DNA from: Verrucomicrobiota bacterium
GTDB lineage: Bacteria > Verrucomicrobiota > Verrucomicrobiia > Opitutales > Cerasicoccaceae
Assembly (NCBI GenBank): GCA_039818205.1
Contig: JBCBUK010000010.1
Location: forward strand, 1 to 64,000
Length of the DNA: 64,000 bases
Reading direction: 5' to 3'
Shown here in pieces: positions 1 through 64,000 of the stretch; the first letter of the stretch is position 1; every line of letters starts with the position of its first letter. A program made the translations under genes and the position numbers. The notes below the pieces were generated by a model. It did not search any database and had not been told where the DNA came from. It worked only from the letters and a program-made list of their open reading frames with translations.

Positions 1-201
1 CGGCAAAGTGATCGAGCCATCGCCGGAGACCCTTGCCTGCTGTTCCAAATCAGGCTCCTGAAAGACCGACAGCTGAATAACATCAAGCGGCTGTAAAATA
101 TAATTTGAACCAACGGGTGATCCCGAGCCTTGGGCTAAGCTAACGGATGCAAGGAAGCTGCTGAATAGCAAAAACAGACTAAAGCGGACAGAGGACTTCA
201 T
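1..201 (-). CDS. Polysaccharide biosynthesis/export protein (Wza/Poly_export family), 5' part only; runs off the window edge
   Basis: Manual translation from ATG at 201: MKSSVRFSLFLLFSSFLASVSLAQGSGSPVGSNYILQPLDVIQLSVFQEPDLEQQARVSGDGSITLP. Signal peptide plus the Y-x-L-x-P-x-D...V-x-x-DG-x-I-x-LP Poly_export motif. Not in the ORF track because it is truncated. Confidence 0.85.
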   Translation of the reverse strand, partial: MKSSVRFSLFLLFSSFLASVSLAQGSGSPVGSNYILQPLDVIQLSVFQEPDLEQQARVSGDGSITLP

Positions 202-223
202 ACTAGTAAATCTCTATTAATAG

Positions 224-266
224 AAAAAAAGGAAAGGAAGGCACCATAATAATGACCTTCCTTTCC
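224..266 (-). terminator. Intrinsic terminator downstream of the outer-membrane beta-barrel gene
   Basis: GGAAAGGAAGG (231-241) and CCTTCCTTTCC (256-266) form an inverted repeat, followed on the minus strand by a T7 run (A224-230). Confidence 0.75.
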
Positions 267-293
267 GGGAAATGTTCAAATGTAATCTGTATA

Positions 294-1658
294 CTAGTAG
301 CGCAATGCTGCCTGCAAATTGACCGTGTGTGCGTTGAAGCTAGCTCCGGAATTGTCGCTGAATCCAACGGGTGTCGCGTAAGAGTTCACCGAAGAGTTGT
401 TGTTGATATAGTAGTAACCCAAGGAGAACTGCCAGTAGATGTCTGGGGAGTAGTTCAGAGCAACCGAAGTTGTGGTTGTGATGTCTTCACGACCCGCAGA
501 ATTTTGGTAGTCGGTGAGCTCCATACCGAACTGGGTGTTCGCGGTCAGGTAGCTGTTGATGTTGTAAATCGCACCAACGTCACCACCGAGGTTGGTGGTC
601 GTTTGACCCTCAGCGCCGTTACCGAAGTCATGAGCGAAATTTACGAAAGTAATCAACTTCGGAGTAACTTCGTATTCCGCATTAAACAATGCAGCGAATT
701 GGTGGCGCTGACCTTGATTTCGCGAAACTGGGACACCAAATGCTGGAGTCGTCACGCGATCGCGACCAGTGTCACGGAATTGGTAACCTAGGTTCAGGCT
801 GAGGGACAGCTTCGGCATGACTTCGCCGGTAACCGCAAGATTGAAAAAGTAATCGAAATAATCCGAGGAGCTAATCGTGGCCGTTGGAGTAGCAGTTCCA
901 GGAATTAGGAAGCCACCCGTCGAGCTTGGATCGGTGTAGCGGAAGCGGAAGCTCGGACCAACGCTCAACTTAGGCGTGACTCGCCAGAAGAAGGACACTG
1001 GCGCTTGATAGGTGTCGGTGTCTGCGTAGCGGTTGAAGAAATCATCGTTGTTTGTGTAATCGACACGATTCCACTCGAAACCAGCACTTACCCATGCTTT
1101 CGGCGAAATGTCGTAGTCGGCATCGATGTAAGCATCGTAGCGATCAGTTTCGACGAGGTTGGCAACAAAGTTAAATCCGTTCGTTTGCGGAGTATTTTGT
1201 TGGGTCTGAACAAATGAGAATCCAGCCGAAGTCTCGAGATTGCCCCAGTTGTAATTGCCGTCCAAATAGAGATTCGCGAGCGACGTGTTCAGGTCATCCG
1301 AGAACCGGTTGTAGAAAAGAAAGTCTTGTCGATAATAGAGGGTGATGTTCGCGTTGCTGTTACGTCCGACACTGACTTCTACACCAGGGGAAACGTAAAA
1401 CACGAAGGCATCGACCTTGGGGCGGGAAATGTTTGGAGCGATGACAGGCAGGCCAAAGACAGCGCGGGCGGTATTCTGGTCAATGTTGTCAACTCCATCC
1501 GTGTAGAACAAATTGGAGCGCCATTGAACGTTAGTGCTGCCGTTGAAAAAGACGTCAACAGAATCGCCAATGGACAGGAGCGGAGCAGCCATAGCCGCTG
1601 AGCCGGATCCTACCAAGGCCGCGACAGCCACGAGGGAGTTCTTAGCAAAAGATTTCAT
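294..1658 (-). CDS. Outer-membrane beta-barrel protein, probably EPS/capsule export associated
   Basis: 454 aa with signal peptide, aromatic-rich alternating strands and C-terminal ...LQAALRY. Lies directly upstream of the Wza-like gene. Confidence 0.75.
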   Translation of the reverse strand: MKSFAKNSLVAVAALVGSGSAAMAAPLLSIGDSVDVFFNGSTNVQWRSNLFYTDGVDNIDQNTARAVFGLPVIAPNISRPKVDAFVFYVSPGVEVSVGRNSNANITLYYRQDFLFYNRFSDDLNTSLANLYLDGNYNWGNLETSAGFSFVQTQQNTPQTNGFNFVANLVETDRYDAYIDADYDISPKAWVSAGFEWNRVDYTNNDDFFNRYADTDTYQAPVSFFWRVTPKLSVGPSFRFRYTDPSSTGGFLIPGTATPTATISSSDYFDYFFNLAVTGEVMPKLSLSLNLGYQFRDTGRDRVTTPAFGVPVSRNQGQRHQFAALFNAEYEVTPKLITFVNFAHDFGNGAEGQTTTNLGGDVGAIYNINSYLTANTQFGMELTDYQNSAGREDITTTTSVALNYSPDIYWQFSLGYYYINNNSSVNSYATPVGFSDNSGASFNAHTVNLQAALRY

Positions 1659-1943
1659 AGGATTTTGTTTACAATGTAGCTGGGATTTCCGAAGTAATCA
1701 CTTCGTCTGGATAAGGCAATTAAGCCGAATCTGGGCGAATATTCCGTAAAAATCAAGCACAAGTACGTGCCTCATTCGGAAAAACCCAAAATTTTACCCA
1801 TCAGGCGTTTCCAAATGTAACAGCGAAGTGAACTTCACGCCAGATTCGTTAATTTGACGAAATCCTCTCGAGGCTTGTATTACAAGGGATTGACAAGCGA
1901 TTTAAAGATTGACCTATGAGAGAGTCAATTAAACGTCATTGTT

Positions 1944-3590
1944 ATGCCCGAAGCCCGAAAATCCCCTCAGCCGCAGCAGAAAAGTATCCTTCTAGGTTTT
2001 GCGATCCGGAGGCGCGGACCGAGCGGCCGGTGGCGTATCCAGTTCCGCTGGGGACGCATTTTTGGGGTGTTAGCCATCATGGCAATCATAGGCTACTTTG
2101 CGCTGACGACAGCATTGTTTGTTTTCTTTAAGAAAGTACAAAAATTTGATGACGTTAGCTATGCTGATATGTTCACGGTTCTTCTCCACATGGACGAGCA
2201 CCGAGCTAAAGTTGGAGACTACCAAATTGAGCGCGCGAAGGAGATGCTGGAAAAGCAGCAGTATAATGATGCATTCACCTTCCTGCGGGAAGGCGTTGTT
2301 CGCTCCCCTAAGAACAACGAGGGCCGACTCCTTCTCAGTGAATACTTTATCGTTTTACCGAAACTCGGGGGACCTGATCGTGCGATTGATCTGTTGCGTG
2401 AGGGTGTGCCCTACGCCAAGGAAGATCCTGCCTATTTGCAGCGCTATATTCAACTCCTACTTCAGCAACAACTTGATGTAGAGGTAATTGCGGTATCCGA
2501 GGAGATCCTTGCCGGCGAGCCGAACAAGGATGTCCAGCGCCTACTAGCGGTTGCCTCCGCCACCGCAAATCTTCTGCGGGGTAATTTCGACGCTGCCGAG
2601 GATTTCGTAAAAACTTACAATCTCGAAGACGAGCTGGAAGGGCTCCGTCTTTCCGCCCGTATTACTTGGGAACGCGGCCAGGAAAAGGCGGCGATCGAGA
2701 AACTCGAAAATGCGATCGGCAAATTCCAAACCAACGAGCCCATCTATGCGGCATTGGCCAAGTATCATCGCGACCGTGGCGAAGGTGACAAGGCGCGGCA
2801 GTATGCCGTAAGGCGCAACATTGAAGCACCGCTGGCGGTCGCGCCGCGAATTGAGCTATTGCCCATTTTGAGCATGACTGGCGAGGATGAGCGGGCAGCC
2901 CGCGAAGCCGAGGCGATTCTCCGCCAATTCCGGAAGGAAGAAAATGCCCTGCTTCTTTTAGCCAACTATGCGACCGACGATGGCAAGATTGACCTGGCCC
3001 GACGAATTTACGAAGAGGCCCTGGAGAACGATTTTCCAATCGGCAAATTTGCGCTTCTTTTGATCGAAGCACACATTGTTGCGGGCGACTATGAAGGTGC
3101 CATTAGTTTCAGCGAGGAACTTGCCAAAGAGCGCCCGGACTGGTTGGAAAGCAATATGCCGGTGTTCAACAGCTTACGCGCTGTTGCCTACTTTGGTGTC
3201 GGCAACGACAACCTCGCTGGGATTTATACCGATCAGTTCCTGAAGGAGTCGAATGTGCGGGTCGAATCGCTGCTAGCGGTTTCGCGGAGGTTTGCAGCTT
3301 TGGGTGGCAATCAGTTTGCCCGCAAGATTTTGAAACAGGCCTACGAGAACAATCCGAAAAATCAGGCGGCATTGTCGAACTTGATCCAAATTGAAATTGA
3401 GACTGGAAATGCGGCTGAACTCGGCAACTACCTGAAACGACTGCTGCAAATGCGTCGGCCCTCTATTGATATTTTGCAACAGGCATATCAAAAACTCGGG
3501 AGTGATCGGTTCATATTTACACCGGATCGTGAGACCCTGTTGATCGAGCTGAACGCGGTGATCAATCCAGAAGGCCAACAGGCTGGATAA
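1944..3590 (+). CDS. Membrane-anchored TPR-repeat protein
   Basis: 548 aa. One N-terminal TM (IFGVLAIMAIIGYFALTTALFVFF), then helical repeats such as A..L.....P.N..A. Confidence 0.75.
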   Translation: MPEARKSPQPQQKSILLGFAIRRRGPSGRWRIQFRWGRIFGVLAIMAIIGYFALTTALFVFFKKVQKFDDVSYADMFTVLLHMDEHRAKVGDYQIERAKEMLEKQQYNDAFTFLREGVVRSPKNNEGRLLLSEYFIVLPKLGGPDRAIDLLREGVPYAKEDPAYLQRYIQLLLQQQLDVEVIAVSEEILAGEPNKDVQRLLAVASATANLLRGNFDAAEDFVKTYNLEDELEGLRLSARITWERGQEKAAIEKLENAIGKFQTNEPIYAALAKYHRDRGEGDKARQYAVRRNIEAPLAVAPRIELLPILSMTGEDERAAREAEAILRQFRKEENALLLLANYATDDGKIDLARRIYEEALENDFPIGKFALLLIEAHIVAGDYEGAISFSEELAKERPDWLESNMPVFNSLRAVAYFGVGNDNLAGIYTDQFLKESNVRVESLLAVSRRFAALGGNQFARKILKQAYENNPKNQAALSNLIQIEIETGNAAELGNYLKRLLQMRRPSIDILQQAYQKLGSDRFIFTPDRETLLIELNAVINPEGQQAG

Positions 3591-3668
3591 GTGCCTCTCT
3601 AAGAGTCACCAACGACTTCTAAGGTCCAGGCTTGCGCTCGCGGGTTCAATTTATTGGAATCCGGGTCG

Positions 3669-4142
3669 ATGGGTCACCACATTTCAGCGTTAATCGGTAC
3701 GTTGCCTGTCGATGAAGCAAAGATCGATCGGTACGACTTGCTCATGTACGAATCGGGCGAGTATGCGATTATTGGCCTCAATGCTTACCACACCGACTTC
3801 TGGTCTAAGAAGTTGAATGTCAGTCCTTTATGTATTCGAGAAATCATTCTCGATTGCGAGGTAACTCACCTATTCGCCCAGGAAATTTTCCGCCGGAAAG
3901 AGTACGTATTACTCCAGACGAACTACAGTAACGGGACCGGTGATCAGGCCGCAGCGGTCTACCAAATGGGGCAGGTTGTTGTGCCTTGTACGCGTGCTCG
4001 CCGGGGTCCGATCAATCGCGCACTCCGGCATATTGGCGTGGAAAGATGGCCGTCACTCGATGAGTTTGAGACTATCGGGTTGGATAAAATCGATGATTTT
4101 GGCGACTCCTACGAACACTACGAGAAGTTGAGCGGTTGGTAA
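3669..4142 (+). CDS. Hypothetical protein
   Basis: About 157 aa ORF filling the gap between genes. ATG at 3669 preferred over TTG at 3654. Confidence 0.65.
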   Translation: MGHHISALIGTLPVDEAKIDRYDLLMYESGEYAIIGLNAYHTDFWSKKLNVSPLCIREIILDCEVTHLFAQEIFRRKEYVLLQTNYSNGTGDQAAAVYQMGQVVVPCTRARRGPINRALRHIGVERWPSLDEFETIGLDKIDDFGDSYEHYEKLSGW

Positions 4143-4278
4143 TCCACCAGATCAATGTGGGCCCAAACTACGGCGCTGATAGCTTGAATCATCGCGACTA
4201 ATTCGTTTGCCATCCGACGGCTTTAGCTTGTCTCGATTGGTTCTCGCTATTAGGCTATGGACCAACGCTTTACCTCAC

Positions 4279-5136
4279 ATGAAAAAGATACTCGTTTGCA
4301 CTGATGGCTCGCAATACGCGCGGGAGGCTTGTCGCTATGCCGCTTGGCTTTCCCAGCGCACCGGCGCCCGCGTCGAAGCGCTCTATGTTTCCAGTTTGTG
4401 GGAATACGAACTGCCGTTTCTAATGGATTTAGGCGGTAGTCTTGGCGCCTCACCTTACAGTGGTTTAACTGGCCAGCTCGAAGAGGTCGAAAAGGCTAAA
4501 GCCGATTTGGTTGAGAAGGCGGTACGACACGAACTGAGCGCCAACCAAGTCGCAGTCGACGATGACACGTTCCACCACGAAACCGGCCTACTAGTCGATG
4601 CACTGGACGCCTTTGAGACCGGCGAGCAAGCCGCAGATGTGATTATCCTCGGCAAGCGGGGCGAAGGCGCTGAACAAGCGAAAGAGCACTTGGGAGGCAA
4701 TCTGGAACGTGTGGTTCGGGCCTCCAGGCAACCATGTTTGGTGACGAATCGCGAATACCGTGAAATCAAAACGATCGCCCTGGCTTACGACGGTAGCGCG
4801 AGCACCCAAAAGGCCTTGGACTGGATCTTCGCAAACAAGGCGTTTCATGAACTTTCGATCAATGTTCTAACGGTCGACGATGCTCGCGGCGACCACGATC
4901 ACAGCCGAATCATGCAGATTGCCGAAACGCGGCTGCGAGAAGCGTCACTAAAGGCCGATTGCCATCTTCTCTCTGGCGATGTCGAAGACGAAATTGCGCG
5001 GTTTGTCGACGACCATGCAGTCGATCTACTCGTGATGGGCGCCTATGGTCACAGCCGGATCCGTGAGTTGCTTATCGGTAGCACCACGACCGATTTGATC
5101 CGTCGCTGTAAGATCCCCATTCTCCTCTTTCGTTAG
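4279..5136 (+). CDS. Tandem-domain universal stress protein
   Basis: MKKILVCTDGS...VIILGKRG...LGGNLERVVRAS, then a second domain IALAYDGS...LLVMGAYGHSRIRELLIGSTT. Confidence 0.92.
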   Translation: MKKILVCTDGSQYAREACRYAAWLSQRTGARVEALYVSSLWEYELPFLMDLGGSLGASPYSGLTGQLEEVEKAKADLVEKAVRHELSANQVAVDDDTFHHETGLLVDALDAFETGEQAADVIILGKRGEGAEQAKEHLGGNLERVVRASRQPCLVTNREYREIKTIALAYDGSASTQKALDWIFANKAFHELSINVLTVDDARGDHDHSRIMQIAETRLREASLKADCHLLSGDVEDEIARFVDDHAVDLLVMGAYGHSRIRELLIGSTTTDLIRRCKIPILLFR

Positions 5137-5417
5137 ATCGATTAGCCGGAATCAAGCGGCTTTTAAGGGAGCCAGTCTCATATTTGAGCGGGCGATCAAG
5201 CGGTTGAACCTGGTTAATAACGACTCCATGATGTCTGGGTTAGCCAGCTACTGAGATGTGATGACCCACACCGGTTTATCCGATGTTACTGATGACATTC
5301 AACAAAACTAATGGCTTTTGTTTTGTCTCAATACAGAGAATTTGTCGATCTTGATGAAGGATAAACGATGATCCTTTCTGTTGTCCGAAATCGATTATTT
5401 TGGATAGTGTTTATCGC

Positions 5418-5675
5418 ATGAAACTGGGATTGATTGGTGATGCGCGGAGCCGCAACGCCCGCGTCGTGGCAAGGGCGCAAAATCGAAATGAGGTAGGCGG
5501 TCAAAACACCCTCCTGGTATCACTCTTATTTATGAGTGTTGGATCCTGCGTCACGTTTTTGGCAATTCAAACGTGGACGCTTGGATATCAACTAACCCTC
5601 GTTAGCGGGCTCGTTGGATTGAGCTGCGGTTTCTTTGGGCTGATGCGCTACGTTCTCGATTCTGCGGATTCGTAA
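5418..5675 (+). CDS. Small two-TM hypothetical membrane protein
   Basis: Two hydrophobic segments in the C-terminal half; no recognisable family. Confidence 0.45.
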   Translation: MKLGLIGDARSRNARVVARAQNRNEVGGQNTLLVSLLFMSVGSCVTFLAIQTWTLGYQLTLVSGLVGLSCGFFGLMRYVLDSADS

Positions 5676-5769
5676 TCTCACCTGAGGTAACAACCACGTG
5701 TCGGATCGTTTTTGGCAAGGAATCTTGCCGGAAATACTCTTCATGATACCCTATAGAAACCACTCTGTA

Positions 5770-5990
5770 ACGGGGGTGGAACAATATGGTGGTAACTACG
5801 GGCATAAATGCGAATAACCTACGACTTACCGACATGTTATTTCTTGTTCTTTCTTGCACTCAGACTTATTCCCGATCAATGTACGATGCAACTTGTTTGT
5901 CGATAGGCAGTTACAGGCTTGTTACGCTCATTCGCCGACCATAATAGGGAATAGTTACTTTATAAAAATATTTTCTTAATACTCTAACGT
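5770..5990. other. Candidate replication origin (oriC-like) upstream of dnaN
   Basis: Non-coding. Degenerate DnaA-box-like 9-mers at 5775, 5787, 5799 and 5809 (TGCGAATAA), opposite-orientation TTACCGACA (5826) and TTATTCCCG (5866), then an AT-rich tract at about 5941-5987. No perfect TTATCCACA. Confidence 0.4.
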
Positions 5991-6026
5991 TGCCAGTAAG
6001 TCACAAACTGGCCACTTTTCTCCCCA

Positions 6027-7154
6027 ATGAAGTTCAAGATTCACCGTGATCATTTCGCAACTGGCCTGCAACAGGTCCTGAACGTGGTCGGCTCTCGTGC
6101 CACGATGCCAATTCTCAGCAATGTCTTGATTCAAGCCGAGGGCAATCAGTTGTCGCTCACCACCACGAATCTCGATCTCGGTATCCGGTGCCGCATCCAG
6201 GCCGAGGTAGAGGCACCAGGCGGTATCACCTTGCCGGTTAGGAAGTTGGCAACAATTGTCCGGGCGCTTCCAAACTCCGAAGTGGAAGTCGATGCGACTT
6301 CCGGCAATCAGGCGAAAATCACCAGTGGCGGATCTCTTTTCCGCATGATGGGCATCAGTGAAGAGGAGTTTCCTCCCCTGCCCTCATTTGCGGACCAGCA
6401 CATTTTTAACCTGAAGCAAGATGCGTTGTCCGGGATGCTCAAGAGCGTTTCCTACGCTCAAAGTAAGGACGAAAACCGCTACATCCTCAACGGGGTATAT
6501 TTCATCTTCAATGACAATGCCATGAGCCTTGTCGCGACCGACGGTCGTCGCTTGGCTCTCTGCAGTCAGGAACTGGAAGTGGCCGAAGATAATGCTGGCC
6601 AGTTGATTTTGCCGGCAAAGACCGTCGATGAACTTCAGCGCCTGCTTGGTCAGGGTGAGGATGTGAAAATTACTTTTAGCGATCGCCAGGTGGCTTTCGA
6701 AATCCAGATCGCAGATAGCGATGATGGCGGTCTCGTGGATTCAATTTATCTGGTCTCGAAAATCGTCGAAGGCAACTATCCGAACTACAAGCAAGTCATT
6801 CCCAAGGAGACGGAAAATCGCATCAAGATCGAGCGTGAGTTGCTGGCTGAGTGTGTCCAACGGGCGGCGCTGGTAACCAGCGACAAAAACAACTCGGTCA
6901 AACTGAAGCTAAGCGGCAATCTGCTTGAAATCACCGGCTCCTCGCCGGAGTACGGTGAGTCGCACGAGTCGATGGCAATCAGCTATGAGGGTAGCGAAGT
7001 AACCGTGGCTTTTAATCCTCAGTTCCTCCTGGATCCCCTCAAAGCCTTGGCACAGGACGAAGTTTACTTTGAGTTCAAAGACGAGCTTTCCCCTGGCGTT
7101 TTTAAGACTTTGGACAGCTTTCTTTGTGTAATCATGCCCTTGCGCCTGAATTAG
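6027..7154 (+). CDS. dnaN: DNA polymerase III beta sliding clamp
   Basis: MKFKI...[10 protein letters not shown]...TTNLDLGI...VATDGRRLA...[11 protein letters not shown]...VIMPLRL; 375 aa. Confidence 0.98.
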
Positions 7155-7208
7155 GGCGGGAGAATGGCTTCATTGGAACCGCAGGATTAAATAGGCGTCT
7201 AAGCGAGT

Positions 7209-8090
7209 ATGTCATTGGCGATTCAATTACTTGCTGGATTAATGCTGGTCTCACTTGGGCTCAGCTACGCGAATTGCCATCTGCAAAGCACCTTATTGTC
7301 GATTTTCAATCGCTGGATTCGCTGGTTTCTCTTCGCTTTCATCGTGGCGGTTGGCGCGAAAGAATTTGATTGGTCACACCGGCCACTTTGGGTGCTGCTC
7401 CTCACTGGGTTTCTCGGTTGGTTCCTAATCGAGACCGTTTACAACTGGATTGTCATCAATGCGGTTAGCCGGAGCCCTATCCCATTGTTTCCGCGCTTTC
7501 GTCGGAACACCGAGGGCGACGAATGGCCCGCCCAGAAGCGCTTTATTCTGCTGCGTGACTGGCTACGGAGCCGTGGGTTCAAAAAGTTGGAATCGCTGAA
7601 AGCAGTGCTCAATGGTGACCTGGCAATTCGGTCGAGCATCTATCAGGATGAAGAGGGTCTCGTCCGCCTACAGATTTTGTTTTTCCCCAGCCGCGCGGGT
7701 GACTTCCAAGTGAGCTACGTTTTAACAACGCGGACAGATGAGGGCGAGCGTGTCATTACCGACAACGTGCGCCTGCCATTCGGGGGCTATTATCCAGATA
7801 GCTGGTTCATTGTCCGTAAGCCTTTGATTCGCTCCTTAGATAAGCTCCTGCGCTATCACCGCCGCCGACTCCTCCGTGAAGGCGCAAACGTGAAGCTTTG
7901 GGAAGACGACGAGCCGTTGGACGATATCAATCGCCAACAAACGAAGCTTGAGATTACCAATTTGCAGCTCGGCTACCTTCACCCCCAGGAGTTTCAGGAG
8001 GAGCATGGTCGACTTTCTTTCGAAGGGCGCTATCGCCTGTGGAAAGAACTGTGGCTATTGAGTTACTTTGGCCAAACTGTCCGGTATTAG
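7209..8090 (+). CDS. Hypothetical membrane protein (3 N-terminal TMs plus soluble domain)
   Basis: 293 aa ORF, co-directional with dnaN, hydrophobic N-terminus. Confidence 0.75.
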   Translation: MSLAIQLLAGLMLVSLGLSYANCHLQSTLLSIFNRWIRWFLFAFIVAVGAKEFDWSHRPLWVLLLTGFLGWFLIETVYNWIVINAVSRSPIPLFPRFRRNTEGDEWPAQKRFILLRDWLRSRGFKKLESLKAVLNGDLAIRSSIYQDEEGLVRLQILFFPSRAGDFQVSYVLTTRTDEGERVITDNVRLPFGGYYPDSWFIVRKPLIRSLDKLLRYHRRRLLREGANVKLWEDDEPLDDINRQQTKLEITNLQLGYLHPQEFQEEHGRLSFEGRYRLWKELWLLSYFGQTVRY

Positions 8091-8099
8091 CCCTTAGAC

Positions 8100-8128
8100 T
8101 TGCCAAGGCTTATCAGCACCGTTAATCT
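8100..8128 (+). promoter_or_regulatory. sigma70-type promoter for the histone-H1-like gene
   Basis: TTGCCA (8100-8105), 17-bp spacer, TAATCT (8123-8128); 26 nt upstream of ATG 8155. Confidence 0.55.
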
Positions 8129-8154
8129 TGCCTAAGTCATTAGGACACAGGATT

Positions 8155-8814
8155 ATGAAAAAGCTGAAAAAGGGCCAGCTGGCCGAAAGCCTTAAGGCTT
8201 ATTTGCGTGAGCAAAAAGTTACTCCGCGTGATTATCACGGCGACCTTCTCGATAAAACGTGTGACACTCTGACGAGCATTTTCAATACGGCCTACGACCT
8301 GTCGGCTCCGGTAATTGAAAAGATCGATGATAACCTCAGCCGTATCCACGAGACCGTGTTTTCGGAAGAAGCCGCAGCGCAGGCTGATCAACAAGCCGAT
8401 GAAGCGGCTCCGCCAAATCCGTCAACTGAGCCTGTCGAGCCGACACCAGAGGCCCAATCAAGTGGTCAGTCGGCCGTAGCCGAAGAAAAGCCGGCTCCGA
8501 CTAAGAAAGCGGCAAAGAAGGCCACGAAGAGGACGGTGAAGAAGACAGTCAAAAAAGCCGCTTCTAAGAAAGTCGCGAAGAAGGGCACGAAGAAAGCGGT
8601 AAAGAAAACTGCAGCCAAAAAGGCCGCGCCAAAGAAAGCGGTGAAAAAAGTGGCCAAGAAAGCAGTTAAAAAGACTGCCGCCAAGAAATCCGTGAAGAAA
8701 AAGGCCGCCAAGAAAGCGACAAAGAAGGCCGCGAAAAAAGCAGTTAAGAAAACCACTGCCAAGAAGGCGGTGAAAAAAGCCACGAAGAAGGCCGCTAAAC
8801 GGGTGACAAAATAA
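8155..8814 (+). CDS. Histone H1-like lysine/alanine-rich repeat protein
   Basis: Helical N-terminal domain, acidic Pro-rich linker, and a tail of about 100 aa of KKAAKK/KKAVKK/KKTAAKK repeats. Confidence 0.85.
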   Translation: MKKLKKGQLAESLKAYLREQKVTPRDYHGDLLDKTCDTLTSIFNTAYDLSAPVIEKIDDNLSRIHETVFSEEAAAQADQQADEAAPPNPSTEPVEPTPEAQSSGQSAVAEEKPAPTKKAAKKATKRTVKKTVKKAASKKVAKKGTKKAVKKTAAKKAAPKKAVKKVAKKAVKKTAAKKSVKKKAAKKATKKAAKKAVKKTTAKKAVKKATKKAAKRVTK

Positions 8815-8879
8815 GTGGCCAAGCTTTTTAACGATAAAGCCTGATCAGACTGGCTTCTCAGCTAAGCCTCAGATCATAT

Positions 8880-9016
8880 ACGAGAAGAGCGTCTCCATTT
8901 CTGAAGACGCTCTTTGAAATTGAAGGCAGGCGGCCTACCCCTAAACCGCCTGCCATTGTTTTCTACTTTATCTCGTTGCTTGTTACCCCATCTCCCGTAG
9001 GAGAAAGTTAATATGT
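8880..9016 (-). ncRNA. Candidate structured small RNA (about 135 nt)
   Basis: Three hairpins: 8991-9004 with a cUACGg loop, 8925-8954 with a 9-bp GC stem, and 8885-8914 with a 10-bp stem. Two GGGGTA motifs. Upstream sigma54-like motif. No convincing CDS. Confidence 0.5.
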
Positions 9017-9027
9017 CTACTGTTTTA

Positions 9028-9042
9028 GCTGGCTGCGTGCCA
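9028..9042 (-). promoter_or_regulatory. sigma54 (-24/-12)-like promoter
   Basis: Minus strand reads TGGCACG-CAGC-CAGC, with exact GG-N10-GC spacing. A TTGACA lies immediately upstream (9044-9049). Confidence 0.5.
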
Positions 9043-9216
9043 ATGTCAAAGTTTTTTTCTAAAAAAATTCGTTTTCCAACTTTGGTGATGGATTTTTTTT
9101 GAGGTGTTCCCTCAGAAGACCCGTGAATACACCCCAAGTTCCATCAAAATTCAAAAATTCGAAGATTGTCTCTTCATCGATTGCCATTCTGAAGGTTTTA
9201 ATAAATACTAGTCTTC

Positions 9217-9708
9217 GTGAGTGAAAAGAAGAAATGCTGTGTATGCGGCAAAGATGCTGAGGTTTACATTAAGCTGATCAAAAGTGACCAAACGGTAGAA
9301 AAACACTATTGTTTGGAACACGCGGAAGAAAGCGGCGTGCTTCAGGATACCTCATACGCCTTACTTGAAGAGGGTGACGAAATTTTGCCACCAGTTGGTG
9401 AAGCCACGAATGAGCGGTGCCCAAGTTGTGGGTTTTCGCTACGCGACTGGAAGAAATCTGGACGTTTTGGCTGCGCCCACTGCTACGGGACTTTCGAAGA
9501 AAAGATTCAGCCAGCGCTGGAGCGTTTGCACTCCGACACGGTTCACCGTGGTAAAATTCCCCGGCAAGCCTACAACCCAGTTCTGATTGCTAATCGTATC
9601 AAGGATCTACAGAAGCAGCTTGAAAATGCCGTGAAGGAGGAGCGTTTCGAAGATGCGGCTGCGACTCGCGATGAAATGTCGACGCTCAAGTCCTTCCAGT
9701 TTGATTGA
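9217..9708 (+). CDS. mcsA: McsA-like protein (Zn-binding CXXC motifs plus C-terminal UVR domain)
   Basis: CCVC, CLEH, CPSC...GRFGCAHCY..F...HRGKIP...AVKEERFEDAAATRDEM. Confidence 0.8.
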   Translation: MSEKKKCCVCGKDAEVYIKLIKSDQTVEKHYCLEHAEESGVLQDTSYALLEEGDEILPPVGEATNERCPSCGFSLRDWKKSGRFGCAHCYGTFEEKIQPALERLHSDTVHRGKIPRQAYNPVLIANRIKDLQKQLENAVKEERFEDAAATRDEMSTLKSFQFD

Positions 9709-9844
9709 TAGACCCGGGTTCGAGATAAGTAACTTTGGCTAAAAGATTCCGCGAAAACCGTGAATCTCTGAGGTTTTTGTTGTATTTGCAGATACGTTCT
9801 TTAGTCTTTTTTCGTCCGCATTTGGAACTCGTATATTAATCATT

Positions 9845-10102
9845 ATGATCGAGGGTGTCTTTTGGTTCACATTTTCTGCACTAGCCATCGGCTCAGCGTT
9901 TCTTGGCTGCTACCTGCTTTTTGCTCCGCGTGATGCTTTGGCAGTTCGGTACCAGAACTACATGCTGGCTCGTACCATGCGCCCGCTGAAAGATGAAGAT
10001 TTTGGCAATTTGCCCAAGATCATCTGGGGGCTCAAAGGGGCTGGAATCGTCTGCTTGCTCGTTAGCGCCGCAATGCTAGTCGGAGTTTCCATCCTCCGGT
10101 AG
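9845..10102 (+). CDS. Small two-TM membrane protein
   Basis: 85 aa with hydrophobic ends. Followed by the hairpin AACCCGCG-TCACT-CGCGGGTT-TTTT (about 10132-10156). Confidence 0.65.
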   Translation: MIEGVFWFTFSALAIGSAFLGCYLLFAPRDALAVRYQNYMLARTMRPLKDEDFGNLPKIIWGLKGAGIVCLLVSAAMLVGVSILR

Positions 10103-10129
10103 TTCCAATTAATTTTGGAATGAATTTTT

Positions 10130-10672
10130 TTAACCCGCGTCACTCGCGGGTTTTTCTTTGTCCGCACCCAGGTTTGCTAGAACTTTTTTGACGTCGTCCG
10201 CCTGTTGTTTGGTGGATGCCTTTTGGTCCATCCAAATGAGCTTCCCTTTTTCGAAGAGGAATGCTTGCCGTGCGGCAAATTTGCCCCTTAGCGGGACTCC
10301 AAATGCTTTTGCGACTGAACCGTCTTCATCCGCGAGGAGATCAAACTGAAGCCGATAGGTCTTTTGAAAGCTTTTCTGTTGAGCTGGGCTATCAGTGCTG
10401 ACACCAAAAACGGTGACACCATCATTCGTCAGTTCGGAGTAGGCATCGCGCAAACTGCATGCTTGAGCGGTGCACCCTGGTGTATCGGCCTTTGGGTAGA
10501 AATAGACTAACACAAAAGGAGATTTGCGATAGTCAGCCAAAGAAACCTCTTTGGAGTCCTGATCGACAGCCTTGATATCGGGCAGCTCAGCGCCGACCGC
10601 TAATGGCTCCGCATTTGCGGCAGAACCTATAAGGAGGATAGAGGAAACAACACGACAGAGGCATTTGATCAT
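10130..10672 (-). CDS. bcp: Peroxiredoxin, BCP/PrxQ family, with signal peptide
   Basis: YFYPKADTPGCTAQACSLRD active-site motif; GVSTDS. Confidence 0.92.
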   Translation of the reverse strand: MIKCLCRVVSSILLIGSAANAEPLAVGAELPDIKAVDQDSKEVSLADYRKSPFVLVYFYPKADTPGCTAQACSLRDAYSELTNDGVTVFGVSTDSPAQQKSFQKTYRLQFDLLADEDGSVAKAFGVPLRGKFAARQAFLFEKGKLIWMDQKASTKQQADDVKKVLANLGADKEKPASDAG

Positions 10673-10737
10673 GATTGATGATCATAACGCAAATCCTTGC
10701 CTTCGCAAGGCTGGCCTCAAGAATTTAGTCAGAACGA

Positions 10738-10923
10738 TTAGACGGGACGGCGCAGGAAGAAACGCTGCAGCAGTCCACCCCGTTGAACTTCGTCTTTTTT
10801 GGATTCAGTGCTCGAAAGCGACATCAATCCAGCAGATTCGTGAGAGTTCGAGTGGGAGGCGGTGGGAGAGTATTTCACGCTAACATTATTCAGCGCGGAA
10901 AGGTCTGCTTTTCTGTTTCGCAT
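10738..10923 (-). CDS. Possible small protein (61 aa)
   Basis: ATG-started ORF in an otherwise empty gap, ending in an amphipathic GGLLQRFFLRR. Weak support. Confidence 0.3.
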   Translation of the reverse strand: MRNRKADLSALNNVSVKYSPTASHSNSHESAGLMSLSSTESKKDEVQRGGLLQRFFLRRPV

Positions 10924-11223
10924 GATAATAGAATCAAATAATTCCGCGAGAATGACAAAATCTATCTTCGTCGGTGATTCCCTATGTACTTTAAAGTCAG
11001 GTATCTAGAGGGATGTTTAAACGCTGTAAAGAGTCGGGTAGTGCTAGTGTTACGGCCCTGCTATTGTGACTAGCTAGTTATTACTAGGTCACGTGGGTGA
11101 AACAACCTGAGCGGTTCCCAGAAAGCACTCACTGGGCTAAGGCCAAGAGTAAATATCCTCGCGTTGGTGGCCTATTCCGATCAATCTATCCACCAAGGTT
11201 TTAAGCTCGCAACAACCATACCC

Positions 11224-11847
11224 ATGAAATCCATTCTTCCTATCGCGCTTATTGCGCTCTCCGTTTCCGCCGCGCAGGCGAACCTTTTCAACCAAGCAAC
11301 GGATCAGCTGAAGCAATCCGCTGATCAATCCTTGTCCGAGGCCCAAGACGATGTCACGGATGCTGCCGCGGGTACCCTCAGCGAATCTACTGCGGAGGCT
11401 GGTGCGAAGGTCGCCCAGGCCGCCGAAATGCAGTCTATGGTAGCGAAGGCGGTCGATACCTCGAAGCAGCTGGAATCGATGCTCTCGGGTAATCCTGAGC
11501 TCCAATCCTTGCTTACCAACTCGATGACTTCCCTGGCGCAAGGTCAGGACCTGATCGCTTTACAAGATCTAAACAAATTGTCGGCCGCGAAACTAACCCC
11601 AGACCAAACGGGACTTCTCCGCGGTTTGCGTTCGGATGTTGAGGTACTCGCTTTGCAGCGTAACTTACCGGCATCGGGTCCGGTTACGGCGGCAACCAAC
11701 GCGATCAAATCTGGGGATGTCACCACGGCAACAACGCAGCTGAACAACGTCCTGAAGGGTGGTCAATTGAACGATCCTCAGAAAGATTTGGTTCAGACCG
11801 TTCTGCAAGGATTTGGCGGCAGTAAACCAGTGGTCCCTACTCAGTAG
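11224..11847 (+). CDS. Secreted helical hypothetical protein
   Basis: Signal peptide MKSILPIALIALSVSAAQA, followed by a Q/A/S/L-rich helical sequence. Confidence 0.75.
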   Translation: MKSILPIALIALSVSAAQANLFNQATDQLKQSADQSLSEAQDDVTDAAAGTLSESTAEAGAKVAQAAEMQSMVAKAVDTSKQLESMLSGNPELQSLLTNSMTSLAQGQDLIALQDLNKLSAAKLTPDQTGLLRGLRSDVEVLALQRNLPASGPVTAATNAIKSGDVTTATTQLNNVLKGGQLNDPQKDLVQTVLQGFGGSKPVVPTQ

Positions 11848-11859
11848 ATTCTTACTACC

Positions 11860-12096
11860 TTGCACGGACGACTCCAGCTGGGATTCGCCATCTTGATTTT
11901 CGTAAGTTTTGGATCGCTAACGGGTTGCCAAAACGCTGCGGACACTCAAGATGTTAGCTACACGGCTCTCCCACCGTTGCCTGATTTCTCTCCTGAGCGG
12001 GCAGAGCGGGAAGCTAAACAATTCGAAAATCATGCTGAAAAGCCTGATTTCTCAAAAATTGACATCGTAGCAATCCCCGCAAACAACAACGATTAA
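11860..12096 (+). CDS. Small putative lipoprotein
   Basis: Hydrophobic N-terminus ending in the lipobox LTGC. Confidence 0.55.
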   Translation: MHGRLQLGFAILIFVSFGSLTGCQNAADTQDVSYTALPPLPDFSPERAEREAKQFENHAEKPDFSKIDIVAIPANNND

Positions 12097-12111
12097 TCGC
12101 CACTCATCGTC

Positions 12112-12711
12112 ATGTCATTCGTGCAGGAAAATCTCTACGGACTCGTTTTAGCGGGAGGTAGGAGTCGTCGCCTGGGGCGCGACAAAGCAACACTCGTATA
12201 TAAAGGCCAGCTTCAGTTGGATCGTAGCATCGGCGTTCTAAAACGCTATACTGAAGAAGTTCACATCTCGGTTCGCGAGGATCAGGAATATACCGTGGGT
12301 GCGGACCCGATAATTGACCGGATGGGCGAGATAGGCCCGCTCGGTGGTCTGCTTTCAGCGTTCTTCTATCACCGGGATAAAGATTGGTTGGCACTGGGCG
12401 TAGATATGCCCTTCGTCAATGTTTTCACCATCAAGGAGCTGATTGCCGCTCGCGATCCTGATAAGTTGGCGACGTGTTTTCGTGCAGCCGATGGCCGCCC
12501 GGAGCCACTCTGCACCATCTACGAGAACCGCTTTAAGGACAAGCTGCTAGCCGCCGCTAAAGCGGGTGAACGTTCGCCAAAGAATATCCTCTTTGAGAAT
12601 GCCGACGAGGTAAAGATGGTGGACATTAAAGACCTTTCATCGCTCGACTGCGTGGTCACGGCCGAGGACTACCTTGCGGCTCAAACCCGCCTCGTTGGCG
12701 GCGGACGTTAG
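12112..12711 (+). CDS. mobA: Molybdenum cofactor guanylyltransferase-like NTP transferase
   Basis: LVLAGGRSRRLGRDKA...GPLGGL...VDMPF...PEPLCTIY. Confidence 0.85.
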   Translation: MSFVQENLYGLVLAGGRSRRLGRDKATLVYKGQLQLDRSIGVLKRYTEEVHISVREDQEYTVGADPIIDRMGEIGPLGGLLSAFFYHRDKDWLALGVDMPFVNVFTIKELIAARDPDKLATCFRAADGRPEPLCTIYENRFKDKLLAAAKAGERSPKNILFENADEVKMVDIKDLSSLDCVVTAEDYLAAQTRLVGGGR

Positions 12712-12758
12712 GGGTCGCGCTGGTTCTGGTGAACTGCGGGCGAGGCTGTCGCCTTCCC

Positions 12759-13526
12759 CTACTCTTTTACTTCGATCTGCTTTTCTTTAGAGTGGGAAAG
12801 CAGCCACTGGTAGAATTCGGGGTCTTCGTAGGTGCGGGACCAAACATTGTGGCCGGCGCCCTTGTAAATTGTGAACCGCGGATCTCCGCCTGCTTCTTTG
12901 ATCGCGTTGATGACCTTTTGGGCGTCGTGTAGCTTGACCGCCTGATCTTTTTCGCCGTGGACGGCCCAGATCGGCATGTCCACAAGTGGCTTGAAATTTT
13001 TGTTGGGTCCCCAGGATGCAATTGGAGCGATGGCGGCAAACTTCTCAGGATTTTGCACAGCCCAATTCCACGTGCCAAAGCCGCCCATGCTCAGGCCCGT
13101 CAGGTAGACGCGATCGGGATCGACGCGATAGGTCTCAAGAACCGTGTCGTAAAACGCATTGAGCATCTCGAGATTCCACCAATTGTCGTGTGGGCAAAGG
13201 GGTGAAACGATGATGAAGGGAAAGTCTTTTCCTTGTTCGATCAGGTGTGGTGGCCCGTGGCGCGCCACCTTGGAAATGTCCTCCCCGCGTTCGCCTGAGC
13301 TATGCAGGAAAATGATGAGTGGCCAGTGCTTCTCTGGTTCCGCATCATATTGCTTGGGCAGGTAGAGCAGATAATCGGCGGAAAGGGTTTTGCGAATCTC
13401 TCGCTCAAACTTGAGTTCAGACTGGCGGGAAACCTCGGTTGCCGCAGAAAGGGTTACGCCGCCAGTGAGGAAGAGCACAAGCGTCAACCAGAAGACGGGT
13501 AGTCGACCAAAGCAACGGGTTTGCAT
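12759..13526 (-). CDS. Secreted alpha/beta hydrolase (phospholipase/carboxylesterase or predicted peptidase family)
   Basis: WPLIIFLHSSGERG, RVYLTGLSMGGFG (Ser nucleophile), HGEKD, GAGHNVW. Confidence 0.88.
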   Translation of the reverse strand: MQTRCFGRLPVFWLTLVLFLTGGVTLSAATEVSRQSELKFEREIRKTLSADYLLYLPKQYDAEPEKHWPLIIFLHSSGERGEDISKVARHGPPHLIEQGKDFPFIIVSPLCPHDNWWNLEMLNAFYDTVLETYRVDPDRVYLTGLSMGGFGTWNWAVQNPEKFAAIAPIASWGPNKNFKPLVDMPIWAVHGEKDQAVKLHDAQKVINAIKEAGGDPRFTIYKGAGHNVWSRTYEDPEFYQWLLSHSKEKQIEVKE

Positions 13527-13570
13527 AGGATTATTTTGCCAGGTGGGGGGGCGTCGGCAAGGCCGAAAAA

Positions 13571-14230
13571 TTAGCTCTCGGCGGCAGCTTCAGGCTCTTC
13601 GATTATGCCAGCGGCCTTGTCGAGCGCGTTGGCGATACCCTGGCCAATGAAGTCCATCTGAGCCAGTTGGTGAATGCGACGACGGCAGCGGGACAACTCG
13701 TCGCGCAGGAAGACCACGCGATGCAGCTTGGTGGCCTCCATCAAGGCGATGATGGCGACATCCTGAGGGTCGGGAATCGCGTCTTCGGCAAGAACAGTCA
13801 TCCGAATGCGGGTGAGCACCTCGGTTTCCTCTTTCCCATCGATGACTGGATAGGTGCGCTCGCCCTTCATCCAGAGGAAACGCTTCTCACGCTCTTCGAG
13901 GATGCCTTTGTGGACAAGGGCGGCAAAAATGCGGGGCTCAAAACTGGCACTGCGGGCGGCGAGCACCTCGATGGCAGCGGTAATCGGTGGATTCTCATCC
14001 ATGCCGGAAAGGATCTTCAGAGCCTCGTCGAGCAAGGGATCGCCCGCCGGCATGTCTTTGAGCATAATGATGTGCTCGGCATCGGTATCCAGGCGATTCA
14101 GGAACGCGAGTTCCATGATAAGGGCGCCAGCGATGGCGTAGTCGTAAGACCGGCGGGAGACATTGCGGTGCATGACACCGGTTTCGTCGTTGAGAGAAAG
14201 TAGAGTGATTTCTTCGGCAAATCGGAGCAT
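13571..14230 (-). CDS. GPP34/GOLPH3-Vps74 family protein
   Basis: MLRFAEEITLLSLNDETG...AGALIMELAFLNRL...GDPLLDEAL...LVHKGIL...RFLW....YP. Confidence 0.85.
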   Translation of the reverse strand: MLRFAEEITLLSLNDETGVMHRNVSRRSYDYAIAGALIMELAFLNRLDTDAEHIIMLKDMPAGDPLLDEALKILSGMDENPPITAAIEVLAARSASFEPRIFAALVHKGILEEREKRFLWMKGERTYPVIDGKEETEVLTRIRMTVLAEDAIPDPQDVAIIALMEATKLHRVVFLRDELSRCRRRIHQLAQMDFIGQGIANALDKAAGIIEEPEAAAES

Positions 14231-14473
14231 GTCGGCGGTTCTAGACGCTGAGTGCGTAGTCGCAAGCGCAATATCATATTCCTGCTCGGAATAACCCGTT
14301 ATCAATCACGCCGGATTGTTCCGGAGAAACGCCCCGAGAAAGCGGTTCTAGCCGTGAAGGATCTTGCCATCCGGGGGGCCTCCTCGCTATTGGTTGGTTA
14401 ACCCGTTTCGGTGAGTCCGTAGCGATTTGCCGGGGCCCTTTAACCACTACGAAACCTCAACGAAGGAACTACT

Positions 14474-15484
14474 ATGCAACTTGGAATGGTCGGCCTTGGC
14501 CGGATGGGCGCGAATATCGTGCGCCGCCTCATGAAGAATGGTCACGAATGTGTCGTTTTTGACACCAACGCGGATGCGATTGCGGAACTGGAAGCCGAAG
14601 GTGCCTCCGGTGCCCGGACGCTCGAAGAGTTTGTGGAGAAGCTCGCAAAGCCCCGCGCAGCGTGGGTGATGATCCCGGCGGCAATTACCGACAAGGTTGT
14701 TTTCGAACTCGCGGATCTGATGGACCCCGGCGACATCGTCATTGATGGCGGAAACTCCTACTTTCGGGATGACCGTCGCCGCGCAGAAGAACTCAAGCCC
14801 CGCGGTATTCACTACATCGACTGTGGCACGAGTGGTGGGGTCTGGGGGCTCGAGCGCGGCTACTGCCTGATGATTGGCGGTGAGACTGAGCAGGTCCAAC
14901 ATCTGGACCCCATTTTTGCGACGATCGCCCCCGGAGAAGGCGATGTCGAAAAGACGCCTGGCCGTCCCGAGGGCAAAGGCACCGCCCACCAAGGCTATCT
15001 CCATTGTGGGCCAGCGGGGGCGGGTCACTTCGTCAAGATGGTGCACAATGGCATCGAATACGGGATCATGGCCGCCTATGCCGAAGGCCTGGACATTCTC
15101 AAGCACGCGAATTGCGACAAGGAATCCAAGGAAGTGGATGCTGAGACCGCGCCATCCATGCATGGCGACCTCGATTATGATCTCGACCTGGGCGAGATCT
15201 CGGAAGTCTGGCGCCGAGGCTCGGTGATTGCCTCGTGGCTCCTCGACCTCACAGCCATCTCGTTCGTGGACGATCCGCGTTTGGAGAAGTTTTCCGGTCG
15301 CGTATCGGATTCTGGAGAGGGTCGTTGGACCATCGAAGCGGCCATTGAGTCGGCAACACCCGCACCCGTTCTTACCAGCGCCCTTTACCAACGTTTCCGC
15401 TCCCGCGAGGAAACCGCTTTCTCCGATAAGGTCTGCTCAGCCATGCGATTCCAATTCGGCGGACATTTGGAGAAAAAGGACTAG
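14474..15484 (+). CDS. gnd: Short-form decarboxylating 6-phosphogluconate dehydrogenase (NAD+-type, YqeC/GntZ-like)
   Basis: GLGRMG...VFD (acidic residue favouring NAD), [36 protein letters not shown]. Confidence 0.93.
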
Positions 15485-15497
15485 CGATTCACATTTC

Positions 15498-15548
15498 TGA
15501 AAACTTTTCAGGCGTCGTCCACTAGAGTGGCAGGCGCTTTTTTATTGC
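15498..15548 (+). repeat. 51-bp direct repeat, copy 1 (contains a terminator hairpin)
   Basis: TGAAAACTTTTCAGGCGTCGTCCACTAGAGTGGCAGGCGCTTTTTTATTGC; 48/51 identical to 16546-16596. Confidence 0.92.
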
Positions 15549-15576
15549 TTCAAGATCGCATATTTTGGAGTAATGG

Positions 15577-16485
15577 ATGCAAATGGCTACTGATACTGCG
15601 ACTGCTTCAAAATACGAGATCGGTGTTCCTCCATGGACTTACGAAGAGCTGCGGGAGGCGGTCGATGAGTTCGACAAGATTCACGCACAACGCCCGATTC
15701 GAGAAAATCAGGGTGGAACACGCGCTTCGCATATGTTCGCGATCTGGTTCATCGCGCGCAAGCTGCAGCCGGAGTTCATTGTTGAGAGCGGGATTTGGAA
15801 AGGTCAAAGCACTTGGCTCCTTGAACAAGCGTGCCCCAAAGCCCACATTGTATCGCTCGACATTCACTTGGTATTCCGTGAATACATTTCGGACCGGGTC
15901 GAGTATCACGAGAGAGACTTCTCTCAGATGGATTGGTCGGGTATTCCGGAGAACAATCTCGCCTTTTTTGATGACCATCAGAATGCTCTGGCTCGGCTGC
16001 AGCAATGTGTCTGGAACGGGTTTCGCAATGTGATTTTTGACGACAACTATCCAATCGGACTGGGCGACTGTTATAGCATGCGAAAGGTGCTGGCAGATGC
16101 CGGTCATCAATGTCCGCAGGAGATGAATCCTCGTAAGCGTGGGTTGTCTGAACGGGTGCTGCGCCGACTGCTTTATGAAGCCACGAAAAACGTGAAGGAG
16201 GACATTCAGGTTACTCCTCAAGTGCAGGGTAAGAATTCCATCGAACCAAATGAACGTGATGCCAAGCTGGTTCGAAAGTGGGCTGATGTCTACGCGGAGT
16301 ATCCACCGATTTTTGAGTTCGAAAAGAACCGATTCAACCGGGATTGGAATAGCCCTGGGTTCGAAGTGCATGACGCGATTCTGGGCCCGAAAGATCAAGC
16401 CAAGTATCCAGATCTCTATGCCGAAGGAACGAAATACGGCTGGATCTGTTACCTGCACCTGCGTGATTCGATTTTGGGCAAATAG
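15577..16485 (+). CDS. Uncharacterised protein with class I SAM-methyltransferase-like motifs
   Basis: LQPEFIVESGIWKGQSTW (motif I-like), IVSLD, FFDDHQ, VIFDDNY. Confidence 0.7.
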   Translation: MQMATDTATASKYEIGVPPWTYEELREAVDEFDKIHAQRPIRENQGGTRASHMFAIWFIARKLQPEFIVESGIWKGQSTWLLEQACPKAHIVSLDIHLVFREYISDRVEYHERDFSQMDWSGIPENNLAFFDDHQNALARLQQCVWNGFRNVIFDDNYPIGLGDCYSMRKVLADAGHQCPQEMNPRKRGLSERVLRRLLYEATKNVKEDIQVTPQVQGKNSIEPNERDAKLVRKWADVYAEYPPIFEFEKNRFNRDWNSPGFEVHDAILGPKDQAKYPDLYAEGTKYGWICYLHLRDSILGK

Positions 16486-16545
16486 TCCCGCATTCGATAG
16501 AAGCGTCGCAAAGGCATTGGTCTGCTGGTTGATTTCTCGCATCCA

Positions 16546-16596
16546 TGAAAACTTTTCAGGCGTCTTCCACTGGGGTGGCAGGCGCTTTTTTATTGC
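16546..16596 (+). repeat. 51-bp direct repeat, copy 2 (contains a terminator hairpin)
   Basis: TGAAAACTTTTCAGGCGTCTTCCACTGGGGTGGCAGGCGCTTTTTTATTGC. Confidence 0.92.
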
Positions 16597-16689
16597 CAGT
16601 TTGGGAGCGAGGGGAAGACTGGCAGCGTCGTTTTCTTTTTTGACGGCTTGACGTCAGGACAATCCCTACCTAACACGTGTAAGATCATC

Positions 16690-18192
16690 ATGTCTGAAGC
16701 AACCTCCGATATCGGACTCATCGGCCTCGCGGTCATGGGCCAGAACCTCGCTCTTAATATCGCCGACCACGGTTTCAAGATTTCCGTGTATAATCGGACG
16801 ACCTCTAAAATGGAGGAATTTGTCGCGAAGCACCCGGACACTCCCGGTGGCGTCGTTGGCTGCCCTTCGCTGGAAGAATTTGTCTCCAGCTTGAAGCGCC
16901 CCCGTAAGATCATCATTTTGGTTAAGGCTGGCCGCGGCACTGACGCCGTGATCGACAGCCTGACCCCACTGCTGGATCCAGACGACATCATCATCGATGG
17001 TGGTAACGCTTACTGGATGGATACCATTCGCCGCGAGAAAGACCTCAACGAAAAGGGCTTCCGGTTCGTCGGTAGTGGCGTTTCTGGAGGAGAAGAAGGG
17101 GCTCGCTTTGGCCCATCCTTGATGCCCGGCGGTAAGGAGTCTGCTTACGCTGAGCTGAAGCCAATTTGGGAAGCGGTTGCTGCCAAGGTTGACGCTGAGA
17201 CCGGCAAGCCTCTTGAAGGTGCGGAGCCAGGCAAGCCAATCGAAGGCGGCGTTCCTTGCACGGCTTACATTGGTGAGAACGGCGCGGGTCACTACGTCAA
17301 AATGGTGCACAACGGCATCGAGTATGGTGACATGCAGATGATCTGTGAAGCCTACGACCTGATGAAGGGTCTGCTCGGTCTGTCCGCTCCTGAGATGGCA
17401 GAAATTTTCAAGAAGTGGGACGACGGTTTGCTCGATAGCTTCCTGGTTGAGATCACCGCTGAGGTGCTCGCTCAGAAGGATCCAGCGACGGGCGCGGATT
17501 TCGTCGACATGGTGCTCGACACCGCGGGTCAAAAAGGCACCGGTAAGTGGACGTCCATCAGCGCTCTCGACATGGGCACTCCGGCTCCAACGATTGCGGA
17601 AGCCGTTTTCGCCCGTTGCGTATCGGCGATCAAGGAAGAGCGCGTCGCTGCGAGCGAGATTCTTGCGGGCCCTGGTAAGACGTACGAAGGCGACAAGGAC
17701 CAGCTCATCAATGCGATCCACGACGCCCTGTATTGCTCAAAGATTTGCTCCTACGCTCAAGGTTTCCAATTGATGCGTGCGGCCGAGGAAGAATACGACT
17801 GGAAGCTCAACTTCGGTGAGATCGCGCAAATCTGGCGCGGTGGTTGTATCATTCGTGCTGGCTTCCTCCAGAAGATCACTGACGCATTTGACGGCAACCC
17901 TGAGTTGGCAAACTTGCTCCTCGATCCTTACTTCAAGGAAACCGTTGCGAATTTCGAAAGCAGCTGGCGTTTCGTGGTGGCTACCGCTGTTCAATACGGT
18001 GTGCCGGTTCCTTGCTTCGGTAGCGCCCTCTTCTACTTCGACAGCTACCGCAGCGCACGTTTGCCGCAAAACTTGCTTCAAGCCCAACGCGACTTCTTCG
18101 GTGCTCACACCTACGAGCGCGTTGATCAGCCACGCGGTAACTTCTTCCACATCGACTGGCCAGACCCAGCGCGTCCACAGCTCGACGCCTAG
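16690..18192 (+). CDS. gndA: NADP-dependent 6-phosphogluconate dehydrogenase (long form)
   Basis: [12 protein letters not shown]...YNRT (NADP motif), [36 protein letters not shown]. Confidence 0.97.
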
Positions 18193-18261
18193 CCAGTCTG
18201 CGGTTGGGTCCTTGATTTCGCCATTGGCGAAATGTGAGGCAGCGAAAGAGACTATTTCTTC

Positions 18262-18293
18262 AAAACCGTCGGGGATACACCCGGCGGTTTTTT
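18262..18293 (+). terminator. Intrinsic terminator after gndA
   Basis: AAAACCGTCGGG-GATACA-CCCGGCGGTTTTTT. Confidence 0.75.
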
Positions 18294-18435
18294 GTTTCCA
18301 CCTGCCGGTGGTCGATTGACCAGCTAGATCGGCTGATAAGGGGAATTGTAAAAGCTCGTGAAAACGGTGCTAAGAAAGCGTCAATCCAAGGCTAGGATTA
18401 GCAGAAATTGTTCATTCCTATGAGAAAAGTGTTAG

Positions 18436-20586
18436 ATGAAGGTCCATCCTTTGTTCACTGTGAAAACTATTACCACTTTCCTTTGTGCTGCGCTGCTGTT
18501 TATCGCCAGCAACAGAACCGTCCAGGCTCAGTCGCCCTCGACGTTTACCGCTATCAACCTCGCGACCGACGATAATCCGCTCGGTTATTGGGAATTTTTA
18601 CCCGGTGCCTATTACGACAACCCGGCGACCGAGTATCCGGTGCTCATCTTCATGCATGGTAACGGAGAGCGGGGTAATGGAAGCACGGAGATGAATCGGG
18701 TGCTCAAGCACGGTCCACCGAAGATCCTGAACAATTCGGGGCACGCGCTGCATGACTACTTTGATGATAATGATGTTATCGTGATCTCGCCGCAAACGAG
18801 TAACACCTCGTGGACTGACCTTCGGGCGTTCTTGGACTACATTTTGGACAAGTATCGGGTTGATCGTCGCTGCGTTTATCTGACCGGATTGAGCGGCGGT
18901 GCTGGGGGCATTCATCGTTTCATGAATAACGACCGTGATGCGCGAGAAGTTACCGCGTGTGTTGCGGTGGCTATTGTTGGAGGCCTGGCGACCGCAACTG
19001 GAGGAGAAGTCGGCGCTGATGTCCCCTACTGGGTTTCGACGGCCTGGGGTGACGGTTTTGGAGGCAAGAACACGGCCAACACCAATGGTCGGGCAATTGC
19101 GAGTGCGCGCCTTGGCGTGACGTCGGTTAGCCCACTAAATAATTACCCCGGTAACAATGGGGATGCCGACTACTCGGCGTCGTTTGATGCGACCAATGGC
19201 TGGACCTGGGTGAGTGGGCGCACCCCAGGGGATGGTGCGAGCCCGCGCATAACCCTCTTGCAAGGAAGCAGCCACGACAGCTGGACTCGGACCTACGACA
19301 ACGTCAACGTTTACAACTGGCTCCTGGATCAAATAAAGCCGACGGCGACAGTGACGAGTCCGCAACCGGGTCAGACATTTCGGCAAGGCTTGCCAATTAC
19401 CTTTAGTGCCAGCGCGGTCGATAACGATGGAGCCGCGATACCGAGCGGTTCCTTTAGCTGGGTGAGTCATATTGATGGTCTGCTGGGGACCGGAGACAAT
19501 CTGACATTGGGCAACTTGAGCCCGGGCTGCCACACGATCACTTGCCTGCCGGTTGACGCTGAGTTCCGCGCCGGATTTCTTCAGTTTGAGATCGAGGTGG
19601 AGTACGTCTCGGGCGCCTATCCGGATGCCTTCACGGTTCGGGTCGATTTTGGCCATAGCAATGGCGCAGTGGTGGATCCGGGTTGGAACAATTTCAATGC
19701 GATCTTTCCAGGCGAGCAGATTACCGAGAGCGCGATCGATACGAATGATGTAGCGGTTGGAGTTCGCTTGGATGTCATCAAGCGATTCAATGGGACTTAT
19801 TCGAACGGAGTTTCCGCTTCAGATCTCTATCCCGCGGTCGCCCAGTCGGATTCCATGTCGGTATCTTGGCTGCACAATCCGGCGATTCTGCAGATCTCGG
19901 GACTGAATCCGGGCCAACCTTATGACTTTAAGCTATTTGCTTCGCGGGACATCGGTGCCACTGCGGACATCAGTTGTATCTATCGGCTCAATGGCGTGGA
20001 GCAGACGCTCAATGCGGCAGCGAATACCAACCAGACGGTTGACTTTAATGAGGTCTGGCCCGATTCGACCGGTTGCGTCTTCCTTGAAGTGGATCGTGAC
20101 CCGACTGCACCAAACTGGGTCAGCGCGCTCCTGGGGGTGATGGAGATATCGACCGATGGAATTGCGCCCGATGCTGATATTGATGGCATGTCGGACAGCT
20201 GGGAGCTCCAGCAGTTTGGTGACCTTCTGCAGGCGCCGGATGGCGATTTCGACGGCGATGGCGTGGAGAACATTATTGAGTTTGCTACGGGAACCTCGCC
20301 CACCGATCCCAGCGATTTGGCCGAGGTTTCGCCCAGTGATGAGGCGGTTGGCAACGATCGCTATCCAACCCTGACTTACAATTTGAACCGGGATGCGGCT
20401 AGCCTGGTGAGTGTGTCGGTGGAGCAGACGCTGGATCTTAGCGGCATCTGGTCCGATGCGAACGCCGTTTTTGTTTCGACTGAAGCAATCCCCGGAGAAA
20501 ACGTGGATGCCATCACCTACCGCTCCACGGTCCCCTACTCGACGGAATCGATCCAATTTCTCCGGGCCAACATCACCGAGAACTAA
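18436..20586 (+). CDS. Large secreted modular alpha/beta hydrolase (catalytic domain, Ig-like domain, beta-sandwich, Ca-binding DxDxDG repeats)
   Basis: Signal peptide; PVLIFMHGNGERG, VYLTGLSGG, HDSWTRTY; Ig-like VTSPQPGQTF...FSASAVD; DADIDGMSDSWE...DFDGDGVENIIEFATGTSP. Confidence 0.85.
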   Translation: MKVHPLFTVKTITTFLCAALLFIASNRTVQAQSPSTFTAINLATDDNPLGYWEFLPGAYYDNPATEYPVLIFMHGNGERGNGSTEMNRVLKHGPPKILNNSGHALHDYFDDNDVIVISPQTSNTSWTDLRAFLDYILDKYRVDRRCVYLTGLSGGAGGIHRFMNNDRDAREVTACVAVAIVGGLATATGGEVGADVPYWVSTAWGDGFGGKNTANTNGRAIASARLGVTSVSPLNNYPGNNGDADYSASFDATNGWTWVSGRTPGDGASPRITLLQGSSHDSWTRTYDNVNVYNWLLDQIKPTATVTSPQPGQTFRQGLPITFSASAVDNDGAAIPSGSFSWVSHIDGLLGTGDNLTLGNLSPGCHTITCLPVDAEFRAGFLQFEIEVEYVSGAYPDAFTVRVDFGHSNGAVVDPGWNNFNAIFPGEQITESAIDTNDVAVGVRLDVIKRFNGTYSNGVSASDLYPAVAQSDSMSVSWLHNPAILQISGLNPGQPYDFKLFASRDIGATADISCIYRLNGVEQTLNAAANTNQTVDFNEVWPDSTGCVFLEVDRDPTAPNWVSALLGVMEISTDGIAPDADIDGMSDSWELQQFGDLLQAPDGDFDGDGVENIIEFATGTSPTDPSDLAEVSPSDEAVGNDRYPTLTYNLNRDAASLVSVSVEQTLDLSGIWSDANAVFVSTEAIPGENVDAITYRSTVPYSTESIQFLRANITEN

Positions 20587-20620
20587 CGGTTCGTCGCAAT
20601 GAGATTGGCTGGCCGCTTCC

Positions 20621-21316
20621 TCAGTTGAGACCGTCTTGACCCAGGAACACAAGGTTTTGGGAAAGATGGTTTAGGGCTCGCCGGGCATCAATGAAACGTT
20701 CGCCCAAAGCCTGATACACCTCGGTTAGGCAATACTCATGGGCTAGATGATGATCACTGGCCGCTCGGTATTGAGCTTGGCCAATACTTTCATAAAAGCT
20801 GAGGTCCGGAGCCCCGCGGTAGGTTGCGCGGTAATCGAGGTGGGGACGAAATAGGCCGGTGACCACCAGGGAATTTTCGGCGAGTGTGACGGTGAGGTAA
20901 AACCGTTCGCAGAAGCCCGCTTGGGACATCCGGTTCAAGATGTCTACGATGTAGAATGGCGCGCCTCGCTTCCCGGCTTTGTTTGGTTTGAACAGCTTGG
21001 AGTTCGCCATCGAGTCAGCCAGGAGTGAGGCCACGTAGTCTGCGAGTTCCCGATTGTCTAGGTCGGCCCGGAGAAAGCTATGGCGCACCAGGACAAAGAA
21101 ATAGAGGCGCGGGGAAATGGTAATCGGTTGGGTTTGCTCGAGGACGGCGTGGAAAAGTTCCGGAGTGTCCAATAAGCGATCCCGAGTCCCTGGATCGGCT
21201 AACAAAGCAGTGACCGCCTCGGCAGAATCAATTCCGCCTGGTGCCAGGACCGACATAAGGAACGCCCGGTCAGCGTCTGTCAGCCCGTCACGACATATCG
21301 GTTGAACGAGCTTCAT
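20621..21316 (-). CDS. Conserved-looking hypothetical protein
   Basis: About 231 aa from ATG 21316. Motifs LYFFVLVR...ADYVASLL...TGLF...GAP...FYE..G...Y..AS. Confidence 0.75.
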   Translation of the reverse strand: MKLVQPICRDGLTDADRAFLMSVLAPGGIDSAEAVTALLADPGTRDRLLDTPELFHAVLEQTQPITISPRLYFFVLVRHSFLRADLDNRELADYVASLLADSMANSKLFKPNKAGKRGAPFYIVDILNRMSQAGFCERFYLTVTLAENSLVVTGLFRPHLDYRATYRGAPDLSFYESIGQAQYRAASDHHLAHEYCLTEVYQALGERFIDARRALNHLSQNLVFLGQDGLN

Positions 21317-21331
21317 GGCTGATATACTTAA

Positions 21332-21346
21332 GCATAGCTTATGCCA
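21332..21346 (-). promoter_or_regulatory. sigma54-like promoter
   Basis: Minus strand TGGCATA-AGCT-ATGC (GG-N10-GC), 15 nt upstream of ATG 21316. Confidence 0.55.
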
Positions 21347-21425
21347 GCTATTCGGTTTTGGCAAGCCTTTGTTGATCAGCCAGTTCGAGGCAATTGGGTG
21401 GTATATTCCTAGTTCAAAGGCATAG

Positions 21426-21454
21426 AAAAAACCCGGCTTTGTCGGCCGGGTTTT
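21426..21454 (-). terminator. Intrinsic (possibly bidirectional) terminator
   Basis: AAAAAACCCGGC-TTTGTCG-GCCGGGTTTT. Confidence 0.8.
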
Positions 21455-21478
21455 CCTGGGGAAACAATACTTTGGGAC

Positions 21479-21871
21479 TTAAAGGTGGTCGTAACCGCCT
21501 TTACAAATCTTTGCGATGACAGCGTAGCTGATTTCGCGAGATTTGGCAACTTGATTCATCGAAGTGCCTGCTTCGACTTCGGTTTTCACGCTGTCGCGGA
21601 GCTCTCCAGTAATTTTGGTGCGTCGGCGGCGGCCGTTCACGCTCGCTTTTTTGACCGAGCCTTTGCGCCGCCCGCGAAAGGAAACGCCGAAGTGTTCAAT
21701 GAGGGCTTCAACCAGTTCTTTGGGCGTGGCGTATTCGCTTTGTTTGTAAAGTTGTTCCAAGCGCTGGGCAGCAGCTTTTTCTTCTTTAGCCAGCTCCTTC
21801 AGTTCTTTTTCACGTGCTTGTAACGCTTTTTTTTCTGCCTCGAGTGCCTTTAATTGTTCCGCTATTTCCAT
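21479..21871 (-). CDS. Small coiled-coil plus basic linker plus HTH protein (putative DNA-binding, nucleoid-associated)
   Basis: N-terminal E/K/A heptads; RGRRKG and RRRRTKIT; C-terminal GTSMNQVAKSREISYAVIAKI HTH pattern. Confidence 0.8.
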   Translation of the reverse strand: MEIAEQLKALEAEKKALQAREKELKELAKEEKAAAQRLEQLYKQSEYATPKELVEALIEHFGVSFRGRRKGSVKKASVNGRRRRTKITGELRDSVKTEVEAGTSMNQVAKSREISYAVIAKICKGGYDHL

Positions 21872-22003
21872 GTCTTTCTACCGTATCGTTAACTAGGACG
21901 GCATACAAAAAGCCGGTGAGTCGGATAAACGCAAGCTCGTAATTATCATTTTAGTTAAAGCATAGGAATAAGGGACTTACAAAACTAGTTATATCAGTTA
22001 TTA

Positions 22004-23845
22004 CTAATACTGAACTTCATTTTTATCAAGGAGAGGGATTTTGATATAGGCAGTATTGTCCGAAGGCATGGACGTTCGTTTACCACCACGTTTTTCAAAG
22101 AGGCGGAGCATGGGCAAATTATCCGCCGAAACTAATGCCCATAGGTATTGTAGTTCTCGTCTTTGCGCGATCTCCATCATTCGGGTTAGCAATAGGTTTC
22201 CGAGGCCTTGTCGGCGCATGGATTCGTCGACCACGAACGCCACTTCGGCGGCGGGAGCGTCGTCATCCAGGAAGTAGCGGCCGACCGCGCGGAGCCGTTG
22301 CCGCGGTCCACGTCGTTCAAAAATGCCCAGAGCCAAGTTCTTTTGCTGGTCAACGCCCACGAGCTCGCTTGCCCGTTCGCGAGACATGCGCTGGATACTG
22401 TAGCCATAGCGTTGGTGAATCGTGTCGGGGCTGTGGGAGTAGAAAAATTCCTGGAGATGCCGTTCATCAGATGGGTGCAACGGTCGCAAGATGTAGTCGT
22501 TGTCGGCAATGCGGATGCGTTCGAAGCTAATTCCGCCGATGGCTTTGACGGGTCGCGGGACGAGTTTTTCGTAGGGCGCAATGAGCTTTCGCTCGCGCGC
22601 CCCTTGGAGCAACTGTTCGCGGTAGTCGGGATGGGCAACTTGGATCAGCTCGAGAGCTCGCTCGCGGACAGTGCGGCCTCGGAGGGTGGCAATGCCGTAT
22701 TCGGTGACCACGAAATGGATGTCAGCGCGGCTCCCGACAAGGCCAGCACCATGGTCGAGGAATGGGACAATGCGCGATCGGGTCCCGTCCAATGCCGTTG
22801 ATGGTAGCGCGATGATTGGCAAACCCTGTGGGCTGAGTACGGCGCCACGGGTGAAATCCATGAGTCCACCGATGCCGCTATAGAACTGCCCACCGACCGA
22901 GGCAGCCACCTGGCCAGTGAGGTCGACCTCCATTGCGGTGTTGATGGCGACAACTTTGTTGTTCCGGGCAATTTCAGAAATGTTGTTTGTGTATTCAGTG
23001 GGCCGGAAGACGATGTGCGGATTCTCGTTCACGAAGTCATACAGCTTGCGGGACCCAACGCAGAACGAAGTCACGGTGTGACCGCGGTTGCTCTGTTTGG
23101 CGGAGTTGTCGATGGCACCCGCTTCGATTAGTTCGCGAACACCGTCGCTAAACATCTCGGTATGCACGCCTAGGTGGCGATGCCCTTTGAGTGCCCGGAT
23201 GGCTTGGTCGGGCACATTGCCAATGCCGATCTGCAGCGTGGCACCGTCCTCAACGAGTTGCGCCAAGTATTCGCCGATTGTGATTGAGACCTCCTGTTCG
23301 GCGTTGGGGTGCCATTCGGGTAGCTCGGCTGCGGCTTCCAGTGCGTAATCGATCTCGCTTACGTGGAGAAAGGACTGCCCGAAGGTGCGCGGAAGTCGCG
23401 GGTTGATCTGGGCAACGACAACCTGGGCTGCGCGGCAAGCAGCGTGAACAACGTCGACACTAACGCCCAATGAACAGTAGCCCTGTGGATCGGGTGGGCT
23501 AACCATCACCAGCGCCGCGCGGAGCGGGATAACCCCTTCCAAGAAAAGTGATGGCAGCTCGCTGAGGAAACAAGGCGTGTAGTCCGCGTGGCCGGCGTTG
23601 ACCGCTTCGCGGATACCGGGTCCGAGGAAAAACGCGTTCGCCTTAAAGGTCGACCGATGAGCTTTCTCGATCCATGGCGTGGGCCCAAACGTGCTGATGT
23701 GGGCTAGTTCAATATCGGCCAGGGTCTTCTGGGCTGCGAGCAGGGATGCGACCAAGGCATGGGGACAGGCGGCACCGCTGCCAATGAAGACTCGGCTTCC
23801 GGGCAAGGCGATCTGGGGCCAATCTGTCGGGCTTAGCGGTTGCAC
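22004..23845 (-). CDS. Acetyl-CoA hydrolase/CoA-transferase fused to a C-terminal GNAT domain
   Basis: GATLQIGIG, HTEMFSDG (catalytic Glu), SGIGG..DF, VVTEYGIA; then LRPL...AEVAFVV....RQGLG...N.PMLRLF. Confidence 0.92.
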   Translation of the reverse strand: MQPLSPTDWPQIALPGSRVFIGSGAACPHALVASLLAAQKTLADIELAHISTFGPTPWIEKAHRSTFKANAFFLGPGIREAVNAGHADYTPCFLSELPSLFLEGVIPLRAALVMVSPPDPQGYCSLGVSVDVVHAACRAAQVVVAQINPRLPRTFGQSFLHVSEIDYALEAAAELPEWHPNAEQEVSITIGEYLAQLVEDGATLQIGIGNVPDQAIRALKGHRHLGVHTEMFSDGVRELIEAGAIDNSAKQSNRGHTVTSFCVGSRKLYDFVNENPHIVFRPTEYTNNISEIARNNKVVAINTAMEVDLTGQVAASVGGQFYSGIGGLMDFTRGAVLSPQGLPIIALPSTALDGTRSRIVPFLDHGAGLVGSRADIHFVVTEYGIATLRGRTVRERALELIQVAHPDYREQLLQGARERKLIAPYEKLVPRPVKAIGGISFERIRIADNDYILRPLHPSDERHLQEFFYSHSPDTIHQRYGYSIQRMSRERASELVGVDQQKNLALGIFERRGPRQRLRAVGRYFLDDDAPAAEVAFVVDESMRRQGLGNLLLTRMMEIAQRRELQYLWALVSADNLPMLRLFEKRGGKRTSMPSDNTAYIKIPLLDKNEVQY

Positions 23846-23952
23846 AAAAAAAATCTACGACGATCGTCGCGACTTTTCACGCAAATACGTGTCCCGATCA
23901 ACCGTGCTTAGGAATAACCACTTCCGCTTATAGCAGTAGTAAAGAATTCCAA

Positions 23953-24780
23953 TCAGCGGGAGCAGGATTCCGGCTCCGAGAATACCGCGCCGAGAATGCT
24001 TCCTGGACTCTGCCTCTCGTTCAGCGATCGCCAAGAGTTCGATCCGTTCATTGATTGCATTTGATCGGGCGCAAAGCGCTTGCTGAGTTCAAGGACCTTT
24101 TGACTGACCCCGAGCAGTTCTTGCGTCTCGTAGAGGTCCGCCATGGTGAAAAGTAGATCGGCTACGACTGGGTCGTCTTCCTTGATGAATACCATTCGTT
24201 CTTGCAGTTGGTAATGAATCATTCGGGTGACCTCTTCGACTGGTATCTCGGCATTATTCACCGCCACATGATTCTCCAAAATGATAGAATCTTTGAGAGC
24301 CAATACCTTGTTGGTCGATAGGTAATCGGGGTCTTGTTCGAGTTTGATCTTCGCCTCGAGAATATTCACATGAATCCACTCTGATCCAGCATGGGAATGG
24401 GCGTTGCGTTCGACCCCTTCTTGAATCCATTTGAGCGCTGCGTGATTCTTACCCGCGAGTTCATAGGCCGTCCCGAGGTTGGCGGCGGTTTCATACTGCC
24501 CGGGAAACTGTTTTTCGATCGCGTTTAGCTGTTTGATGGCTCCCTCATATTTTCCGAAGCGGATCTTTTCGATGGCCTCTCGCTGAAGCTTGGTAAAATC
24601 ATCGACTGGTGCGTCGTGGTGATTGGCGAAACGGTCTTCGGGGGTCGTGTTCAAAGAGGCCAGCAGCGGTTCGGTGACTCGTGTGATTTGATACTCCTCG
24701 TAGCGAGGGTGATCAGCGTTGATGCAAGCGTTGACCAAGCCTGGTAAAAGGAGGCCGAACATGGCGAGTGCGTGTTTCAT
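23953..24780 (-). CDS. Secreted TPR-containing hypothetical protein
   Basis: Signal or lipobox-like N-terminus; YETAANLGTAYELAG TPR; HAGSEWIHVNILEAKI. Confidence 0.75.
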   Translation of the reverse strand: MKHALAMFGLLLPGLVNACINADHPRYEEYQITRVTEPLLASLNTTPEDRFANHHDAPVDDFTKLQREAIEKIRFGKYEGAIKQLNAIEKQFPGQYETAANLGTAYELAGKNHAALKWIQEGVERNAHSHAGSEWIHVNILEAKIKLEQDPDYLSTNKVLALKDSIILENHVAVNNAEIPVEEVTRMIHYQLQERMVFIKEDDPVVADLLFTMADLYETQELLGVSQKVLELSKRFAPDQMQSMNGSNSWRSLNERQSPGSILGAVFSEPESCSR

Positions 24781-24792
24781 CGGTCAACCCGG

Positions 24793-25542
24793 TTAGTTCC
24801 AGCGGTGCGACCACTTGCGTGGTTGCTCTGCTGGGTTTTGTTGCGGTTGGGTCAATTGCTCCGCTTGTTGGGCGTGGGCATAGTAGACGGCCGCCCGGCA
24901 GGCTTCGATTTGGTCGGGCAAGCGCGGAAGGTCGACCGCAAGTTCGGGGTGGCCCTCCATGAGTTCTTCAAGGTGCCCGAGCGATCGGTCATCGCTGGCA
25001 TTCACCTGGGTGGCCGAGACGTAGAACATGGCCGCCTCGGGGTAGTTCCCCAAGGATTGTTGGCACAGGCCGAGGTTCTTATAAGCGTTGGCCCGGTCGG
25101 GGTCAATCTGGGCAGCCAGCTCAAGGTAGCTGACAGCATCCGAAACGCGCCCGATCTTTAAGAGCGAGTATCCCAGGTTGTTGTGGATAAAATACCACGT
25201 GTCGGTGTCGGATGGTTCTAGTGCTAACGCTTGCCGGTATTGATCGGCCGCAAACTCAAAGTCATCCCGGCATTCGGCGAGTTGCCCTGAGGCAAGAAAG
25301 CAGGCGGCCAATTCTTCCGGACGCTTTTCGAGCGTCATTATTTGGTCAATGCAGTGTTGTGATTCGCGGTGGTTCCCGGTCATCTGGTAGAAGCGTGCTA
25401 GGTTCCACCAGGATTCAGCGCGGGCTCCCTTGGCTTTTTTCAATTCGGCGAGGAGTGCTTCTTCGAGCTCGGTTCCGGTCAGCGCTTTACCATCAGACGG
25501 AGTTTCGTTGATGGTGTATTTGAAATGCATGGGTCGGTTCAT
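24793..25542 (-). CDS. TPR-repeat protein
   Basis: YRQALALEP...HNNLGYSL...AAQIDPDRANAYKNLGLC. Confidence 0.88.
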   Translation of the reverse strand: MNRPMHFKYTINETPSDGKALTGTELEEALLAELKKAKGARAESWWNLARFYQMTGNHRESQHCIDQIMTLEKRPEELAACFLASGQLAECRDDFEFAADQYRQALALEPSDTDTWYFIHNNLGYSLLKIGRVSDAVSYLELAAQIDPDRANAYKNLGLCQQSLGNYPEAAMFYVSATQVNASDDRSLGHLEELMEGHPELAVDLPRLPDQIEACRAAVYYAHAQQAEQLTQPQQNPAEQPRKWSHRWN

Positions 25543-25632
25543 GGTATTTTACAAAAATATAATATATCACAATCATTGGTATTATCAATTTAACGTCAAG
25601 CAGTGGTTTCCTTTTCCATTTGGGGTTTGGTT

Positions 25633-26655
25633 TCAGAAAATAATGTCTCTTATATATATCACTTCGCCACCTCGCAGAGTGAAGTCTTCGGCGCTGCCAG
25701 CTTGGATCGCGCGGAAGTCGACTTCGATCGCCTGTTTTTTCTCACCGACTTGACGAACGACATAAACGCTTCGGGTTCTGGCTTGTTCGTTGACGCCGCC
25801 GGTATGGCGAATGGCATCGCTTAATCGCATGTCCGGATAGTAGAGAATCTTGCCTGGCTGATAGACCATTCCATAGACCGCCACTTCATCGGCGGTTGGC
25901 TGCGACGATTCTCTAACGGGGCGTGGTTCGAGCAAGGCCGCTTGCTCGGTGGAGAAGTCCAGCTCGAGTTTTTGTCGCATTTTTACAGTGCGTACGGTGC
26001 TCTCGGCAGAGTATGCCTCTGGCCTTGCGGCGTAGTATTTTTTGAAATACCTGTCGCGCATACTATCGGGCGTGAGCGCTGCGAGGACAAGCATGTCACG
26101 TTCGGCCGGACTCAGGTGAAAAGTGCTGTCGGGCCTCGCATGGACTTTGTGCCAAACAAGGTCTGTAAGTGCGGTGACTTCACGCGCATACGTGAAGGGA
26201 TTGGGACTCCAGGTGAACGCGCGTTCGGTGGGTGCTCCGGGAAGGTAGAAAAAATACATCTCACCATCTAGCCCGATTGCCACCGGATCAAACGGCTCGG
26301 TCGTAGACATTGCGTCGCGGTAAAATTCGAGCAGGTGGTTCGCGTCCCGCGGCGAGATGTTGACCAAGTATTCCTTTGTCGCGTCTTTATAGAGGCCAAC
26401 CAACTTCAATTGATAGCGCTCTCCGTCTTGTAAAAGGTGCAATAGATAGTGGGGCGTATCGCCTGATTCTTCCATTGGTTGGAAACTCGTTGTCATGGCG
26501 ATTTCCAACAAGGCGCCTTGCATACCATGCTCAGGAAAGTACGCTTTCTTGGGCGCATGCAATCCTGGCGGCGCCGCTTGCAAAGGCCTAAACCGAGCAA
26601 CCAAGCTGGTCATGCCGCAAACAAGAATACAAATCAGAAGGCTGGTTCGGTTCAT
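25633..26655 (-). CDS. Exported protein with a C-terminal SLBB (beta-grasp) domain
   Basis: VYGMVYQPG....MRLSDAIRHTGG....ARTRSVYVVR....DFTLRGGEVIYI. Confidence 0.72.
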   Translation of the reverse strand: MNRTSLLICILVCGMTSLVARFRPLQAAPPGLHAPKKAYFPEHGMQGALLEIAMTTSFQPMEESGDTPHYLLHLLQDGERYQLKLVGLYKDATKEYLVNISPRDANHLLEFYRDAMSTTEPFDPVAIGLDGEMYFFYLPGAPTERAFTWSPNPFTYAREVTALTDLVWHKVHARPDSTFHLSPAERDMLVLAALTPDSMRDRYFKKYYAARPEAYSAESTVRTVKMRQKLELDFSTEQAALLEPRPVRESSQPTADEVAVYGMVYQPGKILYYPDMRLSDAIRHTGGVNEQARTRSVYVVRQVGEKKQAIEVDFRAIQAGSAEDFTLRGGEVIYIRDIIF

Positions 26656-26755
26656 TGACTCTCCCCTATCCGCTTTCGACCGAAGGAGTACCGTGATGTT
26701 CCTTGGGTTTCAGATTTGATCGTGGTCCAATCGTGTGACTTGATAGCTGAATCCC

Positions 26756-27766
26756 ATGTCCGTTGAGATCAAAGAACAGTTGTGCGCACTCGCTGAGGTC
26801 GAGGGCTTTGATGCCTTTGGGGTGGCGCCGGTGGCTGTTGATCTGCGGCGCGAGTATTATCTCAAGTGGATCGCCGAGGGGCAGCATGGGGAAATGTCCT
26901 GGATGGAGCGGAACAACGAGCGCCGCCTCAATCCCGAGAACATCCTGCCCGAAGTCCGCAGCATACTCTGCTTGGGTTTAAACTACTATCAACCCAATCC
27001 CGATCGGCGCGGACGCCTCGCGAAGTACGCCCTCGGGAAGGACTACCACAAAGTCATCCTGCAAAAGCTGAAGCGGTTGTGCCGTGTGATGCGCGAGGAA
27101 TTTCATGGGGACCAAAAACCGTATGTCGATACGGGGCCTGTTCTGGAAAAGCCGATTGCCGTGCAAGCGGGACTGGGTTGGCAGGGAAAGAGCACCATCG
27201 TGCTCAACCGTGATCATGGGACCTGGCTCTTCCTCGGGTTTATCTTCACGACCTTGGAGTTGCCCGCCGATGAACCGGCCCGCGAACATTGCGGCAAGTG
27301 CACACGTTGTATCGATGCCTGCCCCACGCAGGCGATCACTGGACCCTATCAGCTCGATGCCCGCCGGTGTATCTCATATCTGACGATCGAACATAAAGGT
27401 GCGATTCCGATGGAGTTTCGGCGGGCGATCGGAGATCGGCTTTATGGGTGCGACGAATGCCTGGATGTTTGCCCATGGAATCGTTGGGCCCGGGTAACCC
27501 GGGAGGAAAAGTTCGCCGCCCGCCCCTACCCTGACCTTCGGGAGATGCTGGGCTGGTCGGAAGAGTCTTTTAGGGAAGCCTTTGCGGGAACGCCGATCAA
27601 GCGGGCGGGATTGAGCCGTTGGTTGCGCAACGTCTGCGTGGTTTTGGGCAACACTGGTGAGGCTGAAGATTTGCCTGAACTGGAGGCTTTGGCGGATTCC
27701 GCGGATGAGCTTGTTGCGGAGCATGCTGCATGGGCCGTGGCCGAGATTAAATCCCGTTCGGCATGA
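26756..27766 (+). CDS. queG: Epoxyqueuosine reductase
   Basis: YALGKDYH, VDTGPVLEK, CGKCTRCIDACPT, CISYLTIE, GCDECLDVCPWN. Confidence 0.97.
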   Translation: MSVEIKEQLCALAEVEGFDAFGVAPVAVDLRREYYLKWIAEGQHGEMSWMERNNERRLNPENILPEVRSILCLGLNYYQPNPDRRGRLAKYALGKDYHKVILQKLKRLCRVMREEFHGDQKPYVDTGPVLEKPIAVQAGLGWQGKSTIVLNRDHGTWLFLGFIFTTLELPADEPAREHCGKCTRCIDACPTQAITGPYQLDARRCISYLTIEHKGAIPMEFRRAIGDRLYGCDECLDVCPWNRWARVTREEKFAARPYPDLREMLGWSEESFREAFAGTPIKRAGLSRWLRNVCVVLGNTGEAEDLPELEALADSADELVAEHAAWAVAEIKSRSA

Positions 27767-27831
27767 AATGCATTTCACGGTTGCCGTCTGGGCAAAGCGT
27801 GTTCTGTTTCAGAGGTGTGCAAGCAAGTGCG

Positions 27832-28332
27832 ATGACCAATGCTCAAAATCCCGTCGACGATGACGTACCGGCCTCTGTTCGGCAGGGCTTGACTTACACG
27901 CGCATGGCCGGAATTGCCGCGGGTGTTTTCCTGATCGGCTGGGCCCCATTCAACTACTTGCGCTGGAGCGGTGCCGGCCCGACCTGGCTGCTGAATCTGG
28001 AGTTCGTTTACTTCATCGTGTATGGAATCTTCCTTGTCCTACCCTGGGGAAAAATTTCTAGCCAGCGCGTTTGGAAGGTGATGTTTAGCTGCCTCATCGC
28101 CTTGGCGGCCGGATTCGGGTTCCTCATGGTGATCGATCTGATCTATCAATACATACTTGCTTCCGGTTATAACGAAGCGGGCGATGATGCGGTATACAAC
28201 AGCGTCTACAAGCTCGACTCCGGTGGCGGGCAGAAACCATTCGCACCAGTGCTGCAAAGTGCACTAATTTTCGCCACATTGATCCAAGTTCCTGCTGTTT
28301 ATTTCGTCCGATACCCTCGAGCAATGATTTAG
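27832..28332 (+). CDS. Hypothetical 4-TM membrane protein
   Basis: Four hydrophobic segments; ATG 27832 chosen as start. Confidence 0.7.
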   Translation: MTNAQNPVDDDVPASVRQGLTYTRMAGIAAGVFLIGWAPFNYLRWSGAGPTWLLNLEFVYFIVYGIFLVLPWGKISSQRVWKVMFSCLIALAAGFGFLMVIDLIYQYILASGYNEAGDDAVYNSVYKLDSGGGQKPFAPVLQSALIFATLIQVPAVYFVRYPRAMI

Positions 28333-28481
28333 ATGGCGTAAGATTAGTCAGTAAGTCGTTAATCGATAAAGAGATAGAATAAACGTGCACAAAAAGACAC
28401 AAAGAACTTGCGTTCACTAGTCAGTTTGCTTTGATCATGCTAAACAATTTTCAACTATAACCGCTTTTCCACCGAGATATT

Positions 28482-29558
28482 ATGGCCGCAAAGAAATCCG
28501 CCGCAAAGGCATCCGCTGACAAACGTGACGACAAAGCACTCGACCTCGCAATCTCCGCGATCAACAAGCAGTTTGGCGATGGCGCCATCATGAAGCTGGG
28601 CGAGGCAGCCAAGAAGAACATCGATGTTATTTCGACGGGCTCGGTCGCATTGGATTTGGCGCTCGGTGTTGGTGGCCTCCCCCGTGGTCGGATTTGCGAG
28701 ATCTATGGCCCGGAATCTTCGGGTAAAACGACCTTCTGTTTGAGCGTCATTGCCGAGGCTCAGCGCAAAGGTGGCAACGCGGTGTTCGTCGACGTCGAGC
28801 ACGCGCTCGACCCGCGTTATGCAAAGATCGTCGGAGTCGACTTGGAAAATCTCATGGTGGCGCAGCCAGAATCGGGCGAAGATGCCTTGAACATCACTGA
28901 GACACTCATCCGCTCGGGTGCGGTGGATATCATCGTTGTCGACTCGGTAGCGGCTTTGGTCTCCAAGAATGAGCTCGATGGCCAGTTTGGGGATTCGACC
29001 GTCGGTCTGCAGGCACGGATGATGAGTCAGGCGATGCGCCGATTGACGGCCGCGATTAACCGCTCTCATTGCATTGCTCTCTTTACAAACCAGATCCGGG
29101 AAAAGATCGGTGTTATGTTCGGCAGCCCAGAGACCACACCAGGCGGTCGTGCGTTGAAGTTCTTCTCGTCGGTGCGGATGGACATTCGTCGGATCGGCCA
29201 GATAAAGTCAACCGACGGAACGGTTATTGGTAACCGCACGCGCCTCAAGGTCGTGAAGAACAAGGTCGCCCCACCCTTCACCGAGTGTGAGTTCGACATC
29301 ATGTATAATGAAGGGATTTCCAAGACTGGCTCAGTCCTCGACCTCGGCCTGGAGCACAAGCTTCTGGAGAAAAAGGGTGCTTGGATCAGCTACAAGGGCG
29401 ATCTCATTGGCCAAGGTCGCGAGAACGCCAAAGAATACCTTGGCCAACATCCCGAGGTCATGGAGGAGATCACCAGTACGATTCTGGGTAATGTCGAAGT
29501 CCATGGTGGAGATAGTGTTGGCTCTGTTGACGACGATGGCGACGACAAGGATGCATAG
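28482..29558 (+). CDS. recA: Recombinase A
   Basis: [54 protein letters not shown]. Confidence 0.99.
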
Positions 29559-29656
29559 TTCTTTTGCCCCTTTTGGGGGCTTCCGTTCACATTTGTGAAT
29601 GTTTTGTCATAGAATTATCCTTGCCATTTGGCCCTGAATACCTAACATATTCAGGC

Positions 29657-29962
29657 ATGAGCAGCGTCGCCAGCAAGCACCCCTTCCCCGTTGTATCGCG
29701 AGAAAGTGACGTGATACTCCCGGTGCTGCTTGCGCCCAGCCTTTACGTGATCACTAGCTATGCGGTGTTTTGGGGAAGCGGTAGCGTGCTACTGCAGTCG
29801 CCAAACATTATTCTCCTGGTCGGGCTGCTCTCAGTTTTGGTCGGTGCGCGGATGATCTTTCGCCGCAATAGCTCCGAGCCGCGTGACCGTCAGATTTGCT
29901 CGTTCATTGCGCTGGTGATGCTGATCTATCTCCAGCTGCTGTTGCCCCGTTTGTGGGGTTGA
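29657..29962 (+). CDS. Small 3-TM membrane protein
   Basis: Hydrophobic 101 aa. Promoter-like TTGCCA(29621)-16bp-TAACAT(29643) just upstream. Confidence 0.6.
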   Translation: MSSVASKHPFPVVSRESDVILPVLLAPSLYVITSYAVFWGSGSVLLQSPNIILLVGLLSVLVGARMIFRRNSSEPRDRQICSFIALVMLIYLQLLLPRLWG

Positions 29963-30041
29963 GGCAGCTCATTGCTGATCGGTTGGGACTTGCACGCTTT
30001 TTGGCGTGAGTTCTTGGCGCAGGGTGCTTTAATGCCCGCCC

Positions 30042-31400
30042 ATGCCAATGGGAGAAACAATTGTGGCACCTGCCACTCCTTTCGGAGAATCAGCGCTTGC
30101 CGTCGTGCGGGTGTCGGGTCCGTTGTCGGCTGAGTTGGCCAGTAGCTGCTTGAGCGAGAAGCTGGTTGACCGGCCGCGCGAGACGTGCCTGCATGCGTAT
30201 CGAGCCCTCGATGGTTCCGTGCTAGACCATTGTTTGGGGGTCTATTTCTCCGACAAACGAAGCTACACGGGTGAATCCTCACTCGAGCTTTCGCTGCACG
30301 GCAACCCCCTGATTGTCCAGCGGGTGACCGAGGACCTCCTTGCGCGAGGTTGCCGAATGGCCGAACCTGGTGAATTTACGCGCACTGCTTTTCTGAACGG
30401 AAAACTGGACCTGAGCCAGGCAGAAGCCGTCACCGATTTGATCTCGGCGCGTAGTGAGCAGGCTCTGGAAGTCGCTCAGCGACAGCTCGAAGGCTCGGTT
30501 GGTCGGAAGATGGCTGAGTTATCTGATCAATTGCTGGGTGTGATCGCTGCGGTCGAGGCTTACATTGATTTCCCAGAGGAAGACCTTCCACCCGAGGATG
30601 AAGCCGGCCCGGCTGCGTCCTTAGCTGCCCTATCGGCCGAGTTGAATGAGCTGATCGAAACCAGCCATTATAAGACCTTGCTGCACGAGGGCATCAAGAC
30701 GGTGATTATGGGTGAGCCCAATGCTGGTAAAAGCAGTTTGCTCAACGCCCTCATGGGTGAAGATCGCGCGCTGGTGTGCGAGGAACCCGGAACAACCCGC
30801 GATTTCCTTACGGAGCGAGTCATGGTGGGAAAGTATGGCCTCCAGTTGATCGATACCGCCGGCTTGCGGGAAACGGAAGCAGATCTGGAACGTCAGGGCA
30901 TTGCCAAAACACTTTCACAGGTAAAGGCCGCGGACTTTCTGCTGGTGGTGATTGACCGGTCGGTTCCCCCACCCCACTTCCCCGATGAGATTGCTGATCG
31001 CCTGCATGAGCGCCGGGTACTCGTGGTGGAGAACAAAATCGACCTACCGGCCGACGCCGGTAGTGCTCAGGTTTTGCCTGAGCATCCCCGCATCGCTGTG
31101 TCTCTCTTGCAGGGACAGGGCCTAGCGGAGCTCCGCATGAAGATCCAGGAAACCCTTGAAGCCGATCGGATAGTGCCAGCGGCAGATGAGTTGATGGTTT
31201 CAGCGCGCCATGCGAATGCATTGAAACAAGCACGGGAAGCAATCGACGAAGCGCGCCAGCGTTTGCGGGATGATGAGGCGGCTGAGCTCGTTGCTGCCGG
31301 ATTGCGAGATGCGCTGGCCTGCGTTGGCGAAGTGATTGGGAAAGTCGATAATGAAGAGATGCTTGATAAGCTCTTTGCGTCGTTTTGTATTGGGAAATGA
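30042..31400 (+). CDS. mnmE: tRNA modification GTPase MnmE
   Basis: [66 protein letters not shown]. Confidence 0.98.
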
Positions 31401-33328
31401 AGTCTCCGCTCAAATTTGGTCCAAACGCTCCTTACGATGTTATTGTTTGCGGAGCGGGTCACGCTGGTGTCGAAGCCGCCTTGGCTGCGGCGCGACGTGG
31501 AGCCGATACGCTTCTGTTGACGGGAAACGTCGATACGATCGGCCAGATGAGCTGCAATCCCGCGATTGGGGGCCAAGCTAAGGGCCATATGGTGCGGGAG
31601 ATTGACGCGCTCGGCGGCGAGATGGGGATCAACACCGATACCACGGCGATCCAGTTTCGTCTATTGAATGCGTCGAAGGGCCCCGCAGTCCAGGCGCCGC
31701 GAGCTCAATGCGATAAAAAGGCCTACCAGTTCCGGCTGAAGCATTCCGTAGAGCTCCAGGAGAATCTGACGCTGTTTCAAGCGATGGTTGAGGGGCTGAT
31801 TTTTGAGAGCGGCTCAGTCAAAGGCGTGAATACGAGTTTTGGCATTGAATTCTACGGTAAGTCCGTCGTCGTAACCACCGGCACTTTTTTGCGAGGCCTG
31901 ATGCATATCGGGCAGAAACGCAACGAAGGGGGCCGATTGGGCGACTTTTCGGCCAAAGGGCTCTCGGGGAGTTTCCTGGAGGCGGGGATAGAGCTGGAGC
32001 GCCTGAAGACGGGAACTCCGCCCCGCATCCTTGGTTCGAGTATCGATCTGTCGAAGTGTGAGCGGCAGGCCGGGGATGAAAAGCCAACCTTGTTTGCGTT
32101 TTACGATACGCGGTTCGGCAAATCATTGTTCCACGTGGAACAATCGGATTTGGCGGAAGAGGAGCGGGCGGCATTGTTCCACGTGGAACATGAGGGTCAG
32201 GAGAAGCTGGGCTGGTGGCCAGGAACGGATCAGGTGTGCTGCTGGACGAGCCAGACGACTGTGGCGACGGGTCAAGTCGTGCGCGACAATCTTCATCGGT
32301 CCGCTCTCTATGGGGGTGAGATCGAGGGAGTGGGGCCGCGGTATTGTCCGAGTATCGAAGATAAATACGTGAAGTTTGCCGATAAGCCGACGCACAAGGT
32401 GTTTCTTGAGCCGGAGGGCCGGAACACCGATGAGTGGTATGTCAACGGCATCAGCACGAGTTTGCCGTTCGATGTGCAGCTGGATATGCTGCGCAGTATT
32501 GAAGGTTTGGAGAATGTGGCGATGCTGCGACCGGCCTACGCGGTGGAGTATGACTTTGCACCGCCAACGCAGCTATTCCCGTCGTTGGAATCGAAACGGG
32601 TGGAGAATCTATTTTTTGCGGGGCAGATTAATGGGACGTCTGGCTACGAAGAGGCCGCCGCTCAAGGACTCATCGCTGGCGTAAATGCGGTGGCAAAGGT
32701 CCGAGAGGAGGAGCCGTTGGTGATCGGTCGGGACGAAGCTTATGCTGGGGTTCTGGTGGATGACCTGGTGACGAAGGGAACCAGTGAGCCGTATCGGATG
32801 TTTACCAGCCGAGCTGAGCACCGCTTGATCTTTAATCACGGCAGTGCGGAGATTCGTTTGTTTGAGCACGTTGAGCGGTTTGGCTTGGTGGATGATCAGC
32901 GGATGGCGCGCATGCGTGAGAAGGTGAGGGCGGTTAAGCATTGGACGGCTGAGTTGGAGCGGATTCGTATCCGCGGAGGATTGGCGGGAGATGTAATCCG
33001 TAAGGCGAAGGATTTGGCTGAGGTTGAGTTGGTGCCCAACTTCGAAGCACAGGCGGAGGCGGTTCGCGCTGAGGTGCTTTATCGCGTCCGCTACAAAGGC
33101 TATCTTGACCGGGAGGAGAAGCATATCGCGCGATTGCGGAATTTGGAGAAAGTTAAGATCCCGCAAGGCTTGGATTTCCTTAACATGCGAGGGCTACGGA
33201 AGGAGAGTGCGGTAAAGTTGAATGAGATCCAACCGCGAACACTCGCGCAGGCGAGCCGGATTAGTGGCGTGAATCCAGCGGATATTAGTTTGCTTCTGGT
33301 GGCTCTGCAGACGCGTGAGGGCTCCTAG
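31397..33328 (+). CDS. mnmG: tRNA uridine-5-carboxymethylaminomethyl synthesis enzyme MnmG (GidA)
   Basis: [68 protein letters not shown] overlaps the mnmE TGA (ATGA). Confidence 0.98.
32127..32142. other. parS: parS centromere-like site 1 (inside mnmG)
   Basis: Perfect TGTTCCACGTGGAACA, extending to the 20-bp palindrome ATTGTTCCACGTGGAACAAT (32125-32144). Matches the canonical chromosomal parS consensus TGTTNCACGTGAAACA/TGTTCCACGTGGAACA. Confidence 0.92.
32175..32190. other. parS: parS centromere-like site 2 (inside mnmG)
   Basis: Second perfect TGTTCCACGTGGAACA, starting 48 bp after the first. Confidence 0.92.
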
Positions 33329-33482
33329 GCGATCACTCGTTTGCACTTTGAGGTGCCTCCCGTTAGCCAGCAATCTGGCTTCGATTTTTGATATTGAAGA
33401 GGCGATTTGGCTTTGATGGCGGTGCGCAGTTTCGGATTCGCTAGTCGATTTTAGCTTCCGAAACGGTGGGTCGGATCGTGCT

Positions 33483-33515
33483 TGTTACAGAAGTGAAACG
33501 CTTGTGTTACGTAGA
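33483..33515 (+). promoter_or_regulatory. Pho-box-like 11-bp-period direct repeats upstream of the response regulator
   Basis: TGTTAC (33483), TGAAAC (33494) and TGTTAC (33505) at exact 11-bp spacing, typical of OmpR/PhoB-family sites. Confidence 0.4.
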
Positions 33516-33659
33516 TTTTTCCTGGCGAGAATAGGGACATAAGTTACTGAATGATAGCATCTTAACTAAATTTTGATAAGGGAATATGTCAAAATTGATG
33601 GCAATCGTAACTTTCATGATTGGCGTGCGTGAAGAATTTGGCGTAGTTCTTGGCATGCT

Positions 33660-34364
33660 ATGACTCAAGATGGTGGAAAACGGATTCTCGTAGTTGATGA
33701 CGAACCAGATGTTACCGAGCTGGTTGAATACAAACTTCGCCAAGCAGGCTATCAAGTCGCTACGATTAACGATCCCCTGTTGATTATGGGCACGGCGCGG
33801 GAGTTCCAACCCGATCTGGTAATCTTGGATATCATGATGCCCGAGCTGAGTGGGATTCAAATTTGCCGGATGTTGCGGGCGGACCCGAGTATGTGTAAGA
33901 TCCCTATCGTTTTCTTAACCGCACGCGGTGAAGCTGAGGATCGAGTCAAAGGATTGGAGACTGGTGCCGACGATTACATCAGTAAGCCATTTGATTCCCG
34001 AGAGCTTCTCCTCCGGGTCACCGCAGTGCTTCGTCGTTTGGACCGTCCTAGCGGGGAGGAAGGTGGTAGCACCTTGACGATTTCTAATGTGGTTCTCGAT
34101 GTTGAGAAGCACCGTCTGACTTTGGCGGGAAGCCCGGTCGAACTCACCGCGACTGAATTCAAGCTCCTTCGATTGCTGATGGAGCGCAAAGGCCGAGTGC
34201 AGAGCCGCGAACACCTTCTCGTTAACGTCTGGAACTATGAAGCGGACATCGAAACGCGGACCGTCGATACTCATATTCGTCGTTTGCGCGAAAAGTTGGG
34301 TGAGGAGTCCAATATTATTGAGACGGTTCGTGGCGTTGGTTACCGGGCAGTCGATGCTAATTAA
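33660..34364 (+). CDS. phoB: OmpR/PhoB-family response regulator (PhoB/PhoP-like)
   Basis: ILVVDDE, LDIMMP, FLTARGEAEDRVKGLETGADDYISKPF, LTATEFKLL, RTVDTHIRRLREKL, ETVRGVGY. Confidence 0.85.
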   Translation: MTQDGGKRILVVDDEPDVTELVEYKLRQAGYQVATINDPLLIMGTAREFQPDLVILDIMMPELSGIQICRMLRADPSMCKIPIVFLTARGEAEDRVKGLETGADDYISKPFDSRELLLRVTAVLRRLDRPSGEEGGSTLTISNVVLDVEKHRLTLAGSPVELTATEFKLLRLLMERKGRVQSREHLLVNVWNYEADIETRTVDTHIRRLREKLGEESNIIETVRGVGYRAVDAN

Positions 34365-34452
34365 TTTGCGTGTGGCTTGATTTTTCGAGCCATTCCCTGT
34401 CGACTATGCGTGATTGCCCAGACGTGTTGGTGCGCGGGACAAAGCCGTAGGA

Positions 34453-35736
34453 ATGACTCTGCTCTGTATCACATTTGCCCTGATTGCCGTGTTCTTTTAT
34501 ATTCGGCTGCGGCGAGTGCGTACTTTGCTCCGTGGTATGGCGAGCAGTCTCGAGGAGCGTCGCCAGTATTTATTTGAGGAAGAGGCTAACTGGGCCAAGG
34601 ACTTGGCCATCGACCGCTTGTCTACTGGAATCAATGGTCTAGTGGCGGAGAACGAGCGTGCCTCGCGGCAGGGCATGGGTTACCTGCGGCAGATTGAAAC
34701 CACGCTGAGTAATCTGACCGAGGCGGTGTTAATTGTCGACGATCGGAGCGCATTGGTTCTTGCCAATGATGCTGCCCGGGAGCTCTTAGATCTGGCGCCT
34801 GATTGTGTGGGTAGACGATTGGATAGTCTGTTGCATAGTGCTGGCTTCCTGGAGTTTATGGAATTGGCTGAGGCTGGTTCGGCTCCCGCTTGGCAGGAGA
34901 TTGAGATCATCAATGATCGTGATAGTTTGTTTGTCGAAGTTGCCGGAGCGAACATCCCAGAAAGCGACGCTGAGGGGCGCCCGCTAACCTTGTTTGTGTT
35001 ACACGATATTACCCGCCTCAAACGTTTGGAAGGCGTGCGGCGGGAGTTCGTCGCCAACGTGTCTCACGAACTGCGAACACCGGTAACCGTGATCAAAGGC
35101 TTTACGGATACCTTGATTGAAGACCACGAGCACCTGAGCAAAGACGAGCAGATTCGCTTTCTGTCGAAGATCGCCAAGAACGTTGAGCGATTGCATTTGC
35201 TCCTGGAAGATCTGCTGACTCTGTCCCGGCTGGAAGGCGATGTCGTGAACCTGAATCGGCAAACGTGTTCTGTACGTAAATTGATCCACGATGTGGCCGA
35301 GAATTTCCTGGCACGCTTGAACCTCGAGATTCAAACCTTGGTGTGCGACCTGGATCCGTCGCTGGACGAAGTTGTCATTGATCCGATTAAGTTCACGCAG
35401 GTCCTACAGAATACTTTGGACAATGCCTTGCGCTACGCGAAGGGATTTTCCCAGATCACGGTGAGAACCCGGCGTGATGGAGCCGCCTTTCTATTAGAGG
35501 TGGAGGACGATGGTTGCGGTATTCCTGAAAAAGACCTACCGCACATCTTCGAGCGCTTTTACCGAGTGGACAAAGGGCGCTCCCGCGAGCTCGGTGGAAC
35601 CGGGTTGGGATTGAGTATCGTGAAGCACGTGGTGCAGCTCCATGGCGGAACGATTGCGGCCCAGAATTTGCCCGACAATGGCTTACGAATTACCTGCCGC
35701 CTGCCGCTTAGACCGGTGGAAGAGTCAGTCGGGTAG
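34453..35736 (+). CDS. phoR: PhoR-like PAS sensor histidine kinase
   Basis: HDITRLKRLEGVRREFVANVSHELRTPVTVIKGF, N-box NTLDNALRY, DDGCGI, IFERFYRVDKGRSRELGGTGLGLSIVKH. Confidence 0.88.
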   Translation: MTLLCITFALIAVFFYIRLRRVRTLLRGMASSLEERRQYLFEEEANWAKDLAIDRLSTGINGLVAENERASRQGMGYLRQIETTLSNLTEAVLIVDDRSALVLANDAARELLDLAPDCVGRRLDSLLHSAGFLEFMELAEAGSAPAWQEIEIINDRDSLFVEVAGANIPESDAEGRPLTLFVLHDITRLKRLEGVRREFVANVSHELRTPVTVIKGFTDTLIEDHEHLSKDEQIRFLSKIAKNVERLHLLLEDLLTLSRLEGDVVNLNRQTCSVRKLIHDVAENFLARLNLEIQTLVCDLDPSLDEVVIDPIKFTQVLQNTLDNALRYAKGFSQITVRTRRDGAAFLLEVEDDGCGIPEKDLPHIFERFYRVDKGRSRELGGTGLGLSIVKHVVQLHGGTIAAQNLPDNGLRITCRLPLRPVEESVG

Positions 35737-35990
35737 GGCGGTTCGATTTTTCTGGCCGAATGATCAAGGTCCGACTACTGTTATTATGTAATTTGACGTA
35801 GCATGAAATTGACGAAACGAGAGGCTTGGAACCGCCGCCGCGAGCGCATCAGAACCTATTTTGGCCTGACGCTTGGGCTTGCGGTTCTTTTCTGGTTTGG
35901 CTCTGCTCCGATTGGCTTCTTCATCGGCCTTCTGTTAGGCTTCGGGTAAATTTCGTTGCGCGTCGTGAAAAACTTCGCTGGCTTCCTGTG

Positions 35991-36593
35991 ATGGTAGCAG
36001 AGGGTTACGCCAAAGCATTAGAAGATCGGTCCAAGCGCATTGAGCAGCTCGGCGAATGGTGCGCCGCACATTTAGTGCCCGCGGAGAAGCGGGTGTTGGA
36101 GATTGGCTGTGGGCATGGTCATTTCCTAACCGCCTACGCGCAGGCGAACCCAACTCAAACGTGCGTCGGCATCGACTTGGTGACCAAGCGGATTGAGAAA
36201 GGAAAGAGTAAGGCCGAAAAACGAGGTTTGGAGCACCTACTTTTTTTGAAGGCAGAGCTCAGTGAGTTCTTGGAGGCATTGCCAACGGGTTTGCAGTTCG
36301 ATCGCGTGTTCATGCTGTTTCCTGATCCGTGGCCGAAAAAGCGTCATCACAAAAACCGCATGATCCAAACGGCGTTTCTTGAACGCTTGGACGAGATTAC
36401 CTTACCGAACGCCGATTTCTGTTTTCGCACTGATCACGAAGGTCTTTTTGAATGGACCGTTGAGCATATCAATGACAGCGAGCACTGGGCCATCGATTCG
36501 GAGGCCGCTTGGCCGCTTGAGGAGCGATCCTACTTTCAAGATCTCATGGATTCGTGGCAGTCACTGGTCGCGCGCAAGCAGGGTAAGGCCTAA
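35991..36593 (+). CDS. trmB: tRNA (guanine-N7)-methyltransferase
   Basis: LEIGCGHGHFL, FPDPWPKKRHHKNR, FRTD. Confidence 0.92.
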   Translation: MVAEGYAKALEDRSKRIEQLGEWCAAHLVPAEKRVLEIGCGHGHFLTAYAQANPTQTCVGIDLVTKRIEKGKSKAEKRGLEHLLFLKAELSEFLEALPTGLQFDRVFMLFPDPWPKKRHHKNRMIQTAFLERLDEITLPNADFCFRTDHEGLFEWTVEHINDSEHWAIDSEAAWPLEERSYFQDLMDSWQSLVARKQGKA

Positions 36594-38200
36594 CCGGGCA
36601 ATTGGAACGGGACTGACTTGGTCGCGTCGGCATGGGGCGCTGGCATATCCTTGAGCTTGGCGCGGATCTCGAACAAATCGGTTCGCCGGTCCTGTCTTGG
36701 TCGGACAGCACCGGAGTTGCGGGCTCGGTGCAAGTCATCAATATCGAGATCGGTGATGAGCAGGGTTTCGACGTTTGAGTCTGCTATCGCCTGAATTCCG
36801 TCGCGGGTAAATTCGAAATCGCTGGGTGTGTAGACCGCAGCTTGCCCGTAGTGGATATCCATTGCTGGAACACTTGGGAGATTGCCAACGATGCCCGCTG
36901 TGACCACGTAAATCTGGTTCTCGATGGCCCGCGCTTGCGCGCAATATTTGACTCGCAGATGCCCCTGGCGATTGTCGGTGCAGTAGGGGACAAAAATAAT
37001 CTCGCAGCCAAGATCCGCCAGGTAGCGGGTGGCTTCGGGAAACTCGATGTCATAACAGATCTGCACGCCGATTTTGGCTTTGGGCGTATCAACAACGTAG
37101 AGTTCGCTGCCGCCAGAGATGCCCCAATATTTTCGTTCGGCTGGCGTGATGTGCAACTTGGGCTGCGCGATGTGTTCACCATCGGGGGAAAATACGAGGC
37201 TTTTGTTGTAGAGTTTGCTGGGCTCATCGTCGTCGGGAATCGGGTGGCTGCCGGCGATCAGGTAGCACCCATACTTTCGGGCCAGACCCGACATCAGTTC
37301 GATGAATGGTTTGCGCAGATCGGCCAGGCGCCGGATGCCCTCCAGCGACGCGAGCTTTGGCATGGTCGAAAGGAGTTGCACCGAAAAGAACTCGGGGAAC
37401 ACGACGAACTCGCTCGAGTAGTCGGCGGCGGTTTCGACAAAGTATTCGGTTTGCGCGGCAAAGTCTTCGAACGAATCAATGCCGCGAACTTGATACTGGA
37501 CGCAAGCTACGCGCACTTTGCTCGACTGGCCGTCTTCTGGTGCCTCGTAGTCAGGGTTCAGCCATTCAATCAAGCTTGCATTGTTGAGGCTGTTGGGGTC
37601 TGGCAAGTAATTGTTTAAGATATCGCGGAGCACGAAGCCTTCCCGCAATTGGAAGCTGAGCACAAGGTCCTGGATCTCGCCGGCCTCAACCCGGCGCGCA
37701 TATTCATCCGGCGACATGTTTTCCGCGTGCTCGCGATAATTCCAAAGACGTCCTCCCGCGAGGATGCGCCGGAGGTTCAGCTCCTGGCAAAGCCGACGTC
37801 GTGCTTCATAGAGTGCGGCGCCCACTCCGCCTCCGCGGTAGTCGGGGTCGACATAGACATCGGCTCCGTAAAGGGTGTCGCCCCGTGGATCATGGTTGTG
37901 GAAGTAGCCGCCATCGGTGATGCCGGTGTAGGTGTGCGGGCGAAGAGGCTCGGATCCTAAGTCGACAATCAAACTGCAAACCGCACCCACGATGGTGCCT
38001 TCCACTTCGGCGAGTAACTGGCCTTGAGGAAAGTAATGCAGGTGGCTGAGCAGGTGTCCCTCCTGCCAGACGACATTCTCTTCGGCGAGCAGGGGGTATG
38101 CTTTCTTGTTCAGGCGAACGAGTGCCGGGATATCCGCGCGAGTTACCTGGCGAATGAGGATGGCTTTGCCGTTTTTACTGGTGACCGTGAAGGGCTGCAT
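36590..38200 (-). CDS. Bifunctional GNAT N-acetyltransferase / carbon-nitrogen hydrolase
   Basis: N-terminal GNAT (LYGADVYVDPDYRGGGVG...AGGRL); nitrilase triad FPEFF / QPKLH / ICYDIEFPE; ARAIENQ. Confidence 0.93.
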   Translation of the reverse strand: MQPFTVTSKNGKAILIRQVTRADIPALVRLNKKAYPLLAEENVVWQEGHLLSHLHYFPQGQLLAEVEGTIVGAVCSLIVDLGSEPLRPHTYTGITDGGYFHNHDPRGDTLYGADVYVDPDYRGGGVGAALYEARRRLCQELNLRRILAGGRLWNYREHAENMSPDEYARRVEAGEIQDLVLSFQLREGFVLRDILNNYLPDPNSLNNASLIEWLNPDYEAPEDGQSSKVRVACVQYQVRGIDSFEDFAAQTEYFVETAADYSSEFVVFPEFFSVQLLSTMPKLASLEGIRRLADLRKPFIELMSGLARKYGCYLIAGSHPIPDDDEPSKLYNKSLVFSPDGEHIAQPKLHITPAERKYWGISGGSELYVVDTPKAKIGVQICYDIEFPEATRYLADLGCEIIFVPYCTDNRQGHLRVKYCAQARAIENQIYVVTAGIVGNLPSVPAMDIHYGQAAVYTPSDFEFTRDGIQAIADSNVETLLITDLDIDDLHRARNSGAVRPRQDRRTDLFEIRAKLKDMPAPHADATKSVPFQLPG

Positions 38201-38339
38201 ACTTGCGGAAAATCACCGAAAGTCCGTGAAAATGCAAGCGAGCTTCACTGGGAAGTCGCTGCGGAATTGTAATTGCTTTGTCCGGTAGCGGAACATCGCT
38301 GAGTGACGTCAGTCCAGATGTGCAGGAGCTATTTACTCT

Positions 38340-39221
38340 ATGATTGTCTGGGCCATTATCATTGTCGCGATACTAATACTGGCGATACCGCCAACGATTC
38401 GTGCGCGCACGTGGTCGGTGTTTTTCGTTAGTGCTTTTTTTGCGACTGTCGGAGTCGTTCTACCGCTGCTCGTGTTTTTCTTTAGTAGCATGCTGGTTCC
38501 AGAATGGAAGGGTGGGGCACGATACGGGTGGCTGGATAGTTTCCATCTCGGCAAACTCGCGCTGCTACCGTTGGTGCTGTGGGCAACCGCGGCCTTCTAT
38601 TCGGTTCAGATGTTGAAGCTCGACGCGATTCCTCGCCGATGGGAAACACTCGGGCTATTTATTGGAGCGGTTGTCAGCACCGTGTGTTTCGTCTTTGGTA
38701 TTTTTGTCCATGGAGGCGATCGCATCGCATGGTGGTTAGCGGTTCCTGGCTACGTGGCGATCGGGTATGGACTGCTGAGTTGGCAATCGATTCGCATGTC
38801 GGACCTGAAACCATTTGCCTATGTCCTAACGCTTGCAGGATCCGTCCCGTTTTGGATTGTGAGCATCTACTGGAGTCGAAAGCACCACTGGTCATTGCCG
38901 GACGAACCGCCCGATTGCTTCATCGTTAGTGCATCGATGCAGGGCCACCCGTTGGTTGTTGGAGAGCAATCGAAGATTGAGCGGCGCGGTGTTCTTCGAT
39001 TTGCAAACTCGCAGCTCCGGACGTTCTGGCAATTCGAAGCACTTTGGCAGGACCGTTCACCGAGAACGCATCGAAGCTTTCGGCACCTCTATAACTACAT
39101 TGGACCTCGGATTGCCGCTCAAATTCGGACCCCGGTCGTTGCCGATATCGTCTACTTTTTGCTCAAGCCGTTTGAGGTTTTCGCCGCGCTGGCGATCGCA
39201 CTCGTTAGGCGATCAAAATAG
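38340..39221 (+). CDS. Multi-TM protein with a DUF6688-like / CFI-box-like C-terminal domain
   Basis: About 6 TMs, then PPDCFIVSASMQGH...NSQL...FE...P.THR.FR..Y..IGP.IA...AD..Y.LLKP.E. Confidence 0.7.
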   Translation: MIVWAIIIVAILILAIPPTIRARTWSVFFVSAFFATVGVVLPLLVFFFSSMLVPEWKGGARYGWLDSFHLGKLALLPLVLWATAAFYSVQMLKLDAIPRRWETLGLFIGAVVSTVCFVFGIFVHGGDRIAWWLAVPGYVAIGYGLLSWQSIRMSDLKPFAYVLTLAGSVPFWIVSIYWSRKHHWSLPDEPPDCFIVSASMQGHPLVVGEQSKIERRGVLRFANSQLRTFWQFEALWQDRSPRTHRSFRHLYNYIGPRIAAQIRTPVVADIVYFLLKPFEVFAALAIALVRRSK

Positions 39222-39239
39222 ATCGGGTTCACGGAAAAT

Positions 39240-39476
39240 CTATTCCGCTTTCTGGATCGCCTTCGCACCAACGGAAATGCCGCTGATCGCACCCGCGACG
39301 GGCACAATAAATAGGAGCGCGAGTAGGATGATCGCGTGAATGAAACCAGGTACCGCCAACTGCGCGCTCAACGGGATCAGGAAGACGACCGAAAAGGTAA
39401 AAGCAAGACAGGCGATAGCAAAAGAAATGCCGCACACGGTGAGTTTATCTTTCGCAGATTCTGGTAATTCGATCAT
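39240..39476 (-). CDS. Small two-TM membrane protein
   Basis: 78 aa, two hydrophobic helices. Confidence 0.55.
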   Translation of the reverse strand: MIELPESAKDKLTVCGISFAIACLAFTFSVVFLIPLSAQLAVPGFIHAIILLALLFIVPVAGAISGISVGAKAIQKAE

Positions 39477-39524
39477 GGATACAGTTTAGGACCGAATGCT
39501 GAACCTGTCAATGCCTGAACTAGT

Positions 39525-40367
39525 TTACCCTTTTCCGCCAGTCGTCGCGATTCCTTCGATGAAGTAACGTTGAGCAAAGAAGAAGAGTGCGATTACCGGA
39601 AGGATGACCAGCGTTGAGGCCGCCATGAGATAGTGCCAGGAGGTGCCCCCGGATTGGCTTTGGTAGGATTGTAGCCCCAGCGAGAGCGTAAAGTCCTGCT
39701 GATTGGTTAGGTAAATCAGCGGACCAAGAAAGTCATTCCAAGTGGCCATGAATTGGAACAGGGCCACAACAATAATTGCGGGTTTTGCCAATGGCAGGAT
39801 AATGCGGAAACAGATCTGGAGTTCCGAAGCGCCGTCAATGCGTGCCGATTCCGAGAGCTCTTTAGGAAGGGTTAGCATAAACTGCCGCAGGAGGAAAATG
39901 TTGAAGGCCCCCGCAAAGAAGGTTGGTACCCACAGGGGCTTGAAGCTGCCAATCCAACCGAGATCGCGAAAGACCAGGAAGATGGGAACCATAATGATGG
40001 GGAAGGGGATCATCATAGTGGCAAGGACAAGCATGAACGTCTTGTCGCGCCCGGGCCATTCGATACGAGAAAACCCGTAAGCGGCCAGGGTACTGCTGAT
40101 CACCGTTCCAATCACGGTCATCAAGCAGAGGTAAAGCGTGTTCCAGGTGTAGCGCCAAAACTCCCCCATCTCATCGATGGCCTGGGGATAGTTTTCCCAT
40201 TGCAGATCACTGGGTAGCCATTGTGGTGGCATCGCCATGGTTTCCTTGAGTGGCTTGAGGGAGGTGCTGACCATCCAGGCGAAGGGAGAAATAAAGACAA
40301 TGGCACCCGCGATCAGCATCAGGTAGATGCAGACGGTCTGAACACGTTGTGCGGTTTTGGCGGTCAT
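39525..40367 (-). CDS. Carbohydrate ABC transporter permease (MalG-type)
   Basis: EAA motif LPKELSESARIDGAS; WNDFLGPLIYL; QRYFIEGI. Confidence 0.95.
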   Translation of the reverse strand: MTAKTAQRVQTVCIYLMLIAGAIVFISPFAWMVSTSLKPLKETMAMPPQWLPSDLQWENYPQAIDEMGEFWRYTWNTLYLCLMTVIGTVISSTLAAYGFSRIEWPGRDKTFMLVLATMMIPFPIIMVPIFLVFRDLGWIGSFKPLWVPTFFAGAFNIFLLRQFMLTLPKELSESARIDGASELQICFRIILPLAKPAIIVVALFQFMATWNDFLGPLIYLTNQQDFTLSLGLQSYQSQSGGTSWHYLMAASTLVILPVIALFFFAQRYFIEGIATTGGKG

Positions 40368-41281
40368 TTGCCTGCGTAGTAGATGTGCCGCTCGGAGACC
40401 TTCGTTGCGAGCAAGGTTAAGGCAAGGATGATGAGGAACAGGATCAGCCCGATCGCGCAGGCATAGCCCATGCGCCAGTTTTCAAATGCGTTAAAGAAAA
40501 TGTAGGTCGCGGTGAAGAGCAGAGAGCGTCCAGGACCTTCTTGACCATCGGTCATGACATAGGGAACGGCGAAAACCTGGAACGACATGATTAGCGACAT
40601 GATGCCGTTGAAGTAGATGACTGGAGATATGATTGGCAGGGTGACGTGCCAGGTTTTTTGCCAGAAATTACAGCCATCGAGATCGGCGGCTTCATAGAGT
40701 GTTCGCGGAACATCTTGTAAGCCCGCGAGGAAAATCACCACCGCATTGCCCACTCCCCAGGCACTGGCAAATATCAACCCGAGCTTGGCAAACTCGGGAT
40801 CGACGAGCCAGTTGGGCGGCGCGACATCGGAGCCAAACAGGGCGTTTGCCGTATCCGTAATCGGACGCAGCACGGTGTTGACCAGGCCGAGCTGGCCATT
40901 GAGTAGCCATCGCCAAAGCACGCCAAGGCATACGAGTGGAACCAGGGAGGGGAGAAAGTATATCGTGCGGAAGATCTTTTTGCCGGGAAGGTCGAAGTTT
41001 AGCAGGATGGCCAAAAATAGGGCGATGATGAGATTGAGCGGAATCGAGATCGCGGCAAAGTAGATGGTGTTCCAAATGGATTTCCAAAACAGCTCGTCGG
41101 CCAACATATCGGAGTAGTTTTCCGTGCCGATAAAAACGGGTTTCGAAAGAACCGCGTAATCATGGAATGACAGATAGGCCGAACTCAAAAATGGGTAGAG
41201 GTTCAGCACCAGGAAGCCAACAATCCAGGGGCTGATAAACATGAGCCCCGTGCGCAGCCGTTGTCGTTCCTGTCGCGTCAT
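40364..41281 (-). CDS. Carbohydrate ABC transporter permease (MalF-type)
   Basis: FISPWIVGF, FRTIYFLPS, LAGLQDVPRTLYEAADLDG. Confidence 0.95.
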   Translation of the reverse strand: MTRQERQRLRTGLMFISPWIVGFLVLNLYPFLSSAYLSFHDYAVLSKPVFIGTENYSDMLADELFWKSIWNTIYFAAISIPLNLIIALFLAILLNFDLPGKKIFRTIYFLPSLVPLVCLGVLWRWLLNGQLGLVNTVLRPITDTANALFGSDVAPPNWLVDPEFAKLGLIFASAWGVGNAVVIFLAGLQDVPRTLYEAADLDGCNFWQKTWHVTLPIISPVIYFNGIMSLIMSFQVFAVPYVMTDGQEGPGRSLLFTATYIFFNAFENWRMGYACAIGLILFLIILALTLLATKVSERHIYYAGK

Positions 41282-42630
41282 GGTTGTGTTTTATCCTCGA
41301 GCCGGGCATCTCTTACTTTGAGCCAGCGACGGTACGATTGATCAAAGAGTTTGCCTTGGCGACGTTGGACCGCCGCCGCTGCCTCTTCTGGGGTTAGGTT
41401 CTGGAGCGCTACTTGATCAAAGGCGTTCACCATGTCTCGATTGAAGTCCATGATGTTGGTTAGGCGTGACCGTCCCGAAGCGTAGGGACTCTCTGCGAGC
41501 TCACGGTAGATTTTGATCTTTGGGTTGGGATGGTTTTCGTAGAAGGATTCGCTGGTCTCCACGAGCGGGCTGAACTTCAGCTGTTTGGCGCAGAGCTTTT
41601 CGAGGTTTTCAGGTCGTTGCAACCACGACAGAAACTTAAACGCTTCCTGCGGGTGCTTGGCCCCGCGCGGGATCACAATCACATCGGTTTCGACGATGGC
41701 GACACCGTAGCGATCTGGGTCGGTTGACGGGAAAGGCGCGACTCCCCAATCGAAACTCTTGGGGGCGAATTTCTCGATGAAGTTATGCATCCAAGGGCCT
41801 TGGTGGACCATTGCGATACGGCCGTTGAAGAAAGGGTTTTCCGCGGAAGCAAAATTGCCGCTCGCCTGGCGAAAGCGCAGGAGTTCATCGGCGCCAAATC
41901 GTTCCGGGTAGCTCGCCATCCATTCCAGGGCCGCAATACTGGCATCGCTTTCGACGGTGATGGCGTCCTTGCGATTCCAAACATCGCCTCCGAACCAGTA
42001 GGCCCAATTGGGAAGCCACCAGCCGGGCTCTTGTGGGAGGTGTCCCAGCACCTCGATGTCTCCATCGTCGTCGAATCGAGTGATATGTTCGTTAAAGGCT
42101 TCGAGTTCGGCGATCGTTCTGGGTGGCTTCTCTGGGTCGAGCCCCGCTTCGCGAAACAAGTCTTTGTTCCAATGTAGGCCCGTTGCCCCGGGCGTTGATG
42201 GCAGGCCCCAGAGGCGGTCAAACTCGGTAAGCTCGCTCCAGATTGCGGGTAGGTAATCGCTTTCGTGGATATCGTGGGATGCTGCCAAGTCATCGAGCTG
42301 GGTGAGGGCTCCGTTGGCGGCAAAGATGGGGACGTTCATCGACCAGAGTCCGGCAAGGTCGGGCGGGTTCCCGCCAGCGGCGGCAAGCATGAGCTTTCGG
42401 CTAATGAAACTGATCGACAAGAACTCAACATAGATCTCGTTTTGAGACGCATTGAAGTCATCGACTAGGTCTTGCATCGCTTGATGCTCGGAGCCAGTCC
42501 ACTTATCCCAATACTGGATCACCACGCGGCCGTCTTCACGTGGATTCTCGCCGCAACCACTTAGCAGCACGAGCAAAGCGACCAATATAACTGGTACGCG
42601 GAACGAGATGGCTGAAAAACGTTTGCTCAC
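41278..42630 (-). CDS. ABC transporter substrate-binding lipoprotein (sugar family 1)
   Basis: Lipobox LLSGC; AAAGGNPPDL; WNKDLFREAGLDPEKPPRT; FFNGRIAM..QGPW. Start uncertain (GTG 42630 chosen). Confidence 0.92.
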   Translation of the reverse strand: MSKRFSAISFRVPVILVALLVLLSGCGENPREDGRVVIQYWDKWTGSEHQAMQDLVDDFNASQNEIYVEFLSISFISRKLMLAAAGGNPPDLAGLWSMNVPIFAANGALTQLDDLAASHDIHESDYLPAIWSELTEFDRLWGLPSTPGATGLHWNKDLFREAGLDPEKPPRTIAELEAFNEHITRFDDDGDIEVLGHLPQEPGWWLPNWAYWFGGDVWNRKDAITVESDASIAALEWMASYPERFGADELLRFRQASGNFASAENPFFNGRIAMVHQGPWMHNFIEKFAPKSFDWGVAPFPSTDPDRYGVAIVETDVIVIPRGAKHPQEAFKFLSWLQRPENLEKLCAKQLKFSPLVETSESFYENHPNPKIKIYRELAESPYASGRSRLTNIMDFNRDMVNAFDQVALQNLTPEEAAAAVQRRQGKLFDQSYRRWLKVRDARLEDKTQP

Positions 42631-42684
42631 AAGTAGATCGGTTGAGCTTGAAGACGGGAGCGTTGAGGGGCAATCCAATAGCGT

Positions 42685-43080
42685 CTAATCCCAGAGCTTC
42701 CAGGGGGCCAGTTCGAGACTGTTCCCCGCCGGGTCGCGGAAGTAGATCGAACGGGCGCCATTGGGCCATTGGTGGTCGTGCTCGATTTCGACGCCGCGCT
42801 CAGTCAATCGTTGAGACCAGGCATCGAGTTGCTCCTGCTCCATACGAAAGGCAAAGTGGCAGACGCCCTCGGCTCCGTGAGTAGGGATCTCGTGCCCTTC
42901 TTCTTCGGCGTAGGCGGGATCAAAGATAAGCAGCATGCAATTGTCGAGTTTGTAAAACAGGAAGTGCTTTTCTACTTTGTTATGCAAAGTTAGATCCAGC
43001 ACCTTACTGTAGAATTGCTCTGCAGCATCCAAATCATCGACGTAGATTGCCGTTTCCAATATTCGCGTTATGGGCGTCAT
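42685..43080 (-). CDS. VOC/glyoxalase family protein
   Basis: ILETAIYVDDLDAAEQFY...HFAF...GARSIYFRDPAGNSLEL. Confidence 0.92.
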   Translation of the reverse strand: MTPITRILETAIYVDDLDAAEQFYSKVLDLTLHNKVEKHFLFYKLDNCMLLIFDPAYAEEEGHEIPTHGAEGVCHFAFRMEQEQLDAWSQRLTERGVEIEHDHQWPNGARSIYFRDPAGNSLELAPWKLWD

Positions 43081-43105
43081 AGTATGATAGGAAAATATTG
43101 AACGC

Positions 43106-44593
43106 CTATCGATGCCAGTTCTTTGCGCGAGTGACGGCTTCCTGCCAGCGTTCCATTCGCTCGGCGGCTTCCGCCTTCTCCATCGTGGGCTCAAAGACGC
43201 GATCGACTTTCCATTGTTCCGCGATGGCTTTCTCGTTCGCAAATACGCCCGTTGAAAGGCCTGCCAGATACGCGGCGCCAAGAGCGGTGGTCTCGGTGTT
43301 TTGGGGCCGAATGACTGGAACGCCCAGGAGGTCAGCTTGAAACTGCATCAAGAGGTTGTTGTTTGCGGCGCCACCATCAACCCGCAGTTCCTTTAGGGCA
43401 ATTCCGCTATCGGCGTTCATCGCTTGGAGTAGTTCTGCGCTTTGGTAGGCAATGGACTCGAGCGCGGCCCGGGTGATGTGCGCGGCTGAGGTTGCTCGGG
43501 TCAAGCCAACGATGGTGCCCCGGGCATCAGGGTCCCAATGGGGGGCGCCCAATCCAGTAAACGCTGGAACGAGCATGACGCCTCCAGAGTCCGGCACACT
43601 GGCCGCAAGGGGTTCGCTCTCGGCCGCCGTATGGATCATGCGGAGCCCATCCCGGAGCCATTGAATCACCGCACCGCCAACAAAGACGCTGCCCTCGAGT
43701 GCGTATTTGCGTTTTTGGCCTTTATTCTGCCAGGCGATTGTTGTTAGCAAATTGTTCTTCGACTCGACGGGCTTGTCCCCGGTTTGTTGGAGCAGGAAAC
43801 AGCCGGTGCCATAAGTGTTTTTGGCCATGCCTTTTTTGAAGCAGGCTTGACCATAGAGGGCTGCGTGTTGGTCCCCAGCAACGCCGGCGATCGGAGCTCC
43901 GCCGAAGTCGGCACATTGGCCAAAGTCGCCCGCGGAGCTTCGAACTTCGGGTAGGATCTCCCGTGGGATGCCTAAGATCTTTAGCAACTCGTCGTCCCAC
44001 TTGCCCGTGTGTATATTAAATAGTAGGGTGCGGCTGGCGTTTGAGGGATCTGTTGCGTGGACTTCGCCACCGGTCAGGTTGTAGATCAGCCAAGTGTCGA
44101 CCGTGCCAAAGCAGAGTTCGCCTTTCTGGGCGGCCTTCTTGGCGCCATCGACATTCTCCAATATCCAATGAATCTTTGTTCCCGAGAAGTAGGGGTCGAG
44201 AACCAGTCCGGTTTTTTCCAGGACAACTTTGGCTTTGCCGCCCTTACGTAATTTCTCACAGAACTTTGCGGTGCGCCGGTCTTGCCAAACGATTGCGGGA
44301 TGAATCGGCTTACCGGTCTTGCGATCCCAGACCAAGGTGGTTTCGCGCTGGTTGGTGATGCCGACCCCAGCGAGGTCGCGCCCCCGGATACCAGCTTGGG
44401 CTAGGGCTTCAGCGGCGACCGAGCTCTGGCTTGACCAGATTTCGCTTGGGTCATGCTCCACCCATCCCGATTCAGGGAAGTATTGCTTGAACTCTTTTTG
44501 AGAATTGGCGACGGCTTCGCCATCGGGGTTGAAGACAATGGCACGCGAGCTGGTCGTGCCTTGATCGAGGGCAAGGAGGTAGTCTTTGGGCAT
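43106..44593 (-). CDS. glpK: Glycerol kinase
   Basis: [49 protein letters not shown]. Confidence 0.98.
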
Positions 44594-44672
44594 GGTTTAA
44601 TTGAGATAAAATGGGCTCCGTGAATTGTATGGGAATCCACGGAGATTGATGATGACATAATTGCAGCTAAGG

Positions 44673-46160
44673 TCAATCCGTAGTGCGCCGACCGATCCAC
44701 CATATCAGGCCGAAATTCAGAATGACGCCCCACAGCCCGGCGTGGACGCCAAAGGGTTTGTGGGCAATTGAGTCTGGGGCAAAGTAGTTTCCAACCAAGA
44801 AGAATAGCGTGAAGGCGGTGCCTACTAGAAAACCAGTGAGCACGGCCCGTGCATTCAATTGCCTAAAGTAGAGACCGCATAGAAGCGCCGGTGCGGTTTG
44901 GGCAAGGAGTTCCGTTTTTATTTGGATCAGCTGCCAGATGCTTGCTGGCAGGTTAGAGGCAAAGATTACGGCAATGGCCATGACACTCGTCGAAATTACT
45001 TTGCCAAGCAAAGTTAGTCGATGCTGGTCATCGATGTTGGTTAGCGGTCGTAGTAAGTCTTGGGTGGCCGAGGAGGCGATTGCGAGCAGGGCACTGTCGG
45101 CCGTGGACATGATTGCGGCGAACACGGCTGCGACGAACACGATCGTCACCCAGCCGGCAGCGGGATGCGTCATCGCAAAATCTTTGAGAACCAGTAGCGT
45201 AATGCCTTCGCTGGAATCATTGCTCAAACCAGGATAAGCGATGTTGCCGAGTACGCCGATCGTCACCATGAGCAGGGTCGTAATCAGCGGGAAGAACACC
45301 ATCACCTGCAGGGATCTCTTGAGGGTTCGTGGGCTCCTCGCTGCGTATATTCGTTGGATCGCATGAGGGTAGAGCGCCAAGCCAATTGAGACGATCATCG
45401 CAGTCGATACCCAGCCGAGGCATTGCTTAAAACCTGGTGCCTCCCAAAAATCCGGGCGGACTTCATGGAGCTGTTCGGCAGCACCTGAGATGCCACCGAG
45501 GTTCACGAGCGTCGCCACAAAAATGATCGTGCAGCCAACGACCAACAACACGCCTTGGAGGACATCCGTCCAGGCAACACTACGGAGACCACCGAGAGTC
45601 TCGTAGATCAAAATGACAATGGCGAGCAACACGATACCTTGGCCCTCGGACAACAACCCGCCAGTTACAAGGAATGCCATTTCCCCCATTGCCTTGAGAT
45701 TCGTTACCAGGAAATTGCAGAGCGCAATGATACCGGACACCGCAATCAAAGTCGTCAGGCCCCGATGGTTGAATCGGTGCTGTACGTAGTCGCCCAGGGT
45801 TATAAAATTATACTTCCGCGATAGTCTTTGCAGGCGAGGGGCAAAGATTAGATACATGCCAATGATCCCCATCATGAAGGGGAGGGCGACGAGGAAGGTG
45901 AATCCCGAGCGGTAAGCTTTCGCCGCAAAGCCGATCAATGTATTACCGCTATACTGAGTCGCATAGAGCGTGAGCAAGAGGACAATGAATCCGAGATTGC
46001 GACCGCCTAGAAAGAAGTCGCTCATCGAGTTCTCTTGCCGGGCCATTCGCCCAACCAGACCGATTCCAATCAACGCAAGCAGGTAGAATCCGATCACCCA
46101 CATGCCTGCGGTGCCCAGCAGAGGCTCCTCGCCGGCTGTTGCGCCAATAATTGGCATCAT
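44673..46160 (-). CDS. Sodium:solute symporter (SSS family)
   Basis: DFFLGGR, ATQYSG, YETLGGLRSVAWTDVLQG, AAIMSTADSALL. ATG 46160 overlaps the upstream stop. Confidence 0.93.
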   Translation of the reverse strand: MMPIIGATAGEEPLLGTAGMWVIGFYLLALIGIGLVGRMARQENSMSDFFLGGRNLGFIVLLLTLYATQYSGNTLIGFAAKAYRSGFTFLVALPFMMGIIGMYLIFAPRLQRLSRKYNFITLGDYVQHRFNHRGLTTLIAVSGIIALCNFLVTNLKAMGEMAFLVTGGLLSEGQGIVLLAIVILIYETLGGLRSVAWTDVLQGVLLVVGCTIIFVATLVNLGGISGAAEQLHEVRPDFWEAPGFKQCLGWVSTAMIVSIGLALYPHAIQRIYAARSPRTLKRSLQVMVFFPLITTLLMVTIGVLGNIAYPGLSNDSSEGITLLVLKDFAMTHPAAGWVTIVFVAAVFAAIMSTADSALLAIASSATQDLLRPLTNIDDQHRLTLLGKVISTSVMAIAVIFASNLPASIWQLIQIKTELLAQTAPALLCGLYFRQLNARAVLTGFLVGTAFTLFFLVGNYFAPDSIAHKPFGVHAGLWGVILNFGLIWWIGRRTTD

Positions 46161-46360
46161 AACTCCGCGTCCTCCGCGTTTGAGTCCCAGAGTTTGGCGA
46201 TGCTGTAGGCCACGAATGCCGCATAAACCGTTGATGCCGCAATTGTGTAGACCGCCCAGAGTGGAAGTCCAGCGACCGTGAGATCTTGCCCGACCAGGAT
46301 GAAAATCCATGGAGCGGTCAAGGTTAGGAGTCTCAAGTGGGCGATGACGTAGCGACGCAT
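46157..46360 (-). CDS. Small membrane protein, SSS accessory type (DUF997/DUF3311-like)
   Basis: 67 aa, PW...GLPLW motif, translationally coupled to the symporter. Confidence 0.65.
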   Translation of the reverse strand: MRRYVIAHLRLLTLTAPWIFILVGQDLTVAGLPLWAVYTIAASTVYAAFVAYSIAKLWDSNAEDAEL

Positions 46361-46430
46361 GATATTCGGCCAATCAGATTCAAGAAAACTTCTGACTGGA
46401 TTATAAGGGTGTAGGCATCATCGTGGTTTC

Positions 46431-48161
46431 GTGCAAAGTGAAAGTTCATCGAAACAGAAGCTACTCTACTCGGCTGATGAAACGCCGCCACACGCCTTGT
46501 CTGCCTTCCTCGGCTTTCAGGCCATCGCCTTAATGATATCCGGCATCGCGCTGACACCGGTGGTGGTTCTGCGTATTGCCGGGCAAGATGGCTCGGCCAA
46601 CAACTGGGTGATTTTTGCCGCTTTCATGATTAGCGGCCTGACGACTTGTCTTCAGGCGCGTCCTCTCTTTGGACGTTGGGGCTCGGGCTATCCATTATTC
46701 ATGGGAACGAGTGGCGCGTTTATCGCCGTGGGGGCCGCAGCGGTCGAGCAAGGTGGATTGGCGCTCCTTGGAACGCTTGCCGCGTGCTCGGCCTTGGTGC
46801 AGCTCGCACTGGCGGCTCGCCTTTCCTGGTTCCGGCATGTTATCACACCCGCTGTCGGGGGGGTAATTGTCATGCTCATTGTGGTGACCGTGTTTCCCGT
46901 ATGCACGGATCTGCTCACGAAAGTGCCCGAGGGGAAACAGGACATCGAAGCGTTTTGGACGGCGACCGCGACCTTCGTGACGATTATTTTGATCGCGATT
47001 TTTGGTGCGCCGAAATGGCGCCTTTGGGGGCCACTCATCGGGGTGGTCTTAGGAACGCTGGTATCGGTGCCCTTTGGCCTTTTCGATACCACGGTGATTA
47101 GCCAAGCCGCGTGGTTCGGGTTTCCGGATGTTGCCTGGCCAGGATTGGACCTCTCCTTCGATTCGAAGTTTTGGGCCTTGTTCCCCGCCTTTGCGATCGT
47201 GACGGTTGTGGGTGCGATTGAAACCTTTGGCGACGCGGTCAGTATCCAGCGTTGCGGTCACCGCGGAAGCCGACCGATTGACTTTCGCTCAGTTCAGGGA
47301 GCCCTCCGGGCCGACGGCATCGGCAACCTGCTTTCCGGTTTGATGGGGACACTGCCCAACACCACTTATTCCACGAGCATCAGTTTGGTGGAGTTTACTG
47401 GGATCGCCGCTCGTCGGGTGGGGTTCTATGGTGGCGCGATTCTGTTGCTGCTTGCCTTCTTTCCAAAAGTTTCGGCCTTGCTGCAGGCAATCCCAAATCC
47501 GGTTATCGGCGCCTACCTGATCATCCTGTTGGCGGTGTTGTTTTCGGCTGGTGGCATTCGGTTGATCTCCAATGGCGGGCTAAGCCCGGAGAATGGATTG
47601 CTCGTTGGGATTTCCTTTTGGATGGGAACCGCTTTCCAAGGCCGGATGATTTTCCCAGAAATGATGCCAAACTGGCTCCATACAATTATGGACAACGGGA
47701 TGACCGCCGGTGGCTTCACGGCACTCATTATCAGCGGGCTCTTCTATTTACGTCGGCGCAAGCCTGGTCGGCTCGACCTTCCGGCAAAGACTGCGCTGGT
47801 TGGCCCCGTCCAGCAGTTCCTAAGTGCCCGTGCGGGTGCCCAACGTTGGGATGAGGCGGCGATCCGCCGATTGGAGTTGGTCGGTGAGGAAGCCTTGATG
47901 TTCTTGTCGGCGGGTGAAAACGAATCGGAGCAACCGATCCGTCTCAACTTGCACTTTGAGGACGAGGCCGCGACGGTCGAGTTTGCCGTGGGCAGCTCAG
48001 CGATGAATCTCGAAAGCGCTCTGAACGCGGTGCCCGAGCAAGATAAAGGCGAAGAAAACGTTGGATTACATTTGCTTCGCCAGTTGGCTCAAAGCGTCGA
48101 GCATCATCAGTTTGACGATGGCAGCTTCCTTGCGCTCAAGATCGAAAGCCGTCCGCTGTGA
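46431..48161 (+). CDS. NCS2 (xanthine/uracil) family permease with a C-terminal HATPase-like extension
   Basis: YSADETPP, GSGYPLFMGTSGAF, ETFGD, GALRADGIG, P..TYS, FFPKV..L..IP.PVIG; extra C-terminal domain of about 135 aa. Confidence 0.88.
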   Translation: MQSESSSKQKLLYSADETPPHALSAFLGFQAIALMISGIALTPVVVLRIAGQDGSANNWVIFAAFMISGLTTCLQARPLFGRWGSGYPLFMGTSGAFIAVGAAAVEQGGLALLGTLAACSALVQLALAARLSWFRHVITPAVGGVIVMLIVVTVFPVCTDLLTKVPEGKQDIEAFWTATATFVTIILIAIFGAPKWRLWGPLIGVVLGTLVSVPFGLFDTTVISQAAWFGFPDVAWPGLDLSFDSKFWALFPAFAIVTVVGAIETFGDAVSIQRCGHRGSRPIDFRSVQGALRADGIGNLLSGLMGTLPNTTYSTSISLVEFTGIAARRVGFYGGAILLLLAFFPKVSALLQAIPNPVIGAYLIILLAVLFSAGGIRLISNGGLSPENGLLVGISFWMGTAFQGRMIFPEMMPNWLHTIMDNGMTAGGFTALIISGLFYLRRRKPGRLDLPAKTALVGPVQQFLSARAGAQRWDEAAIRRLELVGEEALMFLSAGENESEQPIRLNLHFEDEAATVEFAVGSSAMNLESALNAVPEQDKGEENVGLHLLRQLAQSVEHHQFDDGSFLALKIESRPL

Positions 48162-48170
48162 TGAGATCCG

Positions 48171-48857
48171 TTAGTCGCGTGAGCCCATGAGGAAGCTCGC
48201 GTAGTAAAGCAAGTTGGCTAGGCTGGCAATGAACGCAGCTACATAGGTGAATCCGGCTGCATTCAAGGTGGATACCACGCCGGGAATTTCATCTTGTCCA
48301 ACAATGCCCAAACCAACCAGCTCATTTTTCGCACGTTTGCTGGCGTCAAATTCAACCGGCAAGGTCACAAACTGAAAGAAGGTGATCACGGCCATACACA
48401 TCACGACGATCTTGATACCGATCATGTTGGCAGCGAGAAACGGTAAGAAGAAGCTACCGATGAGGATGAACGGCAGGATCTTGGAAGAAAAGGTGGTGAT
48501 CCCCACCAAGCCCATGCGCATCTCCAGCGCCTTATAGCCGACCTTGTGCTGAATCGCATGACCAGCCTCGTGGGCGGCAACGCCAACAGCGGCCAAGCTG
48601 GAACCACTAAAGTTCTCCCGCGAGAGAGCCAGGCGCTTGTTCACAGGATCATAGTGGTCGGTCAGGTGGCCGCCAATCTGGACGATTTCCACGTCAGTAA
48701 TGCCAGCGCGACGCATCACGGCGTCAGCTGCTTCCGCGCCAGTAATTCGGCTGCGGGTGGGTACCTTTCGCCAGCGATTGTAGGCGCTGGATACTCGATG
48801 TTGGGCCCAAAGGCCGAGGATGATCGTTGGAACGATGATGATTATGAAAAGTGTCAT
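48171..48857 (-). CDS. Membrane zinc metallopeptidase (YugP / Zn_peptidase_2 family)
   Basis: LTDHYDP, AAHEAGHAIQH, TLPVEFDASKRA, AAGFTYVAA. Confidence 0.93.
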   Translation of the reverse strand: MTLFIIIIVPTIILGLWAQHRVSSAYNRWRKVPTRSRITGAEAADAVMRRAGITDVEIVQIGGHLTDHYDPVNKRLALSRENFSGSSLAAVGVAAHEAGHAIQHKVGYKALEMRMGLVGITTFSSKILPFILIGSFFLPFLAANMIGIKIVVMCMAVITFFQFVTLPVEFDASKRAKNELVGLGIVGQDEIPGVVSTLNAAGFTYVAAFIASLANLLYYASFLMGSRD

Positions 48858-48891
48858 GTCTAATGTCTATTTGGATTTTGGAAATGTAAGA

Positions 48892-48906
48892 GCAAGCAAA
48901 GTTCCA
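48892..48906 (-). promoter_or_regulatory. sigma54-like promoter
   Basis: Minus strand TGGAACT-TTGC-TTGC(T), GG-N10-GC, about 35 nt upstream of the peptidase ATG. Confidence 0.5.
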
Positions 48907-49041
48907 ATGCTTCCATTTGAAAACGAATGCGCGTAGCGGCAGGAATCAAGCGGCATGCGTCGATTCTTTAGTTTGGCAACGTGTTGGTTTCTCCGTGCCA
49001 ATAGGTCTCAGAGGGTTGAAGGATTGAGTCAAGGTGTCACG

Positions 49042-49632
49042 TTAGTCCGCGAGAACGATATCGCCGTTATCCATGCTGGCAATGGCGACGAGTGATTCGA
49101 CCGGGACCTCGGGGAAACCGTGGTCCCGGAGAAAAGCGCGTCCGCCTTCGAAGGATTTTTCCATGACGCATCCTAGGCCAACGGGAATGGCAGCTGCCTC
49201 ATGTACCAGTTGGAAGAGGGCGCTGGAAGTTTCACCGCGGGCAAGAAAATCATCAACGACGAGTACGCGGTCTCCGGCTTTCAGAAACTCAGCCGCGACA
49301 ACGAGCTCATTGGTTCCCCCCTTGGTCCGACTCGCGGCTTCCGCCAAATAGACAGGGCCGGACATCGTTGCTGGGCGGCTCTTGCGGGCGTAGACCACCG
49401 GCACCTTGAGCGCGAGGCCGGTCATGATCGCTGGGGCGATGCCCGAGATCTCAGCAGTTAGAATTCGGGTGACTCCCTGTTCGGCGAAGCGCCGGGCAAA
49501 TTCCTGGCCGATTGCTTCCATGACCTCGGGCAGTAACTGATGGTTGAGCAGGGCATCGACCTTAAGGATGCCGTGGCCCAGGTTGCGTCCCTGGTTCGAT
49601 ACATAATCCCTGAGGTAGGAAACAATGTCCAT
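49042..49632 (-). CDS. xpt: Xanthine phosphoribosyltransferase
   Basis: ILKVDALLNHQ, ILTAEISGIAPA, YARK, VLVVDDFLARG, EKSFEGGR. Confidence 0.93.
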   Translation of the reverse strand: MDIVSYLRDYVSNQGRNLGHGILKVDALLNHQLLPEVMEAIGQEFARRFAEQGVTRILTAEISGIAPAIMTGLALKVPVVYARKSRPATMSGPVYLAEAASRTKGGTNELVVAAEFLKAGDRVLVVDDFLARGETSSALFQLVHEAAAIPVGLGCVMEKSFEGGRAFLRDHGFPEVPVESLVAIASMDNGDIVLAD

Positions 49633-49652
49633 TGCCGGAGATTTCTTTCTGG

Positions 49653-51779
49653 TTACAGGAGCCCTGCGCGGCGTAGCAGTGCGTCTGAGTCCGGATCCCG
49701 TCCCATAAAGTCATGAAACAGTTTTTCGGGGGGCTCGCTATTGCCTTTCTCGAGGATGGTCTTGCGGTAGGCAAAGCCGGTGTCACGGCTCAGGATCCCT
49801 TCAGCCTTAAAGCGGGTAAATGCATCGGCTTCGAGGGCTTCGGCCCACTTGTAAGAGTAATAGCCACAGGCGTAACCGACTGGGCCAGAAAACAGATGGC
49901 TAAACTGGCGAATGATCGAACGCGGTTTCGTTTTGTACGGGGCGACATAGCCTTGAAGGATCTTGTCGATCAGCTCATCCAGATCTTGATCGCTTGCGTC
50001 GTTCACATGGTTGATATGGAGCTCCAGATCCATCTTGCCCAGGGAGAGCTGGCGCATCGTGGCGCAACCTTGCATGTAGTTGCGGGCATCGATCATCTTC
50101 TTGAACAGGTCGTCAGGAATGGTTGCGTCGGTCTCGTAATGGCGGGCGAAAAGGTCCAGCGCTTCGCGTTCCCAGCACCAATTTTCCATGATCTGAGAGG
50201 GAAGCTCCACGAAATCCCACGCCACGTTGGTCCCGTTAAGTGAGCGAACGTCGACGTGGCCGAGCAGGTGGTGGATTAGATGGCCGAACTCGTGGAAGAT
50301 CGTTTCGACGTCGCGGTGCGTCATGAGTGCGGGTTTCTCCTTGGTTGGTTTGGAGAGGTTGCCTGCCATCAAACCAAGGTGAGGCGTGAAGCCGCCGGAG
50401 CCATCGGGGCCACCCGTGCGGAGTGAGTTCATCCATGCGCCGGAACGCTTGCTTTCGCGTGGAAACCAATCGGCATAGAAGGAGCCCAAATGGGTGTCAT
50501 CGGCGTCGAGGAGGTCATAGAAGCGGACCTCTGGGTGCCAGACCTCAACGGGATCATTGTCGCCGGGTTCTTCGGTCCGGGTAGATTCGCCACTCTCGGG
50601 ATCGATGTAGATCGTGCTGCGATTGGTAATCTTAATACCGAAGAGGCGCTCGGTGAGAGAGAAGAGACCGTCGATCACGTGGTGGATCGGGAAGTAGGGG
50701 CGCAGTTCCTCTTCGTCGAAAGCAAACGCTTCCTGGCGGCGTTTCTCGGCCCAGAAGCCAAACTCCCAAGGCTCCAGGAGTTCATTGGCATCGCCACCGG
50801 TTTTCGAGGCCTTGAATGCACGCAAGGTTTGGTGCTCTTCCTGGAAGGCTTTCTCAACCTTGTCGTGTAGGCTGCCCACGAAACCCAAGGCGTTTGCGCC
50901 ACTTTTTGCCATGCGGCGGGCGAGAGTCAGGTCGGCGAAGTCCTTACGGCCCAGCAGTTCAGCCTTCTTCTGGCGAAGTTGCAAAATCTTGGCAATCAAC
51001 GGGCTATTGTCGTGGGGCTCTTGGCTGGCTGTCTTGGAAGAGGCGATCCAGACATCGCGGCGAAGCGCATCACTCTCAGCATAGCGGAGAACGGGCATCA
51101 TCGATGGCGCATGCAAGTTGAACCGCCACTTCGGGGCCTCGTCGGTGCCGTGGCCTTTGGCATGTGCATCCTCGTGAGCCATGGTCAAGGCACTCTCGGG
51201 CAGACCAGCGAGCTTGGATTCGTCTTCAATGATCAATTCCCAGGCGTTGGTCGAATCCAGGACGTTCTCAGAAAATTTTTGAGTAATCTGCGAGAGCTCC
51301 CGATTGATGGCTTCGAGTTCCTTTTTGGGCTCAGGGGGAAGGTCGGCACCGCTCTCTTCAAAGTCCTGCTTGGTTTCCTCGACCAAGCGCGCGTAAGTGC
51401 CCTCCAGTGTGAGCGTCTCTGGCTTTTCGGCGACAGCTTTCAGGACCGACCACAGTTTCTCATTGAGAGGAATCCGGGTGTAGAACTCACTGACTTTGGG
51501 AAGCATGGCGTTGTAGGCCTCCCGCAGGGTGGTGTTTTCACACACGCTCGTGAGGTGATCGGCGTAGCTCCAGGCGCGGCCGAGATCTTCGGTTGCATTT
51601 TCCAGCGCGAGAAAGGTGGATTCGAAGGTGGCTTGATCTGGATTCTGCTCCGAAATCGCATCGATTCTGGCTTGAGCCTCGTCGATGGCCTGAGAAATGT
51701 CCCGATCGATGTGCTGCGGGCGCAGTCGACTCCAAGGAACGTGAAAAGCGGGGTCTAAGAAAGGGTTGGTGTCACTCAT
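49653..51779 (-). CDS. prlC: M3 family oligopeptidase A
   Basis: FHEFGHLIH (HExxH), WDFVELPSQIMENW, GYYSYKWAE, FMGRDP. Confidence 0.93.
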   Translation of the reverse strand: MSDTNPFLDPAFHVPWSRLRPQHIDRDISQAIDEAQARIDAISEQNPDQATFESTFLALENATEDLGRAWSYADHLTSVCENTTLREAYNAMLPKVSEFYTRIPLNEKLWSVLKAVAEKPETLTLEGTYARLVEETKQDFEESGADLPPEPKKELEAINRELSQITQKFSENVLDSTNAWELIIEDESKLAGLPESALTMAHEDAHAKGHGTDEAPKWRFNLHAPSMMPVLRYAESDALRRDVWIASSKTASQEPHDNSPLIAKILQLRQKKAELLGRKDFADLTLARRMAKSGANALGFVGSLHDKVEKAFQEEHQTLRAFKASKTGGDANELLEPWEFGFWAEKRRQEAFAFDEEELRPYFPIHHVIDGLFSLTERLFGIKITNRSTIYIDPESGESTRTEEPGDNDPVEVWHPEVRFYDLLDADDTHLGSFYADWFPRESKRSGAWMNSLRTGGPDGSGGFTPHLGLMAGNLSKPTKEKPALMTHRDVETIFHEFGHLIHHLLGHVDVRSLNGTNVAWDFVELPSQIMENWCWEREALDLFARHYETDATIPDDLFKKMIDARNYMQGCATMRQLSLGKMDLELHINHVNDASDQDLDELIDKILQGYVAPYKTKPRSIIRQFSHLFSGPVGYACGYYSYKWAEALEADAFTRFKAEGILSRDTGFAYRKTILEKGNSEPPEKLFHDFMGRDPDSDALLRRAGLL

Positions 51780-51911
51780 CGGCTTAAAGACATCACGCCT
51801 CATCGCTAAGTCAACCGCCTATCCCGCTTTGGTTTGTTGGGTCGTTAATAAACGGAACATTATGTGTGAAATTGTCTTTGCTTTCTTTGGCGGGATGCTT
51901 TGGCATGATCG

Positions 51912-52910
51912 GTGATGGAGATCAACGCTTTGCGTTACCACGAGCACGGCAAACCCGCCGACGTGCTGAGGCTCGAATCCCTGGACTTGGCTGCGCCCGG
52001 TCCGGGTGAGGCTGTCGTTGCCCTGCGAGCAGCGGTGCTGCACCCGTCTGACCTGGGCATGATTGGGGGCGTGTATGGACGTCTGCGCGAACTACCAGCG
52101 GTCGCTGGCCGAGAAGGCGTTGGCGAGGTCCTGGCGATCGGTCCCGGCGTCTCGGGCCTGCGGGTGGGAGATCGAGTCCGCATGCCCGAAGATTCAGTTT
52201 TAGTTGATGCCTGCTTGGCCTCTGCTGAGGATCTGGATTTGGTTCCGGCGGAGTTGCCGATTGATCAGGCCGCGATGGCATTTATTAACCCGCCGACGGC
52301 CTATCGGTTACTCGAAGATTTTGTTGCCCTGGAATCGGGTGACTGGCTGATCCAAAATGCCGCTAATAGTGCCGTTGGCCAGTGCGTTATTTCGCTGGCG
52401 CGAGAACGTGGCGTAAGGACCATTAACCTGGTTCGGGATGTCACCAAGTGGAGTGATCGCCTCAAGGGCTTGGGGGCAGACCTGGTCCTGGCCGATAGCT
52501 CAGATTTCTTTAAGGAGATTCCTGAGCTCACTGGTGGGGCGAAAGCCAAGCTCGGGCTGAACTCGATTGGTGGAGACAGTGTCATCAAGATTATCCGCTG
52601 CATGGCGGAAAGCGGTGTCGTCGTGACCTTTGGCGGTATGGTGGGGGATAAGGTGCGGTTTCCAACGCGCAATCTCATATTTGATGACGTGAGCCTGCGG
52701 GGCTTTTGGATGGATCGATGGTCGCGAGTTCATGACCGCGCTGAGCGCCAGCAAATGCAGCAAGCCGTGTTTGAACTTCTTGCCCGAGGCGTTGTCGAAA
52801 TGGATGTCGCCGCCCGATTCCCGTTGTCGGAAGGTATTAATGCTTTTGCTGTAGCGAGCGAGTCTTCCCGCGATGGGAAGATAATCGTGACAGGAGACTA
52901 TTGTGGATAA
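51912..52910 (+). CDS. MDR-family NADPH-dependent oxidoreductase (2-enoyl thioester reductase-like)
   Basis: HPSDL...G.Y, GREGVGEV, INPPTAY, QNAANSAVG, LRGFW. Confidence 0.9.
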   Translation: MMEINALRYHEHGKPADVLRLESLDLAAPGPGEAVVALRAAVLHPSDLGMIGGVYGRLRELPAVAGREGVGEVLAIGPGVSGLRVGDRVRMPEDSVLVDACLASAEDLDLVPAELPIDQAAMAFINPPTAYRLLEDFVALESGDWLIQNAANSAVGQCVISLARERGVRTINLVRDVTKWSDRLKGLGADLVLADSSDFFKEIPELTGGAKAKLGLNSIGGDSVIKIIRCMAESGVVVTFGGMVGDKVRFPTRNLIFDDVSLRGFWMDRWSRVHDRAERQQMQQAVFELLARGVVEMDVAARFPLSEGINAFAVASESSRDGKIIVTGDYCG

Positions 52911-52938
52911 CTTTGTAATGCAGAGTAATGTTTGAGAT

Positions 52939-55443
52939 ATGAGCGCCGGTCCCGCTTTACAGACATTTGTGATAGATCCAGACGCAACGCCGTTGCGCCT
53001 ACGCCTGTTGCTGCCTCCAAATCTGCCGCAGTGCGCGCCGCGGGATCGCATCCCGGTCAAGGTGGAGGCCTGGGTCGATGGCGAAGTGCTTGCGCCGGAC
53101 CGACTGAAGGGCGGCACCTATTGGGCTGAACCGCCCTATTTGTTCGCGGCGCTGCTCCTGGAAACCTGGAATGGTGGACGGCTTCCCGCGATGATGCAAT
53201 TGAGCCGGGACCAGATGAGTCAGTTGCTCCAACCCTTGACGGGCGAAAAAGCGGTATTCTCCTATCGTTCCCCGAAGCAGGCAATGGAGTGGGTTGATGG
53301 AAAACTGCCCGAGGTGCATCCGCATTTGACGATCACCAAAGAGCCCGAACCGAAGGAGGAAGAAGAGATACCGAAACCGCGCAAGGGCAAGGCACCGCCA
53401 CGACCCGAGGACCTGGGGTTGGCCCGAATGGTCGTGGATGGTTCGACTCATTTTTTAGCGATTACCCTGCCGTCGCGGGAGAGCTCGGTTTACGCGGAAG
53501 CGCTTGAGCTGGTGCAGGCCCATGGCTTTAGCCTCGAACCCTCGAACCGAAAGTGGTGGCTGCGTGATCGGCACAAGGCGCTCCAGTTTCTAGCGGAGCA
53601 TTGGTTGCGGTTGCGGAACCATTTTCGGGCGAAGTTTACCCCAAGTTTTCGCAAGCGGACCAAGAAGCTTCGCGAGCTGGAAGCCCGGGCCATTATTCAG
53701 GCTGATGGCGAAGACTTTTATACCGAAGTTGAGCTCTACGCTCCGGGCATTGATGCGCAGCAAATTGCGCAGGCCTTGAACAAAGGTCAGCCTTACTTGG
53801 AAACCCACCGCGGCGTTTTTCTCTTTGATAGCTCGAAGTTGAAGACGGTTGAGGAGGCGCAGCGACGGTTGACTGGGCAGGCCGATCGTATGCTCACCCC
53901 GCGGGCACGCCGGCGCGTCTCCAAAGAAGAAGCCATGGCGGTGGGGTCTGACCTGGAAGCCCTTGATGTCAAGATTGAGGCGCCGGAGGTTTGGCAACGC
54001 CGTAGCAATGCGCTCAAGGATTTGTCACTGCTGGAGGTCCCCCCCGTTGGTGAAGAGATCATCAAGCAACTTCGCCCCTACCAGGTGCTCGGAGCCGCGT
54101 GGCTTTGGCACCTCTACCGCAACAAGCTTGGGGGGATTTTGGCTGACGAAATGGGTCTGGGTAAAACACTGCAGGCCTTGATCTTATTGACCGCCGTGCA
54201 TGAGCAGACCAAGCAGCCTTGCCTCGTTGTTTGCCCGGCGGGTCTGGTTGAAAACTGGCGGCGGGAGTGTGCCAAGTTTACTCCAGACTTGAAAGTCTTT
54301 GCGCACCATCGCGAGAAGCGCCTGGAGGAAGGAGATCAAATAAATGACTACGGGATTATCATCACCTCGTATTCGACCCTGACCCGAGACGCCGAGATGT
54401 TTGAGACTGCGGAGTTTGCAATGGTCGTTGGTGATGAGGCGCAGCACGTGAAGAATCGCCAGACCCAAAATGCCAAGACTCTACGCAGCCTATATGCCGA
54501 GCGACGTTTTCTGCTGACCGGTACGCCGGTCGAGAATTCGCTGGAAGACCTACACTCGTTGTTCGATTTCATTATGCCGGGCTACTTAATTGATGCACCG
54601 GGCGGACTGACTTTGCAGCAGCGAGAATGGCACTCGAAGCGACTCCGTGAACGAGCAGCCCCCTATATTCTCCGCCGCTCCAAGCAAGAAGTTGCGCCAG
54701 AGTTGCCGGAGAAAATCGAACAGGTTCTTTACTGTGAGTTCGATGATGACCAGGAAGCACTCTACAAAAAGTATGAGGAGGATGCCCGCCGCGAGGTCTT
54801 TGAGCTCGAGATGTCGAATGCCTCCGAGGGTAAGTTACGTATGGCAGCATTCCAGCAGTTGTTGAAATTGCGTCAGTTGTGTATCGATCCCCGGCTTGCG
54901 GATAAGGAGGGCAAGGATCCCGTTTCGTCGGCCAAACTCGAAGCCTTCCTGGAGCTACTCGAGGAATCGCTGGATGGCGGACACCGCTTGCTCGTGTTCT
55001 CGCAGTTTACCTCGGCGCTCGCCTTGCTGAAGCAGGAGCTCGACGCACGTGCGGTTAAGTATTTTTACCTCGATGGCCAAACTCCGAAGCGAGCCACATT
55101 GTGTGAGAAGTTTAACAATGATGAGTCGGTTCCGGTTTTCCTGATCTCGCTGAAAGCCGGTGGCACGGGCTTGAACCTGACCGGGGCCGATACCGTGGTG
55201 CACTACGACCCATGGTGGAACCCGGCGGTGGAAGCGCAGGCAACAGACCGGGCGCACCGGATTGGCCAGGAGCGCAAGGTCACAAGCTACAAGCTGATCG
55301 TGAGCAACTCTGTCGAGGAGCGAGTGCTTTCGATGCAGCGTCAGAAGGCTGCATTGCTCAAGGATTTGTTTGAGGCCAGTGAGGCGGCTAATGCGAAGAT
55401 AAAGTTTGCCGACCTTAAAGCACTGCTGGAAGAACCGGAATAA
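52939..55443 (+). CDS. SNF2-family helicase/ATPase
   Basis: [56 protein letters not shown]. Confidence 0.95.
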
Positions 55444-55531
55444 ACTTTGCTAAACAAAGTTTATCGGGAACATTGCGAATTAATTGGTGTTTACTTTGTG
55501 AAGCAAAGTAATTCTGAACCACCGACTGATT

Positions 55532-57892
55532 ATGAACAAAGGCGATAAGGGACTGGGATCCCGCTCTGTAGTTTTCTCGCGTTTTGCCTCCGGCACGATG
55601 CTGCTATTTGGGGTCATTCTACCCGTTATCACGCTGGGATTTGAGCTGGCGACTCAAGGCTGTGCCGATCTGCTGTTTGATCCGATCCCGACCTATATAC
55701 ATGTCTTGCTTGTCGCGTTGGTCCCGATATCAAACCTGCTCATCCTGTGGGTAACTTGGTCGGTCGGGCAAGGCACTCAGAAGCGATGGATGCGGGCATT
55801 GAGCGGTGCTTCAATTTTCGTAAGCGGGCTCTATACCGTGGCATTTTTGCCAGTTACTCACGTTGCGGCGATCGGAGTCCTTTATTTTGGGTTCGGGTTA
55901 ATTCCGTTAACTCCGTTGATTTCCTTCGTGGTGTGCCTGTTCCTTTGGCGGCGATTGCGCCGGTGGCGAGCGTTGAATGATGAGGAGGAGCAACCGAATC
56001 GATTCTTCTCGTCGGGGATTGTGGGGGCGATTGGCGCATTCGCTTTGCTGGGGCTGCTTGAGATGCCTCGGGTTGCGACGATTTACGGTGTTCGGCAGGC
56101 AACATCTAACAGCGAGAGTGCGGGCGAACGGGGAATATGGCTGCTTCGGTTGATGGGTGACCGCGAGATGCTGTTGGACGATGCGATGGGCCAGAGTCAA
56201 CGCATTTGGTTCCGTTGGGGTGATACCTGGGGAGGTCGCGAGCAGGCGAGGCGACTCTATTACCGAGTCACTGGTGAGCCCTTCAATAGTCGACCGCTGC
56301 AAGAGCGTGGTTTATTTGATCCGTTCAGTGCGCGCTCTTGGGACCAGGATTTGGGTGGTACCCAGGTCGGCCAACGATTGGACGATGTCTACCTCATCGA
56401 GTCCCGCCTCGGCGGCGTTCTCTATCCAGAAGAAGGATCAGGCTATGTGGAGTGGACAATGGTTTTTCGTAACGACAACAGCGGCCTCGACCGTGAGGCG
56501 CGCTTCGTGTTGCGCCCGCCAAAAGATGGAGTGGTTTCGCGGGTTACGCTTTGGGTAAACGGCGAGCCACGCGAAGCCGCATTCGACAATACCTTCAAGG
56601 TTCGCGAGGCCTATCAAGAGGTCGCAGTCAGGCAACGCCTCGATCCCTTGTTGGTAACGTCTCTGGGACCAGATCTGGTCCTCGTTCAATGCTTTCCGAT
56701 CCCACCTGCCAGCGGTGAGATGAAGATTCGCATCGGGATGAGTTTTCCGTTGAACCCGGCCGAGCCCGAATGGCAAAGCGCTCCGCTACCCATGATCGCG
56801 GACCAGAACTTTCGGTTGGAACCCGGGTTGCAGCACTCACTTTGGTATGAATCCGAGGGGACGATGAAAATGAAGCACCCATGGCTCGCGCGCGCCAAGG
56901 GTCTTCAATCGGAATCGGATCTACGTTTGCTGCTGGACGACGATGAATATCGGGATTCGGCGGGAATTGCTGTTTTGGGGGAGCACATTCGCCCGCTCCT
57001 GGGATACTCGCCAGTCAATGAGCAGTACTATCTAGTCGAACGCACGCCTCAGGAGCAATCTAGCGATTCGGCCGTGTTTGCAGTCGTTGATGGATCCGCT
57101 GATATGGCGGAGCATGCTGAGCGCATTGGCAAATGGTTGTCGAGATTTCCCGAGGCAACGGTTTGGTTTGCGGGAGATCGTGTTGAAAAGATTACCGGGG
57201 CGGGTGCGGACGTTGCCGAGCAGCTTGCAAGGAGCAGTTTTAAGGGGGGGCAGGATAGCGTCCCGGCACTTAGTCAGGCCTTGAGTGAAACCATCCGGCG
57301 TGGAGACGAGAGCAATACAGTGCTTCATTGGTTCTACGGTGACCAGCCGGTATTGCTTTCGAGTCCCGATCAGATCAGCCAATACTATGAGCGTGGGAAT
57401 CCCGGGGTTACGATTGTTGCCTGTCCGATGTGGGTCGTGGTCAATCGCCTGCGCGAGCGACCACCCTTGGAGTACGCAGCAACTGGGTATGGTTCTAACT
57501 TTGCTTGGCAAAGTTGGACTGCTACACCGATCGGGCTCGAGCAGCAGGGCACTAAGATCGGTCAAGCCCATCTATTTCGAGCGGCTTTTGCGAGAGAGCT
57601 ACGACAGGATCTCCTGACCATGCTGGAAAACCAAGGGCGATTCAATCGGGGGGATTACCAAGAGCAGATGAAAGCATTTGCCAAGGAGGCCTCTGAGCTA
57701 CAGTTGGTGACCCTAGTGACGGGAGCGGTCGTGCTTGAGACAGCGCAACAGTACGAGGACAATGACTTGGAGCCGGTGGATCCTGATACGGTTCCGAGCG
57801 TGCCGGAACCGGCGCAAGCAGCTTTGATCATGGGGCTCGTTATGTTTGGTGCCCTGGCCGTTTTAAAAATACGTCGTCGCCGTGCGCGCTAA
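55532..57892 (+). CDS. Integral-membrane VIT-domain protein with a PEP-CTERM tail
   Basis: About 5 N-terminal TMs; VIT-like EWTMVFRN...EARF...VSRVTLWVNGEPREAAF...AY....DPLLV; vWA-like VVDGS; C-terminal VPEP + TM + RRRRAR. Confidence 0.85.
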   Translation: MNKGDKGLGSRSVVFSRFASGTMLLFGVILPVITLGFELATQGCADLLFDPIPTYIHVLLVALVPISNLLILWVTWSVGQGTQKRWMRALSGASIFVSGLYTVAFLPVTHVAAIGVLYFGFGLIPLTPLISFVVCLFLWRRLRRWRALNDEEEQPNRFFSSGIVGAIGAFALLGLLEMPRVATIYGVRQATSNSESAGERGIWLLRLMGDREMLLDDAMGQSQRIWFRWGDTWGGREQARRLYYRVTGEPFNSRPLQERGLFDPFSARSWDQDLGGTQVGQRLDDVYLIESRLGGVLYPEEGSGYVEWTMVFRNDNSGLDREARFVLRPPKDGVVSRVTLWVNGEPREAAFDNTFKVREAYQEVAVRQRLDPLLVTSLGPDLVLVQCFPIPPASGEMKIRIGMSFPLNPAEPEWQSAPLPMIADQNFRLEPGLQHSLWYESEGTMKMKHPWLARAKGLQSESDLRLLLDDDEYRDSAGIAVLGEHIRPLLGYSPVNEQYYLVERTPQEQSSDSAVFAVVDGSADMAEHAERIGKWLSRFPEATVWFAGDRVEKITGAGADVAEQLARSSFKGGQDSVPALSQALSETIRRGDESNTVLHWFYGDQPVLLSSPDQISQYYERGNPGVTIVACPMWVVVNRLRERPPLEYAATGYGSNFAWQSWTATPIGLEQQGTKIGQAHLFRAAFARELRQDLLTMLENQGRFNRGDYQEQMKAFAKEASELQLVTLVTGAVVLETAQQYEDNDLEPVDPDTVPSVPEPAQAALIMGLVMFGALAVLKIRRRRAR

Positions 57893-59376
57893 AGCAGGGG
57901 GCTGGCTAGGCGGACGATGTTCTCCAGGACGCGATTTCCGATCGGGCGCCGCGACCATTCGTCAAGAAACAACTCCTTAGCCTGGGAGATGTAGTGAAAC
58001 TGAGTGTAGCGTAGGTGCTCGGTAAAATCCCGGTTATAAACAAACAAGGTTACCTCGTGGTTGAGCCAAACGCTGCGCATGTCGAAATTAACGGACCCGA
58101 CTAAGCAGAACTCCTGATCGATCGTGATGGTCTTCGCGTGGAGTAATCCACCGGTAAACCGCATGATGCGCACTCCAACCTCGAGCAATGAATCATAGTG
58201 CGAACGTGAGGCATGGCGCACCAGCCACGAATCATTCTCCGCCGGAACGACCACAGTTACCTTCACCCCGCGTTTAGCCGCGGTGCGGAGTGCGGAATGC
58301 AGGGCGTCGTCGGGAACGAAATACGGGGTCGTGATGATTAACTCCTGGCGCGCACTGTAGATGGTTGAGAGTAGCAACTGATAAATGGCGTCCGGATAGA
58401 AGCCCGGCCCCGATGGAACCACCTGCACGTTTGCGTTACCATCGGCGGGTTGACGTTTCACGCCATTGTCTTCGTTAAGGTCGACCTGCCGCCCGCCGGT
58501 CTCCACATCCCAGTCTGCGAGAAAGGTGGTCGCGAGAACTTCGACGGCGGGGCCTTTGACTCGGACCATGAGATCGACCCATTGCCCGACACCGGCATCC
58601 TGCTTGAAATAGCGGGCATCAACCAGATTCAGGCTCCCCGTATAGGCGACGTTACCATCAATGACGACAATCTTGCGGTGCAGCCGTAAATCTTGCCGAC
58701 GAAAAACGGCCCGGAATACACCGGCCGGCAGCGCTTCAACAATGCGCAACCCGTCCTTGCGGGCACGCTCGCAGTTTTCGGATTTCAAGAAGGCGGCGCT
58801 ACCAACCGAGTCTAGAAGGATGCGGGTGCTGACTCCGCGTTTATGCGCTCGGATGACTGCTTCGAGCACCTCGTCGGCTAGGCCGCCGTTGTGCCAGATG
58901 TAGAACTCCATGTAGAGAGTTTCCTGGGCGCGGTCGATGTCTTCGATAAAGGCTTTGAGAACGCTGTCGCAATCGTCGAGGAGGTCCAGGTTGTTGCCGG
59001 GCAGGGTAGGGGTGCCTTCCGTTTGAGAGGCTAGCCGGTCCAAATACTTCGCGGCTTCCGGAGCGGTGTTCCAATCAACGGAAAAGCCATCGGCGAGTGA
59101 CGCGATCCAGGTTTTGTATGGGCCGATGAGCTCACGAATGCGTTTTTCGCGCCGAGTGCCAAGGCGCAGTTCGCCAAGCAGCAGGTAGAGGCCAACACCG
59201 AGGCAGGGGACGAGCAGCATCACGCTGACCCAGGCCAGCGTAGCACCCACGCTCTTGCGCGACATGATCACCCGGATACTGAAGGTAAGCGAGAGCACCC
59301 AATGGAAAAACAATGGGGTGAAGAACCAGAAACTGGTCTCCGATTCCAGTGCGGTCAGAGTGATGTAGGCGATCAC
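57889..59376 (-). CDS. cls: Cardiolipin synthase
   Basis: Two HKD motifs (HRKIVVIDG, HAKTITID), GSVNFDMRS, N-terminal TMs. Confidence 0.96.
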   Translation of the reverse strand: MIAYITLTALESETSFWFFTPLFFHWVLSLTFSIRVIMSRKSVGATLAWVSVMLLVPCLGVGLYLLLGELRLGTRREKRIRELIGPYKTWIASLADGFSVDWNTAPEAAKYLDRLASQTEGTPTLPGNNLDLLDDCDSVLKAFIEDIDRAQETLYMEFYIWHNGGLADEVLEAVIRAHKRGVSTRILLDSVGSAAFLKSENCERARKDGLRIVEALPAGVFRAVFRRQDLRLHRKIVVIDGNVAYTGSLNLVDARYFKQDAGVGQWVDLMVRVKGPAVEVLATTFLADWDVETGGRQVDLNEDNGVKRQPADGNANVQVVPSGPGFYPDAIYQLLLSTIYSARQELIITTPYFVPDDALHSALRTAAKRGVKVTVVVPAENDSWLVRHASRSHYDSLLEVGVRIMRFTGGLLHAKTITIDQEFCLVGSVNFDMRSVWLNHEVTLFVYNRDFTEHLRYTQFHYISQAKELFLDEWSRRPIGNRVLENIVRLASPLL

Positions 59377-59440
59377 CAGAAAATACTAAGCGCGCCAACC
59401 GCATAGTGGAAAGTTAATTCGGTAGATCCGCTAGCGCTCG

Positions 59441-60157
59441 TCAATACACGCCAATCGTCATTTCCATGGGCAGGCCGACGGCGTCGTATACGGGAGCGGC
59501 TGGAATGGCTTTCAGTTCCTTGGCTGACTTGGCCATGACGGCGAGAGCCATCGCATCAACAATATCATCGAGCGCGGCATCCTTGCGGTAGGTACTCGTC
59601 TTCGCGTAGGCAAAGAGATCGCGACTGTGTTCGTAATGGCGCTGTAGAACTTGCAGGCGGCCTTGAATGCCCGCCTTCTGTTTCTTGGAGACTCGAAGTG
59701 CCTTGCGGTTGTTCATGCAGGCAAAGGCGAGCTCGGGGTGAGCTTCGCGCGTGCGGTCGACGTAATTGCGGTTGTTGCGCAATACAATATCCAGCTCATG
59801 TATCTTGGGCGCTATGTTATAGCTCTGGAGGGAAATCTTCTTGCCGAGGATGAGCTTGCTGATTCGGCAGGCTTCCTCGTGGTTGGGCGCGGTGAGGGTG
59901 CGCCGCGGCGGTGGATCAAATACGCGGGATGTCATTCCCTTGCCGAGGAGTTTTCGGGCAATCGTGTCGCACTCGCGTACCGGATGCATGGTGTCGGGCA
60001 GGCCGATTGGCATATCGATCAAGAAAAGATCAGCTGATTCATGGGCAATCAGTGCCTCATAGACGGTGCCAAACAAACCGACAGAGCCATCTCCGTTGTC
60101 GCCGATGGCTACGGCGAGCCAACCAGCTTTACATCCATCTATTCCAATAACTTGCAT
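59441..60157 (-). CDS. DUF429 family protein (RNase H-like fold)
   Basis: IGIDGCKAGW, IDMPIGL, RECD..AR..LG, EAHPEL, DD..DA. Confidence 0.88.
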   Translation of the reverse strand: MQVIGIDGCKAGWLAVAIGDNGDGSVGLFGTVYEALIAHESADLFLIDMPIGLPDTMHPVRECDTIARKLLGKGMTSRVFDPPPRRTLTAPNHEEACRISKLILGKKISLQSYNIAPKIHELDIVLRNNRNYVDRTREAHPELAFACMNNRKALRVSKKQKAGIQGRLQVLQRHYEHSRDLFAYAKTSTYRKDAALDDIVDAMALAVMAKSAKELKAIPAAPVYDAVGLPMEMTIGVY

Positions 60158-60218
60158 CCTGCATTGACGTGGCACGCCACCACGAATTGGATTATAGCAT
60201 ATCAAGTACATTTTCCAG

Positions 60219-60725
60219 ATGATGGCAACAACAACAAGTCAATCTCCCGCAGTCGGGGTAATCATGGGAAGTCAATCAGACTGGGAAACCATGAGTCACA
60301 CCGCGGAAACGCTAGCCGAATTGGCGATTCCTTTTGAAAAACTGATCGTTAGTGCTCACCGCACACCCGACCGGATGGTCGACTATGCGCGCTCGGCCGA
60401 AGAGCGCGGCATTAAGGTCATCATCGCAGGTGCTGGTGGAGCGGCCCACCTGCCCGGGATGACGGCGGCTTTGACGCATCTTCCCGTGTTCGGTGTGCCA
60501 GTACAGAGCAAGGCGCTCAACGGAATGGACTCGCTTTTGTCGATCGTGCAAATGCCCGCGGGTATCCCGACTCCGACTTTGGCGATCGGTCGGGCGGGCG
60601 CAATCAACGCCGCTTTGTCCGCCGCATCGGTCCTGTCACTTTCTGATCCAGAGCTTCGGGATCGTCTTGTCGCCTACCGCGATGGGTTGAAAGCAACAGT
60701 CGAGGCGATGAGCTTGCCAGAGTAG
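60219..60725 (+). CDS. purE: N5-carboxyaminoimidazole ribonucleotide mutase
   Basis: [36 protein letters not shown]. Confidence 0.98.
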
Positions 60726-60734
60726 TCCGGCGAT

Positions 60735-61697
60735 CTATTCGTTGTTTTCGACCAAGCTGAATACATCGGATTTGACGAGGCCCACGAGTTCACCTTCGTG
60801 ATACACGGCAAACTCTCGGCCCGACTCAGCCGCAATATAATAGGCGAAGGAATCGAGTGGCCAATCAGCCTGGAGCTTGTGCTTGGTGGCGCGGAGCTCG
60901 GCTTCTTGTGACGGCAGGAATCCTTGCATGATGTCGGCAACCGTTTGCCCGGACAGATGCTGAAGCCGTTTGACACTCTTGTATTCTTCCTCACCAGCAA
61001 TCCATATCGTCACCAGCAGAATAACCAGCAGGTAGTTCTGGGAGTAAAGCAGGGCATAGCCAATGCCAGCTGCAGCCAGGATCTTTGAAAGCGTCGCGGC
61101 GACGAATGTCGCTCGCGGGTAGGAGATCCTCGTTGCGAGGATGGCACGAAAGATTCGCCCGCCATCCATCGGGAAAATGGGTAGCAGATTGAACAGCCCC
61201 ATGAGGATGTTCCAACTCAGCAGGATCCACACGAAGCTTTCCCATTGGAATGAGCGGAGGTGGTTGTAGAAGCTCCAGCCAGGGTTCTTCACCGCTCGCT
61301 CAATCCCATCAATGACAAACCCTACATTCTGGTAGCGCCAGACAAGGATTCCAAAAAAGAGAATAGCCAAGGCGAAATTGACCAGCGGTCCATTGATGGT
61401 AATGATAAATTCCTTCCGCGGCTCTTTTGGGATCGCTGCAATTTGGGCCATCCCGCCAATCGGCAATAAGACAATGCGCGGCACGGGGATCCCATAATAC
61501 ATCGCCGTCAAACTATGGCCCAGCTCGTGGAGAACCACTGAGGCGAATACCAGAATGATCGTTGCCATCCCGATCAGCGCTCCGGTGGTGCCCGCGTACT
61601 GGTTGCCAATGTAGGCATAATAACCAAGCAGTAGCAGGAAGGTGAAATGAACCTCCAGCCGGATTCCAAAAAGGCGGCATATTTTCAAAGAATACAT
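60735..61697 (-). CDS. Site-2 protease (M50) with a degenerate CBS-like tail
   Basis: HELGH, LLPIGG, GPLVN, FNLLPIFPMDGGRI; C-terminal TVADIM...LVGLV. Confidence 0.93.
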   Translation of the reverse strand: MYSLKICRLFGIRLEVHFTFLLLLGYYAYIGNQYAGTTGALIGMATIILVFASVVLHELGHSLTAMYYGIPVPRIVLLPIGGMAQIAAIPKEPRKEFIITINGPLVNFALAILFFGILVWRYQNVGFVIDGIERAVKNPGWSFYNHLRSFQWESFVWILLSWNILMGLFNLLPIFPMDGGRIFRAILATRISYPRATFVAATLSKILAAAGIGYALLYSQNYLLVILLVTIWIAGEEEYKSVKRLQHLSGQTVADIMQGFLPSQEAELRATKHKLQADWPLDSFAYYIAAESGREFAVYHEGELVGLVKSDVFSLVENNE

Positions 61698-61796
61698 CGA
61701 TACTTGCGCTTATACAAAACCCCTTTACCTTAGTTCCAATATTAATCCGCGCAATTCTTTGAGCAATTGGCGGTCGTTGAGTTAGAAATCGAAAAT

Positions 61797-63332
61797 ATGG
61801 CTGGTGCACAAAATATCTTGGTAATCGATGACGACGAGGGCTTGCGTTACTCGCTTGAGCGGGTGCTGTCCGCGCGCGGCTATATGATTTTGCAGGCATC
61901 ATCGGGCGAAGAAGGTTTGAAAGTCGCTGAAAACGAGAATCCATCGGTTATCCTGCTGGACAATCGTATGGGTGGTATTACCGGGATCGAAACCTTGCAG
62001 CACCTGCGGTCAGTCAGTCCAGATTCCATGGTAATCCTGATGACTGCCTTTGGGACGACCCAGACGGCGATTGAAGCCATGAAGTTCGGTGCGTTCGATT
62101 ACATCATCAAGCCATTTGATGTGGCCAAGATTCTTGGCCTGATCGAGAAAGCCCTCGCCGCGTATGCTGACTTGCACCAGTCCAAGGACACTTACGAGCC
62201 GACTGTTAATCACGAAGACTACCGCGAAGGCATCGTTGGTTCCTCGGAGTCCATGCAGGATGTCTTCAAGACGATTGGCCAAGTAGCCGCGAGTGATGTC
62301 ACCGTGATGATTACCGGTGAGAGTGGAACGGGTAAAGAACTCGTTGCGCGCTGCATCTATCAGCACAGCTTGCGCAGCGGTCGTCCGTTTATTGCGGTAA
62401 ACTGTGCGGCGATACCTGAGAATCTTATTGAGAGTGAGCTTTTTGGCCATGAGAAGGGCTCCTTTACGGGCGCCACTAATCAGCGCCGGGGAAAGTTTGA
62501 ACTTTGCGACGGTGGAACGATCTTTCTGGACGAAATCGGGGACATGTCCCTGACCACTCAAACGAAGATTTTGCGGGCAACCCAAGAAGGAGAAATTCAG
62601 CGGGTTGGTGGCAATGAAACCATCAAGGTCGACGTTCGGCTGATTGCTGCGACTAACAAGGATCTCGAGAAACTGGTCGAGGAGGGCGAGTTTCGTGAAG
62701 ACCTATATTACCGGCTCAACGTGGTTCGCCTGCGCTTGCCGTCCCTCCGTGAGCGCAAGGATGACATTCCGGCTTTGGTCGATTACATGCTCCAGAAACT
62801 CGGCCGAGACCGTAAAACCCACGCAAAGCGGTTTTCCGCTGATGCGATGGGTATCCTGACCGTCTACGATTGGCCCGGCAATGTGCGTGAGCTTGAGAAC
62901 CTAGTCTACCGCAGCGGTGTGGTGGCCGGGGGCGAAGCCATCCTAAGGAAAGACCTGCCGGAGGAGCTATTGGCCCGGTTTGGCGATGGCGTCTCACCGG
63001 TTGCCGGGAGTTCCGCGCCCTTTAGTGAGTCGAGCGAGGCCGCACCATCGGAAGCGGCAGAGGAGGTACCCGCTGCTGTGAAAGCGGCACCAACAGATGC
63101 GGCTCAACCTGTCTCCACGGCGGGGGTTGTTGGGCTCGAAGCTGCGTGCAATCAACTCTATCGCGTTCTGCGAGAGTCGACTGATGAGAATATTTTGGGC
63201 GAAATCGAGCGTGAGATGATCATTCGCGCCCTGAAGGAGTTCGACGGCAACCAGGTCAAAACCGCGAAACTGCTTGGGATCACCCGAGCCACTCTGCGGA
63301 AGCGAATTGAGCAGTTTGATTTGAAGGTCTAG
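61797..63332 (+). CDS. sigma54-dependent response regulator (NtrC/AtoC family)
   Basis: REC domain; [38 protein letters not shown]-terminal Fis-type HTH. Confidence 0.95.
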
Positions 63333-63402
63333 GGCCACCATAGCCTGGAAAAAAGCGTTGAGTCTCCAGATTGGGTTTGCCAATCTCTCTCGCTTTTCAC
63401 CC

Positions 63403-64000
63403 ATGCAAATCGAACCCGAAGTCCGCTCCCAGATCGAAGAAATCACCCGCCGCGCCGGTCATTTGTGGAGGTATCTTTGACGTCCCAGCGAGGCAAAAAC
63501 GCATCGCTGAGCTCGAGGAGCAGATGAGCGCGGCTAGCTTTTGGGATGACCAGAAGGCCGCGCAGGTCGTCATTGGCGAAAGCAACCAATGTAAACGAGC
63601 GATCGAGCCAATCATGCGCTTCCAGCCCAAGGTTGACGATCTGAACGCTTTGGTGGAGTTGGTTGAAGAGTCTGACGAAGCCGATGGCGCCGAATTTGTC
63701 GGCGAAATAACGGCTAGTACGAAGGAGCTCCTCTCCCAGATTGATGATCTCGAGATCCAATCCTTCCTCAGCGATCCGATGGATGGCAACAACGCCATTT
63801 TGTCCATCCAGGCTGGTGCTGGTGGGACCGAGAGCTGCGACTGGGCTGACATGCTATACCGCATGTATACGCGCTGGGCCGAGCGCCGGGGTTTCAAAAT
63901 TGAGGTCCTCGACCTTCAACAGGGCGAAGAGGCCGGGATATCCAGCGCGAGTTTGAAACTCGAAGGTCCCAACGCCTTTGGTTACGCGAAGGCTGAGCGG
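63403..64000 (+). CDS. prfB: Peptide chain release factor 2 with programmed +1 frameshift; 3' end beyond the window
   Basis: Frame 0 gives [29 protein letters not shown] with GGAGG-TAT-CTT-TGA-C (63467-63481). The +1 frame gives [16 protein letters not shown]...FWDD...[23 protein letters not shown]. Missed by the ORF track. Confidence 0.97.

Follow-up and report, generated by a model that had tools for sequence, protein, structure and literature searches.

The mnmG locus and its parS pair

The window analyzed here is a 64-kb stretch of the genome under study (G000; 4.85 Mb assembly, 99.97% complete). It contains an intact mnmG gene, and two copies of a palindrome matching parS lie within the reading frame of that gene. 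The features of the locus are:

30042..31400, + strand: mnmE (trmE), directly 5' of mnmG.
31397..33328, + strand: mnmG (gidA), intact, with a likely ATG start that overlaps the mnmE stop.
32093..32242, + strand: expanded MnmG loop FAF...QVCC, residues 232-281 counted from 31400.
32127..32142, no strand: parS copy 1, a 16-bp palindrome within a perfect 20-bp palindrome (32125-32144), read (L)FHVEQ.
32143..32174, + strand: spacer separating the parS copies, with 8% amino-acid identity to 11 relatives of equal loop length.
32175..32190, no strand: parS copy 2, a 16-bp palindrome, read (L)FHVEH.

A sequence-only reading of this DNA had reported two perfect parS sites 48 bp apart, translated in frame as LFHVEQ and LFHVEH. 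The window sequence confirmed both copies of TGTTCCACGTGGAACA, at 32127-32142 and 32175-32190, and the mnmG translation confirmed the in-frame reading. Both sites match the parS consensus, a 16-bp palindrome. They were the only 2 matches in the 64-kb window allowing up to three mismatches, versus a mean of 0.26 in shuffled sequence. A scan of all 4.85 Mb for further parS returned these same 2 as exact copies, and allowing one mismatch added none; two unrelated loci joined them at two mismatches. Base composition predicts 0.001 exact copies in G000. A chance origin of the pair is ruled out by the window shuffle, the genome count, and this expectation, and assembly duplication is ruled out by spacers that differ among 10 genomes of the same family sharing the same 116-residue loop. 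Two copies 48 bp apart in a whole genome display the rarity and clustering typical of chromosomal parS. A promoter and terminator scan of 29500-33700 found no element inside the MnmG loop.

The expected rsmG-parA-parB neighbors were missing 3' of mnmG, as that reading had stated, and a PhoB-like/PhoR-like pair followed by trmB was found there instead. MnmG has 642 residues and scored 758 bits against NCBIfam TIGR00136 (cut-off 525). The predicted structure had an ordinary MnmG fold (pTM 0.90) and resembled Aquifex GidA 2zxh with a TM-score of 0.87-0.92 and a Foldseek E-value of 2e-66. The KTGT, RYCPS, and GQING motifs were invariant in 39 aligned MnmG proteins. The G000 protein is a full-length member of the known family (TIGR00136; PDB 2zxh, 3ces, 9hip); E. 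coli and Aquifex MnmG have 28-34 fewer residues in the loop that precedes the QxxC strand.

The 43 residues previously counted between FAF and QVCC were confirmed, as was the excess over E. coli MnmG, which is ~34 residues in solved structures (41 vs 7 between aligned ends); the same comparison gave ~28 residues over Aquifex MnmG. Throughout the phylum sample, the loop between KTGT and RYCPS ranged from 83 to 374 residues, versus ~82-88 in E. coli and Aquifex. Model confidence was lowered in the insert region (pLDDT <50 at residues 244-249; block means of 51, 66, and 66 over residues 241-270). The loop had been proposed to exist in order to carry a DNA signal. This holds for the insert from site to site, with its 8% identity, but not for the flanks, which are conserved as protein, with 81% identity ahead of the loop, 60% in the stretch following copy 2, and 71% further on, and which resemble in part the native Aquifex MnmG loop. 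We therefore infer that it is the insert, and not the entire 43-residue stretch, that carries the DNA signal only. In G016 and G056, a further break in the MnmG match near residue 540 hints at a second place of insertion in the protein.

Selection on the DNA word

We compared codon usage in 34 genomes with FHVE in the loop, one per family, over 256 conserved degenerate MnmG columns. Only the F, V, and E of FHVE showed a single codon in 34/34 genomes, and H did so in 33/34. The modal share was 0.45 in the median column and 0.875 in the highest-ranking column outside FHVE. Residues flanking FHVE (L, M, or V before; Q or H after) were those that the palindrome ends permit.

A census of 117 mnmG loops drawn from the order and the phylum contained 137 sites, read in all three frames, with 117, 15, and 5 sites for FHVE, CSTWN, and VPRGT. 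There were 25 loops with no copy, 50 with one, 39 with two, and three with three. Five or six copies were counted in four further loops, including those of G180, G241, and G238, and four copies in G229 and G235. Both expectations raised for MnmG orthologs, suppressed synonymous variation at FHVE and variable copy number, were thus borne out. Because the FHVE columns are fixed to single codons and the site is read in three frames, selection evidently acts on the DNA word and not on the FHVE peptide.

The commonest start-to-start spacing in the phylum sample was 48 bp (19/45 site pairs). Its recurrence across distant families may be inherited from an ancestor or reflect a spacing that ParB prefers. 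On each side of the site, A or T was the preferred flanking base in the 117 loops.

ParB, ParA, and partner genes

G000 encodes one ParB (contig C9), a stand-alone Soj-like ParA of 261 aa with a KGGVGKTT motif (contig C8), and scpB (contig C4), while dnaA is on contig C19; parB, parA, and dnaA are therefore on three contigs other than that of mnmG. The linkage of parS to parA-parB that is usual, though not required, was absent from G000, and no parS was found beside its parB. Complete genomes of relatives had parB 0.3-2 Mb from mnmG.

ParB residues are given in Caulobacter ParB numbering, counted by spacing along the helix-turn-helix. The single G000 ParB, the presence of which was a point on which the earlier proposal could have failed, has the parS-type set Q162, G170, R173, N178, T179, A184, and G201, as well as the arginine patch GERRWRA. 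It carries the RTAG set and not the Q173/K179/K184/R201 of the Noc type. Against TIGR04285 it scored 230, under the cut-off of 315.

Co-occurrence of the loop site with ParB

In a first set from the order (61 genomes, 57 loops parsed), the site was in the loop of 48/50 ParB-positive genomes (47 within one mismatch) vs 1/7 ParB-negative genomes. The six ParB-negative genomes without the site were 0.8-1.0 Mb in size, and their loops had lost FHVE while mnmG was kept. One genome parsed separately from the 57 loops (G026) has the site, another (G007) has two sites by coordinates, and G004 and G040 were without the mnmG loop region. For the phylum we picked 60 loops by family from a draw of 151 genomes and counted sites within two mismatches, which gave 43/48 ParB-positive vs 1/12 ParB-negative genomes; ten of the ParB-negative loops were 85-90 residues long, near the E. 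coli and Aquifex length. Genome-wide, a parS match occurred in 92/99 ParB-positive vs 5/52 ParB-negative genomes of the same draw, although all of these ParB and site counts include kin that are not independent and overstate the number of events. The seven ParB-positive misses comprised three genomes with a variant site, two with two-mismatch loop sites, and two without mnmG in the assembly. When 30 ParB-negative genomes were searched with Pfam, 6 gave weak ParB-domain matches, at E-values of 5e-11 or weaker.

ParB was present without a loop site in G018, G057, G243, and five genomes of family f43. G057 has two sites 5' of its mnmG. Conversely, G028 and G199 have the site and no ParB was found in them, both being draft assemblies (160 and 60 contigs).

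The loop site had decayed in four f43 genomes (G119, G133, G107, and G142; L283, L284, L286, and L333), and the same four carried a perfect in-frame parS later in mnmG, ~330 codons after KTGT. The loop of the 0.9 Mb genome G145 (L290), which is without ParB, preserved the remains of a site, decayed by two mismatches and read FHVKQ, as if the genome were in the middle of losing it. Searches for chromosomal ParB and for parS came up empty throughout families f48, f55, f65, f69, and f75, which have genomes of 2-5.5 Mb, and scpB was likewise not found in G065, the one genome tested from the families without ParB and parS. G043 contained 28 scattered one-mismatch relatives of parS on many contigs with the center CACCTG/CAGGTG, probably a different repeat or regulator site.

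Covariation of the site with the ParB recognition helix

In the order of G129 (61 genomes), 60 ParBs were found, and position 178 was read in 47. A variant palindrome, TGTGCCACGTGGCACA, occurred in 6/61 genomes, always in the mnmG loop, and none of the six had an exact canonical copy. These were G129, G124, G235, G097, G222, and G230 (loci L316, L356, L404, L313, L421, and L422, respectively; ParB L342-L344, L375, L408, and L409). The same six genomes have H178 in ParB, and the other 41/47 ParBs read have asparagine. The six H178 proteins form two separate clades, and a single clade was rejected (p-AU 5e-5) in a 24-row tree from which G067 and 29 other rows were left out. G067 itself has a ParB with H178; mnmG was not found, and two one-mismatch matches lie outside mnmG, so it is neutral for covariation.

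The ParBs of two further genomes, G229 and G238, have Q162Y, S172K, T179L, and R181G. Their loops, 175 residues in G229 (L405, ParB L378) and 310 residues in G238 (L406, ParB L377), contain four and six copies, respectively, of GTTTCCACGTGGAAAC. Neither genome has a copy outside the loop, and the palindrome was found in no other of the 61. Its half-sites appear two bases further apart. From these sequences, the site changed together with its reader ParB in what we count as three events, which gives indirect support to the predicted reading of the loop site by ParB.

Position relative to the replication origin

In two complete genomes the sites were close to the GC-skew minimum: in G008 the minimum was at 1,060-1,067 kb and the sites at 1,039.6 kb, about 20-28 kb apart, and in G031 the minimum was at 2,293.7 kb and the sites at ~2,274 kb, ~19 kb apart. 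The skew switch also brackets the mnmG sites in G009 and G052, more loosely than in G008 and G031. Skew sampling was too noisy in G046. The 0.88 Mb genome G018, which keeps ParB, has its skew switch at ~445-470 kb and two perfect sites at 460212 and 461271. Its mnmG, at 250 kb, is ~200 kb from the switch and has no site, and its dnaN is likewise 200 kb away. In this test set by nature, the sites have gone with the origin and not with mnmG.

Two features of the window bear on the origin of G000 itself:

6027..7154, + strand: dnaN, a context marker without dnaA beside it.
5140..6026, no strand: candidate replication origin, the 0.9 kb intergenic region before dnaN, inferred from relatives only.

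In G000, contig C10 is G-rich throughout, skew is weakly positive over the first 6 kb of the window, and no minus-to-plus skew switch was found inside any of the 25 contigs of at least 30 kb. No DnaA-box cluster was found in G000, G008, or G031. We rejected dnaA as an origin marker: in four complete genomes it lies 0.35-1.8 Mb from mnmG and off the skew switch. A dnaN homologue is at the GC-skew minimum in both G008 and G031, which points to an origin near 5,140-6,026 of the window; this candidate is ~26 kb from the parS pair, and local skew gives no confirmation of it. Among 13 genomes checked, dnaN was 2-68 kb from mnmG in 12 and 185 kb away in G052. It was also rejected as a marker for G000: it fits G008 and G031 but is off the switch in G018 and G052, and so leaves the G000 origin unplaced.

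Range beyond the order

A collection scan for parS 5' of the RYCP codons listed 120 matches of an estimated ~1,700. Of the 120 listed, 113 were MnmG, and the 7 that were not were dropped. The scan pattern selects for the feature, and the matches therefore show its range and not its frequency. Among the matches listed, most titles were from Opitutales, other Verrucomicrobiia, or Kiritimatiellia; one of them was Pontiella sulfatireligans, whose loop (L184) holds two sites spaced by 48 bp. The same mnmG segment carried in-frame sites at other positions, among the matches listed, in Vicinamibacterales of the Acidobacteriota (Vicinamibacterales-type L150, L162, L180, L183, L187, and L238), Sphingopyxis (Sphingopyxis-type L154, L175, L198, L243, and L258), and one Bacteroidales record (L244). 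Since site positions differ within the shared segment, separate gains are likely, and parS in the mnmG of other phyla is likely to reflect repeated independent recruitment.

Discussion

The two mnmG palindromes are very probably the chromosomal centromere of G000, with binding by ParB predicted. They are unique in the genome, in frame, and fixed as DNA; their counterparts track ParB across genomes, are close to the origin in relatives, and covary with the ParB helix. The original proposal of a dual-coded centromere in mnmG is supported, as neither the codon comparison nor the ParB search refuted it.

Other readings start from the same locus. ParB bound within mnmG could mainly regulate transcription of mnmG or of the phoB/phoR-like pair instead of serving segregation. 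The sites do lie inside a transcribed gene, the order mnmE-mnmG-phoB-phoR-trmB is common to G000 and G008, and ParB proteins acting on transcription have been reported (in the available portions of PMC4010829 and PMC3909081). However, G000 would then have no other parS-like sites to act as a centromere, phoB/phoR are not 3' of mnmG in G031, and in G018 the sites have stayed with the origin and not with mnmG; we consider a mainly regulatory role very unlikely. The reader could also be another DNA-binding protein of the origin region, as the two genomes with a site and no detected ParB might suggest. Both of these are drafts, the site matches parS and not the Noc site (NBS), which is told apart by its bases at positions 1 and 6, and it changed with the ParB helix three times, which makes a different reader extremely improbable.

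The remaining two explanations place the function in the gene product. Pairing of copy 1 with copy 2 as an mRNA stem might tune the translation or stability of mnmG, and the 101-nt stretch does fold into a long stem (-41.3 kcal/mol, z -4.5). Such pairing is expected of any two copies of a palindrome, though, and single-copy loops are the commonest kind (50/117). The central bases, which a hairpin formed by one copy would leave in its loop, vary as little as its arms, and an RNA stem would leave the loss of the site with ParB and its change with the ParB helix unexplained. We give this explanation almost no weight. Equally hard to credit is FHVE(H/Q) as a functional MnmG peptide motif with the palindrome as its by-product. 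In its favor, the order set almost always has FHVE at one position and in one frame, and frame 1 accounts for 117/137 sites. Against it, FHVE showed no synonymous variation across 34 families, 20/137 sites read CSTWN or VPRGT (including copy 1 of G006 and G011, from the same family), E. coli and Aquifex MnmG do without FHVE, and ParB-negative genomes lose FHVE yet keep mnmG.

Under the centromere reading, ParB would load at the parS pair in the cell, CTP-dependent ParB clamps would spread from it, and ParA and SMC-ScpAB would be recruited via ParB for segregation of the origin region. The parS may have been gained by an ancestor common to much of the phylum, in a length-tolerant loop of an origin-proximal mnmG. 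Later, parA, parB, and dnaA would have moved far off while the site stayed with mnmG, and extra copies would have arisen by in-frame duplication or insertion, with MnmG tolerating whichever peptide resulted (FHVE, CSTWN, or VPRGT by frame).

ParB, parS, and intragenic parS are already known. The G000 site is identical to parS2 and parS3 of P. aeruginosa, which are origin-proximal and the highest-affinity ParB sites in that organism. According to the available sections of that study (PMC4368675), a single origin-proximal parS suffices for segregation, nine of ten predicted parS are most likely in coding sequence, and parAB is ~7 kb from oriC. In P. aeruginosa the sites overlap ordinary coding sequence, belong to a set of ten, and have parAB near oriC, whereas those of G000 are its sole sites, are in an added, expandable loop kept across the phylum, and are unlinked from parA, parB, and dnaA. 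In C. glutamicum, parS1 is in coding sequence and nine of ten sites are intergenic; unlike the G000 loop, an in-frame insertion is not described for that cluster in the available part of the report (PMC7083940). A Hi-C study that included Akkermansia mapped parS clusters, with no gene context in the portion available, and indicated that dnaA need not mark the origin (PMC10197239).

For ParB itself, the closest comparison is Caulobacter ParB vs Noc-NBS. In the accessible text of that work (PMC7383237), the recognition helix is the same as in G000 ParB, with R173, T179, A184, and G201 and the contacts Q162, G170, and N178 in common. That text covers the switch from ParB to Noc, whereas the switches described here are within ParB itself and involve other contact positions and other site changes: N178H, and Q162Y with S172K, T179L, and R181G, unlike the Caulobacter ParB-to-Noc positions. 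In the literature searched, we came across no description of a parS within mnmG or of the ParB-site variants reported here; the Livny 2007 survey and supplements may list such sites.

On balance we favor a broader interpretation. In much of the Verrucomicrobiota, the centromere would be a translated array, able to expand, within a single essential enzyme and unlinked from parA, parB, and dnaA. The array, in a constant loop, would record natural switches in ParB specificity: N178H, arising independently on two occasions, would change each half-site at its third base, and the Q162Y/R181G ParB would read half-sites separated by two additional bases. Such pairs of ParB and parS would be new and orthogonal, and the same mnmG segment would have been recruited separately in Vicinamibacterales and Sphingopyxis.

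The locus offers a clean case in which, across a phylum, a DNA-binding site dictates and lengthens part of a conserved enzyme. The same locus marks the likely centromere and origin region for a phylum where dnaA is often far from the origin. Variation in parS number and clustering is listed as an open question in section 13 of a review seen in part (PMC7333895), and parS copy number can now be compared at one homologous place. The three matched ParB-site pairs make natural shifts in ParB specificity approachable.
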